Shown here: piece after piece, positions 1 to 64,000 of the stretch | How positions within the stretch are numbered: position 1 is the stretch's first letter | How the letters are laid out: each line of letters opens with the position of its first letter | Assembly (NCBI GenBank): GCA_000004695.1 | Contig: CM000152.2 | Span: forward strand, 5,760,001-5,824,000 | DNA from: Dictyostelium discoideum | Lineage: Eukaryota | Direction: 5' to 3' | Length of the DNA stretch: 64,000 bases | Program-made: the position numbers and the translations under genes | The notes under the pieces: generated by a model | Told to the model about the DNA's origin: nothing | The model's database searches: none | Seen by the model: only the letters and a program-made list of their open reading frames with translations

Positions 1-62
1 AAAATAAATAAATAAATAAACAATATAATACAACAAATATCTTTTTAGATAAGAAAAAATAA

Positions 63-93
<31 letters not shown>

Positions 94-220
94 GAAAATA
101 TATATAAAAATTAATTAAAAATAAAAATTAATATTTAAATTTTATAAATTTAATATAGAAGAGAAAAAAAAAAAAAAAAAAAAAAACAATATGAATACTG
201 AGGATATATACAATTGGTTT

Positions 221-255
<35 letters not shown>

Positions 256-1169
256 TGTTGAAAAAAAAACTTTTTTCATTTTTTTTTTTTTTTTTTTTTT
301 TATTTTTATTTTTAATTTTAATTTTTTATTTTTTTTTTTTGGAGGAGTTAACTCTGTCAACCCCAAAAAAAAAAATAAAAAAAAAAATAAAAAAAGTTTT
401 TTTTTTTTTTTTTTATTTTTAATTTTTTTTAGTGCGCCATCACTTTCTGATTTATTCTTAAAAGATTCAATTAAATTCCACACAAAGGAGGTATGGTTAT
501 GATGACCAATAATATTTGAACTTTAGTGAGGGATTGATTCCATATAATTCATATTTTCACAATTGATATATTTTTTCAATATTTACCATAATTTTTTTTT
601 TTTAAATAATAAATAAATTCCAAAACAAATATTTACAAAATGTTTTTTTTTTTTTTTTTCAACAACCAAAAAAATGAAAAATTATAAAAAAATGCAGAAA
701 AGAGTTTAAAAAAAAAATTTAAAACTATTAAAAAAAAAAAGAAATAAAATTCTTTGTTCAAAAAAATGATAATATTATTTAAAAATAAAAATAAAAGTGA
801 AAAAAAATGAGAGTAATCTTATTTTTTTGTTTTTATTTTTAGAATATTTTATTATTTTTATTTTTTTTGTTTTATTATGAAAAAACAAAGAAAGTCTATT
901 TTTTTTTATAGACATTTAAAAAAAAAAAAAAAAAAAAAAAAATGGATGTAATTAAATTTGATTTAAAATTAAAAAAAATAGTAAAAATAGAAATAAAATA
1001 TATAAAAAAGGTTATAACTATTTAATTTAAATTTTTTATTTTGTCTGTTTACAAATTTTTTTTTTTTTTAAAATAAAATAAATGAAAATAAGAAATAAAC
1101 TCACCAAGATCAAAAAAATGAAACAATTTAACGAACGATAAATATTTAAATTCTAAAAATAAAAGTATA

Positions 1170-1222
<53 letters not shown>

Positions 1223-2311
1223 ACAATAATTACATTCAATTTATTTATATTTTAGATCGTTTTGTGTGTTTTTGAGTGTTCCATTTATCTATACTAAATC
1301 TATATTAAAAATAAATTAAATTAAAATAAAATGAAAAAAAAAAAAAAAAGAAATTTTCTTTTTATTTTTTAAAGTGTAAAATTTAATGTGCAACAATAGA
1401 ATTATTTGGTCCAAAAATAAAAATAAATTTTTATTACCTGTTTGGGTTGGAGAAATAAGCAAAAATAAAAAAAATAAAATCATCAATAGAAATAAAAACA
1501 AAAAAAAAAATAAGAAATAAAAATAATAATTATTACAATTCATTGTTTCAAATAAATAAAAAGAAAACATTATTACAATTCTTTATTTAGGCTTAATTTT
1601 TTTATTTTTTTATTTATTTTTATTATTATTTTTTTTATTTTTTTTATTTTAAAGAATCAATACTCCATTTTTTAGGCTTTGAATTTTCTCTTGAAATTTT
1701 TATTTTATTTTTATTTTTTTTCATTTTTTTATTTTTATTTTTTTTTTTTTTTATTTTTTTTTTTTTTTTTAAAATTTTTATATACGCAACAATCAATTTT
1801 TTTTTTTTTTTTTTTTGGAATATCCTATCTACGCAACAAAAAAAAAAAAAAAGTAATAATCTAAAAAATAAAAAAATAAAAATAAAAATAAATATAAAAA
1901 TAAAAATAAAAATAAAAATAAAAAAACAAACAACCAAAAATAAAAAAAAAACAATCACAAGGTGAAAGAGATATACACTAAGTTTAAAATAATCATAAAG
2001 GCAATGGGTGAAGATAAAAAAAAAAAAAAAATATAACAATAATAAATAATAAAAATATATTGATAGTGCCTCAAATTTAAATTATCTCTTTCTTTTATGA
2101 TTGACCCAATTTTTATTTTATTTTATTTTATTTGGTTTTATTTTAAGATATAGTATTAACCTATTTTTATTTTTACTATAATAGGAACTGTATATTTTCA
2201 ATCGATAAACTTTTTTTTTTTTTTCAAAGATTCAATAAATAGTGTGATAGTTTTGTAACAAAACCTTAAAAAAAAAGACACATATACAAATATATATATA
2301 TAGATGTAAAG

Positions 2312-2476
2312 ATGAATAGCAAACAAATTCTTTCATTAAGTGCATTCGCCATGACAATTGCCACAGCTGCTGCTGGTAACTGGAATGCTGGTGACACAAT
2401 TGCCTTATTAATTGGTATTGCCATGTTCTTTGTTCTCCTTTTAGCTCTCTTAGGTTGGATCAGCAGAAAGAAATAA
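2312..2476 (+). CDS. Small hydrophobic protein (54 aa, one predicted TM helix): MNSKQILSLSAFAMTIATAAAGNWNAGDTIALLIGIAMFFVLLLALLGWISRKK
   Basis: The ORF runs ATG 2312 to TAA 2474-2476 and is missing from the ORF track (under 60 aa). The segment is clearly richer in GC and codon-like (gcc, gct, ggt, aac) than the flanking poly-A/T. The product has a hydrophobic core. No homolog recognised. Confidence 0.4.
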   Translation: MNSKQILSLSAFAMTIATAAAGNWNAGDTIALLIGIAMFFVLLLALLGWISRKK

Positions 2477-2649
2477 ATTTAAACAACAGCAAATAACGAA
2501 TTTTTATTAGAATAAAAGAAAAAGAAAAAGAAAAACAATAAGAAAATAAAAAATAATAAAAAAAAATAATAAAAAAAAAAAAAAAAAAAAAAAATGTCAA
2601 ATTAGGAGTTAAATTATTATTATTAATATTATTAATATTATTATTTTTA

Positions 2650-2690
<41 letters not shown>

Positions 2691-2925
2691 GGAAATTTTA
2701 AATAAAAAAAAAAAAAAAAGACTATTAACCATAAACTTTTACATTGCTTCCCTCAAAACTTTTGGTGGTAGTTTATTATTTTTTTATTTTTTTTATTTTT
2801 TATTTTTTTTATTTTTTTTATTTTTTTTTATTTTTTTGATTGCAGTGTTTTTGTAATTTATTATTATTTATATTTTTTATAATACTGTATTGAGAATATT
2901 TGATAGCTCATTAGATTATAATAAA

Positions 2926-2973
<48 letters not shown>

Positions 2974-3246
2974 TATTTTTGCAAATTTGGTTGTTGTGTT
3001 TATTTCTAATTAATTGTTGGTGGCAAAATAATTCTCTTAAAATTATTGTTTTGGTAATAAGGATTTTTAATTTAAAAAGGATATTTTCTATGTTTAAATT
3101 TTTTTTATTTTATTTTTATTTATTTTATTTTTTTATTTTTATTTTTTATTTTTTATTTTTTATCTTTTTTTTTTTTTTTTTTGTGTTTGTAAAATTTTCA
3201 AAAACCAAAAATTAATTTTTTCGTTGTTTTTATTTATTATTCTTGA

Positions 3247-3645
3247 ATGAATCAACAAATACAACAACAAAAACAACAACAACAAACCAATGATGAAGAT
3301 GATGACATATTATCAAATGTATTTTCAAATACATCATTTATAGTTGATCCGGATTCTAATTTTAAAAAAGAAGAAAATACAAGATTAAAACAATATAAAT
3401 CAATAAATTCAAATCAACATGAAAAGAGAATTCAATACTTTTTAGATAGACAAAAAGAAAAGAGAAGAAGCTTATTATCACATGTTAGACAATTAATTAC
3501 ATTACCAACAAATGATACTTCAATTGAAATTAATACAAATACTAATACTACTACTAATAGTAATAATAATATTAATAATAATGATGATGTTTCAATGAAT
3601 GAAGATGAAAATATTTATGATAATAGTAATAATAATAATAGTAAA

Positions 3646-3678
<33 letters not shown>

Positions 3679-4563
3679 GATAAATTTAAAGAAATTAATA
3701 AAAAAAAACAACAAAATAAATCAACTAAACAAGATTTATTATATTCAAATCATTTAATGTTAGCAGAGGGTATGGTACATATACCAATTACTTTAGAGAG
3801 AGAATGGTATTGTGTACCTGTACCACTTGGATATCGTTGTTTAGTAATCTCACAGAATGATTGGACAATAGTTAGATCAGCAGAGAATGGTCAAGTTTTA
3901 AAGAGATTTAAAAGTTTATTACCATTTGGTAGTGAAGAATCAAGAGAATCATGTCCACCCCAAAATCAGCATTGTATATTAGATTGCATATTTCAAGATA
4001 CTGAAAATACCTTTTACATTTTAGATATCCTATCTTGGAAAGGTTATATATTATATGATTGTGATACTGAATTTAGATTCTTTTGGAGGGATTCGAAATT
4101 ATTAGAATCAAAGTTACATCAAGGTCAACAAACAAAACAAAAAGAAAATCAAATAGAAAAAGAAAATGAAAATGAAAATCAAGAAGAAAAAGAGGTTACA
4201 TTTTTATCAATACCATATTTTAGTTCAAAGGTTGATTCATTAGAACAAATTAAATTTGACTATTTATTAAAAAGAAATAATGCCAACACTGATAAACAAA
4301 TTTTACAATATAAAACCGAATTTTTATTATTTTATCATAAATCATCACATTACGAATTTGGTACAACTCCTTTATTTTGTTCTTTAGCTATTGAATATAT
4401 TGATACCGTTATTGAAGTTTTAAATTATAGAAATCAATATGGTACAGAGGAGGAGGAGCAAGAAGAAGAAGAACAAGAAGAAAAATATCAACAAGAAAAA
4501 GAACAGATTGAAAATAATTATAGTTTTAATAGTAGTGATAATGACTATGAAATGAATAAATAA
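3247..4563 (+). CDS. Snurportin-1 homolog (m3G-cap snRNP import adaptor), single exon, 438 aa
   Basis: N-terminal IBB-like stretch (RLKQYKS...QHEKRIQYFLDRQKEKR...HVRQL). m3G-cap-binding core GYRCLVISQNDWTIVRSAENGQVLKRFKSLLPFG...CILDCIF...TFYILDILSWKGYILYDCDTEFRFFWRDSKL matches the snurportin signature, recalled from memory with no database search. Confidence 0.7.
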
Positions 4564-4725
4564 AATTACTTTTTTTAATAATCATTGTTTTATTATACAA
4601 ATATCGCTTTCATTTATTTATTTATTTATTTTTTTTTTGTTAAGTACATATATTTTCTTTTTTTAATTCTTTAATTCTATTTTTTAATTCTGTTTTTTTT
4701 TTTTCTTTTATATAAGCCAATTTAT

Positions 4726-5343
4726 TTACTTGGAACTTGTAAAAGATATAATTAAATAAATTAAAAAGAAAATGAAGACTACAAAGAAAATTAAATACAT
4801 CATATGACTACTTGTTGCTGTTTTTGATAAATCTGTTAATTTTTTCATTGTACCTGAAAGTAATGCTTGTGCACCTGACATATCTGCGTTTAAATTATCT
4901 AAAAGTGAATTACTTTCTTGAACTTGTGATTCAATATCTAAAACTACCTATTATAATTATTATTATTTTATTATTATTATTATTTTCAAAAGTTATTAAA
5001 GTGTTAAACTAATTTCCTTTAAAGTGTAATATTGAAAAACTATTTTGTAAAGCATACTCTTTTTAAAATATTTGCTTTTTGATTCATTGCTTCAATGGTT
5101 TGATCATTTTGTTGTAAAAATAATTGTTCTGAGTTTATTTTTTGGTCATTACCACCTCTGTCATAATTATTTAAACTATTTTTAAAGTTTTCTTCTTCTT
5201 CAAAACCTAATATATTTCTATTCTTTACACTATAAAAAAAAAGAGTAAAAATGTTAGTGTAATGTATTTTTAAATATGTTATTTTAAATTATATAAAACA
5301 ATTTAATATCATACTTTCTATCCATTTTATTATCTCTTTTCAT
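4726..5343 (-). CDS. Bet1-like Qc-SNARE (ER-Golgi), 3 exons: 5315..5343, 5058..5229, 4726..4947 (about 140 aa)
   Basis: Hand translation of the minus strand gives MKRDNKMDR | NVKNRNILGFEEEENFKNSLNNYDRGGNDQKINSEQLFLQQNDQTIEAMNQKANILKR | VVLDIESQVQESNSLLDNLNADMSGAQALLSGTMKKLTDLSKTATSSHMMYLIFFVVFIFFLIYLIISFTSSK*. The SNARE heptad followed by a C-terminal TM anchor aligns with human BET1 (…[44 protein letters not shown]…). Introns are 5230..5314 (GTATGA…TATAG) and 4948..5057 (GTATGC…AATAG). Exon phases are consistent (29+172+222 nt = 141 codons). Confidence 0.55.
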
Positions 5344-5613
5344 TTCATTTATAAAATACAATTAATAATAATAATAAATAAACATAAAAAAATAAAAAAA
5401 GAAAAGGAAAAAATAAAAAAAACAAAAAAAAAAAAAGAAAATTAAAAATTTAAAAATTTAAAAATAAAAAAAAAAAAAAAAAAAAAAAATTTTAATTTTT
5501 TTAATTAAAATAACACATATGCATTTATTAAAAAGACGAATATATATTTTTGGAAACACTTTAAAATTTTAATTTAATATCTTTTTTTTTATTTTTTTTT
5601 ATTTATTGATTTC

Positions 5614-6175
5614 CTACATAATCGAACATCTACAATTTCCACCACAACCCTATTTATAATATTAATAAATTAGTATTAACTTTTTTTTTTTTTTTTTTTT
5701 GGGAAATAATTAAAAATTTTTAAAACTTACACATATATCACAACCACAACCGAGGCAATCCTACAATTTTATTATTATTTTTTTTTTTTTGTCAGTATTT
5801 CCAAGTTTATTTTTTTTTTTTTATATTTTACTTTAATTTTTACTACTTACACAACCACCAGCCATAGAATATATAACTCTAATATTTGAGGATTCTTCAA
5901 TATGAAGTTTATATAATGATTTTTTATCATATCTACAAGGTAATTTTTTATTTTCCAATTCAATCTAAAAAAAAAAAAAAAAATTAATATATTAATATTA
6001 ATTTACTTTTAATATCTTAAAAAAAATAGGTTAATTTTTTACATACATTAATAAGGTGTGTGTCAGTTCCAGTTCTATCATGTATCATTTCTTTTAAATC
6101 CTCTAAAGATGTATTTTTATCATCAACATCAAAGTCAAGTGTTTCATTACTTGCTAATTTACAATGAACCTTCAT
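5614..6175 (-). CDS. Ubiquitin-like protein ending in GG, with a Cys/Gly-rich C-terminal tail and a CaaX box (copy A), 4 exons: 6047..6175, 5851..5964, 5731..5760, 5614..5649; 102 aa
   Basis: Product: MKVHCKLASNETLDFDVDDKNTSLEDLKEMIHDRTGTDTHLIN|IELENKKLPCRYDKKSLYKLHIEESSNIRVIYSMAGGC|DCLGCGCDIC|GCGGNCRCSIM*. Donors are GTATGT, GTAAGT, GTAAGT and acceptors are TTTAG, TGTAG, AATAG; all introns are phase 0. The beta-grasp domain aligns with ubiquitin, including the terminal ...GG. It ends in C-S-I-M, a CaaX box. Confidence 0.6.
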
Positions 6176-6580
6176 TTTTTTTTTTTTTATTATTTGTATA
6201 GCTTTTTATTTATTTAATTTATATTTTTTTTTTTTTCTTTAAAATTATTTATTTTAATTTCTAATTTATTGACTTTAAATATTTTTTTTTTTTAAAAAAA
6301 TAAAATAAATAATTTTTTTTTTTAAAGATCTATAAAGGAAATAAAAATTAAAAATTAATAAAAAAAAAAAATAAAATATAAAAAAAAAAAAAAATAAAAA
6401 AAAATTAAAAGAATAGATCCTTCACATGTTTGTGCATTTTGGAAAGAATTATAATTTGTATATTTTAAAAGAAAATGCAATGTTTTTTAAGGAAAAGTCG
6501 AATTATTAATTTTTATTAAATTTTTTAAAAAAAGAATTAAAAATTGTTGTTGTATTTATTATTTGAATTGGAATTTATTG

Positions 6581-6620
<40 letters not shown>

Positions 6621-7114
6621 TTAACCAAAATTGATTTTGTGGTTTTGGAATTACATGGACGAAAGAAAAACAAAAAGTAAATTTAATTTTTTTTTTTCTT
6701 TTTTTTTGATTAATTTAAAATAAAATAATATAAAATAAAATATAATAAAATAAATAAATTAAATGTATATTTTTAAAATTTGTTAATTGTCCTTTTTTAT
6801 TTTTTTATTTTTTTATTTTTTTTTTTTTTTGATTTAATAAATAGAAAAAAATTATTTTGTTGGTTGTAATTTTTTATTATTACTTTTTATTATTACTTTT
6901 TTTATTATTTCATTATAGTTATTTAAATATTTAGATTTTTATTTAATATATGATTAATTATTAAATAAAAGTGTTTAGATAATATTTGTTAAGCTTTGGT
7001 ATAAGTTTTTCTTTAAAATTTTAATAGAATTAGTAACCCTTTTATTATTGTTTAAAGTTCATTTGAGTAGATTTCTAATCTTAGAGAAAGGAAAGATTAA
7101 TCTAAGCACTATAA

Positions 7115-7150
<36 letters not shown>

Positions 7151-7177
7151 TTTTCAAGTCCTATTACTTTTTTTTTT

Positions 7178-7991
7178 TCATAAAATATAATAATCTTGAA
7201 ATCTATTTGATGAAGGTAAAGAAATACCACCTCTAACATTACTTGATAAACCCATACTACCACTAACATCAATACAAAAAATTACAAATGAATCGTCTTT
7301 TTCTTTTTCTTTTTCTTTTTCTTCATTTTTATTTTTATCAATTTCTTGATTTGTTGTGGTGGTTGTGGTGTTATTTATAATTTCAGGTTCTAAAATATAA
7401 TCTACTATATTTACCTTTGGAATTTCTTCATCATCAAGAATAATATCATCAGGTATCCAAAATGAAAGTGGTACATCAGGATTCAGTCTTTTCTCCTCTT
7501 CGCCATTAATATTAATATAGTGAAAATAGACAGACACATTAGATCTTGGACGTGGAATGGCTTCGATTTCTTCTTGAATCTTAATTTTCTACGACGATAA
7601 ATATCCTCAATCTTCTCTAATTCTAGACCATTTAAAATAAGTTTCTCTTGTTGACTGGATTCCTCTTTCTCTTTTTGTCTATTTCTTGAAGAGTTTCTTA
7701 ATTTATCCCATTCTTCACTAGTCAGCTGACTATCTTGTGTTTGTTGAGCAGTTGCAGAGCAGGCTGTAGTTGAGCAGGTTGTTGTTCAGCAGGTTGCTGA
7801 GAAGGTTGTTGAGAAGGTTGTAGAGCGGATTGTTGTTGTTCTAAAGAAAGGTCCAATATGTTTTGTTGATGTTTTCGTATAAAAAATCGCAATATTATTA
7901 ATTTTTGTTGCAAGGCAGGAAGATTCCCAGAATCAAGTTCTTCTTCTTCATCCTTGGAAGTAAAAAAATATTTTGATCCAAAATCAAACAT
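7178..7991 (-). pseudogene. Disrupted VWA-domain gene (probable pseudogene or gene fragment) between Ubl copies A and B
   Basis: Three consecutive minus-strand segments look coding but sit in three different frames. They are MFDFGSKYFFTSKDEEEEL…QPSQQPAEQQPAQLQPALQLLNKHKIVS*, then …EEWDKLRNSSRNRQKEKEESSQQEKLILNGLELEKIEDIYRRRKLRFKKKSKPFHVQDL…, then …SNVSVYFHYININGEEEKRLNPDVPLSFWIPDDIILDDEEIPKVN…DDSFVIFCIDVSGSMGLSSNVRGGISLPSS…*. The DxSGSM motif that opens a VWA/MIDAS domain is present, but the ORF stops about 25 residues later. No plausible introns join the frames. A perfect 14-bp palindrome TAGTCAGCTGACTA lies at the first frame break (about 7728..7741). Confidence 0.35.
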
Positions 7992-8332
7992 TTTTATGTT
8001 TTTTTTTTTTTTTTTTCTGAGATGATTTTGTTTTTTTTTTTCATGAAATTTTTTTTTTATTTACAGTTTTTTTGGGAAACATATTATTTTTAGGCTTAAA
8101 CATTAAAAAAAAAGGCTGCGATATTATTCTTTTTTTTTTTTTTTTTTTTTTTATTTTATTTAAATATGGAAATAAAAAAAATAAAAAAATTTATTTAATT
8201 ATTTAGAGAATAAAGAAAACAGATTATTGTTTAACTTATTTAAAAAATTTATTTATTTATTTATTTATAGAATAAAGAAAACAGATTATTGTTTATTTAA
8301 ATCTTTAATTTATTTTATTTTATTATTATTAT

Positions 8333-8394
<62 letters not shown>

Positions 8395-8406
8395 TCAGTA
8401 GTCCAA

Positions 8407-8641
8407 TTATAAAATTGTACAATGACAACCTCCACCTAAACCACAGCAATCACAACCAGCGCCACAACCACCATTAAGGTCATAGAGGACTCTAATGTTT
8501 GGGGAATCTGTTATTTTGAAATTTGATAGTTTCTTTTTATCGAATCTTGTTGGTAATTTTTTACTATCTATTTCAATCTGTAATAAAAGTTTTATAATAT
8601 TAGTAATTGATATTTATTTTTAATTCTTTTACTATTATTAC

Positions 8642-8717
<76 letters not shown>

Positions 8718-8865
8718 TAAAATAAAAAATTACAATTTGGTGTTCAATTGGAATTCCATGAAGGTTATAAATTTTTGACTTTATATCACTAATTGAATTA
8801 TTATTATCAATATCCAATTCTAATATATTCTCTTCAATATTTGGTAGTTGGCAATTAACTTTCAT
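8407..8865 (-). CDS. Ubiquitin-like GG / Cys-rich / CaaX protein (copy B), 2 exons: 8734..8865, 8407..8577; 100 aa
   Basis: Product: MKVNCQLPNIEENILELDIDNNNSISDIKSKIYNLHGIPIEHQI|IEIDSKKLPTRFDKKKLSNFKITDSPNIRVLYDLNGGCGAGCDCCGLGGGCHCTIL*. It aligns with ubiquitin (…GIPPDQQRL…[22 protein letters not shown]). The intron is GTAATT…TTACAG and contains an (AAT)n microsatellite. The terminal C-T-I-L is a CaaX box. Confidence 0.65.
8578..8733 (-). repeat. Intron of Ubl copy B carrying an (ATT/AAT)n microsatellite of about 95 bp at 8622..8716
   Basis: Perfect ATT trinucleotide run on the + strand between the GTAATT donor (8733) and the CAG acceptor (8578). Confidence 0.7.
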
Positions 8866-9356
8866 TTTTATTATCTATTTATTTTACTTTAAATAATTTT
8901 TTATTCAATTATTAAAATAAAATGTTTTTTTTTTTTTTAATTTTTAGTTTTAATTCATTTTTCAATTATTTTTTATTTTTATTTTTTTATTTTTTTTATT
9001 TTTTTTATTTTTTTATTTTAAAATAAAAAAGTCCTTTTCCCCTATTTGGAGGTTTTTTAAATTATGTTTCCTTTGATATGATCTATATTCTAAAATAGAA
9101 AAAAAAAAAATTAGATATTTTCTTAATTAAAAAAAAAAATTAAAAAAATTAAAAAAAAAATAAAATTAAAAAAAAAAAAAAAATAAAAAAAAAGCTTTTT
9201 TATACTTTTAAAGAATAAAAAAAAAAAAAAATAAATAAAAATGAAAATAAAAAATATTGTTTAATTTAAAAAAAAAAATTTCTTTTTTGAAAATGGAATG
9301 AAATTTATTTAGTTTATAAGATATTTATTTTGCACAACCCGCTGATATTTTCAAAA

Positions 9357-9425
9357 TTATTGGACAACACAATGACATCCCCCACCTAACCCCTAAGATA
9401 AAAATAGATTTTTGAATTGTATTAG

Positions 9426-9469
<44 letters not shown>

Positions 9470-9837
9470 ACATACACATATGTCGCAACCTCCTCCACAA
9501 CCACCTTCAAGGTCATACATCATTCTAATATCGGAATTTTCAGAAACTTTAAAGTTTGATAATTTCTTTTTGTCATACTTTGTTGTTAATTTCTTTTTGT
9601 CCATTTCAATCTAAAAAAAAAAAAAAAAAAAAAAGAAAAAAAAATTTTAATTAGTATAATTATTGATTAAAATTATTTTTAATATTTAATAAAATATAAT
9701 ACAATTTGGTTATGAATTGGAGTTCCGGTTTTATCAAAAATTAGGCTCTTGAGGTCATGGATTGATGTTTTTTCTGGATTTAAATCAAACTCTACGGTTT
9801 GATTTTCATTATTTGGTAAATGGCAATTAACTTTCAT
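9357..9837 (-). CDS. Ubiquitin-like GG / Cys-rich / CaaX protein (copy C), 3 exons: 9703..9837, 9476..9610, 9357..9392; 101 aa
   Basis: Product: MKVNCHLPNNENQTVEFDLNPEKTSIHDLKSLIFDKTGTPIHNQI|IEMDKKKLTTKYDKKKLSNFKVSENSDIRMMYDLEGGCGGGCDIC|GLGGGCHCVVQ*. Donors are GTATTA and GTATGT and both introns are phase 0. It ends in C-V-V-Q, a CaaX box. Confidence 0.6.
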
Positions 9838-10556
9838 TTTTTTATTTGTTTAAATTTATTATTCTTTATCTAATATTTTTTTATAAGTATGTAACAAATT
9901 TTTTGTTTTTTTAAAAAAAAATATTTGTATTTTTATTTTAATTTATATTTTTTTTTTTTTTTTTTATATTTTTAAAAAAAACCATTTTTTGACCTGTTCC
10001 CTAAATTATAAATAAAAAATAATCTATATTGTCATTTATAGTATTTTATTAAAAAAAAATTTAGATGTGTAAACCATTCTGTTTAAATTAATTGGTTTTT
10101 TTTTTTTTTTTTTAATTATTTTTTTTTTTTAACAAAACTATTAAAAAATGAAACATTACCATTGCAATTTTAATTTTAGTTTTTTTTATTTTTCCTAACA
10201 ATTCAAGTAAATTCTAAAAAATATAATAAATTAAGAAAAGGAAACTGGTTTTATGAGAATAAAAAAAAAACTATCCATTATTTTATTTTATTTTCATTAA
10301 TGTTTAAATTTTAAAAAAAATAAAAAAAGTGAAAATGGAAATATTATTTTATGAATAATTTAAAGTAACTGAGAAAAAAAAATAAAAAAAAAAAAAAATA
10401 GATGAAACACAAAAAATTAAAAAGACAAAAATAAAATAATAATAAATTGTATAATTTTAGGAATAACTTTAATTTCAATACGAAATAAAAAATTATGTAA
10501 TTTTTATTTATTTTTTATATATATAGTTAAATAGGTTTTATTTTTATAGACTTTTT

Positions 10557-10946
10557 TTATAGAATTTGGCATGAGCAACCACTTGCTACACCACCACCTC
10601 CTTCTAATGAATAAACCATTCTTAACTAATATTTAAATATTAGTATAAATTTTAAAATTAATATTAAAAAAAAAAAAAAAAAAAAAATATATATATATAC
10701 ATATATATATATTTTAAGAATAATAATTACACTTGAGTTTTCTGCTAAATGTAATTTTGATAATTTTTTATTATCATATCTATTTGATAATCTTTTTGTA
10801 TCAAATTCAATTACTTGATTTGAAACAGGTGTACCAGTTTTATAATAAATTATATTTTTTAAATCATTAATGGTGGTTTCTTTTGGATCCAAACCTTCAA
10901 ATTGGATAATCTCTTTTGTACTTGGAAATTGACAATGAACTTTCAT
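10557..10946 (-). CDS. Ubiquitin-like GG / Cys-rich / CaaX protein (copy D), 2 exons: 10731..10946, 10557..10625; 94 aa
   Basis: Product: MKVHCQFPSTKEIIQFEGLDPKETTINDLKNIIYYKTGTPVSNQVIEFDTKRLSNRYDNKKLSKLHLAENSS|LRMVYSLEGGGGVASGCSCQIL*. This copy lacks the intron that sits after QI in copies A, B, C and E. It has its own intron (GTAATT…ATTAG, 10626..10730) after ENSS instead. The ORF-track entry 10626..10946 is the unspliced read-through. It ends in C-Q-I-L. Confidence 0.6.
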
Positions 10947-11650
10947 TTTTTTTATTTTTTTATTTTTAAATTTTATTTTATGTAGGTGAAAGCTATTTAG
11001 AGATTTTAAATAATTAAAAAATTATTTATTATTATTACTATTATTTCAAAATGATTTAAGTGAATAGAAGAATTAAAAAAAAAAATAAAAAAATAAAAAA
11101 GTATTTATAGGATCAAAATTATTAAAAGAAAAATTGACCCGGTCCTCCCATTAATTCTAAAAAAGGAAAAAAAAGAGACCCGTTCAAATTTTTAAAAAAA
11201 AAAAAAATAAAAAAAAAAAAAAATTAAAAATAAAAAATTAAAAAAAAAAATTAAAAAAATAAAAAATTTTAGATCTAAGATTTTCAAAATTTTGTTTTTA
11301 TATTTATCTTTTTTATAATTATTTGAAGATCTTGTTATTGTAGATTATAACATGTATAAACTATTTAGTTTCTATTCTTTTTTTTTTTTTTTTTTTTTTA
11401 TCCAAATTTTCAGAGGGTTTAAAAAAAAAAAAAAAAAGTTTTTATTAATTTAACACATACTTAAAAATTTAAAAATAAGGTAGTATCATAAGATCTACAC
11501 CGAAAAAAATCTTAAAGTAAAAAATACTTTACATAATTTTTATTATTAATTCTTTTTTTAAACACTTTATTTATTATTTTTTTTTTTTTAAAACCTTTTT
11601 TTTTTTTTTTTTTTTTTTTTTTGATTCTACTAAAATTAACTTTTTAAAAA

Positions 11651-12053
11651 CTATAAAATTTGACATACGCATTCACCACCACCAAAACCACATAAATCAC
11701 ATTCACAACAAGACCCACCCAAATCATATAAAATTCTAATATTTGTTGACTCTATAACTTTGAATTTTTTTAATTTAAATTTATCATGTTTTTGAGACAA
11801 TTTTTTATTATTTAATTCGATCTATATAATTTTAAATAAAATAAAATTAAAATCTTTTAATTTTAAATAAAATAAAATTAAAATCTTTTTAAAAAAAAAA
11901 ACTAATAATTTAAACACTTACAATTTGCATATCTATTGGTATTTTTTCTTTTTCATATATAAAACTTTTTAAAATATAAATAGTTGGATCAATTTGTCCA
12001 TTCATATCAAATTCTAATATTTTATCTGTTGGTAGTAAACATTTAATAATCAT
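11651..12053 (-). CDS. Ubiquitin-like GG / Cys-rich / CaaX protein (copy E, most divergent), 2 exons: 11922..12053, 11651..11821; 100 aa
   Basis: Product: MIIKCLLPTDKILEFDMNGQIDPTIYILKSFIYEKEKIPIDMQI|IELNNKKLSQKHDKFKLKKFKVIESTNIRILYDLGGSCCECDLCGFGGGECVCQIL*. The intron is GTAAGT…TATAG and phase 0. It ends in C-Q-I-L. Confidence 0.6.
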
Positions 12054-12422
12054 TTTTTCAAACTTATTTAAATTTTAATTGGAAAAATAGAAATTTTAAA
12101 AATATTAAAACAAAATAATTAGTAACAATAAAATAAACAAAAAAAAAAATAAATAATAATAATAATAATAATATTAATAAATAATAAATAAAAAATTTTT
12201 TAAAAATTAATTGAAAAATAAATTAAAATATTATAATAAAATTAATTAATAAAAAAAAGTAAAAAATAAACAATACAATAAACAAAACCCACAAACATTA
12301 TTATCTAATAATTCCATGTATAGTATTTCGAAAGTGGGTAGTAGGTTTCTTTAAAATTATATTAAGTATATATATATGTATTTTTTTTTTTTTTTTTTTT
12401 TTTTTAAAATTTTTCTTTTTAT

Positions 12423-12457
<35 letters not shown>

Positions 12458-12492
12458 TTAAATTATAATATTATATATTGTTTTGAAATTGT

Positions 12493-12774
12493 TTATTTCT
12501 TTTTCTTCATAGCTTGTTTACCTTGACCTTTCTTAATTTCTGGTTTACCTCTTTGTTGATCTCTTTCACGAGTTTCTACCTTTGTGAGTGCTTTATCATC
12601 TGTATTACCAATCATATGTCTTGAAATTAATGGTTTTGAATAATATTGAGTTAAATAATCACCAATTAATGGTTTTCTAAGATATTTTAAACCCATATTT
12701 GGACTACCTTCTGGTCTAAATCCAAAAATTCTTAATGATGCTGAATATGCACTTTGTAATTGTCTTGCAATCAT
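12493..12774 (-). CDS. Mitochondrial ribosomal protein mS33 (MRPS33 / yeast Rsm27 family), 93 aa
   Basis: MIARQLQSAYSASLRIFGFRPEGSPNMGLKYLRKPLIGDYLTQYY… aligns with yeast Rsm27 (…[34 protein letters not shown]…) and human MRPS33 (…SRLSARLFGE…). The C-terminal basic tail GKPEIKKGQGKQAMKKKK also matches. Recalled from memory with no search. Confidence 0.6.
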   Translation of the reverse strand: MIARQLQSAYSASLRIFGFRPEGSPNMGLKYLRKPLIGDYLTQYYSKPLISRHMIGNTDDKALTKVETRERDQQRGKPEIKKGQGKQAMKKKK

Positions 12775-13377
12775 TTTTTATTTATATATTTATATGTACA
12801 AAGAATTTCTTTATATATATATATATATAATAAAATATAATTTTATTATAAAATTGATGAATTTTAATAAATATATTGATAATGATATTGATAGTGATAT
12901 TGATAATGATATTGATAAATTAAGGTATTATTATTATTTATAATTAATCTATTAGTATACTGTATGAATTTTGAGTTTTTCTGAATAAACTGCTACTATG
13001 GTATAAAATGATAATTAATAATAATAAAATTTAATAAAAACCTACCTAATATAGAATTTAAAAAAAAAAAAAAAAATACAAAATATTTGTGTTATTATTA
13101 TTATAATTTAGAAAAAAAAAAAAAGTTATACAAAAAATTGGTTTGATCAATATTTTTCGTTTCAAAAAAAAAAAAAATTTAAAAAAAAAAAATAAAAAAT
13201 AAAAAAAAAAAAAATAAAAATAAAAAATGTGAAAATAAAAAAAAAATAAAAAATAAAAAATTTCATATGAAATTCTGTCTTTGTCGTTTTTGGAAATAAA
13301 CAAAAAATTGTAAAATGATTTTTAATTTTTTTTCTAAACACTTTTTTTTTTTTTTTCCATATAAAAAGCTCTAAATA

Positions 13378-14178
13378 CTATTCATCTTTATTTCTATTTA
13401 TATTTAAATTATTAGGATTTTTTGAAGATTCCATTGCATCTAATACCACATTTAGTGAGGTTGAAGCAACTAACATTTTTTTAATTTCAATTAAATCCTC
13501 TTCATCTAAATCACATTCACCAGTACGTTTATTTTTAAATATTTCTTTTAAAAGTAATTCAAAACCTTCATCTGTAAGATCTTTATATGAAAATTTATCA
13601 TCCTCTATAATATCTTCATTCTTTGATTTTAAAATTACTGGTTTTATACTTGACTCTTCTTCAACTGTTATATCTTCATTTAAAAAATTTCTTTCCATTT
13701 TATTTTGGTGACTTTCTAATTCTTGGTCTAAACTATTATAATAATAATTATTTATTATTTTAAAATTTAAATTTTAATACTAATGTGGGAAAATAGTAAT
13801 ATTATTATAATCATAATTATGTTACATTATTTCCCAATCTTCATCTGTAAATTTCACAGGTCGATAAGAATTTTTTGAAATTTTTTTTTTTGTAAGATCT
13901 TCAACTACTGAACTATGATATTTTCCTTTAAATGGTTGATTATTTCTCATTCTATATTCATGATCTCTTTTGGCTTGAATATTTTCTATTGTTTCTCCAT
14001 ATTCCTCTTCATCATCATCGTCATCAAATATATTTCTTGATTTACCATAAAAACGTTTTTTATTATTATTATAATTATTATTATTAACTGAATATATATT
14101 TATATTAAAAGAGGTAATTATATTTTTAAAAACATCTTTAATTATTAATCTATTATTATTATTACAAATTTTAATCAT
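13378..14178 (-). CDS. Hypothetical acidic protein, 2 exons: 13826..14178, 13378..13732 (235 aa); merges two ORF-track entries
   Basis: The first ORF appears to end in EDWEIM*, but GTAACA at 13825..13821 is a donor placed just before the stop. A TATAATAG acceptor at 13733 restores the frame into the second ORF (…FTDEDWEI|ILDQELESHQNKMERNFLNEDIT…). The 93-nt intron is A/T-rich. Phases add up: 353 + 355 nt. No family recognised. Confidence 0.4.
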
Positions 14179-14277
14179 TTTTTTATTTTTTTATTTTTTT
14201 TTTTTTTTTTAATTTTCGTTTTAATCAAAAAAAAAAAATAAAAAAAAAAATAATTTTTATCCAACTTTTTTGATTTT

Positions 14278-14327
<50 letters not shown>

Positions 14328-14332
14328 AAACT

Positions 14333-14364
<32 letters not shown>

Positions 14365-14365
<1 letters not shown>

Positions 14366-14968
14366 TGGCACAAAATAATAATAATAATAATAATAATGAA
14401 ACAGATACAGAAAAAGTTGAAAGATTAAAAAAAAAAATTGAAAAAATTAAAGAAGATAGAATTGAAAATGAAAATAGTTTAAAAGATTTACGACTATCAT
14501 CTAGACCAACATATTTAGCTGGTGGTATATTTGGCGCAGCTGCAATTTATTATAATTTAAAAAAAAAATCAAAATTAGCAAAATTTTCATTATTATCATC
14601 TGGTTTAATTGTTTTTTCTGGGTAAATAAATAAATAATAGATAAAATAAAATAAATAAATTAAAATTTTTTTTTTTTTTTACTAATCAATATGAAATAAA
14701 AAATAATAAAATAAATAGTCATTTAATTGATCGTGGTGAGGAGAAATTTGGAACAATTTTAGCAGGTGGTGTATCAGCAATTTTATCAGGAACAACTATA
14801 GCAAGTGGATTTAAAAATAAAAAAATATTACCATTGGCATTAGGAACTGTTGCTGTTGCATCAATGAGTTATCATGGTTTCTTTTCATTATATAATAGTT
14901 TGGATCAAGTTAAAGAATTAATTGATACTCATGATGAAAATGTAAAAATTATAAAACAACAAAAATAA
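14365..14968 (+). CDS. Small two-exon transmembrane protein, exons 14365..14621, 14719..14968 (about 168 aa)
   Basis: Exon 1: MAQNNNNNNNNETDTEKVERLKKKIEKIKEDRIENENSLKDLRLSSRPTYLAGGIFGAAAIYYNLKKKSKLAKFSLLSSGLIVFSG, ending at a GGTAAAT donor. Exon 2 follows the AATAG acceptor at 14718: HLIDRGEEKFGTILAGGVSAILSGTTIASGFKNKKILPLALGTVAVASMSYHGFFSLYNSLDQVKELIDTHDENVKIIKQQK*. It has three Gly/Ala-rich hydrophobic segments. Family not identified. Confidence 0.45.
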
Positions 14969-15151
14969 TAATAATAATAAAAATGAAATTATATAAAGAA
15001 AAACAATAATACATATATATTTATTTTAAAATTTTTTTTATTTTTTTTAAAAAAAAGATATTATAATAGTGGTAATAGTAATAATAGTAATAATAATATG
15101 ATAATATGATAATATACAAATTATGTATATGTAATTTTTTTTTTTTTTTTT

Positions 15152-17009
15152 TTAATTTGCTAATTTAAAAGTAGTTTCTTCACAACCATATGCTTTTGGT
15201 GATAATTGAATTAAAGTATGTAATGGAATATTAATGAAGGGGCATTCTTCTTTAACTCTACCTTTGAGATAAGAATAGAGACAACGAAGAGTGGCTTGAT
15301 GAGAAACGATTAGGACTGGTGATTTAGTTCTTTCCAATTCTAATAATAGAGGTTCAAGACGTTGAATTACATCTTCATAACTTTCACCTCTTGGATAACG
15401 ATATTGAAGTTTATCAGAATCACGAGCAGCCCTTTCATCTGGCATTTTCTCTTGAATTTCTTCATAGGTCATACCATCGCAAACACCAGCATCAATTTCA
15501 TCCAATGCTCTCATTACAACCTTTGGTTGAGAGATATATTGAGCTGTACGAATTGCACGTTTCAAACTTGAGGTCCATACCACAACTTCACCATCGTAGC
15601 CGTCAGCACGGACTTTTGAACACCATTCACTAATCCAAACGGCCAATTGGTGGGCGTAGTTATCGCCACGTTCAGTGAGGTCGCTGTCGCCACCAATACG
15701 ATTTTGGGCGTTGAACTCGCTCTCGCCCTGACGGGTCAACCAGATGGGACGGGGGTGGAGGTTGGAGGTTCATGAGGAAGAACACCACCCTGCTTGGTAT
15801 GTACCCGGTGATGTTATTCACCTCGATCTTCTTGCCAACATCGAATAGCTTTATGTAGCGAGTTTTCTCGCCCTCCACAGTCTCATACACTTTTAGATAA
15901 TGATTGATTCTATCACGAAAGTCTTGCACGGCCTTGGAGGGATCCACACCCTGGTAATCGGGTGACAATAGTTTGGTCTCCTTAATGTTATGTTCGATCA
16001 CTGATGCATCATTACAAATTGATTCTACATAAACCACAGTCATCTTTTCACGAGTGCATCTTTTCTCTACTAATTGTCTTCTCTCGTTGGTGGAGTTGGT
16101 CGCATCGTAAATACCAACCCTACCACCGTTATGCAACCATGATATCATGTCGTCCAATGCCGCAACTGCCATATGCAATCTCGCCTTTATACCCTCTGGA
16201 TTATGTGGATCAAAGAAGTCATGTGGTTGTCCTGCACCAATTCTTAATCTTCTATATTCTCCAACATTAAACACCTTGGCTGGTACTAACATCCAATTTA
16301 ACATTCTACATATCTTTCTTGCAACATATGTTTTACCTCTTGCTGGTAATCCAACCATTACTAAAACTATCTTTTCTTTATCTAATCCTGTATAACCTTG
16401 TGATCTTTTTTTTGTATCTTCATCTTTTTAAAAATATAAAAAAAAAAAAAAAAATTAATTAATAATCTTTTTTTTTTTTTTTTTTTTTTTTTTCTTTTTT
16501 TTCTCTCTCTCTCTCTCTCTCTCCTACAACTTACTATACTCATGTCTAATTAATAATTCTTGATGTTCTTTTATATCATTAACATCAATAACTTGTTGTT
16601 CTTTATTTGTACCTTTATCAATTATAAGGAATTGAATATCAACATCTTTTGGAAATTCTGGAAACTTTTGTAAAAATAAAAATTTTAAATCTTCAACAGA
16701 AATACCTTTAAAATATGCTTTTTTAACTCTATCTTTAACTCTAAAAAATATTTCTCTACTATTTGGTATTGACGATGATGATGTTGTTGTTGTTGATGGT
16801 GTTGGTGAATTTACATTATAATTATTATTGTCATTATTATTATTTATATTAAAATTATTACCATATCTATTTGAAGAAGGTGATGATGACCCTGCTATAT
16901 TACTCCCAGGTGGTGATGAAGATGGTGATGATTTCGGTATTGAATAATTTGATTCATCATGGTCATTATGATTATTATCTACTGTTATTTGCGTTGTAAA
17001 TATATTATT
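15152..17009 (-). CDS. 6-phosphofructo-2-kinase/fructose-2,6-bisphosphatase (PFKFB). The main exon 15152..16423 carries an apparent +1 frameshift near 15751..15755. The upstream exon 16535..17009 is PB1-like, Ser/Asn-rich and has no start codon
   Basis: The kinase domain (…KIVLVMVGLPARGKTYVARKICRMLNWM…) and the histidine-phosphatase domain (…LTRQGESEFNAQNRIGGDSDLTERG…VVVWTSSLKRAIRTAQ…RYPRGESYEDV…) are both present. Two overlapping ORF-track entries (15672..16358, 15152..15739) join into the expected …FFLMNLQPPPRPIWLTRQGESEFN only if one C is removed from the C5/G5 run. The upstream exon ends …LIRHEY + a | GTAAGT at 16534. The intron (containing (CT)11) ends AAAAAG at 16424, and the splice is in frame into N-EDTKKRSQGYTGLDKEKIVLVMVG. 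The upstream exon is open from the stop at 17010 to 16535 and contains no in-frame ATG. Confidence 0.6.
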
Positions 17010-17522
17010 TTATGATATTGATTTATGCATTTTATAATTTTTTTTTGTATAGCTGTTTTTTTTTTTATATTTTATATTTTTAATTTTATTTTTATTTTTA
17101 TTTTAATTATTTTTAGTACTATTTTACATTAAGGGAAAAAAAAAGTTTTTTTTTTTTTTTAAATTTGGTTAATTTTTTTAAAAATCAAAATTTAAATTTA
17201 TTTAAATTTCTTTTTTTTTTTTTTACTTTATTTCACAACAAAACTTTTATTAGAAAAAAAAAAAAAAAAAAAATTGAAATTTCAAAAATTTTATAAAAAA
17301 AAAAAAATAACCCCTAGAATAAAAAAAAAAAATAAAAAATAAATAAAAAATAAAAAAAAAAAAAAATATCCTGCATCACACCACACTAACAAAACATTTT
17401 TTTTTTTAATTTTTTGTTAATTTTCATTTTTTTTAATTTTTTTTTTTTAATTTTTTTTTTTATTTTATTTTTTTTTCATTTTTCCCCCATCCATTTGATT
17501 TGAAGATTGGATATAATAGGAA

Positions 17523-19929
17523 ATGGATCACCACAAACAATTGACATTACAAACCACATTAGAAAGTTGTAATAATTTATATAATTTATTATTTAATAGT
17601 ATTGGCTCAATTAAACCATCACAACAACAACAACAACAACAACAAAATCAAAAAAATACAAATTCAGTTACATCTAATACAAATATTATAAATGATCAAG
17701 AGATATTTAAATTAAATAAATTTCATTTATATGGTGAGAATAATATAGATGAATTATATAATTCAATAGAATTACAATTACAAACTATTAAATTCACATG
17801 CCAACAATATAGACAATGGGATAGCACAGAAAGAGATTCAATTAAATTTTTTAATACTCAAAAACTTTATAACCAATCACAACAACGTGGTAATTTAGTT
17901 TCAAAAACTTTATTTGATTGTTCATTACTTGGTAAAATTTATTTAAATCAACAAAAAGAACAACAACAACAACAAAAACAAAAAAATAAACAACAACAAC
18001 AACAACCACAACCATTAGTTGAAGATTTATCAAAAAATATTTCAAAAACAGTTGAAGTTAAAAGAAAATTAGGTTTATTAGCAGGTAAATTACAAGAAAT
18101 GACAAATGAATTAAATAATAAATATTCAACATTCTCTGTATTGGATGATTTATTAGGTTTATTAAAAAGTAATACTGAAATTGATTATAATTCAGATTCA
18201 TATGTTAGTTGTAATATTTCTTCTTCAACTTTTTTATTAGATGTAAGTTTTTTTATACTTTCCACCACCACCACTTCCACCATCACTACCACCACTACCA
18301 ACATCACCACCACCAACTCCAATTTATTAAATTTTATAAATTTATATATATTATATTTAGATTGATATTTATCATAATGGTGAAATTAAAGAAGTTAAAC
18401 TTGTACATATTTTAACAACTACTGGTGAAGTTGAACCAGCTGAACAACAATTTAATGATGAATTAACCAATTCATTGAAAACAGATATGAAAGAATTCAT
18501 TAAAAAAGTACAAAGAATTTGTGATTTAGATTTACTATTTAGAAAGTATAAACATTTTGATTTACAAAAAGCATTTTCAATTTTACAATCTGATTTTTTA
18601 AATATTTCAATTAATTCAAAGTAAGTTTTTTTTTTTTTTTTTAAACTTAATTACAATCAATCAATGAATAAATAAATAATGAATAATAAATAATAAATAA
18701 TAAATTTTAATTAATAAAATTTTATAAAAAAAAGTATAAAATATATTGATAATAAAGAAATTGAAATGAATAAAGGATTTGGTGAAATTAAATTAGATTG
18801 TTGTGGAGTTTTAATTAAATATTTTCAATCATATATTGAAAAGATATCAAAGATGAATGAACCTTATTCAATAATGATTGAAATGGAATCATCAGCAGTT
18901 ACAAATAATGGTTCATTAATTGATCAATCTGAATATTCAAGATTATCTTTAAAAACTTTATTACAAAAACAACAACATACTCAACCATCAGCTCAAACAG
19001 ATTATTCAGAACAACAACAACAACAATCAATATCAACACAATTAACATCAATTGAATTTAATGAGAAAGATTGTTTAGATTGTGAACCACTTTCATCAAT
19101 GTTGGAAAGTGATTCAATATTTTCACCAGTTAGATTGGTTTGTAAATTAAATAAACCAATTTTAATTACAAATCAACAATTATCAAAAATTTTAAATTTA
19201 TCAAAAATTCATAGATCATCACAACAGCCATCCCAACAACAGCCATCTCAACAACAACAACAACAACAACAACAACAGCAACAAAAGAAATTAAATTCAG
19301 TTGATGAATCAATGAATGAAAATGGTGATAGTAATATTATTGAAAATATTAATGAATTAATAAAGAAATATTCAATTCAAAATCTTTTAATATCATCATC
19401 ATCATCATCATCATCATCAAATGATTCAAATATTTCGGTGAATGTTGATAATAGTTTTGATTGTGAAGTTTATGGTATGAAACAAAGATATTATTATACA
19501 GGTGAATTTGAATTAGGAATTGAAATTTCAAGAATACCAATTTATCATCCAAGTCAAGTTTATCCAACAATTCAATTATTAAGACAACAAATTGTATTTA
19601 ATATTTTATTTAAAAGTTGTTTTCAAAATTTAAATATCTCTAAAAGTGATGATCATCATAATATTATTGATAATAATAATGATGTTAAAATTTTTGAAAT
19701 CACATCAAATCCACCAAATTCTATAAATATAATATTTTTACATCCAATTGATAATAGTTTTAACTCTATTGATATCTTTATAAAGAATAATGGAGATTTA
19801 GAAGCTTTCTATTATGATAATACAACAAATATCCAACCAAATATTCAAAAATCAACTTTATTTACAAAAATGTTGATAAAATCTTTATCAATTTCAGTTT
19901 CTTTAGCATGTTTTTTTAAAAATAAATAA
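17523..19929 (+). CDS. Hypothetical Gln/Asn-rich protein, 3 exons: 17523..18242, 18361..18620, 18735..19929 (about 724 aa)
   Basis: Exon 1 ends …FLLD | GTAAGT (18243). The 118-nt intron ends ATTTAG at 18360. Exon 2 (IDIYHNGEIKEVKLVHILTTTGEVEPAEQQFNDELTNSLKTDMKEFIKKVQRICDLDLLFRKYKHFDLQKAFSILQSDFLNISINSK) ends …TCA AA | GTAAGT (18621), phase 2. The AAAAAAAAG acceptor at 18734 joins in frame to …NIKYIDNKEIEMNKGFGEIKLDCCGV…. No domain recognised. Confidence 0.5.
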
Positions 19930-21007
19930 TAGTAATAATAATTAAAAAAATAAAAAAACATTCTTTGGATTATTATATTTTATAAAATTAAAATTTTTTT
20001 TTTTTTTTATGTTGTAGCAAACTACATTATTTTTAGGTATTTTTAACGACCTGCACCAGGTTTTTAAAAATCTAAAATTGAAATTTCAATTTCAACCTTT
20101 ATTCATGAAATTTCATTATATATATATATATATATAATCTCGTTAAATATATTCTCATTTTTTTTATATTTATAGTCAAAATCAAAAATAAAAATAAAAA
20201 GACTAATTTTTTAATAAATAATTTTTATTATTTTTTTTTTCTTTTTTTTTTTTTTTTTTAAGAAACTGTGGCTGACTAATAATTTTTTACCTATATTGAA
20301 ATAAAATGTAATTAAAAAAATTTAAAAAAATAATTAGTAAAGTGATTTATTTTTTTAAATTTTAAAAAAATAAAAAAAATAATGAATATAAAAAATTACA
20401 TACATTCTGGTTTTTTCAAAGACACTAACAATACTCATATTTTCTAACCAAAAGTTTAAATTATTACTAAGATTAAATATTCCAGGCTATTAGTGCCAAC
20501 TGGGCCAATACAAACCCTACTAAGGGATTATGGTTTAGTGGTATATTTTTATTATTAATTTTTTATTTTAAGATTTAAAATAAAATCTTAAAAATACTAA
20601 AAGTTAATAATATTTAGTGTGTGGGAGAGATATTTTTTATTTATTTTATTATTAAATTGGGGTAATACCCAGTAAATCCGAAAAATCAAATGTTTTGTAT
20701 TTGATTTTCACGATATCTCGCTGTGCGGTCAAAATAAAATTAAATAACAACGAAAAAATTAAATTACCAAAAAAAAAAAAATTAAATTACCAAAAAAATT
20801 AAATTACCTAAAAAAAAAAAAATATAAATTGTGTGCTCCTGCTGGTATTTTTTTATTTATTTTACTTTTAAAAAATAGGAATATAATTTAAAAAGGTAAA
20901 AAATAAATAAATATATAAAAGAAAAACTTTTTAAAAAAAAAAAATATATTTATATATTAATATAGTTTTTTTAAAAAAAGATATAGAACTAAAAAATTCA
21001 AATAATC

Positions 21008-21208
21008 ATGTTAAAATTTTTAATAGCTATTTTAGTGATATTCTCATTACTTTCAAATTTAAATGCAGTAAATGCAGATAAATATAACTGTGTCTCCAAG
21101 TGTGCTTTTGCTGATCCAAATTATTATAAACTTTGCGCCTTTGGAACCAACGGAAAAGCTTGCAGAGAGATAGAAGAAAGATGTGTAAAGGGATGTCCAG
21201 ATCATTAA
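21008..21208 (+). CDS. Small secreted Cys-rich protein (66 aa; signal peptide plus 6 Cys)
   Basis: MLKFLIAILVIFSLLSNLNA | VNADKYNCVSKCAFADPNYYKLCAFGTNGKACREIEERCVKGCPDH. It has a hydrophobic N-terminus and six Cys residues. The surrounding DNA is A/T-rich and non-coding. Confidence 0.45.
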   Translation: MLKFLIAILVIFSLLSNLNAVNADKYNCVSKCAFADPNYYKLCAFGTNGKACREIEERCVKGCPDH

Positions 21209-21538
21209 TAAAAATGATAAATAAATGTAAAGTTCATTGTTACTTTACGAATTTCAGTTTTATGAAAACTGAAAATAAAAAAAAATAAAAAATATAAACA
21301 ATTTTTCGTTTTTCACTTCCAATCTAAATAAAACATTCTTATTATCTATTTTTGGATTACTAACATATTTAATTATATAATTACTTTATTATTATTGTAC
21401 TTTACAGTTGTAATTTTTTTATATAAGATGACTTGAGATGAGTAACTGGAGTGTCTAATTTTAGGAATTTTAAAAAAAAAAATCAAATAATTTTTGTTCG
21501 ATTGATGTTGAATTATCATAAATTGATTTAATTCAACA

Positions 21539-21549
21539 GGAATCGAACC
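21539..21549 (-). promoter_or_regulatory. External B-box (exB, GGTTCGATTCC) about 31 to 41 nt downstream of the tRNA-Ser 3' end
   Basis: The minus strand reads …ACAGGTTCGATTCCTGT…. This is a second copy of the pol III B-box consensus outside the tRNA body. D. discoideum tRNA genes are known to carry an ex-B box 20 to 40 bp downstream. Confidence 0.55.
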
Positions 21550-21579
21550 TGTGATACAGGTTTTAATGCACTAAAAATT

Positions 21580-21660
21580 CGACACCTGCAGGGTTCGAAC
21601 CTGCGCCTCCGAAGAGAACGCCTTAGCAGGGCGCCGCATTAACCACTTTGCTAAGGTGTC
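21580..21660 (-). tRNA. tRNA-Ser (anticodon GCU), class II with long variable arm, 81 nt
   Basis: Minus-strand read: GACACCT-TA-GCA-AAGTGGTTAA-TGC-G-GCGCC-CTGCTAA-GGCGT-TCTCTTCGGAGGC-GCAGG-TTCGAAC-CCTGC-AGGTGTC-G. The acceptor stem pairs 7/7. The anticodon loop CU-GCU-AA gives anticodon GCU. The T-loop is TTCGAAC and the variable arm is CUC/GAG. Confidence 0.85.
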
Positions 21661-21699
21661 ATTGAAAACCAAATGGGTTATACACTTTGCTAAGGAGTT

Positions 21700-21983
21700 A
21701 TCGAAACAAAACAACAACAATCTCTTTTTTTGACTATCTCAAGGAGAAGCAAATAATAATTGCGTTATCCAATTCAAAAAAAAAAAATCTCTTTTTTTGA
21801 TTATTTCATTTTTCATATAAAAAGACTTAAAAAACAAATAAATAAATAAATAAACTATTTTAAAAAGCCATATTTTTACTTTATTGTAATTTATTATTTG
21901 TTTTGTTTTGAAAAAAGAAAAAGATAATCAAAAACAACAACAACAATCTCTTTTTTGATTGTTTCATTTTTCATATAAAAAGA

Positions 21984-22017
<34 letters not shown>

Positions 22018-22445
22018 GGGAACCAATTTAATCAGAAAATTTCCAGATTTTTAACTTTTTAAAGTAAAATAAAAAAATAGAAAGAAAATAAGATGAAAAT
22101 TACAATCAACACCACAAATATTAAGCAACACAAATGCCTACAAAAAATAAGTGAAATTGTGGATAAAACTCAAATAAAAAAAACAATTCAAATATGTCAT
22201 CAAAATCAATCATGAAACTGATGATAAAATAAAAAAAGATTTAGAAAAAAGTTTTGACAAAAAAGATGTTTTAATCAAAAGTAATAATACAATTCAAAAT
22301 TTGAACCTAAAAAAAAAAAAAAAAAAAAAATAAAAATGCAAACTAACCCCTCTTTTAGAGACCCTGTAAAAAACTACAAATAAAATGAGATCTAGCATCT
22401 CAAGGAGAAGCAACTAATAATTGCGTTATCAAATCCAAAAAAAAA
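21700..22445. repeat. Two dispersed short repeat families upstream of the tRNA-Ser gene
   Basis: R1 is CTCAAGGAGAAGCAA[AC]TAATAATTGCGTTATC[CA]AAT[TC]CAAAAAAA at about 21742..21790 and 22398..22445. R2 is CAATCTCTTTTTTGA[TC]T[AG]T[CT]TC (ATTTTTCATATAAAAAGACTTAAAAAA) at about 21714..21740, 21788..21840 and 21945..22000. Confidence 0.6.
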
Positions 22446-22845
22446 AGTGTCATCGAAAACCAAATGGGTAATACACTTTGTTAAGGTGTCATTGAAAACC
22501 AAATGGATAATAACTTTCTTAAGGTGTCATCGAAAACCAAATGGATAATACACTTTGTTAAGGTGTCATTGAAAACCAAATGGGTGATACACTTTGCTAA
22601 GGTGTCTTTGAAAACCAAATGGGTAATACACTTTGTTAAGGTGTATCGAAAACCAAATGGGTGATACACTTTGCTAAGGTGTCATTGAAAATTATTTGAG
22701 TGATACACTTTGCTAAGGTGTCATTAATAATTATTTGGGTGATACACTTTGCTAAAGTGTCATTAAAAACTATTTGAGTGATACACTTTGCTAAGGTGAT
22801 ACACTTTTCTAAGGTGTCATTGAGAACTATTTATGAAAATTTTAA
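22441..22845. repeat. Tandem satellite of about 39 bp x about 10 copies, derived from the 5' end of the tRNA-Ser gene plus its upstream flank
   Basis: Unit GTGTCATTGAAAACCAAATGGGT[GA]ATACACTTTGCTAAG. It contains CTTTGCTAAGGTGTC, which is the reverse complement of the tRNA 5' end GACACCTTAGCAAAG. The same unit occurs once at the true tRNA 5' flank (21641..21700). Later copies are progressively degenerate (…AATTATTTGAGTGATACACTTTGCTAAGGTG…). Confidence 0.8.
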
Positions 22846-23164
22846 AGTTCACCTAATTTTTGGCCGGTCTTTAAAAAAATTCATATTGATATTCAATAAA
22901 CCATTCGATTGGGTTATTTACACCCAATCATATTGTATTTTTAGAATATTCATATGCCATAAAAAATAAAAATATGATAATATCCTCTAAAGTAATACTC
23001 TGCAAACTCGATTTCGAAAAAATAATAAAATGATGTGTTATCTGAAATTTTTGTTTAATCATTTTATCTTATTTCCAAAAAAAAAGAATAAAAAATGATA
23101 AAATTAAAAAAAAGTAAAATGATAAAAATATTAAAAAAAAACAGATTTTATAAATTTAAATCTG

Positions 23165-23195
<31 letters not shown>

Positions 23196-23277
23196 GTTTT
23201 AGGAGTGCCTCTATTTATCAATACCAAATCAATATTAAAAATAAATAAAATTTTATTATTTTAATTTTTAGTTGAAA

Positions 23278-23871
23278 CTAATAACAATTTTCAATTAACC
23301 ATTCAATTCCTTTATTTATACCTAATCCTGTTGCACTACTTGAATATTCAATATGCCATTTTTTATTGTATTTATTATCGTCATTTGATAATTCTAATAG
23401 TATTTCCAATTCTGAAATTGTTATAGGATTATCACGATTAAGTTCATAATAAGTGTGTCTTTGATCTTCCTTAAACAAAAATTCTTTATCATACTTATTT
23501 AAATAAATTAAAATTGGAATTTGTTTTAAATCAATTTGATCATTTAATAGTTTTAAAATTTCAAATTTAACTTCATCAATTTTTTCTCTATCTAAACAAT
23601 TAACTACAAATATTATTGCCGATATTTCTTTATAATAATATTTCCATAAATTATTATTTATTGAACAACCACCTTTAACATCGAATATAGTAAAAGTTGC
23701 ACCATTTAATTCAATATCTTCATAATTAAACCCAATTGTTGGTATGGTTTTTTGAATTTTATTAGTTTTCATTTTATATAACATTGTAGTTTTACCACTA
23801 TCATCAATTCCAATCATTAATATTTTTTTACCAATTTTACAATTTGTTAGTTTAAATATTAAATTTCCCAT
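23278..23871 (-). CDS. ARF-like small GTPase (Arl family), 197 aa, single exon
   Basis: MGN… has an N-terminal Gly for myristoylation. The P-loop is GIDDSGKTTMLYK, followed by a DVKGG switch-II variant, an NKYD (NKxD) motif and SSA (SAK-like). The overall Arf-family layout is present. Confidence 0.7.
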   Translation of the reverse strand: MGNLIFKLTNCKIGKKILMIGIDDSGKTTMLYKMKTNKIQKTIPTIGFNYEDIELNGATFTIFDVKGGCSINNNLWKYYYKEISAIIFVVNCLDREKIDEVKFEILKLLNDQIDLKQIPILIYLNKYDKEFLFKEDQRHTYYELNRDNPITISELEILLELSNDDNKYNKKWHIEYSSSATGLGINKGIEWLIENCY

Positions 23872-24194
23872 TTTTTTCTTACAATAATTTTAGGTATTTA
23901 TAAAAAAAAATGATTTTTTTTTTGTTTTGAAAAAAAAAAAAAAAAATAAATGAATGAAAAAATAAATGAATGAAAAAATAAAAATAAAAAAAAAAATAAA
24001 AATAAAAATATAAAAAAAAACAACAAGGCAATTACCTTGTCAGTTAAAAAAAAATAAAAAAAATAATAAAAAATAATTGATGATATATATCTTTAAATAA
24101 TTTAATATTGAATAACAACGTCTAACATTGCATGTGGTAAAATTTAAAACTTTACCAAAAATTAATTTTTGGGTTATTAGTTTTTTAAATTTCT

Positions 24195-24292
24195 ATTTAT
24201 ATAAAATAATAGTTTTACCCCTTATCATCAACCATTAATGCTCCTATTATCAATTTTTTGATTTTAATATTAAATATTAATTTCTCTTTGAT
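24195..24292 (-). pseudogene. Degenerate duplicated fragment of the 5' end of the ARL gene (about 100 bp)
   Basis: 24200..24290 TAGTTTTACCCCTTATCATCAACCATTAATGCTCCTATTATCAATTTTTTGATTTTAATATTAAATATTAATTTCTC aligns with the ARL 5' coding end at 23787..23871 (TAGTTTTACCACTATCATCAATTCCAATCATTAATATTTTTTTACCAATTTTACAATTTGTTAGTTTAAATATTAAATTTCCC). It carries indels and substitutions and has no intact ORF. Confidence 0.5.
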
Positions 24293-24743
24293 TTTTTTAT
24301 CTTTTTTTTTTTTTTTTTTTAGATATTTTACAACCAAAAAAAAAAAAAAAAATTAAAAATTAAATAAAAAAAATAATTCTTTTAAAATAAATCATTAATA
24401 AAAATCTTTATTTATTTATTTATTTTATTTTTTTTTTTTTTATTTTTTTTTATTTTTTTTTATTTTTTTTTTTATTTAGATTTCGTTTCTCCGTGTATTA
24501 AATCTTTTTTAATGGGTAAAATGAAACCAAAAAAAAATGGAAAATTTGCAAAATGCACATTCACTTCCCATAGTGCACTCGCTTTTTGACCAATAGTTCG
24601 TTTTTGCTATAAAAAAAAAATTTTTTTTTTTTTTCATCAAATGGATTTTTTTAAAGCATTAACTTTTTATTTTTTGAAAAAAAAAAAAAATTATAATAAT
24701 ATAATTTTAAAATCTGAAGATGTTTTTTTTTAATATTCTCTCT

Positions 24744-24779
<36 letters not shown>

Positions 24780-25148
24780 TGTTGTATTAAAATATAAATA
24801 TGTGTATGTTAAAAAAATAAAAATTAAAAAGATTTTCAAAAAACAAAAATAAATATAACAAGTAAGAAAAAAAAAAAAAAAAAAAACAAATCATAAAAAC
24901 CACACGTTCAACGAATTTTGTTATAAATAAACGAAATCAAACGAGATATCATCGTTTTTTTTTTTTTTTGCTTTTTTTTTTTTGTCAATCATTCATACCA
25001 TTTTTTTTTTTTTTTTGAAAATATCTGGTGATTTTGAATTTGTTTAGTTTTTTTTTTATTTTATTTTTATTTTATTTTATTTTATTTTTTTTTTTTTTAT
25101 TTTTTTTTTATTTTGACAAATTGATATAATCACCTTCTTGGTAGCAAT

Positions 25149-25149
<1 letters not shown>

Positions 25150-25225
<76 letters not shown>
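25150..25225. repeat. Homopolymer (T) of about 76 in the promoter-proximal region of the first Grl-like gene
   Basis: An uninterrupted T run on the + strand. Other long runs are T about 55 at 8340..8394 and A about 66 at 62181..62246. Confidence 0.9.
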
Positions 25226-25478
25226 CATAACAAACATTTTTTTTAAATAAAAAAGAGATAAATTAATACTAATAAAAATTAAAAATAATAATAATAAATA
25301 AAAAAAATAATAAAAAATAAAAAAATAACAAAAACAAAAATAATAAAAATAGACAAATTAAAATAAAAAACCCTAAACAAAAAAAAAATAAAAAAATAAA
25401 ATTTTGAACATACACAAAATTCGTAAAGGGGGTGATTTTTTTTAATCAAAAAAAAAAAAATTAAAAAAATAAAATAAA

Positions 25479-27871
25479 ATGAAAAATATTTTAAAAATTT
25501 TAATTTTAATTTTAATATGTATAAATAAAATAAATTGTCTTGATGGAGATGGAAAACAATTTAGAATGATAATGTTATTATCAGCCAATGTAAATGATAT
25601 GGGATTTAATAATATGATGAATCAAGGTAGAATTGGAGTTTCAAAGAATTTACAAATTGAAGATTCAAGATTAATAGTAGTAGATGGAGAGAATGATACC
25701 AAAGCCTTAGTTGAACCAATCCTACAAAATGAAGATATCGATTTCGTTATATGTTCTAGCCAAGGTCATACTGTCGCATGTAAATATTTTGCCGATAAAT
25801 ATTTAAAACATCCAACTGTGAAAACCCAATTCTTAATCAGAGGAAGTGGTTCCTCAACAGCCAATCTAATCCAATTCAACTATAACTTTGCCTCATGCAA
25901 CTACATGAGTGGTTACTTTGCCGGTTTGCATACAAAAACCAATAAAATCGGCTTCCTTTCACCGGGCGCCCCAAAGGTGAATGATGCTTGGGTGTATGCA
26001 TTCTGGCTTGGAGCAAAACAAGTTAATCCAAAAATCCAATTTTTCTACTACAACGTAGGTGCATTCTTAAATCCAGACGCTTCCGAAAGAGCCACCAACG
26101 ATCTATTGGAGAGAGGTTGTGATGTCATTGGTAATACATTGGATGATTTCTCAAGTGGTATCACAATTATGTCCAAAGGGTATCGTACGATTGGTACCAA
26201 TGGTTTCCCACAAAAACTGATCTATGGTGAAAAGATTCTATACAGTTATGCCTACAATTGGACTAAACTATTCTTACCAATTGCTATGAGTGTCAAAGCT
26301 GGTATTACCAATAATACCAATGGCTATGGTGATTTCAATCTTGATGAAAGTAAAAACTTTTTCAATATAGAATATAGTTATGGTGTTAGCACTGATACAA
26401 TCAATAGAATGAATCAACAAATTACCTTTTTAAAATCAAATTCAAGATTTACTCATCCATATTATTGTAATGAATATTTGCCAGAATATACTAAAAAAAA
26501 TAATTTAAATTTATCAACTTCACCAACTGTTAATAATTTAATTTGTATTGATCATTCAACATTTTTAAAAATTAATCCACCATTTCCTGGTATGACTTAT
26601 TTAGGTATTTATAATATATCATTAGTTGAAGTAAATATTATATTTAAAAAAAAAAAAAAAAAAAAAAATTATTTATTTTATTTATATATTAATTTTAAAA
26701 TTTTATTATTTTTTTTAAATTAAAATAGGTTGAATTTTCACAATCAATCCAAAATGGTTTTTCAATTACAACTGGTATTTTAATTGGAATTACAATTTTA
26801 ATGATGATTGGTATTATTAAATATAGTAAAACTCCATCAATGAGATCAGCAAGTCCAATTTTCTTAAATTTTATATTAGCCGGTGGTATAATTGTTTATA
26901 TTGGTATAATTGTTTGGGTTGGTCCAATGAGTACTCATTCATGTAATGCTAGACTTTGGTTAGTTACACTTGGTTTTTCAACATTAATTGGTAGTTTGGT
27001 TGTAAAGAATTTTAGAATTTGGTTAATTTTTGATAATCCAGAATTGAAATCAATTAAAATTACAAATTATCAATTATTCCCATGGGTTGGTGCTTGTTTA
27101 GTAATTAATATCATATTAATGGCAATACTAACAAGTGTTGGTGATTTAAAACAAATCGATGCAATGAATATTGATTCGTTAGGTAAATATGAGTATATGA
27201 AAGTTTGTAAAATGAATAGTTCTGGTGCATCAACATTGTATACGATTTTAGCATATTTCGCAGCACTACTATTGGTTGGTGTATTTGTATCATGGAAGAT
27301 TAGAATCGTAGATATTCTAGAGTTTAATGAATCTGGTGCAATTGCAAATACATTATATGCTATTAGCTTTTGTTTATTCGTAATTGTACCATTGATGATA
27401 TCACCACAAGATATGCAATCAGAGACTATTATACTTTGTACAACTGGTTTATTCATTACCACTGCGGCTTTATTGATTATTTTCATTCCAAAATTCTGGA
27501 GAGTATTTAGAAAAGGTGCTAATGATAGTGAAATTAATTTTAATAAAAAGAAATCATCATCAGTTGCAACTGCACGTGCTGAAAGTGGTAGTAAAGGTTC
27601 AAATGGAAATGCTAGTAGTGGTAATAGAACAAATCGTAGAGGAAATGTTGTATCTGGTGATTTTACTGATGATTCTGAATCATCTGTAGGTGATGAAAAT
27701 CAAAAAGAAAAAGAAAAAATAAAAGATGATGTTGCTAATGTTACCTCTGGTGCAGTTTTGGCTGAATTTACTGATGAAGCTTCAGATACAGATAATAATG
27801 AATTTAATGATATTGAATTATCAGAACAACCACCAAGTATTATTGTCAATGATTCAGAAAATAATAATTAA
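25479..27871 (+). CDS. Class-C (family 3) GPCR-like protein. Periplasmic-binding/BMP-like extracellular domain plus 7TM, Grl (metabotropic glutamate/GABA-B receptor-like) family. 2 exons: 25479..26630, 26729..27871 (about 764 aa)
   Basis: Signal peptide, then GFNNMMNQGRIGV…VICSSQGH… (BMP/PnrA-like binding domain). Exon 1 ends …SLVE | GTAAAT and the 98-nt intron ends AAATAG. Exon 2 (VEFSQSIQNGFSITTG…) holds seven hydrophobic helices including NARLWLVTLGFSTLIGSLVVKNFRIWLIF (class-C TM3-like), followed by an acidic Ser-rich tail. Confidence 0.6.
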
Positions 27872-27905
27872 AAATAATAAAAAAAAAAAAAAAAATGGAA
27901 GAGCG

Positions 27906-27938
<33 letters not shown>

Positions 27939-28563
27939 AATTAAATACTTAACTGGAAAATACCGACAGAAAAAACAAAGTTAAAAATAATAATGTGTAC
28001 TTTTATTTGTAGAATTTTAAAATTTAAAAATAAAATAAAAAATATAAAAAATATAAAAAATTAAAAAAAAAAAAAAAAAAAAAAGAGTAAAATGGATTCG
28101 GTCACTATTTTAAATTTATTATAAAAAAAATACCAACATTATAAGGATATTTTAAAAATTTTTTTAAATATTATTTTTTTTTTTTTTATTTTTTTTTTTT
28201 TAAATTTGCAGGGTGTTTTTACATATCTAAAAAAACAAAGTGACTTTCCCACCGCTCGTCAACATAAAACTGATTGGATATAAAAAAAAATTTTTAAATT
28301 GCCGAGCAACTTTACATCAAATTTTGTTTTTTTTTTTAAACTGATTCAAATAATATTTTTTTAAAGTACTAAATTTAGGAATACAAGAAAATCACTATCC
28401 AATCAAATTGTTTTTTTTAATCTTTTCAAATTCTAAAAAAAAAAAAAAATCGACTAAAAATAACTCTTTTTTTTTGTTTTCAAAAAATATTCGTTTTTTT
28501 TTCACGCTCACACACCAGTTCATAGTCAATATTTTTTTTATTTTGATTATTCCACAAATTAAA

Positions 28564-28595
<32 letters not shown>

Positions 28596-29444
28596 AGTAA
28601 AGTGATTAGTAACATAAATTTTAAAATATTTTTAAAAATTGAATTTTTAAAAAAAAAAAAATTTTTTAAAATTTATTAAAATTGAATAGAAAAAAAAAAA
28701 AAAACAGAAAAAAAAAAAAAAAAAAAAAAACAAAAAAAGATATATAAAAATCCAATGACACTGTTATTATTTATTTATTTTCATATTTCCAAATTATTTT
28801 GATAAAATCCCCACACCCCAACACATCGTCGTTCACACCATAACTTTTTCTTTTTAGGGTTATCTAGATAATTTTTTTTTTTAGAAAAAAAAAAAAAATG
28901 GTATTATATATAAAATGATGTTGATATTTTTAAAAAAAGGCTGATAAATAACAACACCATTATTTTTCCTTTATTTATTTTAATTTTTTTTTTTTTTTAT
29001 TAAAAAAAAACTAATTTTGTAACTAAACAAAAAAAAAATTTTAAAAATAAAAAAAAAAAGTTTAAAAAAAAAAAATTTTAGTCTTTTTATTTTTAAAAAA
29101 AAAAACTATTTTTGTAAAACCTATAGGACAAAAAAAAACATCTAAATTTTATTTATTTATTATTTTTTTGCACATCTAATTTTTCTTTATAGTAAAAATA
29201 AAATATTTATAAATTTTTTAAAAAAAAAAAAAAATAAAATAAAAAAAAAAAAAAAAAAATTACCAACTGACAAACTAAAAAAGAAAAAAAAAAATAAAAA
29301 TAAAAAAAAAAATCTAATAATTAAAAAAAAAAAAAAAAAAAAAAATAATAATAACAATAATAATAAAAAAAAAAAAATAGAATAATAACAAAGATTTTAA
29401 ATTTATAAATAAAATAAAAATTAGATTTCCAATTTTTTTTTTTG

Positions 29445-31965
<2,521 letters not shown>

Positions 31966-32758
31966 ATTATATAGAATAATAAAAAAATATATATACCAAT
32001 AACAATAACAATAAAAAAAAAAAAAAATTGTAAAAATAATAAAATAAATCTCAATTAGATTGTTAACATTTTTTTTTTTCCTCTATTTTTAATCCTAAAA
32101 TTGGAAAATTTTGGAAAATGATAAATAATTAGCCCTGTTGACTTTTTTTTTTTTTTATGAGTTTTAATACTTTTTATTTTATATTATTTTTATATTAGTG
32201 CTACTTTTGTAAAATGTTTTATCATTTTTTCAATTTTATTTTTTTTTATTTTTTTTTTTATATATATATGTTTCTTTTAATATTTAAGTGATTAATAAAT
32301 TACTGGTAGTTTTGTTGATGTCAATTTGGTGTAAATGAAATAAATCGACAAAAATAGAATAAAATTGTGCAATGCATCTTTTTTTTTTTTATTTTTTTTT
32401 ATTTTTATTTTTATTTTTTCATTTTTTTATTTTTTTTTTTTTTAAAATTTTCAGTTGCCCCGATTTCAATTATGAATTTTTTTTTTTTTTTTTTTTTATT
32501 AAAATTTTAATTAAATTTCTTTTTTTTATTACTTTTAATTTTTTTTTTAATTTTTTAATTCTCAAAATTTTTTTTTTTTTTTTTTTGTTTTTTTTTTTAA
32601 TATAGTTATACGTAAATAATATAGCTACATTTCTTTTTTTTTTTTATTTTTATTTATTTTTTCTCATATAAAAAAAAAAAAAAAAAAAAAAAATATAACC
32701 CAATCATCATACCCACACAAAAATAAAAAAATAAAAATAACACACCACACATATAAAA

Positions 32759-33268
32759 ATGAAAAAAAGAGTAACAATTAGATTTTATGTTAAAAAGAAA
32801 TTAGAATATGGGCAAAGATTAAAAGTATGTGGATCAGTTAGAGGATTGGGTAGTTGGAATTCAAAATCTGCCATCCAAATGAATTGGACAGAGAATGATT
32901 GGTGGACTGGTGAGTTTCAATTTGAAGCTACTTCAAATTTACCCAAAAACAACTTCAAATTAGAAACATCATCATATTATTTTAGAAATAAAAATCAATA
33001 TCATAATAATAATAATAATAACAACAACAATGAGGGTTTTATTGATCAACAACAAATTAATAATTTATTTTCAAATAGTAAAAAACAAAATCATTTACCA
33101 AAATCATCATCATCCTCATCATCATCATTCTCATCATCATCAATTTCATCATACACTGTAGAAGAGGATGATTATTTTGGTAATAATAATAATAATAATA
33201 ACAACTACAATAATCAAAGTGTAGACAATAATAGTTTCATGAATAATCAAATGTCATCATATGATGAA

Positions 33269-33326
<58 letters not shown>

Positions 33327-35128
33327 GTTATAATAATGGTTATAATAGTGATACATTAAATTATGGATGTGGTGATGGTAGTTCAAATAGTGTAAATTAT
33401 CAATTAAGTAATTCACAATCATTATCTCCATCACTTAAAGGTACATCACCACAATTGATCGAATTTGATTATAAATATATGTATGAATCTTATGATTGTC
33501 AATATTGGGAGAAAGGAGCAAATCATCGTGTTTCTTTTATGATGTGGTCAAATGATTTCTCAAATGAAGAAGAAGAAATTTATATTGAAATTAGAGATGA
33601 ATATGAAGGTGTATGTATAACAATATTTTTATATATATATATATATTATTTATTTACTAATAATAATAATTAATAGGGTAATGAAGTTTTCCCAACATTA
33701 GATTATAGATCATTAAGTAAAGTATCATCACCACCATTATATAGTTTGGATGAATTATCATTAATCGATAGTAATAGTAATATTAATAATAATAATACAA
33801 CATCAACACCATCATCATCAATAACAACTACAACATTAACATCAAATAATAGTAATGATGATTTGGTTGGATTACAATTTAAATATTCATTTTTACAACC
33901 ATTGGAATCACAAATTATACCAAGATTTCCAGCACAAATTTGTACATTTGTTGTGATGGATGAAGGTGATTCTGAATTTCATTCAGTGAATTTAGTTAGT
34001 CAATTCTTTGGTACCGATAGTCAGAAATCATTGAGAATGTATCCAGTGACAAGAGCAGGATCATCTAATACCATTTGGATAGGTCAAATCTATTCACCAC
34101 AACCAATGAAATTTGAATATCATTATGTTGTAACAAGTAGTAATAATCGTGGTATCTATTGGGAGAAAGAGAAACGTACATTTTCAACATCGAATTGTAA
34201 TGATAATTTGGTGATCAATAATGATGGTATGATAAAGTACTCCGATGTGTCTGATAGTTGGGTGAAGACTGGTTTCGTGGGTCTATTGGAACAGGATTAC
34301 AATTGTTCGATATCGTGTGTCGTTCAATTATTATATCATATAGTACCATTACGTAATATCATCAAGAATTTGGGTGGAAAGATTGGGTTCCCTTTCACCC
34401 AATGTTTGGCAAAGATTTTCACTTCAATGGAGATGGGATTCGGAACCACCGATATATCACCTCTACCCAATTCAATAGGGTCACAGGATTCTGCAGAGAT
34501 ATTGGATATCATTGTCAATGCTTTGATCGAGGAGATATCAAGAATTTCAAAGAATAATAATGATTACAGTTTGTCAATCGAGTGTTGTAAATTGTTTGAG
34601 GGTGAACAACAACATACCTACGTTTGTATCGATAAGGATGGTAGAATCAACTCTATGAAAACTAGTAATGAAAAGTTTGTAAATATCATATTACCAGTGA
34701 AAGGATTCAGTTCCTTGGAGGACTCGTTGGAGTTCTATAAACATAGTGAGGAGAAATCGGTGGTTGGCGATGGTAGCATCTATGAATCTATGAATGAGTT
34801 TGTAACGATTCCTGATATTTTAATATTCCAATTGGATCGTACAGATTATGAAAATAGAAAAACTATAAAGGTTTCAAATAATTTCAGTTTTCCAAAATCA
34901 TTAGATATCACTAGTCATAATGGTGATAGAGTTAAATTCAAAATAGTTGGTATCCTTTGTCATTCAGGTTCTGACTTTTATGGTGGTGGTCATTTCTTTT
35001 TATTCATTCATCAAAATAATAAATTTTATAAATTTGATGGTTCAAATGTTTCAATTTCAAATAATCAAGAAGCAATCATTAATAATTTTGGTGGTGATTC
35101 AAATCAAACTGCTTGTATGTATTATTAA
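32759..35128 (+). CDS. Protein with an N-terminal CBM20 starch-binding domain and a C-terminal USP-type ubiquitin carboxyl-terminal hydrolase (C19) domain. 2 exons: 32759..33610, 33677..35128 (about 767 aa)
   Basis: CBM20: VTIRFYVKKKLEYGQRLKVCGSVRGLGSWNSKSAIQMNWTENDWWTGEF…IEFDYKYMYESYDCQYWEKGANHRVSF. The intron is GTATGT…TTAATAG (66 nt), phase 0. USP Cys-box-like: GLLEQDYNCSISCVVQLLYH. USP His-box: KFKIVGILCHSGSDFYGGGHFFLFIHQNNKFYKFDGSNV. Confidence 0.55.
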
Positions 35129-35938
35129 ATTATTATTTTTTTTTTTTTAAAAAAAAAAAAAGATATTAATATATATATTTTTATTTTACTTTTTTTTTAG
35201 ATGTTTTGATTTATCAAAAAATAAATCAATTAGATAGTTTTAATTAAATTGGGATAGATATTAATAATAAAAAAAAAATAAATAAAATCTTAAAAAAAAA
35301 AAGAAATAAAAATTTTTTTTTTATTTATTTATTTTTTTATATTTATTTTTAAATCAGAATTCATATTTAGATTAATAATATAATAATAATAATAGAAAAA
35401 AAAAAAAAAATAAAAAATAAAAAAAAAAATAAATTGGAAAAATAAAATTATTTTTAGTGGTATTCACTATTTTCATATCCATCAAAGATATTTTTTTTAT
35501 TTATTTTAATTTCTTTTTTTTTTTTTTTTTTTTTATTTTTTTGGGGTTAATGCACCTTAATTTCATTTTTTTTTTTTATTATTATTTTTTTTATCATAAA
35601 TGGTATACATTCATTAACTTTTTTTAATTTAATAAAATGAAAAATTTAAAATATTAAAAAATGTAAGTCATTTTTAGAATAAAATTTCAACATCTTTTTT
35701 TTTATTTTCTTTTTTTGTATAAAATATGTCTATTTTTATATCACATGTGTTTTATTTTATTTTCCAATAAAAATAAAAAAATAAAAATAAAAAAAAAAAA
35801 AAAAGTAAAAAAAAAAAAAAAAGTTAAAAAAAAAAAAAGAATAGTTTTCTAGAGAACAACACATATTTAATACAACCTCATACTACACACACAAAACACA
35901 CACATAATATTAACAAAAAAAAAAAAAAAAAAAAAAAA

Positions 35939-40480
<4,542 letters not shown>

Positions 40481-55574: not shown

Positions 55575-57647
55575 TTAAACATAAAAACCATTACAATTTA
55601 ATAAAACTATATCAGAAATTAATCTTCTTGTAGTTTCACAACTTGTTTCAATATTTACATTTTGTGGTGATAAGTGAATATTTGTAACTTGGTCACTATT
55701 ATTGTTGTTGTTTGTTTTGTTTTTACTTGAAATTTTAATTAAATAATAGTTTTCATTTATTTCGAAATATTCAATAGAATCACCATTATTTTTAAATTGT
55801 TTTGTTGAATTTATAGCCTTTATAATATTTTCAATTGAAAGTGTACCCCAAATAAACTTTTCTTTGATATGAATGATTTTATTACTATCAGAAATATTTG
55901 GTGGTGATATTATTAATTCATGATCACTCATTGATAAAACACCTGATATCTCTGCTACATGAATTGGTTGTTGATTATTTATTGTAGTTGTAGTTGTAGT
56001 AGTTGTATTATTTTTTAATTGTGATGATTTATCTAAAACTTTTGTTTGAATGGTTTGAGCTAATTCTTTATCAATAAAACCAGATTCAAAATTTTGATTA
56101 TTTTGAATTTTAATTGTATCTAATGGTAATATTGTTGTGACTATACCAAAATTACCATTTGAATGTTTATTTTTTACATAATCTTTTTTTTTTTGTATAT
56201 AAATTATTGAGTTAGTATTAAAAAATCAATATGTATATTTTTTAAGTAACTTACTTTTATAAATTCTAGGTATTATTAAATGTTTTGGAGATAATTTTGA
56301 AATTAATAAATTTGCTTCATTAAAATTTATACGAGGATCAATTGGTAAGAATTGAATTCTTGATATTTGTTTAGAGAAAGGTAAGACGGTTGATTTGAAA
56401 TCGAAATCAGGTTCAATTAAGAGTATTGAATTCTTTGGATTATCGTAGAGTTTAATTAGAGTTGTGATATCACCAATTCTACAACTTGGATGACCAGTGA
56501 AAATGATACAAGGATCATTTGCTTGAAAATTTGAATGTACATGTTGATAGGCTTGAAATTGGCCTTTTCTCATTAGATCTTGATGGAGGAAAGGTGTTTC
56601 AGGCATGAAAGCTCTCTCTTGCTTCGATTTATTTAACCACTCTGAATAGATATCGGCATAGGATAACACGGCTTTACTAACGGATGAAACGAAATAAATC
56701 GGAACATAAGGCAGACCGACTTTATTCAAATAGTCTGCTAAATGTTCAAACAAATCCAATATGATACCACATGAATAGGAGGGTATTAAAACTGTACCAC
56801 CTTGTTGTAACGTAGAGCCTATGTTACTGCAAAGTTCACTCAACATTTGGTCGGGTGGATTGTTTGGATAATGATTGATTTTACTTAGAATTAATACATC
56901 TGGATTATCAATTGGTGATAATTGAAATGGTGTTGGATAACGTGATAATGATAAAGACGAATCCGATATATAGACCACCCTTTCAAAGCCTTTACTCTCA
57001 ATGACCCAATTTGCCGATCCTAACCCATAGCCACTACTACTTGGAATACACTCAAATCCATAGTGTTTAATACTTTCATTGAATCGAATCGATTGTATCT
57101 TTTCAAATGATTTCTCTATATCAATCTTTTTATATAAATCCTTCCATCTATAACTATCCCTATATAAATTCTCATTCTCCATACCAACATTATGTACATT
57201 TAATTTCTCTAATATTTCAATATTTTGCCAACAATCTGATAAGTTATTATTATTATTATTATTATTTATACTACTATTACTATATTGTTTATCCATTTGT
57301 ACTAATTCTTCAAGTAATAATCTTTTAATTTTGTTTTAGTATATATATTTATATTTTATATTTTTATTGTTTAATTTTTTTTAAAAAACTTACTTTCCAA
57401 TTTGAACAGTTGGTTCAGTTGCATAAATTTTACCTTGAAAATTTGTATATTCAGTGATAAATGGTAATGCATAGATATTTGTATAATTTGAAATTAAAAT
57501 CATATCAATTGTTGAAAAATCATCAATCATTTCAAATTGAGGACAATTATATTTTATGTTACTACATCCATTATCAATATATAATGTTCCATTTATATTT
57601 TTAAAAAATTGATTCAATTCTTTATCTTTTTCTTTAAATGAATATGA

Positions 57648-57725
<78 letters not shown>

Positions 57726-57857
57726 ATTTAAATTCTTTGGTAAGAAATGAAGTATTGATGAAATTTCTAATGCACAATCTAATAGTATTTTAACATTTTT
57801 ATATTCTAATAGAAAACATGGTGATTGAGCTGATTGACTTAAACAATGAACTTTCAT
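55575..57857 (-). CDS. Integrator complex subunit 9 (INTS9; catalytically inactive beta-CASP metallo-beta-lactamase). 3 exons: 57394..57857, 56255..57321, 55575..56182 (about 712 aa)
   Basis: MKVHCLSQSAQSPCFLLEYKNVKILLDCALE…[47 protein letters not shown]… aligns with human INTS9 (MKLYCLSGHPTLPCNVLKF…IMLDCGLD…[46 protein letters not shown]). Further on, …SSGYGLGSANWVIES…SDVLILS…NPPDQMLSELCSNIGSTLQQGGTVLIPSYSCGIILDL…GLPYVPIYFVS…EWLNKSKQ…PETPF…CIIFTGHPSCRIGD…IEPDF matches the INTS9 middle region. Donors are GTAAGT (x2) and acceptors are AAAAG and AAAAAG; phases add up (464+1067+608 nt). Confidence 0.75.
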
Positions 57858-57958
57858 TTTTTATGTCAAAAAAATAATTTAAAAAAATAAAAAAAAAAAA
57901 AATAAAAAAAAATAAAAAAATAAAATTAAAAATAAATTAAAGAAAATTTTTTATGAAA

Positions 57959-57999
<41 letters not shown>

Positions 58000-58333
58000 A
58001 AAATGGTGTTAATTAAAAAAAAACGATATTCTGCAAAAATAGATTTTATTATAATCATATGATAATTACGATAATTAACACGCCAAATAACACAAAATAA
58101 TCAAAAATTTAATTTATTTTTTTAAAAAAAAAAAACATCATTAATTAATCTTTATTATAATTTATTTTAAAAATAAAATAAAAATAAAATAAAAATAATA
58201 AATTAAATAAAAATAAAATAAAAAAAATAAAAAAAAAATAAAAAAATAAAAAAAAAGGGGGTTCCTTCCATATCAAAATTTTAAAACTTACATATACGTA
58301 TTTAAAAAAAGGATTTTTAATTTTTAATATCCA

Positions 58334-58364
<31 letters not shown>

Positions 58365-58584
58365 TTTTATTTTCACAAATAATTATTTTAAAATACTTGC
58401 CAGCACATAAAAAATTTATATATATTTTTTATATATATTTTTTATTTATAACTCTATCTCTCAACAGATCTCTCATTATTTTTTAAAATTATTAATTTTA
58501 ATTATTTTTCCAACAAAAAAAAAAATTTTAATTAATTTAAAAAACCCTTTAATTAAAAAAGGTAAATAAAGATTGTTTTGTTTT

Positions 58585-58619
<35 letters not shown>

Positions 58620-59047
58620 TGTTTTTTTTGTTTTTTATTTATTTATTTATTTTTTTTTAAAAAAATATTTTTTTTTTCCTTTATTTTATAGTAATAATAA
58701 AAAAATAAAATAATAGTAATAATAATAATTTTTAAATATAATTGCAATAAAAATTATAGCCAAAATAAAAAAAAAAAATAGTAATAATAGTAGCAATAAA
58801 AATATTAGCACAATAATTTAAACCAATATTAAAAAAAATTATTTATATATAATTAAAAATTTTAAAAAATAAAAATATAAAAAAATTAAAAATAAATACT
58901 AAAAATACTAAAAATTATTTATTATTCAAATAAAAAAAAAAAATTAGAAATAAAAAAATATATATAAATAATAATAATAAATTAAGGTGCACTCAAAAGA
59001 TTAAAAATAAAAATAAAATAAAAAAAATAAATGATATAAAAAACAAA

Positions 59048-59606
59048 ATGAATGGTCACAACAGGAATAATAGTGGAGGTGATAGTAATAAAATGGAACA
59101 GATAAAAAATAAATTTTCATCTTCAACAAATAATAATAATAATAATAACAATAATAACAATAACAATAATAATAAGAGACTTAGTAGGGGGAGTACAATT
59201 GGTAATTTTAATAATTCAACACAAAATAATAATACTAATAATAATAATATGAATATGAGTATGAATATGAATAATAATAATAATAATGGAGAAACAAGTG
59301 GATTTATTGCAGATAGGGTGAAATTTTTTCAACAAAAAGATGTGGAATGTAAAACACAATCTCCAATTGTAAACTCTAGACATAATAGACAAAAAAGTAA
59401 CTGTTCAAATGAAGGTTTATCACCTCAAAAATCATCTCCAAAAATTATACCAAAAGAAAACCCACAGCCACCACCCCCACAAATACAAATTCAACAAAAA
59501 CAACCACAACAACCACAACAACCACAAAAACTACAACCAAAACAACCACCAAGAGTACAAAGAGCATCAACATCAATTAATTTAAATAGTAATATATCTG
59601 GTAATG

Positions 59607-59638
<32 letters not shown>

Positions 59639-59779
59639 TTTAATAGTGGTGGTAATAAAAGAAGATCAAGAGGACTATTGCCAACTCCACCAATTTCAAG
59701 ATCGACAAGTATAGATAGTAATTTAGGTGACAATATAAAACAACAACCACCACCACTATCGAATATCGAAAACAATGTA

Positions 59780-59840
<61 letters not shown>

Positions 59841-61924
59841 TTCAAAATAATGTACATAAAGATGAAGTAATTGTAGATGAAGAATATAATCAACAACAAA
59901 TTAGTTTAGAGAATTTAACAATGAATAATTTCGATAATGAAGGATTTGATGTTCATTCAAATACAATTGATGGTTCTAATATTGAATGTAGTGGTAGTAT
60001 TGAAACTATTAATAATGAAGGGTTTGGTGGATTTGGTGGTGATATAAATTGCAATGATTTGGATAATATTGGTAGTGGTGGCAGTGGTGGTATGTTTGAT
60101 CCATATTATAATATAAATCAACATTCTTATAAAAAACGTCCAATGGATAAAGATACCGAGACGGTTTTAGAGGCAATTGATGTTTTAGAAAGGTATCATA
60201 AATCACCTCAATTAGTTGATGTATCAATGTTAATGGAAGCTAATAGTGCAAATTCCACGGACACTGATAGTATTAGCAATGCAAGTGGTACAAGTACTGG
60301 TAGAAATAGTTTAGAAAATAGTGTAATAAACCAATGGAAACCATCCTCTAAACCTCCACAAATACCAATTTCATCTTCTGCATCCTCTTCCTCTTCTTCT
60401 CTTTTATCAACCACATCAACTCAATCTGAACCAATATCGACAATAAATAAAAACCAACGTCAACAAAAAAGAAAATCAAATAGTCAAGGTACATTTTTAT
60501 CAAAATCAACACCTGGAACCACACCTAATCAAACCACTAATTCAAGTGATGAACAATTACAAAGAAAGGTTTTAGAAGAATTATTAGCAACTGAAGAAGA
60601 TTATCTAAGAGATTTAGATTTCATAATAAATGAAATGGTTGAACCATTATCATCAAAAGGAATATTGGATAAACCAAATATAATGAATATATTTTCAAAT
60701 ATTGAAATCATAAGAAATGTTAGTAAAACTATAGTTGATGATTTAAAACAAAATCCATTAACACTTCATTATTGTGTTATGGTTTTTAAAAAAATGGTAA
60801 ATAAGTTTTTTTTTAAAAAAAAAAAAAGAAAATAACAAAATATTTATTTTAATTTTTAATTTTTTTTTTTTTAGTCAGCATTTTTTAAAATGTATTCACA
60901 ATATTGTACACATCATCAGAAATCGATTCAAGTATGTTCAGAATTAGTTAAAAGTAATTCAACATTTTCAACATTTAAAAATGAAATATCAAGTAATAGT
61001 AATGGTAGAGGATTATCAATGTTGGATTATTTAATAAAACCAATTCAACGTATTTGTAAATATCCACTACTATTTAATGAATTATTAAAGAGCACCACAA
61101 AAGATGATGAGGATTTCTCAACATTGACAGAGGTTCATGGTAAACTTGTAGAGGTTGCAGAGTTTGTTAATCAATGTCAACATATTAAAGAAAATAATGA
61201 AAGATTATTAGAGATTCAAAATTGTGTTGAAGGATCTCCATTTCCAATACTTGAATCAACAAGAAAGATATTAAAAGAATGTTGGGTTAGAATTAAAGAG
61301 GGTAAAAATGATAATGACAATCATAATAGATATATTTTCTTATTCAATGATAATATCATGTTTACAAAGAATAGTTCATTCACAAAGAAATATCAATACC
61401 AATATTCATTCTCTTTGCCCTATCATTCAACCAAGTTATTACCTTCTGTTAAACCATTATCAATTCTATTAAATGGTTTAAACTCTGACAATATTTCAAT
61501 ATCCATTGAAGTTATATTTCAAGAACAGGCAGAGAAAGATGAAGTTTCATTGTTATTGGCTGATTTAATAGATCAAGGTAAAAAACAATTGGAAAAATTA
61601 AAAAGTCGTTCATCAGTTTTAATTCCAAAAAATTTATCTGAAAATAATAGTCCAAATACTTTTAAATCAAGTAATATTAATAACAAATCTTCAACAACAT
61701 CATCATCTTCTTTTCAACATCAAAGTAGTAGTAGTAGTATGAGTAATTTAACATCACCTCCATTTATATCAAGATCTCAAACCTCTCAAACTTTATTACA
61801 ACAACAACAGCAGCAACAACAACAACAAAGTAATCCAGCACTATTAAAATTATCAAAAATTATGTTAGAAGAGGATGCCAAAAAAAGAAGATCAACTTTA
61901 AATCCAATCGAAAAGAAAAATTAA
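59048..61924 (+). CDS. RhoGEF (Dbl-homology domain) protein. 2 exons: 59048..60796, 60875..61924 (about 932 aa)
   Basis: An N-terminal Asn/Gln/Pro-rich region precedes a DH domain: RKVLEELLATEEDYLRDLDFIINEMVEPL…IFSNIEIIRNVSKTIVDDL…VFKKM | GTAAAT…TTTAG | SAFFKMYSQYCTHHQKSIQ…GLSMLDYLIKPIQRICKYPLLFNELLKST. This is the canonical DH CR3 motif. A PH-like region follows. Confidence 0.7.
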
Positions 61925-62180
61925 TTGTTTTTTTTTTTTTTTTACAAATTAAAATATTGGAAAATTTTGGAAAAATACTTGAAAATATTGGAAAAAAAAA
62001 AAAAAAAAAAAGAAATATTTATTTATTTATTTACAGAAAACACATATTTGTAAAAAAAAAAAAAAAAAAAGGAAAATAAAACAATTTTAATTTCATAATT
62101 TTTTCATTTCAAAAAAAAATAAATAATTGGTTAAATAAAAAAAAATAGTTTGGAAAAAAAAAAAAGAAAAAAAAAAAAAG

Positions 62181-62251
<71 letters not shown>

Positions 62252-62315
62252 CAAAAAATAAAAAATTATTATTATTTTTAGTTTTTTGTTGTATAGGAAA
62301 AAAAAAAAAAAAGCA

Positions 62316-62710
62316 ATGTATGTCACATCTAGAATTGGAAAAGTAGTAGATGCGTCAAAAGTGCAAGTTAGAAAAGTGTAATATAGTTATCTATTTATTA
62401 TCATAACTATTCCTATAACTATTCCTCTTTCTATTCCTATTCTTTTATACTGATAAATAATTATAATTATTATTATTATTATTATTAATTTAAACTAAAA
62501 TTCAGAAATATCGGAGGTAATACAATTTCCACACCATGTATAGACGTTTGTAAATTAGATCCATCTTCAGGTTTTTGTATGGGATGTGCTAGAAATAAAG
62601 AAGAGATTGGATCATGGAGCACAAAAAAAGAGGAAGAAAGAGTAAGAATAATAGAAGAAGAATTACCAGAAAGAAAACAGTATATACACTATCCTCCAAT
62701 TAATAAATAA
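62316..62710 (+). CDS. Small DUF1289-type (YdhL-like, putative Fe-S/Cys4) protein. 2 exons: 62316..62377, 62506..62710 (about 88 aa)
   Basis: MYVTSRIGKVVDASKVQVRK(gt) | GTAATA … TTCAG | (a)NIGGNTISTPCIDVCKLDPSSGFCMGCARNKEEIGSWSTKKEEERVRIIEELPERKQYIHYPPINK*. The Cx3CxxDx4GxCxGCxRx3EIxxW pattern is the DUF1289 signature. Confidence 0.5.
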
Positions 62711-62730
62711 AATTTTAAATAAATTATTTA

Positions 62731-62773
<43 letters not shown>

Positions 62774-62823
62774 GAAAAAAAATAAAAATAAAAAAAGAAA
62801 AATAAATTTCTTTTTTAAAAATG

Positions 62824-63706
62824 TTATTTATTATTTAAATCACCATTTTCTTGTTGTTGTTGTAATTGTTGTTTTAATTTTAGTTGTTCAATTTCCAATT
62901 CAATACTTTTACAAGCTGATTCGATTTCAGTATTTTTATAAACTAATTCTAAAAACTTTTTATCATGTTGTTGAATCTTTTCAAAGGTTTGTTCTTGTGA
63001 TAACTTTCTTTGAATGTTGATTTCTTCGATTTGTTGTTTCTTTTGATCCAATTGTTTCTTTAATGTCTTTTGAAGTATCTCTAAATCTGATAAATATAAT
63101 TTCCAACTGTTACCACCGTAACGTTGTAATAACTCTAAATTAATCTTTCTTATATCTTGATGTTCCAATTGTGATCTCGCATTATTTAAACTATCATTCC
63201 ATTGTTTCTCATTTAATTGTTGTTTTATCATTGTTGTTGTCGGTTCAACTTTATATCTACCAATATCAAATTCTTTCATCTTTTCTTCTTTTTCCATTCT
63301 TTTAAAATCATTTTCTAAAAATTGAAAATTCTTTAATATAAAAAAAAAAAAAATAAAAATTATTATTATTATGAAAAATAAATTAATATATAATTTATAA
63401 ATGGCATATATATATATGTATATATATATAAATAATAATTACATTATAATCTATATCTATAAATGATGGTAATTGTGCTAAATAATCTGGTGGTGTAAAT
63501 GTTGACATTTCATCACTAATTAATTTATTTATAAGTTCTTGTTCATCTATTAAAGTTAATAAATAAAAAAAAAAATACATATTAATACTAAAATTGAAAT
63601 GATGAAAAAAAAAAAAAAGTGAATGTATGTACGTACTTTCATTAACTGAATCATCAACATATGGTAATGAATCAATATTCTCTGCTCCTTCTATAATTAT
63701 GTTCAT
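62824..63706 (-). CDS. Pre-mRNA splicing factor SPF27 (BCAS2) homolog. 3 exons: 63637..63706, 63443..63546, 62824..63330 (about 226 aa)
   Basis: MNIIIEGAENIDSLPYVDDSVNE(a) | GTACGT…TTTAATAG | NEQELINKLISDEMSTFTPPDYLAQLPSFIDIDYN | GTAATT…TATTAAAG | NFQFLENDFKRMEKEEKMKEFDIGRYKVEP…NNARSQLEHQDIRKINLELLQRYGGNSWKLY…. This aligns with human BCAS2 (ALPYFDE…NYLSYLP…[32 protein letters not shown]). The C-terminus is a coiled coil. Confidence 0.7.
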
Positions 63707-63806
63707 TTTTATTTTATATATTGTATTTATTAATTTATATGTGTGTTTGTGTGTTTGTTTTATTTATTTTACAGTTTGTTTTTGGTTTTTGGTTTTTGGT
63801 TTTTGG

Positions 63807-63837
<31 letters not shown>

Positions 63838-64000
63838 ATAATCGATTATTAGGTTTGTTTTTTTTTTTTATTTTTTTTTTAAAAAAATTGAAAAATTAAA
63901 ATAAAATATAAAATTTATTATATAATAATAATATATATGTCCGAATTCGTGTGTGAGTATGTGTGTGTGAAGGTTATGTTTGCAAATGAGTTTTTACTAT

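Follow-up and report, generated by a model that had tools for sequence, protein, structure and literature searches.

An array of five spliced paralogs on the minus strand (positions 5614-12053) of the window, the 64 kb stretch of Dictyostelium discoideum AX4 DNA analyzed here, encodes members of a protein family that is confined to Amoebozoa and, to judge by sequence similarity, is derived from ubiquitin. In each copy (94-102 aa), a beta-grasp domain of the ubiquitin type leads into a short tail that terminates in a CaaX box. We tentatively favor, at slightly less than even chances, the interpretation that these ubiquitin-like proteins (Ubls) act intact, as prenylated, probably S-acylated, membrane-anchored modules convergent with MUB/UBL3, with prenylation, S-acylation, membrane location, non-cleavage and binding partners all as we infer them. 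The original prediction knew of no described family that joins a Ubl and a Gly-Gly to a Cys-rich CaaX tail and, likewise, our literature search found neither a paper describing this family nor any described family of such architecture.

The five genes (DDB_G0282435, DDB_G0282439, DDB_G0282441, DDB_G0282443 and DDB_G0282445; copies A to E) lie where they had been predicted, and tblastn detected exactly five copies in the window. All their introns are of the GT..AG type and in phase 0, and the spliced models deduced from the sequence were largely matched by known proteins. Gene A (5614..6175; 102 aa), with exons at 6047-6175, 5851-5964, 5731-5760 and 5614-5649, equals the annotated AX4 protein XP_640048.1 exactly. 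Its Ubl (residues 1-80) spans 5854-6175, with the Gly-Gly codons at 5854-5859, and its tail, CDCLGCGCDICGCGGNCR-CSIM, ends with the CaaX codons at 5617-5628 and a stop at 5614-5616. The exon at 5731-5760 is a 30-nt mini-exon which, along with every splice site of this gene, is kept in D. firmibasis. Gene B (8407..8865; 100 aa; exons 8734-8865 and 8407-8577) is identical to XP_640050.1 and carries Gly-Gly codons at 8467-8472 and the tail CGAGCDCCGLGGGCH-CTIL (CaaX at 8410-8421). Gene C (9357..9837; 101 aa; exons 9703-9837, 9476-9610 and 9357-9392) corresponds exactly to KAM9964096.1 from another D. discoideum strain; after the Gly-Gly (9500-9505), its tail reads CGGGCDIC and, across an intron that follows CDIC as it does in gene A and DDB_G0293906, GLGGGCH-CVVQ (CaaX at 9360-9371).

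Gene D (10557..10946; 94 aa; exons 10731-10946 and 10557-10625), in which the mid-Ubl intron is absent, has its Gly-Gly codons at 10596-10601 and the tail GGVASGCS-CQIL (CaaX at 10560-10571). The AX4 annotation of this gene uses a later donor, adding VIIILKIYIY to give 104 aa, while our model is consistent with P0028 and with P0026 from another strain (97% identity). Finally, gene E (11651..12053; 100 aa; exons 11922-12053 and 11651-11821), identical to XP_640053.1, encodes Gly-Ser (11711-11716) where ubiquitin has its residues 75-76, ahead of the tail CCECDLCGFGGGECV-CQIL (CaaX at 11654-11665).

The genes are transcribed and regulated. According to published RNA-seq tables, A, B, C and D are hardly expressed during feeding and are switched on when cells terminally differentiate. 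Transcripts of gene A reached 1397 TPM in stalk and 228 in spore vs. 0.37 in vegetative cells, those of gene B 498 in spore and 415 at hr24 vs. 0.15, and those of gene C 327 in spore vs. 0. Gene B is listed in UP_Hr24_gradual and gene D, which is up at 24 h, in UP_Hr24_rapid. This abundant and cell-type-specific expression, together with the evidence from selection, synteny, splice sites and orthologs, refutes the notion that the copies are duplicates in decay or open frames that arose by chance in AT-rich sequence, to which we give practically no credence. One true pseudogene, DDB_G0282437_ps, does sit within the array; however, dN/dS values span 0.05-0.29 with synonymous sites saturated, D. 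firmibasis has the same gene order E-D-C-B-A and the same flanking genes, splice sites are conserved, and orthologs occur throughout Eumycetozoa. Every major dictyostelid clade that was sampled has members, as does the protosteloid amoeba Planoprotostelium, and both the Gly-Gly and the CaaX box are conserved from Cavenderia to Dictyostelium as well as in Planoprotostelium.

The predicted ubiquitin-type domain was confirmed by similarity far beyond chance: the family profile aligned with ubiquitin with an hhalign probability of 97.8% (E 8e-13) and the Gly-Gly in register, and phmmer against the PDB aligned residues 14-82 of copy B with ubiquitin 12-77. PF00240 was matched by 17 of 21 members. 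In AF2 models, residues 1-75 had pLDDT values of 86-91, and the tail (pLDDT <40) was without predicted structure. The best Foldseek matches were ubiquitin (target TM 0.87-0.91, rmsd 1.3-1.9 A), with NEDD8 and SUMO as further structural neighbours. The domain is approximately 26% identical to ubiquitin, without Arg72 and Arg74 (replaced by D/S/N/G and variable residues). In place of the Ile44/His68 recognition patch the Ubl has charged residues, and it would therefore serve, at the membrane, to dock or regulate partners of its own rather than canonical ubiquitin receptors.

The CaaX boxes of copies A to E are CSIM, CTIL, CVVQ, CQIL and CQIL, as predicted, and are conserved. A C-terminal CaaX was present in 26 of the 26 members examined, with two annotated exceptions being mis-modelled genes whose real ends are CIIM and CNIL. 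Among the 24 tabulated members, a2 was Ile in 23 and Val in one, X was only L, M, Q or I, a1 was unconstrained, and a Cys stood at -2 of the box in 23. The CaaX rules for FTase and GGTase-I are established, and the residue preferences suggest that the box acts like a functional prenylation box. It would thus be farnesylated if X is M or Q and geranylgeranylated if X is L, with subsequent trimming of aaX and methylation of the new C-terminus. S-acylation of the virtually invariant Cys two residues upstream (C-x-C-aaX), and probably of more tail Cys, would fix the Ubl near the bilayer, at the cytosolic membrane face of spore and stalk cells undergoing terminal differentiation.

The tail follows the motif GG-C..GCD[IL]CGCGG.C[RH]C-aIX. 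In the five copies it measures 12-22 aa, instead of the 18-27 aa first estimated, and tails of 19-22 residues contain 5-9 Cys with CxC and CxxC motifs. The description of all five tails as Cys/Gly-rich fails for copy D (GGVASGCSCQIL; 12 aa), which has lost the Cys-rich motif, as it holds two Cys only; one Cys of the motif is also lost in copies B, C and E. A gene A-type tail recurs in Tieghemostelium, Cavenderia and D. purpureum, and tails are near-identical where Ubl identity is about 30%. The dN/dS ratios (tail 0.06, Ubl 0.13) indicate purifying selection on both parts, with the tail, including its non-Cys residues (GCD[IL]CGCGG), better conserved. This counts against an intact anchor, since a simple lipid anchor or linker needs no such conservation.

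It matches, moreover, the pattern of FAU, where conservation is stronger in the fused extension than in the Ubl, and thereby favors a processed precursor. A deubiquitinase-type protease would cut after the Gly-Gly, releasing a conjugatable free Ubl and a lipidated Cys-rich peptide of 12-22 residues, prenylated and carboxymethylated, that might be retained at the membrane or be exported in the manner of the a-factor pheromones of fungi; the chief role of the Ubl would be that of a leader or chaperone for a peptide too short for translation alone. We regard this, the main alternative, as somewhat unlikely. The Gly-Gly speaks for it, and against an intact protein, as it lies exactly at ubiquitin 75-76 in all members but E, among roughly 30%-identical domains, behind a conserved hydrophobic residue 73 (Leu/Met), in species from Planoprotostelium to Dictyostelium, with a Cys directly after it in nearly all members. 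In other Ubls, a retained Gly-Gly plus an extension usually signals proteolytic processing, as in Ub-L40, Ub-S27a, FUBI-eS30, NEDD8, SUMO and ISG15. Expression limited to terminal differentiation, when Dictyostelium peptide signals act, fits as well. However, general DUBs and the ubiquitin E1 require Arg72 and Arg74, so that, with both replaced, the family would need a protease and an E1 dedicated to it, and the junction Gly-Gly may belong to the tail motif because the tail is Gly-rich.

Copies D and E lean toward the intact, anchored protein over cleavage after the Gly-Gly. The diglycine predicted in all five copies was found in A to D, whereas the apparent GG of AX4 copy E is AX4-specific and one residue out of register. 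DLDGSCC is the sequence in the copy E orthologs of three wild strains and of D. firmibasis, and no strain or species has a Gly-Gly at 75-76; yet the open frame, the splice sites, a constrained tail (dN/dS 0.06) and a constrained Ubl (0.29) are retained, which argues that an uncleavable Ubl-tail fusion is functional. Copy D keeps C-x-C-aaX alongside the most constrained Ubl of the five (0.05), a pattern suggesting that Ubl and lipid box are selected together even with an otherwise empty tail; cleavage would here release a featureless 9-mer.

Cys spacing and the residues Asp, Ile/Leu and Gly are strictly conserved family-wide. Such conservation, not usual in Cys strings that are only acylated, might also reflect metal chemistry in the tail, combinable with an intact or a cleaved protein. 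In that case C-x3-C-D-[IL]-C-G-C-G-G-x-C-[RH]-C would fold around Zn(II), Cu(I), Cd or an Fe-S cluster, giving a membrane-tethered, prenylated metallothionein-like metal buffer or store in dormant spores and dying stalk cells, with the Ubl providing solubility or turnover control. We consider this improbable. The Cys density supports it, and the segment resembles CGCGSGCKC in type 1/2 metallothioneins of plants and the Cu(I) motifs, CxCx3CxC, in copper sensors of fungi; plants do have prenylated metal-binding proteins (HIPPs). However, the earlier label of metallothionein-like holds for composition only, as isolated tails, searched with a threshold as lax as E<=10, had no match among Pfam families, metallothioneins included. 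Further, the motif is absent in copy D and short of one Cys in B, C and E, the genes are off during feeding, a stage at which bacterial prey would be expected to cause metal stress, lipidation would use up the CaaX Cys and probably its neighbour, and the tail is disordered in AF2, though AF2 models no metals.

For the intact, lipid-anchored protein that we favor, MUB/UBL3 would be the nearest functional analogue, with a parallel role and an independent origin from ubiquitin itself. Both have approximately 100-120 aa, a beta-grasp domain, a CaaX box and a conserved Cys just upstream. MUB/UBL3 proteins are prenylated and membrane-anchored and have no C-terminal glycines (PMC10511055). The original assignment to the MUB/UBL3 type thus stands as an analogy and not as homology: with the proteins of plants, animals and fungi, the family shares only the fold, since its profile gave an hhalign probability of 2.4% against a validated UBL3 sequence, no member matched PF13881, and no MUB chain was among the best 50 structural matches. 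It also differs in retaining the Gly-Gly in ubiquitin register, in the conserved GCD[IL]CGCGG motif that MUB linkers lack, and in being Amoebozoa-restricted and terminal-differentiation-specific.

Ub-eL40, Ub-eS31 and FUBI-eS30 (FAU) resemble the family in having a ubiquitin-family domain up to the Gly-Gly and then a short Cys-containing extension in the same ORF. In the family, however, this extension is non-ribosomal and ends in a CaaX box, the Ubl is divergent and without Arg72/Arg74, any cleavage is putative, and one paralog has lost the Gly-Gly yet is retained. Fungal a-factor precursors release a short, farnesylated and methylated CaaX product from an N-terminal leader, as the family putatively might, but their leaders are not Ubls, and Ste24/Axl1 remove them at sites other than a Gly-Gly. 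Metallothioneins and HIPPs share the CxC and CxxC density, and HIPPs are a precedent for a metal site plus a CaaX anchor; the family segment, with its putative metal binding, is much shorter than any metallothionein and has no sequence-family match, and HIPPs use an HMA domain. Finally, the last six residues, C-[RH]-C-a-I-X, are laid out like C-K-C-V-L-S in the dual-lipidated H-Ras C-terminus CMSCKCVLS, which carries farnesyl on the CaaX Cys and palmitate on the Cys upstream of it, and the residues preferred at a2 and X agree with prenyltransferase rules. In contrast to the H-Ras/N-Ras/paralemmin type, the family carries this motif on a Ubl rather than a GTPase, with four to seven more conserved Cys upstream.

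The five minus-strand ubiquitin-like (Ubl) paralogs A (DDB_G0282435, window 5614-6175), B (DDB_G0282439, 8407-8865), C (DDB_G0282441, 9357-9837), D (DDB_G0282443, 10557-10946) and E (DDB_G0282445, 11651-12053) lie in an extremely AT-rich window, and their introns are all of the GT..AG type, in phase 0, 81-156 nt long and with a G+C content of 5-13%. The spliced models of A, B and E, with products of 102, 100 and 100 aa, were letter-for-letter identical to the annotated proteins. Protein C (101 aa) exactly matched an annotated protein of another D. discoideum strain, and D (94 aa) was 97% identical to its ortholog in another strain (P0026). When the five proteins were used as tblastn queries, exactly five copies of the family (a ubiquitin-type domain plus a short tail ending in a CaaX box) were recovered in the 64 kb. 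Together, these results bear out the original prediction of five spliced paralogs on this strand.

Public annotation of the array differs from these models at D and probably at C. The AX4 model of D (104 aa) employs a later splice donor, which inserts VIIILKIYIY into the last beta-strand (window 10626-10730, minus strand), whereas the 94-aa model is consistent with the paralogs as well as with the way other strains and species are annotated. The exact spliced form of C has no AX4 accession on record; since this protein is recorded for another strain and not for AX4, the AX4 model of DDB_G0282441 is probably different and might, for instance, run on through the last intron (window 9393-9475, minus strand) to ...CDICVCLI and a stop. 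The single intron of B, which at 156 nt exceeds all others in the array, owes its length to a long (AAT)n microsatellite (window 8630-8722, minus strand). Between A and B lies the annotated pseudogene DDB_G0282437_ps (ORFs 7178-7991, minus strand), which includes a vWA-like 'FVIFCIDVSGSMG' stretch and shows low, spore-enriched expression (11 TPM); no gene is called between the A and B copies of D. firmibasis. Elsewhere in the window, the peptide NQILKFFTTKLPINVEKPSVTN is encoded twice on the minus strand, about 4 kb apart (26959-27024 and 30942-31007; tblastn), and further matches lie close by at ~27193-27225 and ~31149-31208, evidence of a duplicated stretch or a pair of genes.

The N-terminal part of the family is ubiquitin-like in the strict sense. 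In a phmmer search against PDB sequences, residues 14-82 of B aligned to ubiquitin 12-77, and a profile of 20 members aligned to ubiquitin 9-76 over 68 columns (hhalign probability 97.8%, E 8e-13), with the family Gly-Gly falling on G75-G76. At E<=0.01, the ubiquitin family PF00240 was matched by 17 of the 21 members, with 6e-10 as the best value; among the five window copies, only D exceeded its gathering score (27.6 vs. 25.4). A first AF2 run on 18 close sequences reached a pLDDT of 55 and was left out of the fold search, while a second, based on 21 more diverse sequences, modelled residues 1-75 of copy A at a pLDDT of 86-91. In a Foldseek search of the PDB, ubiquitin was the top match, followed by NEDD8 and SUMO (target TM 0.87-0.91, rmsd 1.3-1.9 Å). 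The beta-grasp domain initially proposed is supported by profile, Pfam and structural comparisons alike. The family alignment further showed that the ubiquitin structural residues K27, I30, G35, P37, Q41, L43, K48, L50 and D52 are retained; in the Dictyostelium copies, Glu and Arg replace the Ile44/His68 recognition patch, and neither Arg72 nor Arg74 is kept.

A terminal Gly-Gly, through which conjugating members of the ubiquitin family are attached by an E1/E2 cascade once processing has exposed it, had been proposed for all five copies. In the ubiquitin register it occurs in copies A, B, C and D and in every distant ortholog; E, however, carries Gly-Ser at ubiquitin positions 75-76. AX4 copy E reads YDLGGS, so that the Gly-Gly noted previously is one residue out of register, and even this is peculiar to AX4, the sequence in wild strains and in D. 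firmibasis being YDLDGS.

The tail, i.e., the residues after ubiquitin positions 75-76, continues this junction in the family consensus [LM]-x-G-G-C-(x1-5)-G-C-D-[IL]-C-G-C-G-G-x-C-[RH]-C-a-I-X. Tails measured 12-22 aa, rather than the 18-27 aa first estimated, and the Cys-rich character ascribed to all of them fails in D, whose tail has 12 residues with two Cys (GGVASGCSCQIL). All five CaaX boxes, on the other hand, were as originally described. Across 24 members, the a2 position was Ile in 23 and Val in one, a1 was free, X was L (12), M (6), Q (4) or I (2), and 23 had a Cys at -2, resulting in C-x-C-aaX, a layout also found in H-Ras. The box matches prenyltransferase rules, with an X residue accepted by FTase or GGTase-I, and is a putative prenylation site.

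Relatives were sought by word-indexed and exhaustive profile searches. Because repeat scores add up, the profile search, which covered 1.84 billion representatives, was swamped by polyubiquitins, and family members were picked as single-stretch, full-length matches of ~100 aa. The family was found in D. citrinum, D. firmibasis, D. dimigraforme, D. purpureum, Polysphondylium violaceum (two tandem copies), Tieghemostelium lacteum, Cavenderia fasciculata (two copies) and Heterostelium album, and D. discoideum itself has a sixth copy elsewhere in its genome, DDB_G0293906. The latter is flanked by two large polyketide synthase genes and adjoins a reverse-transcriptase element. A further member was carried by the protosteloid amoeba Planoprotostelium fungivorum, which suggests that the family predates aggregative multicellularity. 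An intronless member (…NLHGGCAGACDICGCGGSCRCDII) beside an LSM gene was observed on a non-dictyostelid contig of Logan SRR29757259 (1097 bp, 43% G+C), and a metagenome scan returned 393 pattern matches with no relative among them. In every source, the database names of the family proteins were hypothetical or 'ubiquitin-like domain-containing'.

The array itself is conserved in D. firmibasis, where the order E-D-C-B-A and the flanks, MRP-S33 and SNARE, are the same; by this synteny, the 93-aa ORF adjoining E in the window (12493-12774, minus strand) corresponds to mitochondrial ribosomal protein S33. A 190-aa D. firmibasis model with an MRP-S33 domain (locus L003, 6088-7121) overlaps an unannotated E ortholog (exons 6739-6870 and 6951-7118) and is a probable merged annotation. 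P0177, a D. dimigraforme protein (ACTA71_010371), has a C-like N-terminal half (…EKTSIHDLKSLI…TGTPIHNQ) and an A-like C-terminal half (…LPCRYDKKSL…CDCCGCGCDICGCGGNCRCSIM), a mosaic that could be due to a chimeric gene model or to conversion between paralogous genes. Gene neighbourhoods offered no hint of partners: an E1, a DUB, a prenyltransferase or a transporter was never seen as a conserved neighbour, whether in D. firmibasis, D. purpureum and P. fungivorum or at the DDB_G0293906 locus.

Two members appeared to be exceptions with regard to the CaaX end. Cavenderia DFA_10590 (locus L006, 1501-2065) seemed to be without the box because its annotation was spliced across the stop codon; on DNA, the ORF ends in ...CDICGTGCIIM, with a corrected product of 93 aa. 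The 589-aa public model of Heterostelium album PPL_06719 (locus L007, 1501-3804) merges this gene with the adjacent RNase HII gene, and taking into account a missed GTAAGT..TTTTAG intron leads to ...CGCGGECC-CNIL and a product of 97 aa. With these two corrected models, all 26 members examined end in CaaX.

Conservation of the tail exceeded that of the fold. The tails of Planoprotostelium (GGCGMGCDICGCGGGCRCEIL) and DDB_G0293906 (GGCCGVGCDICGCGGSCRCSIQ) are nearly identical, while the Ubl domains at the Planoprotostelium-D. discoideum distance share only ~30-40% identity. A comparison of D. discoideum with D. firmibasis gave a pooled dN/dS of 0.13 over the 406 codons of the Ubl and of 0.06 over the 91 codons of the tail, where synonymous sites are saturated. 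Among the copies, Ubl constraint was weakest in E (dN/dS 0.29) and strongest in D (0.05).

It is unlikely, in our estimation, that the main function of the tail is to form a metal cluster, a separate hypothesis that can be combined with either of the readings discussed below. Six isolated tails yielded no Pfam match at E<=10, metallothioneins included, which is weak negative evidence against membership in a metallothionein family, as the composition filters of HMMER may penalise short Cys-rich queries; metal binding by the tail, which in metallothioneins takes the form of stoichiometric metal-thiolate clusters, is kept as a chemical hypothesis. No Dictyostelium metallothionein was named in the Dictyostelium metal papers examined, and, if the tail does bind metal, the family would supply a candidate metallothionein-like protein for Dictyostelium. 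Mimicry of a radical-SAM Fe-S motif by the C-x3-C-x2-C spacing of some tails was also considered and dropped, because A-type tails, copy E and the second Cavenderia copy do not keep this spacing. In the AF2 model the tail is unstructured, although the second run is uninformative on this region.

A conserved Gly-Gly followed by a lipidation signal may be a processing site or a hinge, a question here posed in a genetically tractable organism. We tentatively favour an intact, lipid-anchored Ubl. By established CaaX biology, the box would be prenylated, trimmed of aaX and methylated, and neighbouring Cys would probably be S-acylated, with the result that the protein would be attached to membranes. 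Processing of a precursor after Gly-Gly would account for the exact ubiquitin register of these glycines across the family, for the conserved hydrophobic residue at position 73 and for a tail more conserved than the Ubl, as is likewise the case for the extension of FAU. However, E has been without Gly-Gly since before the split of D. discoideum and D. firmibasis and is still intact, with both parts constrained, which argues against processing being essential. D, in turn, lost the Cys motif yet retains C-x-C-aaX at the end of a protein whose Ubl is more constrained than that of any other copy in the array; the simplest account of this is that Ubl and lipid anchor act in one molecule. Further, the Gly-Gly at the junction belongs to a Gly-rich motif as well, and the family lacks Arg72 and Arg74, on which both general DUBs and the ubiquitin E1 depend. 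These features argue for the intact Ubl over a cleaved precursor, which we regard as a somewhat unlikely alternative.

Should the Gly-Gly be processed, the family would be categorically new, beyond a lipid-anchored Ubl. In its most specific and rather improbable form, a dedicated protease would cut the Ubl leader after Gly-Gly, releasing a new conjugatable Ubl and a prenylated, carboxymethylated Cys-rich lipopeptide (consensus C..GCDICGCGG.CRC-prenyl, farnesylated or geranylgeranylated) that would act as a membrane-bound metal/redox cluster or as an exported signal in spore and stalk maturation. If true, a protease-cut Ubl leader would represent a way of making lipidated peptides that is not known from any eukaryote.

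Expression of the family was retrieved from the supplementary RNA-seq tables of Rosengarten et al. 2015 (PMC4403905, Additional file 7) and Kin et al. 2018 (PMC6198379, file 5). In the former, B and C belong to UP_Hr24_gradual and D to UP_Hr24_rapid, and A is listed in UP_Hr01 and DOWN_Hr01_rapid. In the latter, which combines developmental levels from Parikh 2010 (hr20 and hr24) with cell-type TPM, A reached 211 at hr20 and 598 at hr24, with 41 in cup, 228 in spore, 1397 in stalk and 0.37 in vegetative cells. The corresponding values, in the same order, were 11, 415, 14, 498, 40 and 0.15 for B, 0.57, 15.5, 2.6, 327, 5.9 and 0 for C, and 1.4, 0, 2.5, 15, 1.0 and 0.23 for DDB_G0293906. The family gene IDs were absent from the supplements of Glockner 2016. 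The family is essentially off in feeding amoebae and on at terminal differentiation, with different paralogs allotted to spores and to stalk, which ties an unstudied Ubl family to the terminal differentiation of social amoebae.

Searching the literature by gene ID, by UniProt ID and by architecture brought up no paper mentioning these genes or this architecture and, as anticipated, no described family with a Ubl-Gly-Gly followed by a Cys-rich CaaX tail in the searchable literature. The family is real, conserved and expressed, and undescribed in that literature. Its layout of Gly-Gly plus extension is common to the ubiquitin-fusion precursors UBA52, RPS27A and FAU; the extension of these, however, is ribosomal eL40, eS31 or eS30, in contrast with the Cys/Gly peptides of 12-22 aa without Pfam match in the family.

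The nearest functional analogue is MUB/UBL3, a prenylated, membrane-bound ubiquitin fold whose CaaX box is, according to a MUB/UBL3 review, unique to UBL3 among Ubls and which is without C-terminal glycines (PMC10511055). The MUB/UBL3-type reading offered as one of two at the outset holds for the ubiquitin fold, the CaaX box and the upstream Cys, which both share, but not for sequence membership or for the end of the domain, glycine-less in MUB/UBL3 and with Gly-Gly kept in register in the present family. PF13881 (MUB/UBL3) gave no match in 21 members at E<=0.01 or in the five window copies at E<=1, and the family profile scored 2.4% against human UBL3 in hhalign, with a UBL3 sequence validated against PDB 2GOW (E 6e-77) and able to detect AtMUB3. 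On these results, together with the structural search, homology to MUB/UBL3 was rejected. Membrane anchoring of MUB/UBL3 depends on prenylation, and these proteins bind E2 enzymes. The present family would work like a MUB without belonging to that group: as a convergent derivative of ubiquitin itself, it is a second case in which a ubiquitin fold and a putative CaaX lipid anchor were combined, here by amoebae, which retained the Gly-Gly of ubiquitin and added a short Cys motif under tighter conservation than the fold.

Follow-up and report, generated by a model that had tools for sequence, protein, structure and literature searches.

Five tandem genes, DDB_G0282435 to DDB_G0282445 in Dictyostelium discoideum AX4, lie on the minus strand at 5614-12053 of the window, by which we mean the whole 64,000-nt stretch of DNA that was analysed. 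The gene order at the locus is MRP-S33, copies E, D, C, B, and A, then SNARE; the MRP-S33 gene (12493..12774, minus strand; Pfam PF08293, E=2.5e-10) lies upstream of copy E and provides the upstream syntenic anchor. MRP-S33 also adjoins the orthologs in T. lacteum, P. violaceum, and D. firmibasis, while no MRP-S33 gene was called at the corresponding position in D. dimigraforme and D. citrinum. One gene is found between MRP-S33 and SNARE in T. lacteum, two tandem genes adjoin MRP-S33 in P. violaceum, and all five copies are present in D. firmibasis, D. dimigraforme, and D. citrinum with intron patterns identical to those of D. discoideum. The array would have arisen at this locus by tandem expansion of one ancestral dictyostelid gene, whose product would have carried a ubiquitin-fold (Ubl) domain, Gly-Gly, and a conserved Cys-rich tail of ~22 residues with a terminal CaaX prenylation box. 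No mention of the gene IDs of the five copies was found in the literature, and the contigs matching the five proteins are genomic only, with no cDNA or RNA-seq contig among them.

Gene models for all five copies were reconstructed from the DNA, with coordinates given in window numbering on the minus strand. Copy A (DDB_G0282435, 5614..6175) encodes 102 aa ending in CSIM; its exons (6175-6047, 5964-5851, 5760-5731, and 5649-5614) are separated by intron 1 (6046-5965), tail intron T1 after GGC (5850-5761), and tail intron T3 after DIC (5730-5650). The two tail introns delimit mini-exon 3 (5731..5760; 30 nt, phase 0-0, DCLGCGCDIC) and the terminal exon (5614..5649; 36 nt including the stop codon, GCGGNCRCSIM), which carries the CaaX box. 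Copy B (DDB_G0282439, 8407..8865) encodes 100 aa ending in CTIL from exons 8865-8734 and 8577-8407 with intron 1 at 8733-8578; its tail has no intron and is collinear with that of copy C, gap-free at the T3 site. Copy C (9357..9837; 101 aa, ending in CVVQ) has exons 9837-9703, 9610-9476, and 9392-9357, the last being a 36-nt terminal exon (GLGGGCHCVVQ plus stop), and is interrupted by intron 1 (9702-9611) and T3 (9475-9393). Copy D (DDB_G0282443 locus, 10557..10946) encodes 94 aa ending in CQIL from exons 10946-10731 and 10625-10557; it lacks intron 1, its tail is ~10 residues shorter, and its sole intron (10730-10626) falls in the last beta-strand of the Ubl domain (ENSS/LRM, the slash marking the intron). 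Copy E (DDB_G0282445, 11651..12053; 100 aa, ending in CQIL) consists of exons 12053-11922 and 11821-11651 with intron 1 at 11921-11822 and no tail intron.

These models bear out much of the initial annotation of this DNA. The paralogs differ by true presence or absence of introns, and all eight GT-AG introns lie where they had been put; they are all in phase 0 (GTA..AG, 81-156 nt, 5-13% G+C), leave open coding sequences when spliced, and in six cases contain a branch-like motif, CTRAY, at 14-40 nt from the acceptor. Family-wide (n=47), the commonest donors are GTAAGT or GTATGT and the commonest acceptor is TAG. The two tail introns described for copy A were recovered in a model that is identical to the reference protein XP_640048 and has the same structure in three other species. 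The single tail intron described for copy C (...DIC/GLGGGCHCVVQ) is conserved in four species, and the model exactly matches KAM9964096 from another D. discoideum assembly. The tails of copies B, D, and E are without introns in the rebuilt models, as had been stated; models B and E exactly match XP_640050 and XP_640053. The AX4 annotation of copy D (DDB_G0282443) gives 104 aa because its donor lies 30 nt further 3', adding the residues VIIILKIYIY; the donor used here (ENSS/GTAATT) is kept in three other species and the protein is annotated there as 94 aa. The G+C content of the tail coding sequence is 39-51% vs 17-27% in the Ubl part.

Very short exons at the 3' end of a gene could be artefacts of gene prediction, with the mRNAs reading into the supposed introns and ending early (...GGCVSSKN in copy A, ...DICVCLI in copy C). 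The exact copy C model was not found among the AX4 reference proteins, which would fit such artefacts, but the copy C read-through model is likewise missing from the protein collection. Across four species each mini-exon keeps a constant length (30 and 36 nt for copy A, 36 nt for copy C), and the substitutions are mostly synonymous. Of the 10 codons that vary among these species in the two mini-exons of copy A, 9 do so synonymously, comprising three in mini-exon 3, where the only amino acid change is an AX4-specific C to L, and six with no nonsynonymous change in the terminal exon. The flanking introns vary, with 68-169 nt for copy A's two tail introns and identity of ~62-70%. Donors in the tail introns follow the consensus (GTAAGT or GTATGT), acceptors are TAG, and the branch-like motifs read TACTAAT/TACTGAC. 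Retention of either copy A tail intron yields a protein that ends without CaaX, and the copy C read-through product is not conserved and lacks Cys at position -4; read-through peptides differ in every species and never have this Cys, while the spliced products retain the conserved tail and CaaX in 4 of 4 species. An artefact is therefore scarcely credible. Judged from the genomic comparison, purifying selection acts on the mini-exons and the CaaX end depends on them; their status as coding exons, including their splicing, is supported by comparative evidence. They would be constitutive, with only the fully spliced mRNA giving the conserved tail and Cys at position -4.

Intron positions were then compared across relatives, where the outgroup gene models are predictions backed by recovery of the conserved tail (the H. 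album model corrects the deposited one). Both P. violaceum genes have intron 1 and an intron at the copy D position, designated beta5, and their tails are uninterrupted. T. lacteum has beta5 only, also with an uninterrupted tail. H. album has intron 1, beta5, and a tail intron that precedes a 15-nt CNIL exon and falls inside copy A's exon 4; the CaaX box in this species stands alone on the terminal exon. C. fasciculata has intron 1 and a tail intron after GGCDCCG, inside copy A's exon 3. The unlinked paralog DDB_G0293906 has intron 1 and T3, and D. purpureum has intron 1 together with two tail introns in phase 1, one lying 4 nt from T1 and the other 1 nt from T3. Direct comparison of the AT-rich, diverged intron sequences gave no detectable similarity (z -0.8 to 1.9), and intron identity was judged by position and phase alone. 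By this measure the third intron of copy A and the second intron of copy C are the same (DIC/G), an identity that had been overlooked. A shared phase-0 intron after (H/M)QI had been claimed for copies A, B, C, and E; the homologous position holds for all four but the motif does not extend to copy A, which reads ...HLIN/IELE. The lack of intron 1 in copy D and its phase-0 intron after ENSS were correctly seen, but this intron is unique only within the array, as it recurs in three outgroup species.

In a neighbour-joining gene tree each paralog forms its own clade (98-100% bootstrap), with (B,E) at 94% and (C,(B,E)) at 95%; copy D is placed with B, C, and E at 38% and as basal at 25%. The initial annotation had read the array as a record of recent intron turnover, with a Cys tail composed of short exon modules to which duplication or shuffling of Cys-Gly units could have given rise. 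Intron content does differ among the paralogs, copy A's tail is divided into 10- and 11-codon exons, and since all introns are in phase 0 the exons are symmetric, which makes shuffling possible in principle. The timing fails because the paralog-specific patterns are identical, and thus fixed, in four species (D. discoideum, D. citrinum, D. firmibasis, and D. dimigraforme). As for the modules, the tail GGCDCCGCGCDICGCGGNCRCSIM is conserved as a whole across Dictyostelia, as one ancient motif of 22-24 residues. Tail intron positions differ between lineages: the tail is uncut in T. lacteum and P. violaceum, cut elsewhere in C. fasciculata and H. album, and interrupted in D. purpureum by introns in another phase. 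Exons 3 and 4 of copy A are no closer to each other than codon shuffles (score 9 vs mean 8.3, p=0.40). Exon-shuffled or duplicated modules were rejected since their boundaries do not coincide with introns across homologs and the modules are not alike; recent turnover combined with modular assembly is very unlikely.

The intron of copy D is matched in position and phase by introns in both P. violaceum genes, T. lacteum, and H. album, and we therefore take beta5 to be an ancestral intron that probably was kept by copy D alone among the five. Independent parallel insertions at a favoured site would spare the at least two or three independent beta5 losses that retention demands (C. fasciculata; the A/DDB_G0293906/D. 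purpureum lineage; the B/C/E lineage), and the absence of detectable similarity among the intron sequences is compatible with them. Parallel intron gain is known elsewhere, e.g., in Daphnia. Such insertions would have had to hit an identical position and phase in four lineages spanning groups 2 and 3, the violaceum complex, and group 4, and the exon contexts differ (AGT/TTA, AAT/GTT, AAT/ATT, AAT/ATA, and ATG/CTT), none of them being an AG/G proto-splice site. Moreover, losses greatly outnumber gains in Dictyostelium (PMC4683709). Parallel gain of beta5 is thus unlikely. The number of beta5 losses in group 4 is uncertain (one or two) because the placement of copy D is weakly resolved.

Taken together, the intron differences are probably old and mostly losses of ancestral introns in tandem paralogs. 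The ancestral gene would have had two phase-0 introns, intron 1 after ..HQ(I/L) and beta5 before the last beta-strand, and T3 (after ..CDIC) would already have been there before the group-4 paralogs separated, with T1 as a second tail intron in the copy A lineage. Beta5 would have been lost by copy A and by the ancestor of C, B, and E, and T3 would have been lost gap-free in the ancestor of B and E. By position and phase intron 1 is ancestral, and copy D, which would have kept beta5, has lost it; the T3 site is missing entirely from copy D, apparently with the ~8-10 codons that are absent there. All of these losses would predate the divergence of D. discoideum, D. citrinum, D. firmibasis, and D. 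dimigraforme. A gap-free loss that removes the 3'-most intron and spares the 5' one is what the established Dictyostelium model, gene conversion by reverse-transcribed mRNA, would predict.

Loss may not account for every tail intron. The 72-nt tail coding region is interrupted by introns at six distinct positions across five lineages (after GGC, 4 nt beyond that site, after GGCDCCG, after DIC, 1 nt beyond that site, and before the CaaX box), or four if the two near-coincident pairs are merged, compared to two in the 234-nt Ubl part. The binomial probability of this crowding is ~0.003 (0.03 with the pairs merged), in a test chosen after seeing the data. Differential loss alone, starting from a gene whose tail carried numerous introns (T1 to T4) and involving neither gain nor sliding, would agree with the predominance of loss in Dictyostelium (PMC4683709) and with T3, which is clearly common to A, C, and DDB_G0293906. 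However, the ancestor would then need about six introns in a 300-nt coding sequence with exons of 12-27 nt, T2 and T4 each occur in one lineage only, and loss alone cannot yield the phase-1 introns of D. purpureum, offset by 4 nt and 1 nt. Loss as the sole process is highly improbable, and gain versus loss of T1, T2, and T4 is beyond the resolution of seven lineages. We suggest tentatively that introns insert or slide preferentially in the Cys/Gly-rich tail region in Dictyostelia, a hotspot that may be driven by its (TGT/GGT)n codon context. If true, this small family would offer a rare and tractable example of introns being gained or sliding repeatedly in a genus where loss predominates.

The encoded proteins are predicted by AlphaFold2 to have a ubiquitin fold over residues 1-78 (block means of pLDDT are 85-92 through residue 70 and 73 over residues 71-80), and Foldseek aligns them to ubiquitin with a target-normalised TM-score of 0.81-0.91 and an rmsd of 1.4-2.5 Å at ~20% identity. 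In the Pfam ubiquitin family (PF00240, cut-off 25.4 bits) copy D scores 27.6, A, B, and C fall below at 17.8-19.7, and E has no match; the family profile matches ubiquitin with an E of about 2e-6. The GG of copies A, B, C, and D aligns with ubiquitin G75-G76, and the copy E orthologs read DGS; the LRGG context is not conserved in the family (SMAGG, DLNGG, DLDGS). The CaaX box is conserved in all orthologs, and its Cys at -4 would be required for farnesylation (CSIM, CVVQ) or geranylgeranylation (CTIL, CQIL), hence membrane anchoring. A separate and equally tentative suggestion is that these proteins form a class of lipid-anchored Ubl peculiar to dictyostelids, or else that they are precursors from which cleavage after GG would free a Cys-rich peptide.

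Known proteins resemble this family in part. The Ub-eL40 and Ub-eS31 fusions share the ubiquitin fold, GG, and a short Cys-containing extension, and for Ub-eL40 some profile matches continue into the extension; in contrast, the extension here is not a ribosomal protein and ends in CaaX, the LRGG context is not conserved, and cleavage after GG is putative. MUB/UBL3 proteins, which are anchored to membranes through prenylation at a C-terminal CaaX, similarly combine a small ubiquitin-fold domain with a Cys-containing C-terminus ending in that box, and the window family is likewise a predicted lipid-anchored Ubl. It differs in being closest to ubiquitin itself in sequence and fold, in keeping Gly-Gly at the ubiquitin 75-76 position, in a much longer tail with 8-9 Cys, and in being found in Dictyostelia only. 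None of the five proteins matched Pfam PF13881 (Rad60-SLD_2, UBL3/MUB) at E<=1, and the best 60 PDB matches consist of ubiquitin and its fusions or variants, with no chain labelled UBL3 or MUB among them.

With intron sliding and parallel gain in other eukaryotes the tail introns share the displacement by 1 nt and 4 nt, in another phase, between D. purpureum and D. discoideum, and the crowding of several lineage-specific positions into 72 nt; the likeness lies in positions and phases only, as the intron sequences here carry no signal. Another close parallel is the cDNA-mediated loss described in Dictyostelium. Ma et al. (2015; PMC4683709) reported 441 precise intron losses in D. discoideum, far outnumbering gains, that are less frequent towards the 5' end and occur between exons of higher G+C content, in support of a reverse-transcription model. 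The events described here are among tandem paralogs rather than orthologs, and copy D shows the reverse pattern, with the 5' intron lost and an internal intron kept; by analogy the same mechanism may have acted in the array. The likeness is seen in copies B and E, which lack the 3'-most intron gap-free and keep the 5' intron, in the location of the lost introns next to the most G+C-rich exon sequence of the gene, and in the excess of losses over gains.

The gene models of all five tandem Ubl-CaaX copies were rebuilt from the sequence of the window, which is extremely AT-rich. On the minus strand, copy A has four exons (6175-6047, 5964-5851, 5760-5731 and 5649-5614), copy C three (9837-9703, 9610-9476 and 9392-9357), and copies B (8865-8734 and 8577-8407), D (10946-10731 and 10625-10557) and E (12053-11922 and 11821-11651) two each. 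The models of A, B and E are identical to AX4 DDB_G0282435, DDB_G0282439 and DDB_G0282445, respectively, and the copy C protein matches an entry of another D. discoideum assembly. All eight introns are in phase 0 with GTA..AG boundaries, 81-156 nt in length and 5-13% in G+C; a CTRAY motif (mostly TACTAAT) is found 14-40 nt upstream of the acceptor in six of them. These models confirm the intron positions proposed in the initial annotation, except that the (H/M)QI motif said to precede intron 1 (the phase-0 intron at about residue 44 of the Ubl part) does not hold for copy A, which reads HLIN. The 104-aa AX4 reference model of copy D (DDB_G0282443) passes over the conserved GTAATT donor and splices from a GTATAT 30 nt further downstream (window 10701-10730), adding VIIILKIYIY inside the last beta-strand. 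The initial annotation had picked the conserved donor, which is also the one annotated elsewhere; the 94-aa model that it gives is backed by a second D. discoideum assembly as well as by three other species. The copy C read-through product ...DICVCLI*, checked as a possible AX4 reference model, was not found in the protein collection. The intron of AX4 copy B (8578-8733) reaches 156 nt via a long (TAA)n run, compared with 70-90 nt in other species, and that of copy E (11822-11921) carries a tandem duplication of about 36 nt with AAAAGATTTTAATTTTATTTTATTTAAAATT present twice. A weak tblastn match to the Cys-Gly tail at 37279-37344, considered as a sixth copy, is a (GGTTGT)n simple repeat.

We then compared intron positions across the family. 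Intron 1 is present in copies A, B, C and E, in DDB_G0293906 (a sixth D. discoideum paralog unlinked to the array), and in D. purpureum, C. fasciculata, H. album (model corrected here) and both P. violaceum genes; it is absent from copy D and T. lacteum. The beta5 intron, located before the last beta-strand, is found in copy D, H. album, T. lacteum and both P. violaceum genes, and in none of the other genes. The copy D intron had been described as unique, which is true only within the array. In all four lineages it lies exactly 8 codons before the GG in phase 0, with differing flanking codons. The same site and phase in four lineages is best interpreted as an ancestral intron, kept among the array copies by D alone. 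Intron 1 is as old as beta5 and was lost in D and T. lacteum.

In the Cys-rich tail, copy A is interrupted after GGC and after DIC, and copy C and DDB_G0293906 after DIC only; the tails of B, D, E, T. lacteum and P. violaceum have no intron. Since the DIC|G intron is common to A, C and DDB_G0293906, it is older than their separation. In the gene tree B and E group together with 94% bootstrap support, within (C,(B,E)) at 95%; copy D has no firm placement in it. Given the B/E clade and tails collinear with that of C, the DIC|G intron was lost once in B/E, without a gap. Copy D is missing about 8-10 codons exactly where this intron would be, which could be the trace of an imprecise intron loss by deletion. 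The tail is the G+C-richest part of the gene (39-51% in its coding sequence vs 17-27% in the Ubl part), and B/E have lost the 3'-most intron in it and kept the 5' intron. This matches the genome-wide intron-loss pattern of Dictyostelium, a pattern ascribed to cDNA-mediated gene conversion (PMC4683709). On this reading, one ancestral gene, which had two old introns, expanded into a five-gene array whose copies retained complementary intron subsets: D retains the intron missing from every other copy and lacks the one that they have all kept. Loss of the 3'-most intron with no gap left behind is expected under the cDNA model. The intron sequences themselves are uninformative on homology among paralogs or orthologs: local alignment z-scores against shuffles are mostly -0.9 to 3, with one pair at 5.7, values that seem to come from homopolymer runs.

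D. citrinum, D. firmibasis and D. dimigraforme each have all five genes, with gene order, intron positions and phases identical to those of D. discoideum. The intron differences in the array, initially taken as a record of recent turnover, are real but not recent; they are old, mostly losses of ancestral introns, with the same pattern in four species. The array is a compact and well-resolved example for intron evolution.

Tail exon lengths are also fixed across the four species, at 30 and 36 nt in copy A and 36 nt in copy C. Among the variable codons of the two mini-exons of A, nine are synonymous and one is nonsynonymous, a C-to-L change in AX4 only. The two tail introns of A range from 68 to 169 nt, with about 62-70% identity over the alignable parts. 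Retention of any tail intron gives a short species-specific peptide without Cys at -4 (VSSKN*, VSFKNF* or VCLI*), and splicing restores the conserved tail and CaaX box in every case. This comparative evidence argues strongly that the mini-exons are real coding exons. Exact-protein look-ups for the family proteins returned genomic contigs only and no transcript-derived contigs. The AX4 substitution lies in exon 3 of A (window 5752-5754, CTC for Leu vs TGT for Cys in the other three species) and leaves one conserved tail cysteine fewer (DCLGCG vs DCCGCG). The 30-nt exon (5731-5760) is symmetric (phase 0-0), and skipping it would preserve the frame and the CaaX box; alternative splicing to a short tail resembling that of copy D is possible.

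It had also been suggested that the tail was built from exon modules by duplication or shuffling. This is not supported: two lineages have an intronless tail and others are cut elsewhere, within exon 3 of A in C. fasciculata (after GGCDCCG), within exon 4 of A in H. album (before a 15-nt CNIL* exon) and out of phase in D. purpureum. Exons 3 and 4 of copy A are no more similar to each other than codon-shuffled controls (p=0.40). As judged from these positions, the introns interrupted a pre-existing conserved tail motif and do not mark building-block borders. The two D. purpureum tail introns (DICPUDRAFT_41498; sequence L002, 572-690) are in phase 1, 4 nt and 1 nt from the phase-0 introns of A, with an exactly conserved spliced tail, and are candidates for intron sliding. 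The sole unusual feature of the case is that intron positions cluster in the tail, with six distinct positions in 72 nt (four if two near-coincident pairs are merged) and two in the 234 nt of the Ubl part. A binomial test, selected with the data already in view, gives a probability of about 0.003 (0.03 merged). Introns may have been gained repeatedly, or have slid, in a (TGT/GGT)n context; their sequences are too degenerate for a decision on this.

T. lacteum has one family gene, between MRP-S33 and a SNARE gene, and P. violaceum has two tandem copies adjoining MRP-S33. The five-gene array of D. firmibasis is flanked by both genes, in D. dimigraforme and D. citrinum the SNARE gene comes after copy A, and MRP-S33 lies at 12774-12493 in the window. 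This synteny indicates that the array formed by tandem duplication at an old locus. The spacer between B and A is a variable region, possibly with a gene remnant: in the window it contains two broken ORFs of 89 and 119 aa (7178-7991, minus strand), the second with a DVSGSM motif and neither with a significant Pfam match; D. firmibasis and D. dimigraforme have a far shorter spacer, and that of D. citrinum carries a 6.4-kb insert that includes a 1289-aa gene.

Besides the AX4 DDB_G0282443 donor, three database models were corrected. H. album PPL_06719 (589 aa; GL290988.1, sequence L009, 4001-4467) fuses the Ubl gene with a downstream RNase HII gene because the 15-nt CaaX exon was missed; it omits a 62-nt GTAAGT..TAG intron and the terminal exon TGTAATATTTTATAG (CNIL*). 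Once corrected, the gene codes for 97 aa, with nothing but the CaaX box in the last exon. D. dimigraforme ACTA71_010371 (sequence L006, 10001-12806) is a chimera of copy C exon 1 and copy A exons 2-4, and in D. firmibasis (sequence L001, 7081-8114) the MRP-S33 model has absorbed copy E (7732-8114).

AlphaFold2 predicts a ubiquitin beta-grasp at residues 1-78 (block-mean pLDDT 85-92 to residue 70 and 73 for 71-80), with the tail left unstructured (pLDDT <50). In the PDB the top matches are to ubiquitin itself, at a target-normalised TM-score of 0.81-0.91 and about 20% identity, and the family profile aligns the Gly-Gly with ubiquitin G75-G76. Pfam ubiquitin matches are weak among the five copies, only D passing the cut-off, and NCBIfam gives no match. 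The tail is strikingly conserved, with GGCDCCGCGCDICGCGGNCRCSIM in C. fasciculata, T. lacteum, D. purpureum and copy A. Established CaaX rules predict farnesylation for -CSIM and -CVVQ and geranylgeranylation for -CTIL and -CQIL, and the proteins probably work like membrane-anchored Ubls. The family was detected in Dictyostelia only: the best 150 matches of a whole-library profile search, dominated by polyubiquitins, added members from P. violaceum and H. album only and no relative with the same architecture outside Dictyostelia. Literature searches with the six DDB_G gene ids, and on Dictyostelium ubiquitin-like/CaaX/prenylation or metallothionein topics, found nothing on this family. The array is an ordinary, if neat, case of a known process, intron loss, in an unstudied dictyostelid family. 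The UBL3/MUB model PF13881 matches none of the five proteins in Pfam, so by sequence the family does not belong to UBL3/MUB; with its ubiquitin fold, GG and Cys-rich CaaX tail, an architecture kept throughout Dictyostelia, it may be worth studying as a lipid-anchored Ubl distinct from UBL3/MUB.

Follow-up and report, generated by a model that had tools for sequence, protein, structure and literature searches.

A lineage-specific island of synonymous AT-to-GC change in the PFKFB gene of Dictyostelium discoideum and its probable origin in place

The PFKFB gene DDB_G0282759, carried by the minus strand of a 64,000-nucleotide stretch of Dictyostelium discoideum AX4 DNA (the whole of which is referred to here as the window), encloses a GC-rich island which is very probably native D. 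discoideum sequence and arose in situ through a lineage-specific burst of AT-to-GC changes. [quoted passage not shown] A third of the AT-ending codons in 600 bp have become GC-ending, mostly rare, codons in one short branch with the protein unchanged, which implies that a strong GC-driving force acts at least locally.

When GC content was determined in sliding 200-bp windows, the highest value of all 64 kb (0.56) was obtained for the segment starting at position 15591, with GC rising from about 0.2 to 0.555 at 15600-15799; the background shows a median of 0.205, a 99th percentile of 0.425 and a second-highest peak of 0.445. This confirms the GC-rich island that an initial annotation had proposed inside the PFKFB coding sequence, although the 50-55% GC attributed to positions 15450-16150 applies to a core at about 15500-15900 and not to the full 700 bp (about 45%; exactly 0.455). 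The exact GC content is 0.541 at 15660-15720, 0.304 at 16250-16420 and 0.321 at 15152-15400, the mosaic composition claimed for this single exon being borne out, and the GC3-rich codon string quoted in its support corresponds to the minus-strand reading of 15727-15665. The GC excess is carried by third codon positions, with a GC3 of 0.54 in codons 240-440 as compared to 0.13 in the remaining conserved coding sequence, and a maximum of 0.87 in 30-codon windows. For the remaining long open reading frames in the window, mean GC3 ranges from 0.07 to 0.25 (average 0.13) and the 30-codon maximum does not exceed 0.57. Considering that the genome-wide GC3 of D. discoideum is about 14% and its mutational equilibrium GC 12.2% (PMC8321536), such a composition is, as had been stated, not expected from the mutational drift of this genome.

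Based on polarised substitutions, locus-wide 500-bp bins and the GC profile, the island proper, being the D. discoideum-specific tract of synonymous AT-to-GC change, was placed at 15596..16176 on the minus strand (codons 248-441 of the repaired coding sequence), which is the same feature as that described initially, displaced by about 100 bp. Its peak, at which GC3 reaches 0.87 (15704..15794, minus strand, codons 376-405), spans the kinase/phosphatase boundary (about codons 389-392 according to Pfam limits) and the RHG motif (codons 396-398). The island lies wholly within exon 2, and the nearest intron, about 250 bp away, is free of the burst. A search for repeats and palindromes near the island returned nothing beyond AT low-complexity matches.

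The gene itself is a PFKFB gene by its Pfam domains (PF01591, 4.9e-78; PF00300, 3.9e-35), its end-to-end alignment with human PFKFB3 (2.9e-114), the presence of the Walker A motif GLPARGKT, and the fusion of an N-terminal 6PF2K domain to a C-terminal histidine-phosphatase domain. All of its parts are located on the minus strand: exon 1 (16535..17030, ATG at 17030-17028), which is AT-rich (GC 0.24, GC3 about 0.07) and specifies a low-complexity N-terminus together with a conserved N-terminal module; the sole genuine intron (16424..16534; GT..AG, phase 1, GC 0.16), kept at the same codon in 11 of 11 orthologous genes with mapped exon structure; and exon 2 (15152..16423, stop codon TAA at 15154-15152), which encodes the 6PF2K kinase and His_Phos_1 phosphatase domains.

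In the AX4 reference this gene carries three lesions, likewise given on the minus strand, of which none is present in any other source. Codon 7 (17010..17012) is a TAA stop codon in place of the TCA (Ser) found in the other D. discoideum assembly and in sibling species. An extra A at 15763..15763, between the two domains, generates a +1 frameshift (CAC CTC CAC becoming CAA CCT CCA C) and is missing from the second assembly and from four read-derived contigs. Finally, the catalytic histidine of codon 397 (15728..15730) is replaced by glutamine, CAG occupying the place of the CAT or CAC found in all other sequences, so that the RHG motif of all other alleles reads RQG. Since the orthologues read ...LHLHPRP..., the frameshift is explained most parsimoniously by the insertion of one A, and its interpretation as a 7-bp tandem duplication (AACCTCC x2) was dropped. 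The frameshift is absorbed in the AX4 RefSeq/dictyBase model XP_640057 (488 aa) by a false intron (15630..15888, minus strand, 259 nt, GC 0.53), recognised by comparing the model protein with the genomic reading, which deletes 86 conserved codons including the RHG motif; the reference gene model is thus wrong, lacking 86 residues and the catalytic motif, and the true protein has 588 aa. The 32 mismatches between the AX4 reference and the second assembly include 18 that fall in 15728-17313. These AX4-specific differences are of all classes, the three gene-disabling ones being contradicted by read-derived contigs, and look like reference errors and not natural mutations. A decaying pseudogene was rejected as an explanation of the composition, considering that the lesions are confined to the AX4 reference, that the intact allele has the same island, and that decay in this genome would run towards AT.

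The same unusually error-prone or divergent state of the AX4 reference over 15.7-17.3 kb could be taken to favour an artefact, namely the assembly chimera that had been listed among the initial possibilities, or a contaminant. The chimera is refuted, and an artefact of either kind rendered extremely improbable, by the finding that the island is reproduced base for base in a second chromosome-level D. discoideum assembly (GCA_054883475.1) and in Logan contigs derived from the reads of four separate sequencing runs, in each case except for 3 sites specific to the AX4 reference; D. cf. discoideum and D. citrinum, furthermore, display intermediate states at the syntenic locus. A degenerate island pattern was also matched against metagenomes for further haplotypes and gave 0 matches, and no literature was found on the gene identifier DDB_G0282759 or on the run and assembly accessions.

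The history of the island was reconstructed by polarising the third positions of codons 240-440, where W>S designates AT>GC and S>W designates GC>AT changes. The D. discoideum branch accumulated 44 W>S, 3 S>W, 1 W>W and 2 S>S changes in the island, all of them synonymous (0 amino-acid changes), as compared to 3 W>S and about 5-6 S>W changes on the sister branch; under strict parsimony, for which the five other group-4 species all had to agree, the counts are 24 W>S and 1 S>W. Ancestral AT-ending sites were flipped in 33% of cases in the island and 3% outside it (odds ratio 15, p=3.6e-17), and of the 81 W>S changes that the D. discoideum branch shows over 18 kb of aligned locus, 43 lie in 1 kb, a clustering of the size of a conversion tract (hundreds of bp to about 1-2 kb). 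A few of the AT>GC changes date to the ancestor shared with D. citrinum and D. cf. discoideum; the majority were acquired by D. discoideum on its own branch, once it had separated from D. cf. discoideum.

Within the island the two strands behave alike (T>C/G at 26 of 77 sites, A>G/C at 18 of 56), transitions as well as transversions (six of the latter) are involved, and no dependence of the flips on the neighbouring base or the amino acid was seen. The flip rate depends on position alone, ranging from 0 of 13 sites in codons 280-299 to 8 of 11 AT-ending sites in codons 380-399, and the tract is therefore graded and patchy, with a gap at codons 280-299 and no block boundaries. When judged by the codon usage of the window itself, 50 of the 55 synonymous replacements lead to a rarer codon (e.g. 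GCA>GCG, GGT>GGC). Hypermutation of the deaminase or editing type was discarded on account of the transversions and the lack of strand or context bias.

Comparison across species bears on the age of the island. In codons 240-440, GC3 is 0.54 in D. discoideum, 0.33 in D. cf. discoideum, 0.30 in D. citrinum, 0.25 in D. dimigraforme, 0.29 in D. firmibasis, 0.27 in D. purpureum and 0.14 in P. violaceum, whereas the rest of the coding sequence has a GC3 of 0.10-0.18 in all seven species. A weak hump (0.25-0.33 as compared to 0.10-0.18 elsewhere) is thus common to all group-4 species, and lends some support to the idea that a GC-rich core is old and shared among dictyostelid PFKFB genes. Such ancient conserved composition is nevertheless highly improbable, seeing that the main peak (0.54 overall, 0.87 locally) belongs to D. 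discoideum only, that P. violaceum has no hump (0.14 in these codons versus 0.15), and that Acytostelium and Heterostelium have a high GC3 gene-wide, the same as their flanks. The initial annotation would have been contradicted by an equivalent GC-rich core in other AT-rich dictyostelids, and the orthologues proved to be without it.

The composition of the island, strikingly atypical for the genome, had led to the suggestion that a GC-rich donor, for example a xenolog or a transferred copy, had converted this segment; introgression from a GC-richer relative would be a further variant, and an unsampled, very close relative could in principle have supplied it after passing through the same burst. 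We consider any such donor very improbable. The island protein is 100% identical to that of D. cf. discoideum and 99.5% identical to those of D. citrinum, D. dimigraforme and D. firmibasis, as opposed to 84% for Acytostelium and Heterostelium, which are GC-rich dictyostelids, about 55-56% for the best bacterial homologue (Sorangium) and 51% for the paralogue, and protein identity by segment tracks the species tree in the island as it does in both flanks. The island is collinear with the genes of sibling species, codon family by codon family (AGY for Ser, CGT for Arg, CTY for Leu), synteny around PFKFB is kept in all species compared, and the profile is graded where a copied segment would be block-like. 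Its changes are almost exclusively synonymous AT>GC: W>S alone is elevated, while the other classes, with 6 changes in about 200 third positions, do not exceed their frequency outside, so that any donor would need to be no more distant than D. discoideum itself. As regards a GC-rich donor, the initial mention of gene conversion finds no support; it stands as the leading explanation if it is read as gBGC between ordinary alleles.

The burst could also have been generated by mutation, if these 600 bp experienced an about 10-fold increase in the AT>GC mutation rate along the lineage of D. discoideum, for instance through recurrent break repair by an error-prone polymerase, and if the neutral synonymous changes were then fixed by drift. 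Consistent with this, D. cf. discoideum lies at a third-position distance of 0.29 in the island as compared to 0.06 outside, corresponding to an about 5-fold synonymous acceleration, and GC>AT changes are not demonstrably suppressed: the S>W counts are small, 67 sites having yielded 3 on the D. discoideum branch and 5-6 on the sister branch, so that a fixation bias is inseparable from an increased rate of AT>GC mutation. The cluster of AX4 mismatches in 15728-17313 could likewise indicate local hypermutability if real, but it bears the marks of reference error set out above. A mutational hotspot is further opposed by the lack of strand asymmetry and of an enzyme-type sequence-context signature, and by the measured mutation spectrum of D. 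discoideum, which is strongly AT-biased everywhere, highly expressed genes included (PMC8321536), and we therefore assign to it a real but minor chance.

Strong selection on the segment, another of the initial proposals, is possible and not favoured. It would have to act at silent sites, with rare GC-ending codons being advantageous either as a slow-translation patch allowing the kinase to fold before the phosphatase emerges, or as part of a GC-rich DNA or RNA element within the coding sequence. The position of the GC3 maximum on the kinase/phosphatase boundary, the replacement of codons almost always by rare ones and the extreme constraint on the protein agree with this proposal, which nonetheless appears rather improbable to us, since siblings with an identical protein are without the island and a meaningful advantage would be required separately at each of about 45 independent silent sites in one short branch. 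There is, moreover, no consistent codon target, GCA>GCG, GCT>GCC and GCG>GCC in alanine codons amounting to any G or C, and the preferred codons of D. discoideum are not GC-rich (PMC8321536). Regarding a structural or coding element, the predicted RNA across the island is not unusually structured (fold z-score -1.05), Rfam gave no match in the island (the sole match in the window being a tRNA elsewhere), and no long antisense open reading frame crosses it.

Under the preferred explanation, gBGC, a local fixation bias favouring G and C would have operated over about 600 bp of exon 2. Heteroduplex DNA would have formed repeatedly at a recombination or repair hotspot, the partner being an allele encountered during sexual reproduction or perhaps a cDNA, and would have been resolved with a preference for G/C. 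Such a bias would drive any AT>GC change compatible with purifying selection on the protein, whatever the quality of the resulting codon, and a sibling lineage without the hotspot would drift back to AT. Five genome-wide tests for gBGC in D. discoideum were negative (PMC8321536), so a hotspot of this strength would be exceptional, and the patchiness of the tract likewise weighs against this explanation. Published precedent in its favour comes from the elevated exonic GC near lost introns, read as biased gene conversion (PMC4683709), and from the correlation of GC with chromosome size in this species (PMC5635611).

A related proposal, which we regard as tentative and improbable, is that D. discoideum harbours at least one intense, narrow, lineage-specific GC-driving site other than ordinary meiotic gBGC, candidates being a programmed or fragile break that recurs and whose repair favours G/C, or recurring conversion of the gene by its cDNA. 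If true, this would offer a first molecular entry point to the sites and the mechanism of heteroduplex repair in a sexual eukaryote without Spo11, which Dictyostelium is not known to possess. If gBGC is responsible, a candidate hotspot of recombination or repair is located at the island. D. discoideum was chosen as a gBGC-free species for a clean study of selection on codon usage (PMC8321536), and if similar tracts exist elsewhere, they will need to be masked in codon-usage and dN/dS analyses.

With respect to known systems, the island resembles xenologous or mosaic segments in a composition atypical for the host genome, and differs from them in having no phylogenetic discordance, foreign best match or block boundaries, only silent sites being different from the siblings. 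Sharp & Devine 1989 reportedly described the NNT>NNC class in two-fold codons as favoured in highly expressed Dictyostelium genes, and many island changes are indeed of this class. Unlike such translational codon bias, however, GGT>GGC, GCA>GCG, AGA>AGG, GAA>GAG, CCA>CCC and AGT>AGC lead to the rarest codons, and the effect depends on position within a single gene and is not shared by siblings whose protein is the same.

Within the same genus, D. discoideum and D. purpureum have elevated GC in the exonic sequence near lost introns. This elevation has been read as cDNA-mediated biased gene conversion (PMC4683709) and, like the island, is local and confined to exons. The island surrounds codons 321 and 372, which are intron positions in other dictyostelids and are empty in group 4, and this absence could explain the weak hump of all group-4 species. 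The codon-321 intron is, however, also absent in the hump-less P. violaceum and T. lacteum, so any loss long predates the D. discoideum-specific burst; recent intron loss was rejected as its cause, given that the positions inside the island are empty in both of these species. The lost-intron effect is, in addition, a modest statistical shift (PMC4683709), unlike a tract at 54-87% GC3.

The mammalian and avian systems of gBGC are set apart by their hosts, the D. discoideum genome being reported as without detectable gBGC (PMC8321536). With the gBGC hotspots and biased clustered substitutions of mammals and birds, the island shares a within-gene mosaic and a lineage-specific cluster of AT>GC changes in less than 1 kb, the involvement of both strands and of transitions and transversions, the indifference to codon quality, and decay in lineages without the hotspot. 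The textbook case of gBGC is mouse Fxy (Mid1), the 3' half of which gained very high GC3 after the gene moved into the pseudoautosomal region. PFKFB differs from Fxy in that synteny is kept, with no relocation or change of context, and in that Fxy acquired many amino-acid substitutions whereas the PFKFB island has none.

The GC-rich island forms the middle part of a minus-strand gene composed of exon 1 (17030-16535), an AT-rich intron of 111 nt (16534-16424) and exon 2 (16423-15152). A protein search identified this gene as DDB_G0282759 of D. discoideum AX4, the product of which combines a 6PF2K kinase domain with a downstream histidine-phosphatase domain and can be aligned end to end with human PFKFB3. 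In 200-bp windows, GC content climbs to 0.555-0.56 between approximately 15400 and 16300, a statistically extreme value that represents the maximum of the 64 kb (mean 0.208; median 0.205; 99th percentile 0.425; second peak 0.445). The island in an AT-rich window reported by the initial annotation is thereby confirmed, its codon string, coordinates and flank GC values being essentially correct on recomputation. The extra GC is located at third codon positions: GC3 amounts to 0.54 in codons 240-440 (with a maximum of 0.87 in a 30-codon window) versus 0.13 in the remaining conserved coding sequence, while the other ORFs of the window have a mean GC3 of 0.13 and a local maximum of at most 0.57. 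Genome-wide, D. discoideum GC3 is 14% and mutational equilibrium GC is 12.2% (PMC8321536).

Elsewhere in the window, a GC peak at 21471-21795 is explained by a tRNA-Ser gene (anticodon GCT; 21579-21661, minus strand), and moderate peaks (0.41-0.445) occur in both of two same-orientation gene copies (25207-27102 and 29274-31085; ~76% identical), which appear to represent a local tandem duplication and whose products match Bmp plus 7tm_3 (family-C GPCR-like receptor). Within the PFKFB gene itself, exon 1 residues ~95-165 (window ~16535-16750) correspond to a conserved N-terminal module, IFFRVKDRVKKA.F.G...DLK.LF..KFPEFP..., located upstream of the kinase domain, shared by the PFKFBs of all dictyostelids and of several other amoebozoans, and listed as PF03915 in relatives (precomputed Pfam).

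An assembly chimera, as considered in the initial annotation, is rejected, the exon being covered by a second, chromosome-level D. discoideum assembly (GCA_054883475.1) and by contigs of four separate sequencing runs, and the island being base-for-base identical in all five independent sources save three AX4-specific sites. The AX4 reference and the second assembly differ by 32 mismatches in 20 kb, 18 of which are packed in the 1.6 kb between 15728 and 17313, owing either to poor sequence quality in this patch or to hypervariability next to the island. On the minus strand, AX4 alone carries a stop at codon 7 (TCA>TAA at 17011, codon 17010-17012), an extra A causing a +1 frameshift at 15763, and a CAT>CAG change at 15728 (codon 15728-15730) replacing the catalytic His by Gln (RHG to RQG), and it further differs from the second assembly by two missense changes in exon 1 and a silent change at 15834. 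At each AX4-specific site in the gene, the sibling species and the remaining D. discoideum sources are in agreement with one another but not with AX4; stop, frameshift and RQG are absent from the second assembly, the four read-derived contigs and all sibling species. The AX4 protein in RefSeq/dictyBase (XP_640057; 488 aa) bypasses the stop through an alternative start, and its model absorbs the frameshift in a false minus-strand intron (15630-15888; 259 nt, 53% GC), which is in fact coding sequence and costs 86 conserved residues, among them the phosphatase active-site motif. The protein encoded by intact alleles has 588 aa. These gene-disabling differences are probably errors in a poor-quality stretch of the 2005 reference, or else constitute an AX4-specific null allele. 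Nearby, the intron contains (16430-16525) a (CT/GA)10 microsatellite preceded by an A17/T26 palindrome that is nearly perfect, with a 9-bp indel between the two assemblies, and the 5' flank displays two dense mismatch clusters (17040-17055 and 17168-17195), of which the second consists mostly of T<>A differences.

Orthologous genomic DNA was retrieved from 11 other assemblies, one of them of the second D. discoideum strain and the rest of ten further dictyostelid species, with synteny conserved at all 11 loci. The GC-rich donor or xenolog favoured by the initial annotation is rejected, since protein identity within the island tracks the species tree, as it does in both flanks: 100% to D. cf. 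discoideum, 99.5% to D. citrinum, D. dimigraforme and D. firmibasis, 94% to D. purpureum, 84-90% to more distant dictyostelids, about 55% to the best bacterial (Sorangium) and other amoebozoan homologues, and 51% to the paralogue. In addition, its codon families match those of the siblings (AGY Ser, CGT Arg, CTY Leu), the third base being nearly the sole codon difference. Ancient composition is likewise rejected, as orthologues of other dictyostelids lack this GC3 level: in codons 240-440 it is 0.33 in D. cf. discoideum, 0.30 in D. citrinum, 0.25 in D. dimigraforme, 0.29 in D. firmibasis, 0.27 in D. purpureum and 0.14 in P. violaceum, and where D. discoideum peaks at 0.87 it is 0.50 in D. cf. 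discoideum and 0.17-0.43 in the others. A weak GC3 hump is all that the group-4 species (the clade including D. discoideum and its siblings) have in common, and in Acytostelium and Heterostelium GC3 is high across the whole gene. As a separate observation, myxobacteria (Sorangium, Minicystis, Byssovorax, Polyangium; proteins P0029-P0038 and others) encode full-length bifunctional PFKFBs that are ~55-58% identical to the Dictyostelium enzyme, as near as other amoebozoan homologues, a similarity which suggests a possible old transfer between eukaryotes and myxobacteria.

The island represents a burst of AT>GC substitutions made in place; this origin is demonstrated, as are the direction, clustering and timing of the substitutions. 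With D. citrinum and additional outgroups used for polarisation, the terminal branch leading to D. discoideum showed, at third positions of codons 240-440, 44 AT>GC, three GC>AT, one AT<>AT and two GC<>GC changes, 100% of the polarised changes being synonymous, versus three AT>GC and six GC>AT on the sister branch. One third of ancestral AT-ending sites flipped in the island versus 3% outside (odds ratio 15, p=3.6e-17). Under strictest parsimony (all five other group-4 species agreeing) the AT>GC to GC>AT ratio is 24 to 1, the two preceding ancestral branches contributing a further 7:0 and 4:2. In the 5,875 reliable columns of the 18-kb locus alignment, 1 kb accounts for 43 of 81 AT>GC changes on the branch, and the island lies at a third-position distance of 0.29 from D. 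cf. discoideum, compared with 0.06 outside.

The burst is without codon or strand specificity: changes are strand-symmetric (T>S 26/77, A>S 18/56, S being G or C), include transversions, and display no neighbour-base or amino-acid dependence, position being the only determinant of flipping (0/13 in codons 280-299; 8/11 in codons 380-399). Of 55 synonymous replacements, 50 are toward the rarer codon, such as GCA>GCG, GGT>GGC, AGT>AGC and CCA>CCC. Selection on silent sites, to which only the GC3 peak at the kinase/phosphatase boundary points, is improbable as the origin of the island, given that siblings with an identical protein lack it, that derived codons have no consistent target, and that the island has an unremarkable RNA fold, no Rfam matches and no antisense ORF. 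As a distinct matter, GC3 in every dictyostelid (loci L001-L006) falls to its gene-wide low in codons ~283-330 (window ~15930-16075), with 0.00-0.17 in Cavenderia and in Heterostelium, and even GC-rich Acytostelium has its minimum there; this segment, spared by the burst, encloses the codon 321 intron position used by these three genera, which suggests a conserved silent-site constraint.

Such a pattern is classically left by a GC-favouring, tract-limited process that operates at the DNA level and affects whichever sites are free of protein constraint. Therefore, GC-biased gene conversion (gBGC) at a local hotspot of recombination or repair is the favoured cause, in which we place even confidence, with fixation bias from heteroduplex repair as the step that we infer. 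Such a hotspot would have originated in the D. discoideum stem and would still be active in D. discoideum proper, while the sister lineage would now be relaxing toward AT. A locally raised AT>GC mutation rate stands as an unlikely but tenable rival to gBGC, given the lack of clear suppression of GC>AT changes (three on the D. discoideum branch versus 5-6 on the sister branch). Recent intron loss was also considered as the source of the burst and discarded: codons 321 and 372, intron positions in other dictyostelids, fall within the island, but the absence of these introns is far older, being shared by P. violaceum and T. lacteum, neither of which has the hump.

The gBGC reading is challenged chiefly by five genome-wide tests, all of which were negative for gBGC in D. 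discoideum (PMC8321536). The feature is a lineage-specific AT>GC burst that resembles gBGC in type, although the genome has the reputation of being gBGC-free; it is of interest to molecular evolutionists, and existing population data allow a direct test. Some precedent for gBGC is provided by the correlation of D. discoideum GC content with chromosome size (PMC5635611), and by the GC enrichment of Dictyostelium exons beside lost introns, which has been ascribed to cDNA-mediated biased conversion (PMC4683709).

Follow-up and report, generated by a model that had tools for sequence, protein, structure and literature searches.

Bifunctional 6-phosphofructo-2-kinase/fructose-2,6-bisphosphatases (PFKFBs), such as human PFKFB1-4 and S. 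cerevisiae Pfk26, Pfk27 and Fbp26, combine an N-terminal 6PF2K domain, with the motif GLPARGKT, and a C-terminal histidine-phosphatase domain; in front of this core, the animal and yeast proteins have a short regulatory peptide. The N-terminal extension is the seat of isoform-specific regulation, and the catalytic His of the RHG motif is needed for bisphosphatase activity but not for membership of the PFKFB family. The window analysed here, a stretch of 64,000 nt, covers gene DDB_G0282759 on chromosome 3 of Dictyostelium discoideum AX4, whose predicted product shares this two-domain architecture and would be a bifunctional PFKFB. Unlike its animal and yeast counterparts, it carries a low-complexity stretch and a folded ubiquitin-like module in place of the short peptide, and the sequence as written contains a frameshift and has RQG for RHG. 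The deposited protein of the gene (XP_640057.1) can be rebuilt exactly from exons in the window, and another AX4 gene, DDB_G0282447, is matched exactly by the ORF at 12493..12774.

It is very probable, on the joint reading of the data presented below, that positions 17030..16535 of the minus strand are the true first coding exon of DDB_G0282759, that an in-frame TAA within it is specific to the reference, and that it encodes a module of the type found in Pfam family AIP3. The correct product is 588 aa long; its coding sequence would lead from the ATG at 17030 through about 85 low-complexity residues and an 80-residue ubiquitin-like module to a phase-1 intron and the catalytic exon. Within exon 1, the minus-strand frame 17009..16535 is open over 158 codons plus one nucleotide, free of both stops and Met and ending in ...LLIRHEY, just as the earlier, sequence-only reading of this DNA had described it; from the exon's own composition, 158 open codons have a probability of 2.6e-7, and none of 200,000 shuffles of the exon stayed open (0/200,000). 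Its translation between start and module (16776..17009, minus strand) is of low complexity and rich in Ser, Asn, Thr and Pro, with a conserved stretch of about 45 residues at the beginning and a length that differs among strains and species. The predicted beta-grasp module of Bud6/AIP3 type (SSIPNSREIFFRVKDRVKK...ELLIRHEY) occupies 16536..16775 of the same strand.

The intron that follows (16424..16534, minus strand; GTAAGT...AAAAAG) is spliceosomal, 111 nt long and of phase 1, and its removal yields ...HEY-N-EDTKKRSQGYTGLDKEKIVLVMVGLPARGKT. The donor at 16534, the AAAAAG end and the phase-1 join to the kinase exon had all been read correctly from the letters; the GTAAGT...AG boundaries and the conserved position of 16534..16424 are those expected of a dictyostelid intron, and four other sequences of the gene have an intron at the same position and in the same phase, with lengths of 70-102 nt and a GC content of 9-17%. 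Splicing at this single phase-1 intron reproduces the orthologous proteins of a second D. discoideum assembly, D. citrinum, D. firmibasis and D. purpureum, which bears out the proposal that the upstream exon is real PFKFB coding sequence joined in frame. Inside the intron, TRF locates (TC)11 on the plus strand, equivalent to (GA)11 on the coding strand, at 16502..16523; the repeat announced as (CT)11 exists, but a literal C-first 22-mer does not, a trivial difference of register. The microsatellite is found only in D. discoideum, being present in the second assembly and absent from the introns of the other three species.

The frame of exon 1 begins with an ATG at 17028..17030 (minus strand; context ttataaaATG), which aligns with the annotated start in the second D. 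discoideum assembly, D. citrinum and D. firmibasis and is followed by 16 conserved codons, while the sequence upstream of it is unalignable. The string ATG CAT AAA TCA ATA TCA TAA is present at 17030..17010 exactly as had been pointed out; this ATG shares the frame of exon 1 (MHKSIS*NNIFTTQ...), so that one stop codon alone separates the two. That stop, a TAA at codon 7 (17010..17012, minus strand; discrepant base 17011), is TCA (Ser) in every other Dictyostelium sequence examined, and all seven proteins compared (7/7) read MHKS[IM]SSNN. Intact orthologues of 578-596 aa exist in the second and a third D. discoideum assembly, D. citrinum, D. firmibasis and others, and that of D. purpureum has 551 aa. 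The start codon is therefore missing in appearance only, through TAA for TCA in the AX4 reference, and the 5' end, which had been called unresolved, lies at the in-frame ATG used by all relatives. Among the three causes then considered, namely a further upstream exon, a non-AUG start and another indel, the last came nearest, but the actual cause is a base substitution. The stretch from 17030 to 16985 contains no GT, which makes a small intron removing the TAA impossible, and use of the out-of-frame ATGs (ATGACCATGATG, about 16956) via a GTAATA...AATAG/TAGAG splice was discarded, no acceptor restoring the frame and the putative intron being coding-like.

Exon 2 (15152..16423, minus strand) encodes a linker, both catalytic domains and the stop codon. 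Its 6PF2K domain (PF01591; about 16388..15758, minus strand) scores 259.7 bits (cut-off 27), and the P-loop GLPARGKT is present; the His_Phos_1 domain (PF00300; about 15745..15179, minus strand) reaches 121.7 bits after removal of one base, the window as written being +1-shifted at 15763 (E-values on the frame-corrected product, 2.4e-77 and 3.9e-35, respectively). The shift is due to an extra A in CTCCA[A]CCTCC (15762..15763, minus strand; extra A at 15763), located between the two domains. Its deletion gives NLHLHPRPIWLTR, identical to D. firmibasis, and replaces a candidate repair by loss of a C from the C-run (NLQPPPRP), which lacks this exact orthologue identity. In the RHG motif, CAG (Gln) stands at 15728..15730 (minus strand) for the catalytic His codon, which is CAT in the other sequences; the window thus reads RQG, in contrast to the RHG of every other Dictyostelium orthologue, further D. 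discoideum data among them. Neither exon-2 lesion occurs in the second assembly or in four Logan read assemblies from separate runs, all of which encode an intact exon 2 with a continuous kinase-to-phosphatase frame; the codon-7 stop is covered by the second assembly and not by the four read assemblies.

The public AX4 model, whose structure was reconstructed by placing its 488-aa protein (XP_640057.1) on the window, is reproduced exactly by a start in a 7-nt micro-exon, ATGTTTT (17391..17397, minus strand), and by a 259-nt "intron" of 52.9% GC (15630..15888, minus strand) that omits both the frameshift and the RHG motif. By comparison with its orthologues, 15630..15888 is coding sequence and the intron is false: the encoded protein is identical to that of D. 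firmibasis, and the real introns of the gene have 9-17% GC. The peptides IEVNNITGYIPSR and YETVEGEK are encoded in the region that the model drops. The micro-exon, too, is probably not real. The model is wrong twice, in its probably spurious micro-exon start and in a false intron that costs the product the last part of the kinase domain as well as the active site of the phosphatase, and this faulty annotation affects metabolic, proteomic or knock-out work on DDB_G0282759.

Were the public model nonetheless correct, translation would start in ATGTTTT (17397..17391), a 409-nt intron would extend to 16981 and positions 17030..16982 would be intronic; this is the deposited annotation, its GTTAGT...ACAG splice sites exist in the sequence and it would supply the further upstream exon envisaged earlier. 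It is nevertheless very unlikely, considering that no such micro-exon lies upstream in D. citrinum, D. firmibasis or D. purpureum; that the acceptor AG (16983..16982) is replaced in D. citrinum (ACGG) and D. firmibasis (ACGA); that 17030..16982 is conserved as coding sequence, with T-T-x-I-x-V-DNNH in D. purpureum; that newer D. discoideum annotations start at MHKS; and that the same model contains the 53%-GC intron concealing the frameshift. Even less probable, to the point of being negligible, is that the upstream exon is part of another transcript, with those of PFKFB beginning near 16440. In favour of this reading are an out-of-frame ATG at 16423 and an in-frame Met that comes only at MVGLPARGKT. 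A start at MVGLPARGKT, however, would cost the kinase fold its first strand and delete a conserved linker. Against such a separation stand also the conserved position and phase of the intron and the fact that module and kinase form one ORF in many other Amoebozoa, transcriptome assemblies included, and a single exon at one further locus. The fusion occurs in Dictyostelia, Physarum, Planoprotostelium, Balamuthia, Flabellula and Rhizamoeba (in some cases as judged from transcriptomes), so that what had been flagged as an unusual domain combination is unusual relative to animal PFKFBs but normal in both dictyostelid paralogues and widespread in Amoebozoa. More weight attaches to the reading, still an unlikely one, that the three lesions are real, very recent and private to AX4, in which case this PFKFB paralogue would be a freshly inactivated pseudogene and its missing ATG a true loss of function. 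The three disabling differences, and the workarounds of the public model, do stand in the deposited AX4 reference; a second paralogue, DDB_G0276253, could cover the kinase function; and the intact D. discoideum sequences, from the second assembly and the four read sets, may not be AX4. Yet comparison with D. firmibasis over 497 codons (dS 0.85, dN 0.012, 10 amino-acid differences) gives a dN/dS of 0.014, which indicates strong constraint on the gene essentially up to the present and leaves almost no time for neutral decay. The second assembly is 99.47% identical to the window over 13.9 kb, and it differs by 18 substitutions within 17366..15728, 15 of them transversions, and by none in 22306..17366; the differing positions include 16891, 16890, 16862 and 15834. 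In the coding sequence, there are six substitutions and one insertion, with three independent knock-outs and two missense changes against only one synonymous difference in 1.77 kb. Such a set of changes, in a transversion-rich patch of 1.6 kb that reaches into non-coding DNA, resembles base-calling error and not a natural or nitrosoguanidine mutation spectrum; in exon 2, moreover, five independent data sets agree with one another against the reference. Judged from these sequence comparisons, the most likely origin of the TAA, the extra A and the CAG is faulty base calling or assembly in the AX4 reference. If they were real, AX4, the most used laboratory strain, would be without its only PFKFB having an intact bisphosphatase motif.

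Structure prediction for the N-terminal module yields a beta-grasp fold (pLDDT 86), and family profiles, on which the assignment rests, identify it as homologous to the first subdomain of Pfam AIP3 (PF03915) of fungal Bud6/Aip3. The first 70-80 positions of AIP3 are matched by 27 of 28 module sequences, and hhalign of the module against fungal Bud6 segments gives 97.4%; conversely, a search with the module profile retrieves genuine Bud6 proteins, the match falling exactly on AIP3 positions 1 to about 75. Among amoebozoan PFKFBs the top match to AIP3 is that of Planoprotostelium (45.5 bits, above the cut-off of 31.6), and the window copy on its own matches weakly, below that cut-off (16 bits, E 0.0068). 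The rest of AIP3 (about 330 positions, coiled-coil) and Aip3p_Bud6_N find no match in any PFKFB; since the matches are confined to AIP3 positions 1 to about 80, the gene is no member of the Bud6 family but has one subdomain in common with it. Searched against PDB sequences, the module profile gave no match, and the module alignment gave two only in a word-indexed homology search. The PB1/ubiquitin-like pattern noticed at first thus holds as regards the predicted fold, which is that of PB1, but not as regards PB1 family membership: Pfam PB1 (PF00564) matches none of the 28 module sequences at E<=1, and nothing in the window protein at E<=10; AIP3 matches all but one of the 28. That the module is a PB1 domain, in which a basic strand and an acidic OPCA-like cluster would mediate front-to-back heterodimerization, has accordingly little to commend it, even though the wider module family keeps a basic VKK in strand 2 and an acidic ELEDxxD near strand 4. 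Ubiquitin, the plexin RBD, talin F0 and the ULD of protein kinase D score equal to or above PB1, which points to similarity at the level of the superfold, and in the window copy the acidic patch is degenerate (IIDKG...VIDVNDI), inspection revealing no core like the D-E-D-G-D of the OPCA motif that marks type A PB1 domains; type B domains have a conserved lysine in beta-1.

By analogy with its fold neighbours, the module may serve as an N-terminal handle for protein-protein interaction. It could direct the synthesis of fructose-2,6-bisphosphate to a partner, or it could govern whether the kinase is active or how it oligomerizes, as the N-terminal ULD of protein kinase D does. Among its nearest neighbours in structure are the Rap/Ras/Rho-binding ubiquitin-like domains of plexin, talin F0, Shank and ELMO, and we tentatively raise the possibility, doubtful as it is, that the module is a targeting or switch domain through which amoebozoan cells tie the formation of fructose-2,6-bisphosphate either to the actin/polarity machinery of the cortex or to a small GTPase. 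If true, cell-shape signalling would be connected directly with glycolytic control, in a way not available to animals at PFKFB. Literature searches on both gene identifiers, on Dictyostelium fructose-2,6-bisphosphate and on Bud6 with ubiquitin-like returned nothing relevant, and no paper was found on the function of Bud6's own ubiquitin-like subdomain.

Among the known systems compared, the D. discoideum paralogue DDB_G0276253 (508 aa) has the same succession of ubiquitin-like module, 6PF2K and His_Phos_1, and its orthologue in D. firmibasis shares 52% identity with the query; the paralogue differs in the absence of a long low-complexity N-terminus and in having RSG for the catalytic RHG, which suggests that it is probably a kinase only. 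Outside eukaryotes, the PFKFBs of Myxococcota (Sorangium, Polyangiaceae; about 420 aa) are 58-59% identical over the whole catalytic core, but these bacterial proteins lack the N-terminal module. Protein kinase D, whose ULD (PDB 6ra0) shares 8% sequence identity with the module and gives no evidence of common descent, is a protein kinase as opposed to a sugar-phosphate kinase. The PB1 domains of Par6, PKC iota/zeta, p67phox and NBR1 have no sequence-profile relationship with the module, in the window copy of which no OPCA motif is recognizable on inspection. With Bud6/Aip3, an actin- and formin-interacting polarity factor, the gene shares a homologous module, of about 75 residues and supported by reciprocal profile matches, although the formin- and actin-binding coiled-coil regions of that protein and its Aip3p_Bud6_N part are absent from PFKFB. 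Both amoebozoan PFKFB paralogues carry a folded module known elsewhere only as an unstudied part of Bud6, which provides a handle on fructose-2,6-bisphosphate regulation outside animals and fungi as well as on the role of this piece in Bud6 itself.

The PFKFB (6-phosphofructo-2-kinase/fructose-2,6-bisphosphatase) gene opens with a real exon 1 that already lies within the annotated gene DDB_G0282759; the sequence-only reading, which had described an open frame lacking an initiator ATG, correctly read a stretch of the AX4 reference that is itself flawed. On the minus strand, 17009..16535 is open for 158 codons plus one base, with neither stop nor methionine, and ends in ...KEHQELLIRHEY; a frame of this length has a chance of 2.6e-7 in the exon's composition and was open in 0 of 200,000 shuffles, which confirms that observation. 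A GTAAGT donor follows directly at 16534, the 111-nt intron (16534..16424; 83% A+T) ends in AAAAAG, and the phase-1 junction 16535/16423 yields ...HEY-N-EDTKKRSQGYTGLDKEKIVLVMVGLPARGKT, the beginning of the 6-phosphofructo-2-kinase domain, in agreement with the proposed splice join. Each of the four other sequences tested likewise yields its annotated protein when a single phase-1 intron is placed between the exon 1 module and the kinase, and the genuine introns of four related sequences have a G+C content of 9-17%. The intron carries a (GA)11 microsatellite, read as (TC)11 on the plus strand at 16502..16523, which both D. discoideum sequences share and which the D. citrinum, D. firmibasis and D. 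purpureum introns lack; next to it lies an A-run in which the two D. discoideum sequences are 9 nt apart in length.

The "missing ATG" is a one-base stop at codon 7 of the AX4 reference. In a DNA alignment, the ATG at 17030 occupies the position of the start codon of the syntenic D. firmibasis locus, which holds an intact PFKFB gene of 587 aa, and codon 7 (17012..17010) is TAA in AX4 and TCA in D. firmibasis. A stop does follow this ATG, as had been pointed out, but the ATG shares the exon 1 frame (MHKSIS*NNIFTTQ...), a fact that had been overlooked. Two further assemblies of D. discoideum encode intact proteins (588 and 596 aa) with the N-terminus MHKS[IM]SSNNIFTTQ, which is shared by the intact genes of two "D. 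cf. discoideum", two D. citrinum, D. dimigraforme and D. firmibasis; a second D. discoideum assembly (L004, GCA_054883475.1), D. citrinum and D. firmibasis align codon for codon over the first 27 codons, and the D. purpureum N-terminus is homologous yet different.

The public AX4 protein (DDB_G0282759 = XP_640057.1 = Q54SI2; 488 aa), found with the full-length query, is rebuilt exactly from four window exons (17397..17391, 16981..16535, 16423..15889 and 15629..15152); elsewhere in the window, the ORF at 12493..12774 is exactly DDB_G0282447 of AX4 chromosome 3. The model starts in a 7-nt minus-strand micro-exon (ATGTTTT, 17397..17391) spliced across 409 nt, a candidate that we reject: the upstream sequences of D. 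citrinum, D. firmibasis and D. purpureum lack it, and at the AG of its acceptor site D. citrinum has ACGG and D. firmibasis ACGA. Inside exon 2, the model places a minus-strand "intron" at 15888..15630 (259 nt, 52.9% G+C, length 1 mod 3) and thereby takes out conserved coding sequence, among it the active site of the phosphatase. Both elements are workarounds for sequence defects. From the aligned starts of the relatives, the absence of the micro-exon and the conserved phase-1 intron, we infer that translation starts at ATG 17030 with no upstream exon, which settles a 5' end previously thought to lie perhaps in a further upstream exon; the resulting corrected gene model of 588 aa is a modest novelty. 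The EukProt gene model of Synstelium polycarpum (P0001) leaves out the kinase-phosphatase junction and one more internal segment; here too, an artefact of gene prediction in the corresponding part of the gene is the probable cause.

Two further defects affect exon 2. Relative to D. firmibasis, AX4 carries one additional base that shifts the frame where the kinase domain gives way to the phosphatase domain, and deleting the A at 15763 gives back NLHLHPRPIWLTR, identical to the orthologue; the codon for the catalytic His of the phosphatase RHG motif (at 15728) is CAG in AX4 (RQG) and CAT in D. firmibasis. Over 497 alignable codons the two species give dS 0.85, dN 0.012 and dN/dS 0.014, values indicating that strong purifying selection has acted on PFKFB throughout essentially all of its history. 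The window and L004 are 99.47% identical across 13.9 kb, with unevenly distributed differences: none in the adjacent 5 kb (22306..17366), and 18 substitutions (15 transversions) together with indels crowded into the 1.6 kb of 17366..15728. The coding differences consist of the stop, the extra A, the His-to-Gln change and only one synonymous site, with two missense changes (three substituted bases) in the low-complexity part. AX4 is the deviant sequence at every difference that D. firmibasis can polarise, and four Logan assemblies, made from separate sequencing runs with exon 2 coverage, match L004 at 15834, 15763 and 15728.

This distribution suggests that 17366..15728 is a low-quality patch of the AX4 reference, and we regard reference error as the probable source of the defects, because a transversion-rich patch spans coding and non-coding sequence and breaks a highly constrained gene three times. 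A real allele private to AX4 is the less likely alternative source of the defects.

The probable reference errors in exon 2 lie within the region of a synonymous AT-to-GC burst, found on the D. discoideum branch only and in the middle of this exon, which extends over 16325..15384 and peaks at ~15803..15683. Over 40 codons its GC3 reaches 0.75-0.78, whereas D. citrinum, D. firmibasis and D. purpureum have values of 0.17-0.28, and its G+C content of 0.56 per 200 nt is the highest in the 64-kb window, in a genome with a background of 21%. With D. purpureum used for polarisation, the core has 44 W>S and 10 S>W changes and the peak 17 W>S and no S>W, all leaving the protein unaltered. By its sequence pattern the burst looks like GC-biased gene conversion, and it is possibly of more evolutionary interest than the exon 1 finding.

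Exon 1 closes with an 80-residue module (16775..16536) that is confidently predicted to adopt a beta-grasp fold (pLDDT 86.4 from a 28-sequence alignment; strands 7-13, 16-22, 48-52, 59-61 and 72-77, helix 27-37). Its structural neighbours are plexin RBD (9.2), talin F0 (9.0), Par6 PB1 (8.9), Shank SPN (8.9) and ubiquitin (8.8), figures so nearly equal that PB1 is just one among many equal fold neighbours. The earlier designation "PB1-like" thus holds for the predicted fold and fails for the family: 27 of the 28 module sequences match AIP3, the Pfam domain of fungal Bud6/Aip3 polarity proteins (window copy by itself, E 0.0068), and none matches PB1. The modules of three homologues match AIP3 positions 1 to 70-80, and the Planoprotostelium PFKFB reaches 45.5 bits, above the gathering score. 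Searched against 1.84 billion representatives, the module profile recovers other PFKFBs together with bona fide fungal Bud6/Aip3 proteins, the latter exactly at the start of the AIP3 domain, and hhalign of dictyostelid modules against fungal Bud6 segments gives 97.4% and E 1.1e-11. A sequence search of solved structures with the module returned none related, and a literature search for the AIP3/Bud6 module subdomain found no paper; recognising amoebozoan PFKFBs as bearers of a Bud6-type ubiquitin-like module is new here, if modest. A 504-aa Logan protein (P0139) combines this same ubiquitin-like module, at its N-terminus, with RRM RNA-binding domains, so that the module is mobile between architectures.

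Every dictyostelid group sampled (Dictyostelium, Polysphondylium violaceum, Cavenderia, Tieghemostelium, Acytostelium, Heterostelium and Synstelium) has the module fused to PFKFB, as do Physarum, Planoprotostelium, Balamuthia, Flabellula and Rhizamoeba; several of these proteins come from transcriptome assemblies, placing module and PFKFB on a single mRNA, and in a metagenomic eukaryote locus (L001) module and kinase share one exon. A second paralogue (DDB_G0276253, P0283, in AX4; P0205 in D. firmibasis) keeps the module and has RSG in place of RHG. This distribution marks the combination, at first considered unusual, as the ancestral and normal state of Amoebozoa. The nearest relatives of the core outside Amoebozoa are myxobacterial PFKFBs of ~420 aa (Sorangium P0216, P0219, P0221, P0224 and P0226, and many Myxococcota metagenome bins), with 58-59% identity over 82% of the query, a likeness that may point to transfer of the gene from amoebae to myxobacteria or the other way.

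The canonical kinase and phosphatase domains are preceded by the ubiquitin-like module and then by a linker with the conserved basic-Ser motif KKRSxGYTG. At ~16421..16390 this linker reads NEDTKKRSQGYTGLDKEK, and its basic-basic-Arg-Ser-x-Gly-Tyr-Thr-Gly motif is kept in most dictyostelids. The motif resembles a basophilic kinase site, recalling the N-terminal phospho-regulation of animal PFKFBs; the RSG paralogue is probably a kinase-only enzyme, a parallel to yeast Pfk26, which is likewise kinase-only. The module itself would be a protein-interaction domain, which, by analogy with its best structural neighbour, the ubiquitin-like dimerisation domain of protein kinase D, could determine how the kinase oligomerises or whether it is active. 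Alternatively, by analogy with its GTPase-binding neighbours and with the polarity factor Bud6, which also bears the module, it could recruit PFKFB to a cortical or signalling partner.

Follow-up and report, generated by a model that had tools for sequence, protein, structure and literature searches.

Background

Minisatellites (VNTRs) are head-to-tail repeats of a unit of 10-100 bp, with variable copy numbers, truncated units, higher-order repeats and homogeneity within a lineage. Animal mitochondrial control regions contain tandem duplications of a tRNA fragment with adjacent non-coding DNA, which are attributed to slipped-strand mispairing. Repeats next to tRNA genes are also found in another amoebozoan genus. 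The STRs linked to tRNA genes in Entamoeba histolytica and Entamoeba dispar are strain-polymorphic, have retroelements nearby and lie between whole tRNA genes, which are arrayed in 0.5-1.8 kb units. They have been explained by concerted evolution together with slippage where replication pauses in a pol III-dependent manner (PMC2652664).

The vicinity of tRNA genes in Dictyostelium is also the target of the non-LTR retrotransposon TRE5-A (DRE). Its layout is AB-ORF1/ORF2-BC, with an A-module of about 200 bp, a B-module of 290 bp and a C-module of 134 bp (PMC3159450), and its 5' end always faces the tRNA gene (PMC5391098, PMC3159450). Of 1,003 integrations, 80.2% were at 47+/-3 bp, within a reported range of 23-181; both the assembly of the complex and the targeting of TRE5-A depend mainly on the B box (PMC5391098).

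Here we describe a locus of Dictyostelium discoideum in which a 39-bp array is built from the 5' end of a tRNA-Ser(GCU) gene and its flank, and is interrupted by a TRE5-A element. The analysed stretch of 64,000 nucleotides (the window; GC about 20%) is from a strain of the AX4 type, as the Arf-related protein encoded next to the array is identical to AX4 XP_640060.1. The interrupting block is the known TRE5-A, and the likeness to this element covers the block, not the array; the array itself is a minisatellite with an unusual seed. It resembles minisatellites in all the features listed above, but it has a functional pol III gene at one of its ends, part of every unit copies a constrained sequence, and different duplications occurred at the same gene boundary in different strains. 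Its units are tRNA-fragment units as in the mitochondrial repeats, which differ in being organellar, with another replication context and neither a pol III promoter nor retrotransposon targeting. It shares the tRNA-adjacent position, the strain polymorphism and the nearby retroelements with the Entamoeba repeats, whereas its units carry a 17-nt fragment from the 5' end of one gene and not whole tRNA genes in tandem. No description of the array was found in the searchable literature, and full-text searches with the unit, tRNA and flanking-repeat sequences gave nothing relevant.

Results

The tRNA-Ser(GCU) gene and the array derived from its 5' end

The features of the locus are summarized in Table 1. 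ARAGORN and Rfam placed the ends of the tRNA-Ser(GCU) gene at 21579/80 and 21660/61, and it is the only intact tRNA gene that either program found in the window; it was also the sole Rfam match at a permissive threshold between 20000 and 24500. About 30-40 bp downstream of the gene is the sequence CAGGAATCGAACCTG, which we take to be an external B box ('ex-B'), as it resembles the one typical of Dictyostelium tRNA genes. Equivalents of this B-box-like sequence were seen downstream of the tRNA-Ser copies of other strains.

Table 1. Features of the tRNA-Ser(GCU) locus (window coordinates unless stated otherwise)
Feature	Position	Strand	Basis or remark
Putative external B box (ex-B)	21537..21551	-	GTTCGATTC at 21540-21548; B-box consensus search and repeat D10 with the tRNA T-arm
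tRNA-Ser(GCU) gene	21580..21660	-	ARAGORN; Rfam RF00005, 61.1 bits, E=6e-12
tRNA-proximal array part	21644..21707	+	unit 1 at 21644-21682, partial unit 2 at 21683-21707
TRE5-A retrotransposon, ORF-less, 5' end toward tRNA	21708..22446	+	homology to full elements
TRE5-A A-module	21708-21925		interrupted
Nested second insertion	21734..21787	+	last ~40 nt of TRE5-A C-module and A12
TRE5-A partial second A-module	21926-21987		
TRE5-A A-run	21988-22015		
TRE5-A B-module	22016-22305		290 bp
TRE5-A C-module with A-runs	22306-22446		
Distal array block	22447..22832	+	starts with GTGTCATCGAAAAC (22447-22460), proposed right target-site duplication
Inverted half-tRNA copies of ACTFIZ	L004 ~9670-9715 and 12855-12900		

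The first-pass annotation of the window had reported about ten tandem 39-bp units, and TRF detected them at 22447-22798 (period 39, 9.1 copies, 89% matches, score 466). The array reaches about 22832 once a truncated 18-nt unit and the last unit are counted, so that this distal block comprises ten to eleven units. Each unit consists of nt 1-17 of tRNA-Ser(GCU) and 22 nt of the 5' flank of the gene. The tRNA 5' end had thus been recognized correctly, but the copied part is 17 nt long and not 15 nt as first reported: CACTTTGCTAAGGTGTC is the reverse complement of tRNA nt 1-17 (17/17), in register and contiguous with the gene. The remainder of the unit had been assigned to the immediate 5' flank, and the 22-mer adjoining the tRNA (21661-21682) is indeed identical at 21 of 22 positions. 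A chance similarity limited to a 15-mer, which had been named as a possible refutation, does not agree with this extended match. At up to three mismatches CACTTTGCTAAGGTGTC occurs 12 times against 0.04 expected, always at the array locus, and the flank 22-mer has 7 matches against 0 expected.

The array also has a part at the gene itself, which had gone unnoticed. About 1.6 units run out of the tRNA in register (21644-21707, repeat families D2/D3), and the first 17 of the 39 nt of unit 1 (21644-21660) are at the same time nt 1-17 of the tRNA. The AX4 type has about 12 units. The two blocks stand 739 bp apart, and the array is now about 790 bp from the tRNA, in agreement with the earlier estimate of about 800 bp; the distance is owing to TRE5-A.

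Six units of the distal block, up to 22666, are of one type (W1, ...GAAAACCAAATGGGTGATA), and those from 22667 on are of another (W2, ...AAAAYTATTTGRGTGATA). The truncated unit lies at 22784-22801, and the last unit merges into the ancestral flank. The degeneration toward one end that had been described is therefore at the end far from the tRNA, with the second sub-type and the truncated unit. W1 and W2 (compared at 22568-22589 and 22684-22705) differ mainly in CCAAATGG versus TTATTTGR. Since reverse complementing CCATTTGG yields CCAAATGG, a micro-inversion in a W2-like unit may have given rise to W1, which would then have spread through the array and to the tRNA-proximal copy. Two ORFs across the array, of 62 and 63 aa (22481-22669 on the minus strand and 22778-22969 on the plus strand), are periodic read-throughs of the repeat and not credible genes.

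The same structure is found in the independent chromosome-level assembly GCA_054883475.1: between the tRNA and the end of the array it departs from the window at only three substitutions, which lie beside an A-run inside the intervening TRE5-A. The array is thus not an assembly artefact.

We also searched the region for pol III promoter elements. The B-box consensus search found no B box in the array; the two matches in the region are the B box of the tRNA itself and the downstream ex-B. An A box with one mismatch is present in 6 of 12 units. The units contain tRNA nt 1-17 only and do not have the pair of internal A and B boxes, able to recruit TFIIIC, that defines a SINE-like element or a tRNA pseudogene array. 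The suggestion that the array could titrate pol III factors is therefore unsupported.

The TRE5-A element between the two array blocks

A check for TRE5 fragments near the array had been proposed, and it revealed an ORF-less TRE5-A of 739 bp with the layout A(1.4x)-B-C-(A)10. The identification rests on two loci with fuller elements. The sequence directly 3' of ORF2 (1047 aa, RVT_1) in L002 shares 88% identity with window 21973-22446 over 490 bp, and the 5' B-module, which lies just before ORF1 (444 aa) and runs into it, shares 93% with window 21987-22301. L007 provides a contiguous alignment to window 21777-22301 (86% over 582 bp) that runs through an A-module, a partial A-module, the B-module and the start of ORF1; each of its 199-bp A-modules begins with a match to window 21704-21741. 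A block 'X' (21708-21836 and 21926-21987) had been considered as a separate poly(A) retroelement or the 3' end of an ORF2; the L002 comparison ruled this out, and the L007 alignment identified the block as the TRE5-A A-module.

The element thus has the modular untranslated regions of TRE5-A, with A-, B- (exactly 290 bp) and C-modules and a 3' A10. Of the coding regions of the autonomous TRE5-A.1 (ORF1, and ORF2 with endonuclease and reverse transcriptase) it retains only the first ~210 nt of ORF1, inside the B-module; ORF2 is absent. The window copy is a non-autonomous, internally deleted derivative, and its A-B-C form is consistent with loss of the ORFs between two B-modules. No published name for this ORF-less form was found in the cited TRE5-A literature.

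A three-frame translation of 22018-22335 contained no long ORF. A peptide stitched across frames from 22094-22310 was used as bait for genomic copies of the repeat, and its matches were solely short 'hypothetical proteins' of D. discoideum, which are gene calls on repeat copies. Among them (P0001-P0006), DDB_G0282561, DDB_G0280833 and ACTFIT_004637 are calls of 80-123 aa on TRE5-A B-modules that correspond to the ORF1 start remnant (window 22093-22301); these 'hypothetical proteins' are probably not genes.

TRE5-A elements are usually described with one or two A-modules; the copy at 4511-6194 of L007 (GCA_054883475.1) is far above this number, with 8.5 tandem 199-bp A-modules (99% identity, TRF score 3333). 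L002 (1-8357) contains two TRE5-A elements in direct tandem, and the second opens with an A-run and a B-module right after the ORF2 stop of the first, with no C- or A-module between them, an arrangement that suggests recombination between B-modules.

The window element starts 47 nt from tRNA +1 (21660) and stands head-to-head with the gene, the position and orientation expected of TRE5-A. The proposed target-site duplication of about 13 bp consists of GAGTTATCGAAAC on the left (21695-21707) and GTGTCATCGAAAAC on the right, which differ by two substitutions and one indel. The left copy could also be A-module sequence: the 5' end of the A-module itself reads ...GAT(C/A)GAAAAAAC..., and ATCGAAAC at 21700-21707 could belong to the element. 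The insertion point would then be about 35 nt from the tRNA, with almost no target-site duplication, still within the published range of 23-181 (PMC5391098). Clean duplications flank the ACTFIR copy (14 bp, see below), the L008 reference copy (13 bp) and the nested insertion in the window element (13-14 bp). When the element was removed in silico, either reading of the junction gave one in-phase array starting at 21644 (tRNA nt 17), with period 39, 10.4 copies and a TRF score of 538-554, versus 466 for the native distal block.

The nested insertion is a C-module tail that matches C-module positions 83-121 at 100%. It is flanked by the duplication (A)TCTCTTTTTTTGA (21720-21733 and 21787-21800) and lies 73 nt upstream of the tRNA, outside 47+/-3 but inside the published range. 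Such a second copy within the first resembles the published TRE-TRE tandems.

The locus in other strains and species

Orthologous loci of the wild D. discoideum strains ACTFIW (L003) and ACTFIR (L009), of D. cf. discoideum ACTFIZ (L004) and D. citrinum (L005) were retrieved through the Arf-like gene. In ACTFIW, about 12 units run directly into tRNA copy 2 and further units into copy 1 (7 and 12-13 units per tRNA copy), with no TRE5-A between array and gene; a short A-module stub lies inside the copy-1 array. In ACTFIR (4 and 5.6 units per copy), 3-4 units abut tRNA copy 1 with no TRE5-A between them. ACTFIR copy 2 has a TRE5-A 47 bp upstream, with the target-site duplication GGTGTCAT[T/A]AAAAT, in the same unit phase as in AX4. 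Farther out is an older element with a poly(A) tail that joins the remaining array directly, (A)22 being followed by GGTGTCATCG, again in the same unit phase; this is the TRE-TRE tandem pattern described earlier (PMC5391098). The AX4 and ACTFIR insertions are equal in the phase of their 3' junctions and differ at their 5' ends (A-module nt ~12 versus ~112). The in-phase array obtained by excision, together with the unsplit arrays of ACTFIW and ACTFIR, indicates that the AX4 array was once contiguous with the tRNA. An AT-rich micro- or minisatellite with TAATGTAATTATTAA... units has also expanded in ACTFIR (L009 13880-14050), within what remains of the A-module of the TRE5-A upstream of copy 2.

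ACTFIY has four units and two 62-bp units. ACTFIZ and D. citrinum have two tRNA-Ser genes and no 39-bp array, and homology to the 22-nt half of the unit can be recognised in their proximal flank. The copy number therefore varies from 0 to about 12, as in minisatellites. The Arf-related gene, single in D. discoideum, is tandemly duplicated in D. citrinum (L005 8001-8594 and 8935-9525; 197 and 196 aa).

We also compared the wider region (window 21400-23300 with L003 8600-13200, L009 8600-14300, L010, L004 and L005). All other strains and species examined have two tRNA-Ser(GCU) genes in direct orientation, about 3-5 kb apart, with a GH20 (beta-hexosaminidase-like) gene between them. A single tRNA-Ser and no GH20 gene are present in the AX4-type window and in L001, and tblastn detected none anywhere in the 64 kb. 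This implies a several-kb deletion in the AX4 lineage, whose end points would lie in the tRNA and array repeats, and the joint of the recombination could be at 22667, where the unit type changes sharply.

Unit evolution and breakpoints

The junction between GGGTGATA and CACTTTG is common to all unit types, which suggests a single founding duplication of -22 to +17 and argues for a single origin of the array. The flank halves of the units in each strain follow the tRNA flank of that lineage. The identity of the 22-mer is 0.81-0.93 within lineages, about 0.9 for the pairs AX4-ACTFIY and ACTFIW-ACTFIR, and 0.53-0.66 between these pairs (0.58), while single-copy flanks are about 90% identical. Likeness within and divergence between lineages indicate concerted evolution, as in minisatellites. 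The 17-mer derived from the tRNA has an identity of 0.87 between lineages, the same as within them. Consensus differences number 1/17 in the 17-mer versus 8/22 in the flank, a marginal contrast (p=0.05) with the differences clustered in one block. The constancy of the 17-mer is consistent with conversion from the constrained tRNA at the array edge.

Signs of slippage are the truncated 18-nt unit, units of 38 nt, the variable copy number and a 133-bp higher-order repeat. The last, in ACTFIW, includes tRNA nt 1-25. The 62-bp unit of ACTFIY holds tRNA nt ~1-28, with GGCCG/GCCGC microhomology at the join. The breakpoints of the duplications inside the tRNA are thus at nt 17 (39-bp unit), nt ~25 (133-bp) and nt ~28 (62-bp). 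In ACTFIZ, an inverted and degenerate 5' half-tRNA (about the first 44 nt) lies ~190 bp upstream of both tRNA-Ser genes, suggesting joint duplication of gene and upstream region, or later homogenisation. Five unrelated tRNA genes in L008 have no copies of their own 5' ends upstream. Hairpin-driven slippage was considered as a general property and rejected: the W1 units fold no better than shuffled sequences (z +0.5 to +0.8), and palindromic units are of the ACTFIW type only (z -2.4 to -3.2).

Discussion

The array is probably a minisatellite of the D. discoideum lineage that is anchored in a functional tRNA-Ser(GCU) gene and arose by duplication of the gene boundary, slippage or unequal exchange and concerted evolution, before TRE5-A split it in the AX4 type. 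In an ancestor of the D. discoideum strains, 39 bp across the 5' boundary of the gene (nt 1-17 and -1 to -22) would have been duplicated in tandem. The array would then have grown and shrunk through replication slippage or unequal exchange, with its units homogenised in each lineage by concerted evolution. In the AX4 type, TRE5-A would have integrated 47 nt upstream of the tRNA, inside unit 2, and shifted the remaining ~10 units away by 739 bp and a ~13-bp target-site duplication; a severely 5'-truncated TRE5-A tail would have entered this first element later. Directly seen in the sequences are the anatomy of the array, the identity and geometry of TRE5-A, the contiguity of array and tRNA in other strains and the pattern of concerted evolution. 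Slippage or a template switch at a pol III-bound replication pause site, by analogy with the Entamoeba repeats, is a plausible mechanism. Replication slippage had been one of the two origins offered in the first-pass annotation, and it fits the variable copies, the truncated unit, the higher-order repeats and the concerted evolution. The other, repeated tRNA-targeted integration or repair involving TRE5, was right in that a TRE5-A is present and explains the distance from the gene; the element interrupts the array and did not build it, its target-site duplications being 13-14 bp.

The idea that the units are stacked footprints (target-site duplications or abortive integrations) of repeated TRE5 or DGLT-A integration gains something from the occurrence of TRE5-A in or beside the arrays of three strains, always in the same unit phase, and from the integration of DGLT-A at 13-33 bp upstream (PMC5633606), close to which the flank boundary of the unit falls (-22). 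We nevertheless consider it very unlikely, because the observed target-site duplications are not 39 bp long and, at about -34 to -47, fall beyond the duplicated segment of -22 to +17; no unit is separated from the next by retroelement sequence, and the arrays abut the tRNA in strains without an intervening TRE5-A. Moreover, TPRT footprints would not include a copy of 17 nt from the tRNA gene. A chance likeness between the tRNA end and a dispersed repeat or MITE-like family is even less credible. Such a repeat would not be expected to match the gene at 17/17 and 21/22 positions in register and contiguously, nor would its flank half be expected to track the tRNA flank of each lineage. The array-specific junction GGGTGATACACTTTG does not recur in the remainder of the window and is missing from six other loci (the unrelated L002, L007 and L008 and the orthologous array-free L004-L006), the metagenome collection gave 0 matches, and five other tRNA genes show nothing comparable.

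Maintenance of the array for a function, as A-box decoys, as an insulator-like pol III site or as a TRE5 landing pad that shields the Arf-like gene, has slightly more in its favour but is still quite improbable. The 17-mer that bears the A box is conserved between lineages while the flank half is not, six units keep a one-mismatch A box, and arrays persist in four strains. Against this, gene conversion from the constrained tRNA explains the 17-mer equally well, the contrast between the two halves is marginal as noted above, the array has no B box although this is the major determinant (PMC5391098), and the copy number also differs between paralogous tRNA copies. With no B box, half the A boxes, inconsistent hairpins and 0 to about 12 copies among close relatives, the array is probably a neutral by-product without function.

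The minisatellite reading may be extended, more tentatively. The 5' boundary of this actively transcribed tRNA gene could be a recurrent hot spot of template switching or breakage, with at least three duplications that have a breakpoint in the D-arm region and the inverted half-tRNA of ACTFIZ as traces, and the locus a record of pol III fork-barrier rearrangement. The arrays would then have driven structural variation, with conversion holding the 17-mer constant; the data are compatible with the arrays having mediated the loss of tRNA copy 1 and the GH20 gene in AX4. We regard this extension as possible but rather doubtful.

Conclusions

The value of these results lies mostly in annotation and natural history, including the exposure of the gene calls on B-modules. 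Upstream of a tRNA gene, the 39-bp units form a phased 'ruler', and the TRE5 integrations of different strains, which may be independent, share one unit phase on it. The locus is also a rare nuclear case in which a selectively constrained gene end belongs to a tandem array. The array is usable as a strain-typing marker. If the reading of recurrent breakpoints were true, the locus would be a natural system for studying the instability of pol III genes in a genetically tractable amoeba.

Follow-up and report, generated by a model that had tools for sequence, protein, structure and literature searches.

CBM20 carbohydrate-binding modules and ubiquitin enzymes meet in several described systems. 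In the laforin-malin system of Lafora disease a CBM20-bearing phosphatase recruits an E3 ubiquitin ligase to glycogen, and the module also occurs in two other non-amylolytic cytosolic proteins of quality-control or ubiquitin pathways, namely the glycophagy receptor STBD1, which has no enzyme domain, and RNF213, which is a giant E3 ligase with an N-terminal CBM20 and not a protease. Only in 2026 was glycogen itself shown to be ubiquitinated in mammalian tissues, where the modification is abundant, physiologically regulated and drives lysosomal delivery (PMC13345935); the ubiquitin is joined to the C6-hydroxyl of glucose by an oxyester bond (PMC12203941). The isolated catalytic domains of USP10 and USP21 have been assayed in vitro as deubiquitinases (DUBs) on Ub-maltoheptaose, and that of USP10 on Ub-glycogen (PMC13345935), while most non-protein conjugates of ubiquitin have no known DUB in cells (PMC12203941). 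The work on the mammalian HOIL-1L/LUBAC-OTULIN system describes no glycogen-targeted DUB, and CBM20 appears there as an engineered probe or tether (PMC13345935).

Within a 64,000-nucleotide stretch of the Dictyostelium discoideum genome (assembly GCA_000004695.1, contig CM000152.2, positions 5,760,001 to 5,824,000; hereafter the window) we identified a forward-strand gene whose predicted product combines CBM20 with a ubiquitin-specific protease (USP) domain. This product is probably an active cytosolic USP tethered to glycogen particles by its N-terminal CBM20, as judged from conserved sequence features. Like HOIL-1L/LUBAC-OTULIN, such a protein would carry out ubiquitin chemistry on glycogen, and like laforin-malin it would use CBM20 to bring a ubiquitin-system activity to glycogen. 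By analogy the latter would be its mirror image, a recruited writer as against a fused eraser, since the CBM20 of the window protein is covalently fused to the ubiquitin enzyme, which is predicted to remove rather than attach ubiquitin. The window protein has no phosphatase domain and is related in sequence to laforin in the CBM20 only; outside that module it is likewise unrelated to STBD1 and RNF213.

The locus comprises three exons (32759-33610, 33677-35114 and 35201-35247, + strand) that splice to encode a protein of 778 aa. Exon 1 is an open frame from an ATG at 32759 to a donor GTATGT at 33611 and encodes aa 1-284, which include the entire first CBM20 with its insert. Intron 1 (33611-33676; 66 nt, phase 0, GTATGT…TAG) contains in-frame TAA and TAG stops, and exon 2 encodes aa 285-763 plus 1 nt, comprising a linker, a second CBM20-like domain and most of the USP domain. 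A previous sequence-only reading of this DNA had identified the CBM20 and USP exons correctly but overlooked the second CBM20-like domain and the third exon. It ended the coding sequence at 35128, whereas we found an 86 nt phase 1 intron at 35115-35200 (GTATGT…TTTAG) leading to exon 3, which has 47 nt and encodes aa 764-778 (Y-VLIYQKINQLDSFN) followed by a stop codon. Splicing to exon 3 supplies the last β-strand of the USP core and restores the motif AY(V/L/I)LIY(E/Q)K (here …QTA joined to YVLIYQK…; QAY(L/I)LIYEK in orthologues), and the position and phase of intron 2 equal those of the last P. violaceum intron.

An annotation artefact, with the CBM20 exon and the USP exon belonging to two neighbouring genes, is extremely improbable. 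The exact spliced protein has no entry in a collection of 15 billion protein sequences, a point in its favour; the D. discoideum models in that collection derive from other isolates and do not include exon 3. Against it, the exon 1/2 junction falls within a block that is invariant in an 8-species alignment (IEIRDE-x-GG before the junction, xxxxPTLD after it), intron 1 matches the position of P. violaceum intron 1 (after G219), and the 66 nt between the exons leave no room for a terminator and a promoter. Both domains are also present in every orthologue model, and in Ceratiomyxa fruticulosa Trinity transcripts have CBM_20 and UCH matches together on one mRNA, so that the earlier assignment of exons 1 and 2 to one gene holds. 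We rejected an identity with DDB_G0291324, a 'carbohydrate-binding domain-containing protein' of the life-cycle proteome, because its listed neighbours (RNase PH, acyltransferase and EF-hand genes) are not those found in the window.

A domain scan placed both CBM20 and USP above the curated Pfam thresholds by wide margins. For the clear CBM20 that had been read in exon 1, the CBM_20 profile (PF00686) gave E=7.9e-16 and 58.1 bits against a cut-off of 23.3, with the match divided into two stretches that became one (profile positions 2-86 of 97, E=3.8e-15) once the insert was removed. All of the motifs previously described are present: the N-terminal half (32771-32941, aa 5-61, profile positions 2-62) begins a series of VTIRFYV, GQRLKVCGS, LGSWN, W43 and W48/W49, followed by IEFDYKYMY…YWEKGANHRVSF. 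The low-complexity Asn/Ser-rich insert, also noted before, lies in-frame in a CBM20 loop (about 32981-33397, aa about 75-213, ~140 aa). An insert of variable length is found at the same position in all dictyostelid orthologues, whereas Ceratiomyxa has only a short loop. The C-terminal half (33398-33610, aa 214-284) contains the invariant QSLSPxLKGxSPQ, FDYKY with K239, WEKGANH with W250 and N255, and IEIRDEY, which forms the last strand.

In the PDB this domain was closest in sequence to the CBM20 modules of glucoamylase and cyclodextrin glucanotransferase, and it conserves the ligand residues that were aligned. Y17, W33, K239, W250 and N255 align to Y527, W543, K578, W590 and N595 of the A. 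niger glucoamylase starch-binding domain, which we take to be the ligand-contacting residues of the family; those canonical maltooligosaccharide-contacting residues for which an alignment was obtained are retained in the first CBM20. The four residues corresponding to binding site 1 (W33, K239, W250 and N255) occupy invariant columns in the 8-species alignment. Of binding site 2 (Y527, Y556 and W563), the first residue is matched by Y17, which is conserved in 7/7 sequences covering that column (the eighth, P0005, starts downstream). W43, W48 and W49, invariant in 8 species as is W33, lie roughly at the place of Y556 and W563, as judged from their position in the domain. Y17, W33, W43 and W48/W49 are candidate glucan-contacting residues.

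In glucoamylase and cyclodextrin glucanotransferase the CBM20 is uninterrupted and belongs to a secreted glycoside hydrolase or transferase; the window protein, in contrast, has the ~140-aa loop insert and an attached protease. The insert might disturb glucan binding. Together with the conserved dictyostelid-specific flanks LPKNNFKLE and QSLSPxLKGxSPQ, which are foreign to characterised CBM20s, it would also suit a module with another role, such as binding a different polysaccharide or a protein partner or regulating the USP domain intramolecularly, in which case the link to glycogen would be spurious. Consistent with such a role, the CBM region of the P. violaceum orthologue was modelled from an 8-sequence alignment at low confidence (pLDDT <50), and therefore the CBM fold is supported by sequence only. 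However, both site-1 Trp residues, the site-1 Lys and Asn and the site-2 Tyr are kept across dictyostelids, and this conservation would be difficult to account for if the module did not bind α-glucan; the Ceratiomyxa CBM20, moreover, is uninterrupted (3.8e-16). We therefore regard a non-glycogen role as improbable and favour glycogen tethering. A profile search with the alignment of this first CBM20 for other dictyostelid CBM20 proteins, for example a matching E3 ligase, returned none.

The second, degenerate CBM20-like domain is encoded within exon 2 (33878-34234, + strand, aa about 352-470; …WIGQIYSPQPMKFEYHYVV…IYWEKEKRTFS…). CBM_20 was its best Pfam match in all eight sequences scanned (D. 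discoideum, six other dictyostelid orthologues and Ceratiomyxa), at 18.4-23.8 bits against the cut-off of 23.3, with D. discoideum scoring 23.0 bits and Ceratiomyxa 23.1 bits (profile positions 15-92 of 97). An hhalign comparison with the first domain gave a probability of 69% over 27 columns, and a PDB profile search returned StcE alone, at an insignificant E=0.33. The Trp equivalent to W543 has been lost from this domain, which is a further point for a role of the CBM20 region other than glycogen binding. The domain may assist glycogen tethering.

The USP core reported earlier for exon 2, with an intact His box, matched Pfam UCH (PF00443) at E=4.2e-25 and 89.2 bits (cut-off 23.9), with aa 485-768 spanning the full profile (1-254 of 254). 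The exon 2 part of this peptidase C19 domain (34277-35114, + strand) includes the motif SQDSAEIL, the His box GGGHFFLFI with H723 (34991-34993), and D738 (35036-35038). The Cys box GLLEQDYNCSISCVVQLL carries C494 (34304-34306), and the wider segment at 34271-34339 (TGFVGLLEQDYNCSISCVVQLLY) has E489 (34289-34291) at the position of the oxyanion-hole Asn. C494, H723 and D738 align to C223, H464 and D481 of USP7. C494 is invariant in 8 species, an Acytostelium paralogue and Ceratiomyxa, and H723 and D738 are invariant in the 8-species alignment.

By sequence the closest solved relative is the catalytic domain of USP7/HAUSP (E=1e-15 over the whole core), which is also among the best fold matches. 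The structure model was that of the P. violaceum orthologue (P0003), used as a stand-in for the window protein (mean pLDDT 48.5), and its USP part was the sole confident part (pLDDT 70-88). Foldseek matched this part to USP12, USP46 and USP7 with E values of about 1e-16 to 1e-17 and target TM scores of 0.6-0.73, and the model thus predicts the fingers-palm-thumb USP fold. USP7 and the window protein have in common the Cys-His-Asp triad and a QQDxxE-type ubiquitin-tail motif; the QQDAxEF-type sequence reads SQDSAEIL in the window protein, where D555 and E558 are invariant. The CxxC pair of the fingers is absent in D. discoideum, as it is in the aligned USP7, and the Cys residues in the D. discoideum fingers are not conserved in orthologues. 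The two proteins differ in their flanking domains. USP7 orthologues have an N-terminal MATH/TRAF domain and C-terminal UBL domains (ICP0-binding, USP7_C2), for which a Pfam scan of the window protein gave no matches although USP7 orthologues from the same search have them; the window protein has a CBM20 plus CBM20-like N-terminus instead.

The sequence-only reading had described the Cys box as divergent but with its catalytic Cys kept, which we confirm, and the key deviation proved to be the loss of the oxyanion-hole Asn. This residue lies five positions before the Cys (GLxN) and is retained by USP7 as N218, together with GNTCYxNS; the window protein has E489 and DYNCSISC at these places. Position 489 is Glu in seven dictyostelids, including D. 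purpureum, Gln or His in the two Acytostelium copies, and Asn in Ceratiomyxa only. To judge from these alignments, the exchange of Asn for Glu could lower or alter catalysis. It could also mark a pseudo-deubiquitinase or ubiquitin receptor, a glycogen-anchored adaptor whose USP domain binds ubiquitin marks and hardly hydrolyses them, reading or shielding them instead. The UCH score of the window protein (89 bits) is accordingly lower than those of Ceratiomyxa (128 bits) and of USP7 orthologues (about 200 bits), and we consider such an adaptor possible but rather unlikely. Inactive USP-like proteins usually lack one triad residue, but here no orthologue, nor the Acytostelium paralogue, deviates at Cys, His or Asp. 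In addition, the ancestral-like Ceratiomyxa protein keeps the oxyanion Asn, and therefore the family appears to have begun as a normal enzyme. Finally N493, at Cys-1, is invariant, and this Asn, which appears with the loss of the oxyanion Asn, might compensate for it. An active protease thus remains our preferred reading.

When 1.84 billion proteins were searched exhaustively with a profile, the CBM20+USP architecture was confined, within the best 150 matches, to Eumycetozoa, with nine dictyostelids and the Ceratiomyxa transcripts as its carriers; the next-best relatives among these matches were USP7 orthologues. Vertebrate P0015, P0017 and P0018 were set aside as CBM20-USP candidates, since they belong to clusters that include USP18-like proteins and, with their many matched stretches, look like tandem USP18-like arrays, and algal P0029 was set aside with its best match in the CBM20 region of the profile. 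Literature searches on CBM20 or starch binding in connection with USPs, deubiquitinases or Dictyostelium turned up no description of the architecture. The orthologues, some of them under the name 'carbohydrate-binding domain-containing protein', already carry precomputed PF00443+PF00686 assignments. The architecture, which the sequence-only reading had not recognised, is therefore rare but not new to databases, where its domains are annotated automatically.

We propose that CBM20 would concentrate the enzyme on α-1,4-glucan, that is glycogen in Dictyostelium, where to our knowledge glycogen is the sole α-1,4-glucan store. The protein begins directly with the first CBM20 strand, and no secretion signal is evident at this start. 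The USP domain would then remove ubiquitin from conjugates on the surface of the glycogen particle, with glycogen-bound proteins or ubiquitin esterified to the glucose units of glycogen itself as candidate substrates, and in this way disposal driven by ubiquitin, such as lysosomal or autophagic delivery of glycogen or of its enzymes, would be counteracted. Glycogen-targeted deubiquitination is what we infer from the combined domains, and the invariance of the putative glucan-binding residues and of the catalytic triad strengthens it. We know of glycogen ubiquitination in mammals and not in Amoebozoa, which counts against the proposal. A narrower version, in which the protein is a dedicated eraser of ubiquitin ester-linked to glycogen glucose, positioned on the polysaccharide by CBM20 and with a Cys box (Asn to Glu, and Thr to Asn beside the Cys) adapted to oxyester or glycan substrates, is more tentative and on balance doubtful.

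A glycogen-tethered deubiquitinase would be of importance because no enzyme is known to reverse, in cells, the glycogen ubiquitination demonstrated in mammals in 2026 (PMC13345935, PMC12203941). The window protein is a concrete, genetically tractable candidate for such an eraser in Dictyostelium, which relies for its development on glycogen turnover on a large scale. As a DUB already directed to glycogen, it could also be a ready-made tool with which to manipulate glycogen ubiquitination. The fusion has been kept since before the split of dictyostelids and Ceratiomyxa, and by 'Rosetta stone' logic its conservation therefore argues for a functional link between ubiquitin removal and α-glucan particles outside animals. 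If the substrates are glycogen-bound proteins, the enzyme would complement, as an eraser, the laforin-malin logic of Lafora disease. If instead it removes ester-linked ubiquitin, it would be the first natural glycogen deubiquitinase, and polysaccharide ubiquitination would have regulated glycogen metabolism since ancient times, in Amoebozoa too, and would be no speciality of mammalian LUBAC.

Comparison with a second D. discoideum genome revealed 56 synonymous and 6 non-synonymous codon differences in the gene; exon 2 accounts for 39 and 3 of these, the USP region for 32 and 1. Every indel in exon 1 was a multiple of 3, the insert differing in length between strains by 3, 9, 15 and 42 nt, while intron 1 had indels of 1 and 14 nt. 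The locus, a single gene, is under strong purifying selection. Exon 3 was 100% identical in the second genome, and intron 2 differed by many substitutions and indels.

The ATG at 32759 opens a 304-codon frame, and a second frame in the same phase ends at 35128. From canonical Dictyostelium-type splice signals we derived a three-exon forward-strand gene of 778 aa, whose product was closest to Dictyostelium discoideum proteins in a protein search. Exon 1 (32759-33610) is followed by a phase 0 intron of 66 nt (33611-33676, GTATGT…TAG), and exon 2 (33677-35114) by a phase 1 intron of 86 nt (35115-35200, GTATGT…TTTAG) and a 47 nt exon 3 (35201-35247) with a TAA stop. A sequence-only reading had placed the gene at 32759-35128; its start was retained, but 35128 proved to be an in-frame stop inside intron 2. 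Splicing of this intron changes …QTACMYY* into …QTAYVLIYQKINQLDSFN*, and the spliced exon 3 gives back a C-terminal USP strand common to all aligned orthologues (QAYLLIYEK and similar). Public models are imperfect and lack the 47 nt terminal exon (P0001, a D. discoideum model cluster, KAM9964088; P0010; P0012): two D. discoideum models stop at …QTACMYY, and a D. purpureum model (1261 aa) runs through the last intron and is fused to the downstream gene.

The exon 1/2 junction falls within a block that is invariant in the orthologue alignment (IEIRDE-x-GG|xxxxPTLD). The orthologue in Polysphondylium violaceum, once its exons had been reconstructed, showed an intron in the same place, in phase 0 after the first Gly of GG, and a last intron at the identical codon and phase (A|Y, phase 1). 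When the window was compared with the corresponding locus of a second D. discoideum genome (GCA_054859355.1), exon indels were all multiples of three (3, 9, 15, 42, 9 and 12 nt) and intron indels were not confined to such lengths (1, 14 and 8 nt among them); the two genomes had an identical exon 3, and the preceding intron 2 carried many substitutions and indels. Codon differences comprised 56 synonymous versus 6 non-synonymous changes, and for the USP region 32 versus 1, the single replacement being Ile to Val; the locus is therefore a real, single gene under strong purifying selection. That the CBM20 and USP exons might be two separate genes, a possibility raised in the sequence-only reading, is contradicted by all of the gene-model evidence, including the junction in an invariant block, the conserved intron and the in-frame exon indels, and we regard it as extremely improbable.

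A Pfam domain scan bore out the CBM20 proposed for exon 1, with CBM_20 (PF00686) matching in two stretches (E = 7.9e-16). The Asn/Ser-rich insert described within it occupies approximately aa 75-213, and on its removal the match became a single stretch from position 2 to position 86 of the 97-position profile (E = 3.8e-15). All dictyostelid orthologues carry the insert, in varying length and composition, between two motifs that the alignment identifies as conserved and dictyostelid-specific, LPKNNFKLE before it and QSLSPxLKGxSPQ after it. The latter (aa 220-233, 33416-33457) lies directly after the insert inside the first CBM20, is invariant, contains two Ser-Pro dipeptides, is absent from Ceratiomyxa, and could be a proline-directed phosphorylation site regulating glucan binding. 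Profile matches of the domain in the PDB were the glucoamylase starch-binding domain (1AC0), domain E of cyclodextrin glucanotransferase and STBD1. In the profile alignment Y17, W33, K239, W250 and N255 correspond to glucoamylase Y527, W543, K578, W590 and N595, which we take to be the residues that contact maltooligosaccharides in sites 2 and 1. W33, K239, W250 and N255 are invariant columns among the orthologues, and Y17 is kept in 7/7 sequences covering its column. By sequence criteria this domain is a CBM20; the conservation of its binding residues speaks against a non-glycogen ligand, which seems to us very unlikely.

The first CBM20 is separated from the USP core by a conserved block of ~120 aa (about aa 352-470) with a mean column identity of 74%. 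CBM_20 was its sole consistent Pfam match and recurred in each of the eight sequences scanned, namely those of D. discoideum, Ceratiomyxa and six further dictyostelid orthologues; scores ran from 18.4 to 23.8 bits (cut-off 23.3). The Ceratiomyxa copy spans profile positions 15-92 of 97 and retains the 'NSW' Trp, and hhalign matched the block to the first domain with 69% probability across the FEYKYV…WE motif. Because of these matches we consider it a probable degenerate CBM20.

The USP (C19) core assigned to exon 2 was recovered as UCH (PF00443) over aa 485-768, with the full profile covered (E = 4.2e-25). The closest solved relative by sequence was the catalytic domain of USP7 (E = 1e-15), with an alignment running from the Cys box to the His box. 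C494, H723 and D738 pair with USP7 C223, H464 and D481 and are invariant across the family, in line with the intact His box and the divergent Cys box with retained catalytic Cys reported earlier. SQDSAEIL, in which D555 and E558 are invariant, is a recognisable form of the ubiquitin-tail motif QQDAxEF, and the USP part of an orthologue model (pLDDT 70-88) matched USP12, USP46 and USP7 with target TM-scores of 0.6-0.73. The gene product is not a USP7 orthologue, because it has neither the MATH nor the UBL domains of that protein.

The notable change in the Cys box is at Cys-5, where Glu489 replaces the oxyanion-hole Asn (USP7 N218). Seven dictyostelids have Glu here (six in the alignment plus D. 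purpureum), the two Acytostelium copies have Gln and His, and Ceratiomyxa retains Asn (GMINTFASCSINSVLQ); in dictyostelids the change is accompanied by an invariant Asn at Cys-1. The distribution argues that the deviation is a derived, conserved dictyostelid feature of an active site that is otherwise predicted to be intact. The Asn-to-Glu change could instead mark a ubiquitin-binding pseudo-enzyme, but the triad is invariant and we consider this unlikely; on every tested criterion except the oxyanion Asn the product is a USP family member.

With the C-terminal half of the product as query, a word-indexed search across 5.8 billion proteins returned the P0001 cluster and seven other proteins (P0002-P0008), including those of P. 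violaceum, Tieghemostelium, Heterostelium, Cavenderia and Acytostelium, with PF00443 and PF00686 precomputed in 8/8; a profile search added the D. purpureum orthologue. An exhaustive HMM search over 1.84 billion representative proteins, considering the best 150 matches, added an Acytostelium copy without the first CBM20 and two metagenomic fragments. It also added Ceratiomyxa fruticulosa Trinity transcripts, which encode both CBM_20 (3.8e-16, two stretches) and UCH (7.5e-37). Most other entries in the best 150 matched the USP part of the profile only. The ten multi-stretch matches that were domain-scanned all had UCH without CBM_20, seven of them with USP7-type MATH and/or ICP0-binding domains and the other three (P0034, P0046 and P0058) with several tandem UCH domains. 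Four entries outside the scanned set were judged from their clusters and matched stretches: P0015, P0017 and P0018 come from vertebrates and sit in USP18-like clusters, and P0029, from an alga, matches the CBM20 region. Among the best 150 matches the architecture is confined to Eumycetozoa, a restriction that holds down to ~80 bits against this profile, with an independent CBM20+USP fusion possible below, and it predates the dictyostelid radiation. One Acytostelium subglobosum protein (P0014, 377 aa) consists of the end of the second CBM20-like domain and the USP core, with the Cys box GLEHKDFNC and His at the oxyanion position; it may be a paralogue that lacks the glycogen tether, or its model may be truncated. 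In an annotated Dictyostelium dimigraforme protein (P0009, 485 aa), a fragment of a KR domain is mixed with frameshifted segments that share 90% identity with portions of this USP domain; the entry is a pseudogenised copy or else reflects an error in the gene model or the assembly.

As judged from conserved residues, one selected gene joins a CBM20 with its aligned ligand residues kept to a USP with triad and ubiquitin-tail motif kept. By inspection, the protein starts straight at the first strand of the CBM20, and no N-terminal leader is evident ahead of it. We lean towards a function in which the CBM20 would concentrate the protease on cytosolic glycogen and the USP would strip ubiquitin from particle conjugates (glycogen-bound enzymes, or ubiquitin esterified to glucose), thereby opposing ubiquitin-dependent disposal. 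The narrower idea that the enzyme is dedicated to Ub-glucan esters, and that its remodelled Cys box is an adaptation to them, has a small but appreciable chance of being correct. In the laforin-malin arrangement a CBM20 likewise recruits ubiquitin chemistry to glycogen; the present product differs in its covalent fusion and predicted opposite enzymatic sign.

The sequence-only reading did not recognise this architecture, and we found no description of it in full-text literature on CBM20 or starch-binding with USP, deubiquitinase, Dictyostelium or amoeba; it was nevertheless visible in databases as precomputed PF00443+PF00686, and is thus already deposited but, as far as the searched literature goes, unstudied and unremarked. 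Dictyostelium deubiquitinases have received little attention, with ubpA and ubpB discussed in a ubiquitination review (PMC5666861). In mouse and human tissues glycogen is itself a target of ubiquitination, increasingly on fasting, and the modification can route it to lysosomes (Jochem et al., Nature 2026, PMC13345935). In that study the catalytic domains of USP10 and USP21 were assayed in vitro for deubiquitination of Ub-maltoheptaose, and that of USP10 also for deubiquitination of Ub-glycogen; CBM20 served only as an engineered glycogen tether. The cellular deubiquitinases for most non-protein ubiquitin conjugates are unknown, and the E3 ligase RNF213 carries a CBM20 (2025 review, PMC12203941). 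The gene makes two questions directly testable in a tractable organism, namely what erases ubiquitin from glycogen and whether glycogen ubiquitination is ancient.

Across the window AT content is extremely high (GC about 13-37% per kb), and poly-Asn tracts occur. Eight other recognisable genes have no obvious glycogen or ubiquitin link: snurportin-like (3247-4563), 6-phosphofructo-2-kinase (15152-16358, -), Med1-like (18766-19929), Arf-family GTPase (23278-23871, -), class I/II aminotransferase (45820-47271), GT49 glycosyltransferase (48010-49539, -), β-CASP/metallo-β-lactamase (56226-57857, -) and RhoGEF-PH (59048-61924). Two large ORFs rich in poly-Asn and poly-Gln, of 1513 aa (35939-40480, +) and 945 aa (41585-44422, -), had no Pfam match at E <= 1e-4. 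A tRNA-Ser gene (anticodon GCT) lies at 21579-21661 (-). Directly upstream of the CBM20-USP gene are two tandem family-3 GPCR genes (25479-27871 and 29442-31965, +), each with an ORF for a Bmp/PnrA-like periplasmic-binding domain and, after it, a 7tm_3 ORF (Dictyostelium Grl type), in an order matched in the second D. discoideum genome. A 1346-aa ORF with a GlfB-like C-terminal domain (51380-55420, +) lies in a compositionally unusual region, where GC reaches 0.36 and AT skew +0.41 and GC skew is -0.48; the 595-aa antisense ORF overlapping this ORF (51409-53196, -) is probably an artefact of repetitive codons.
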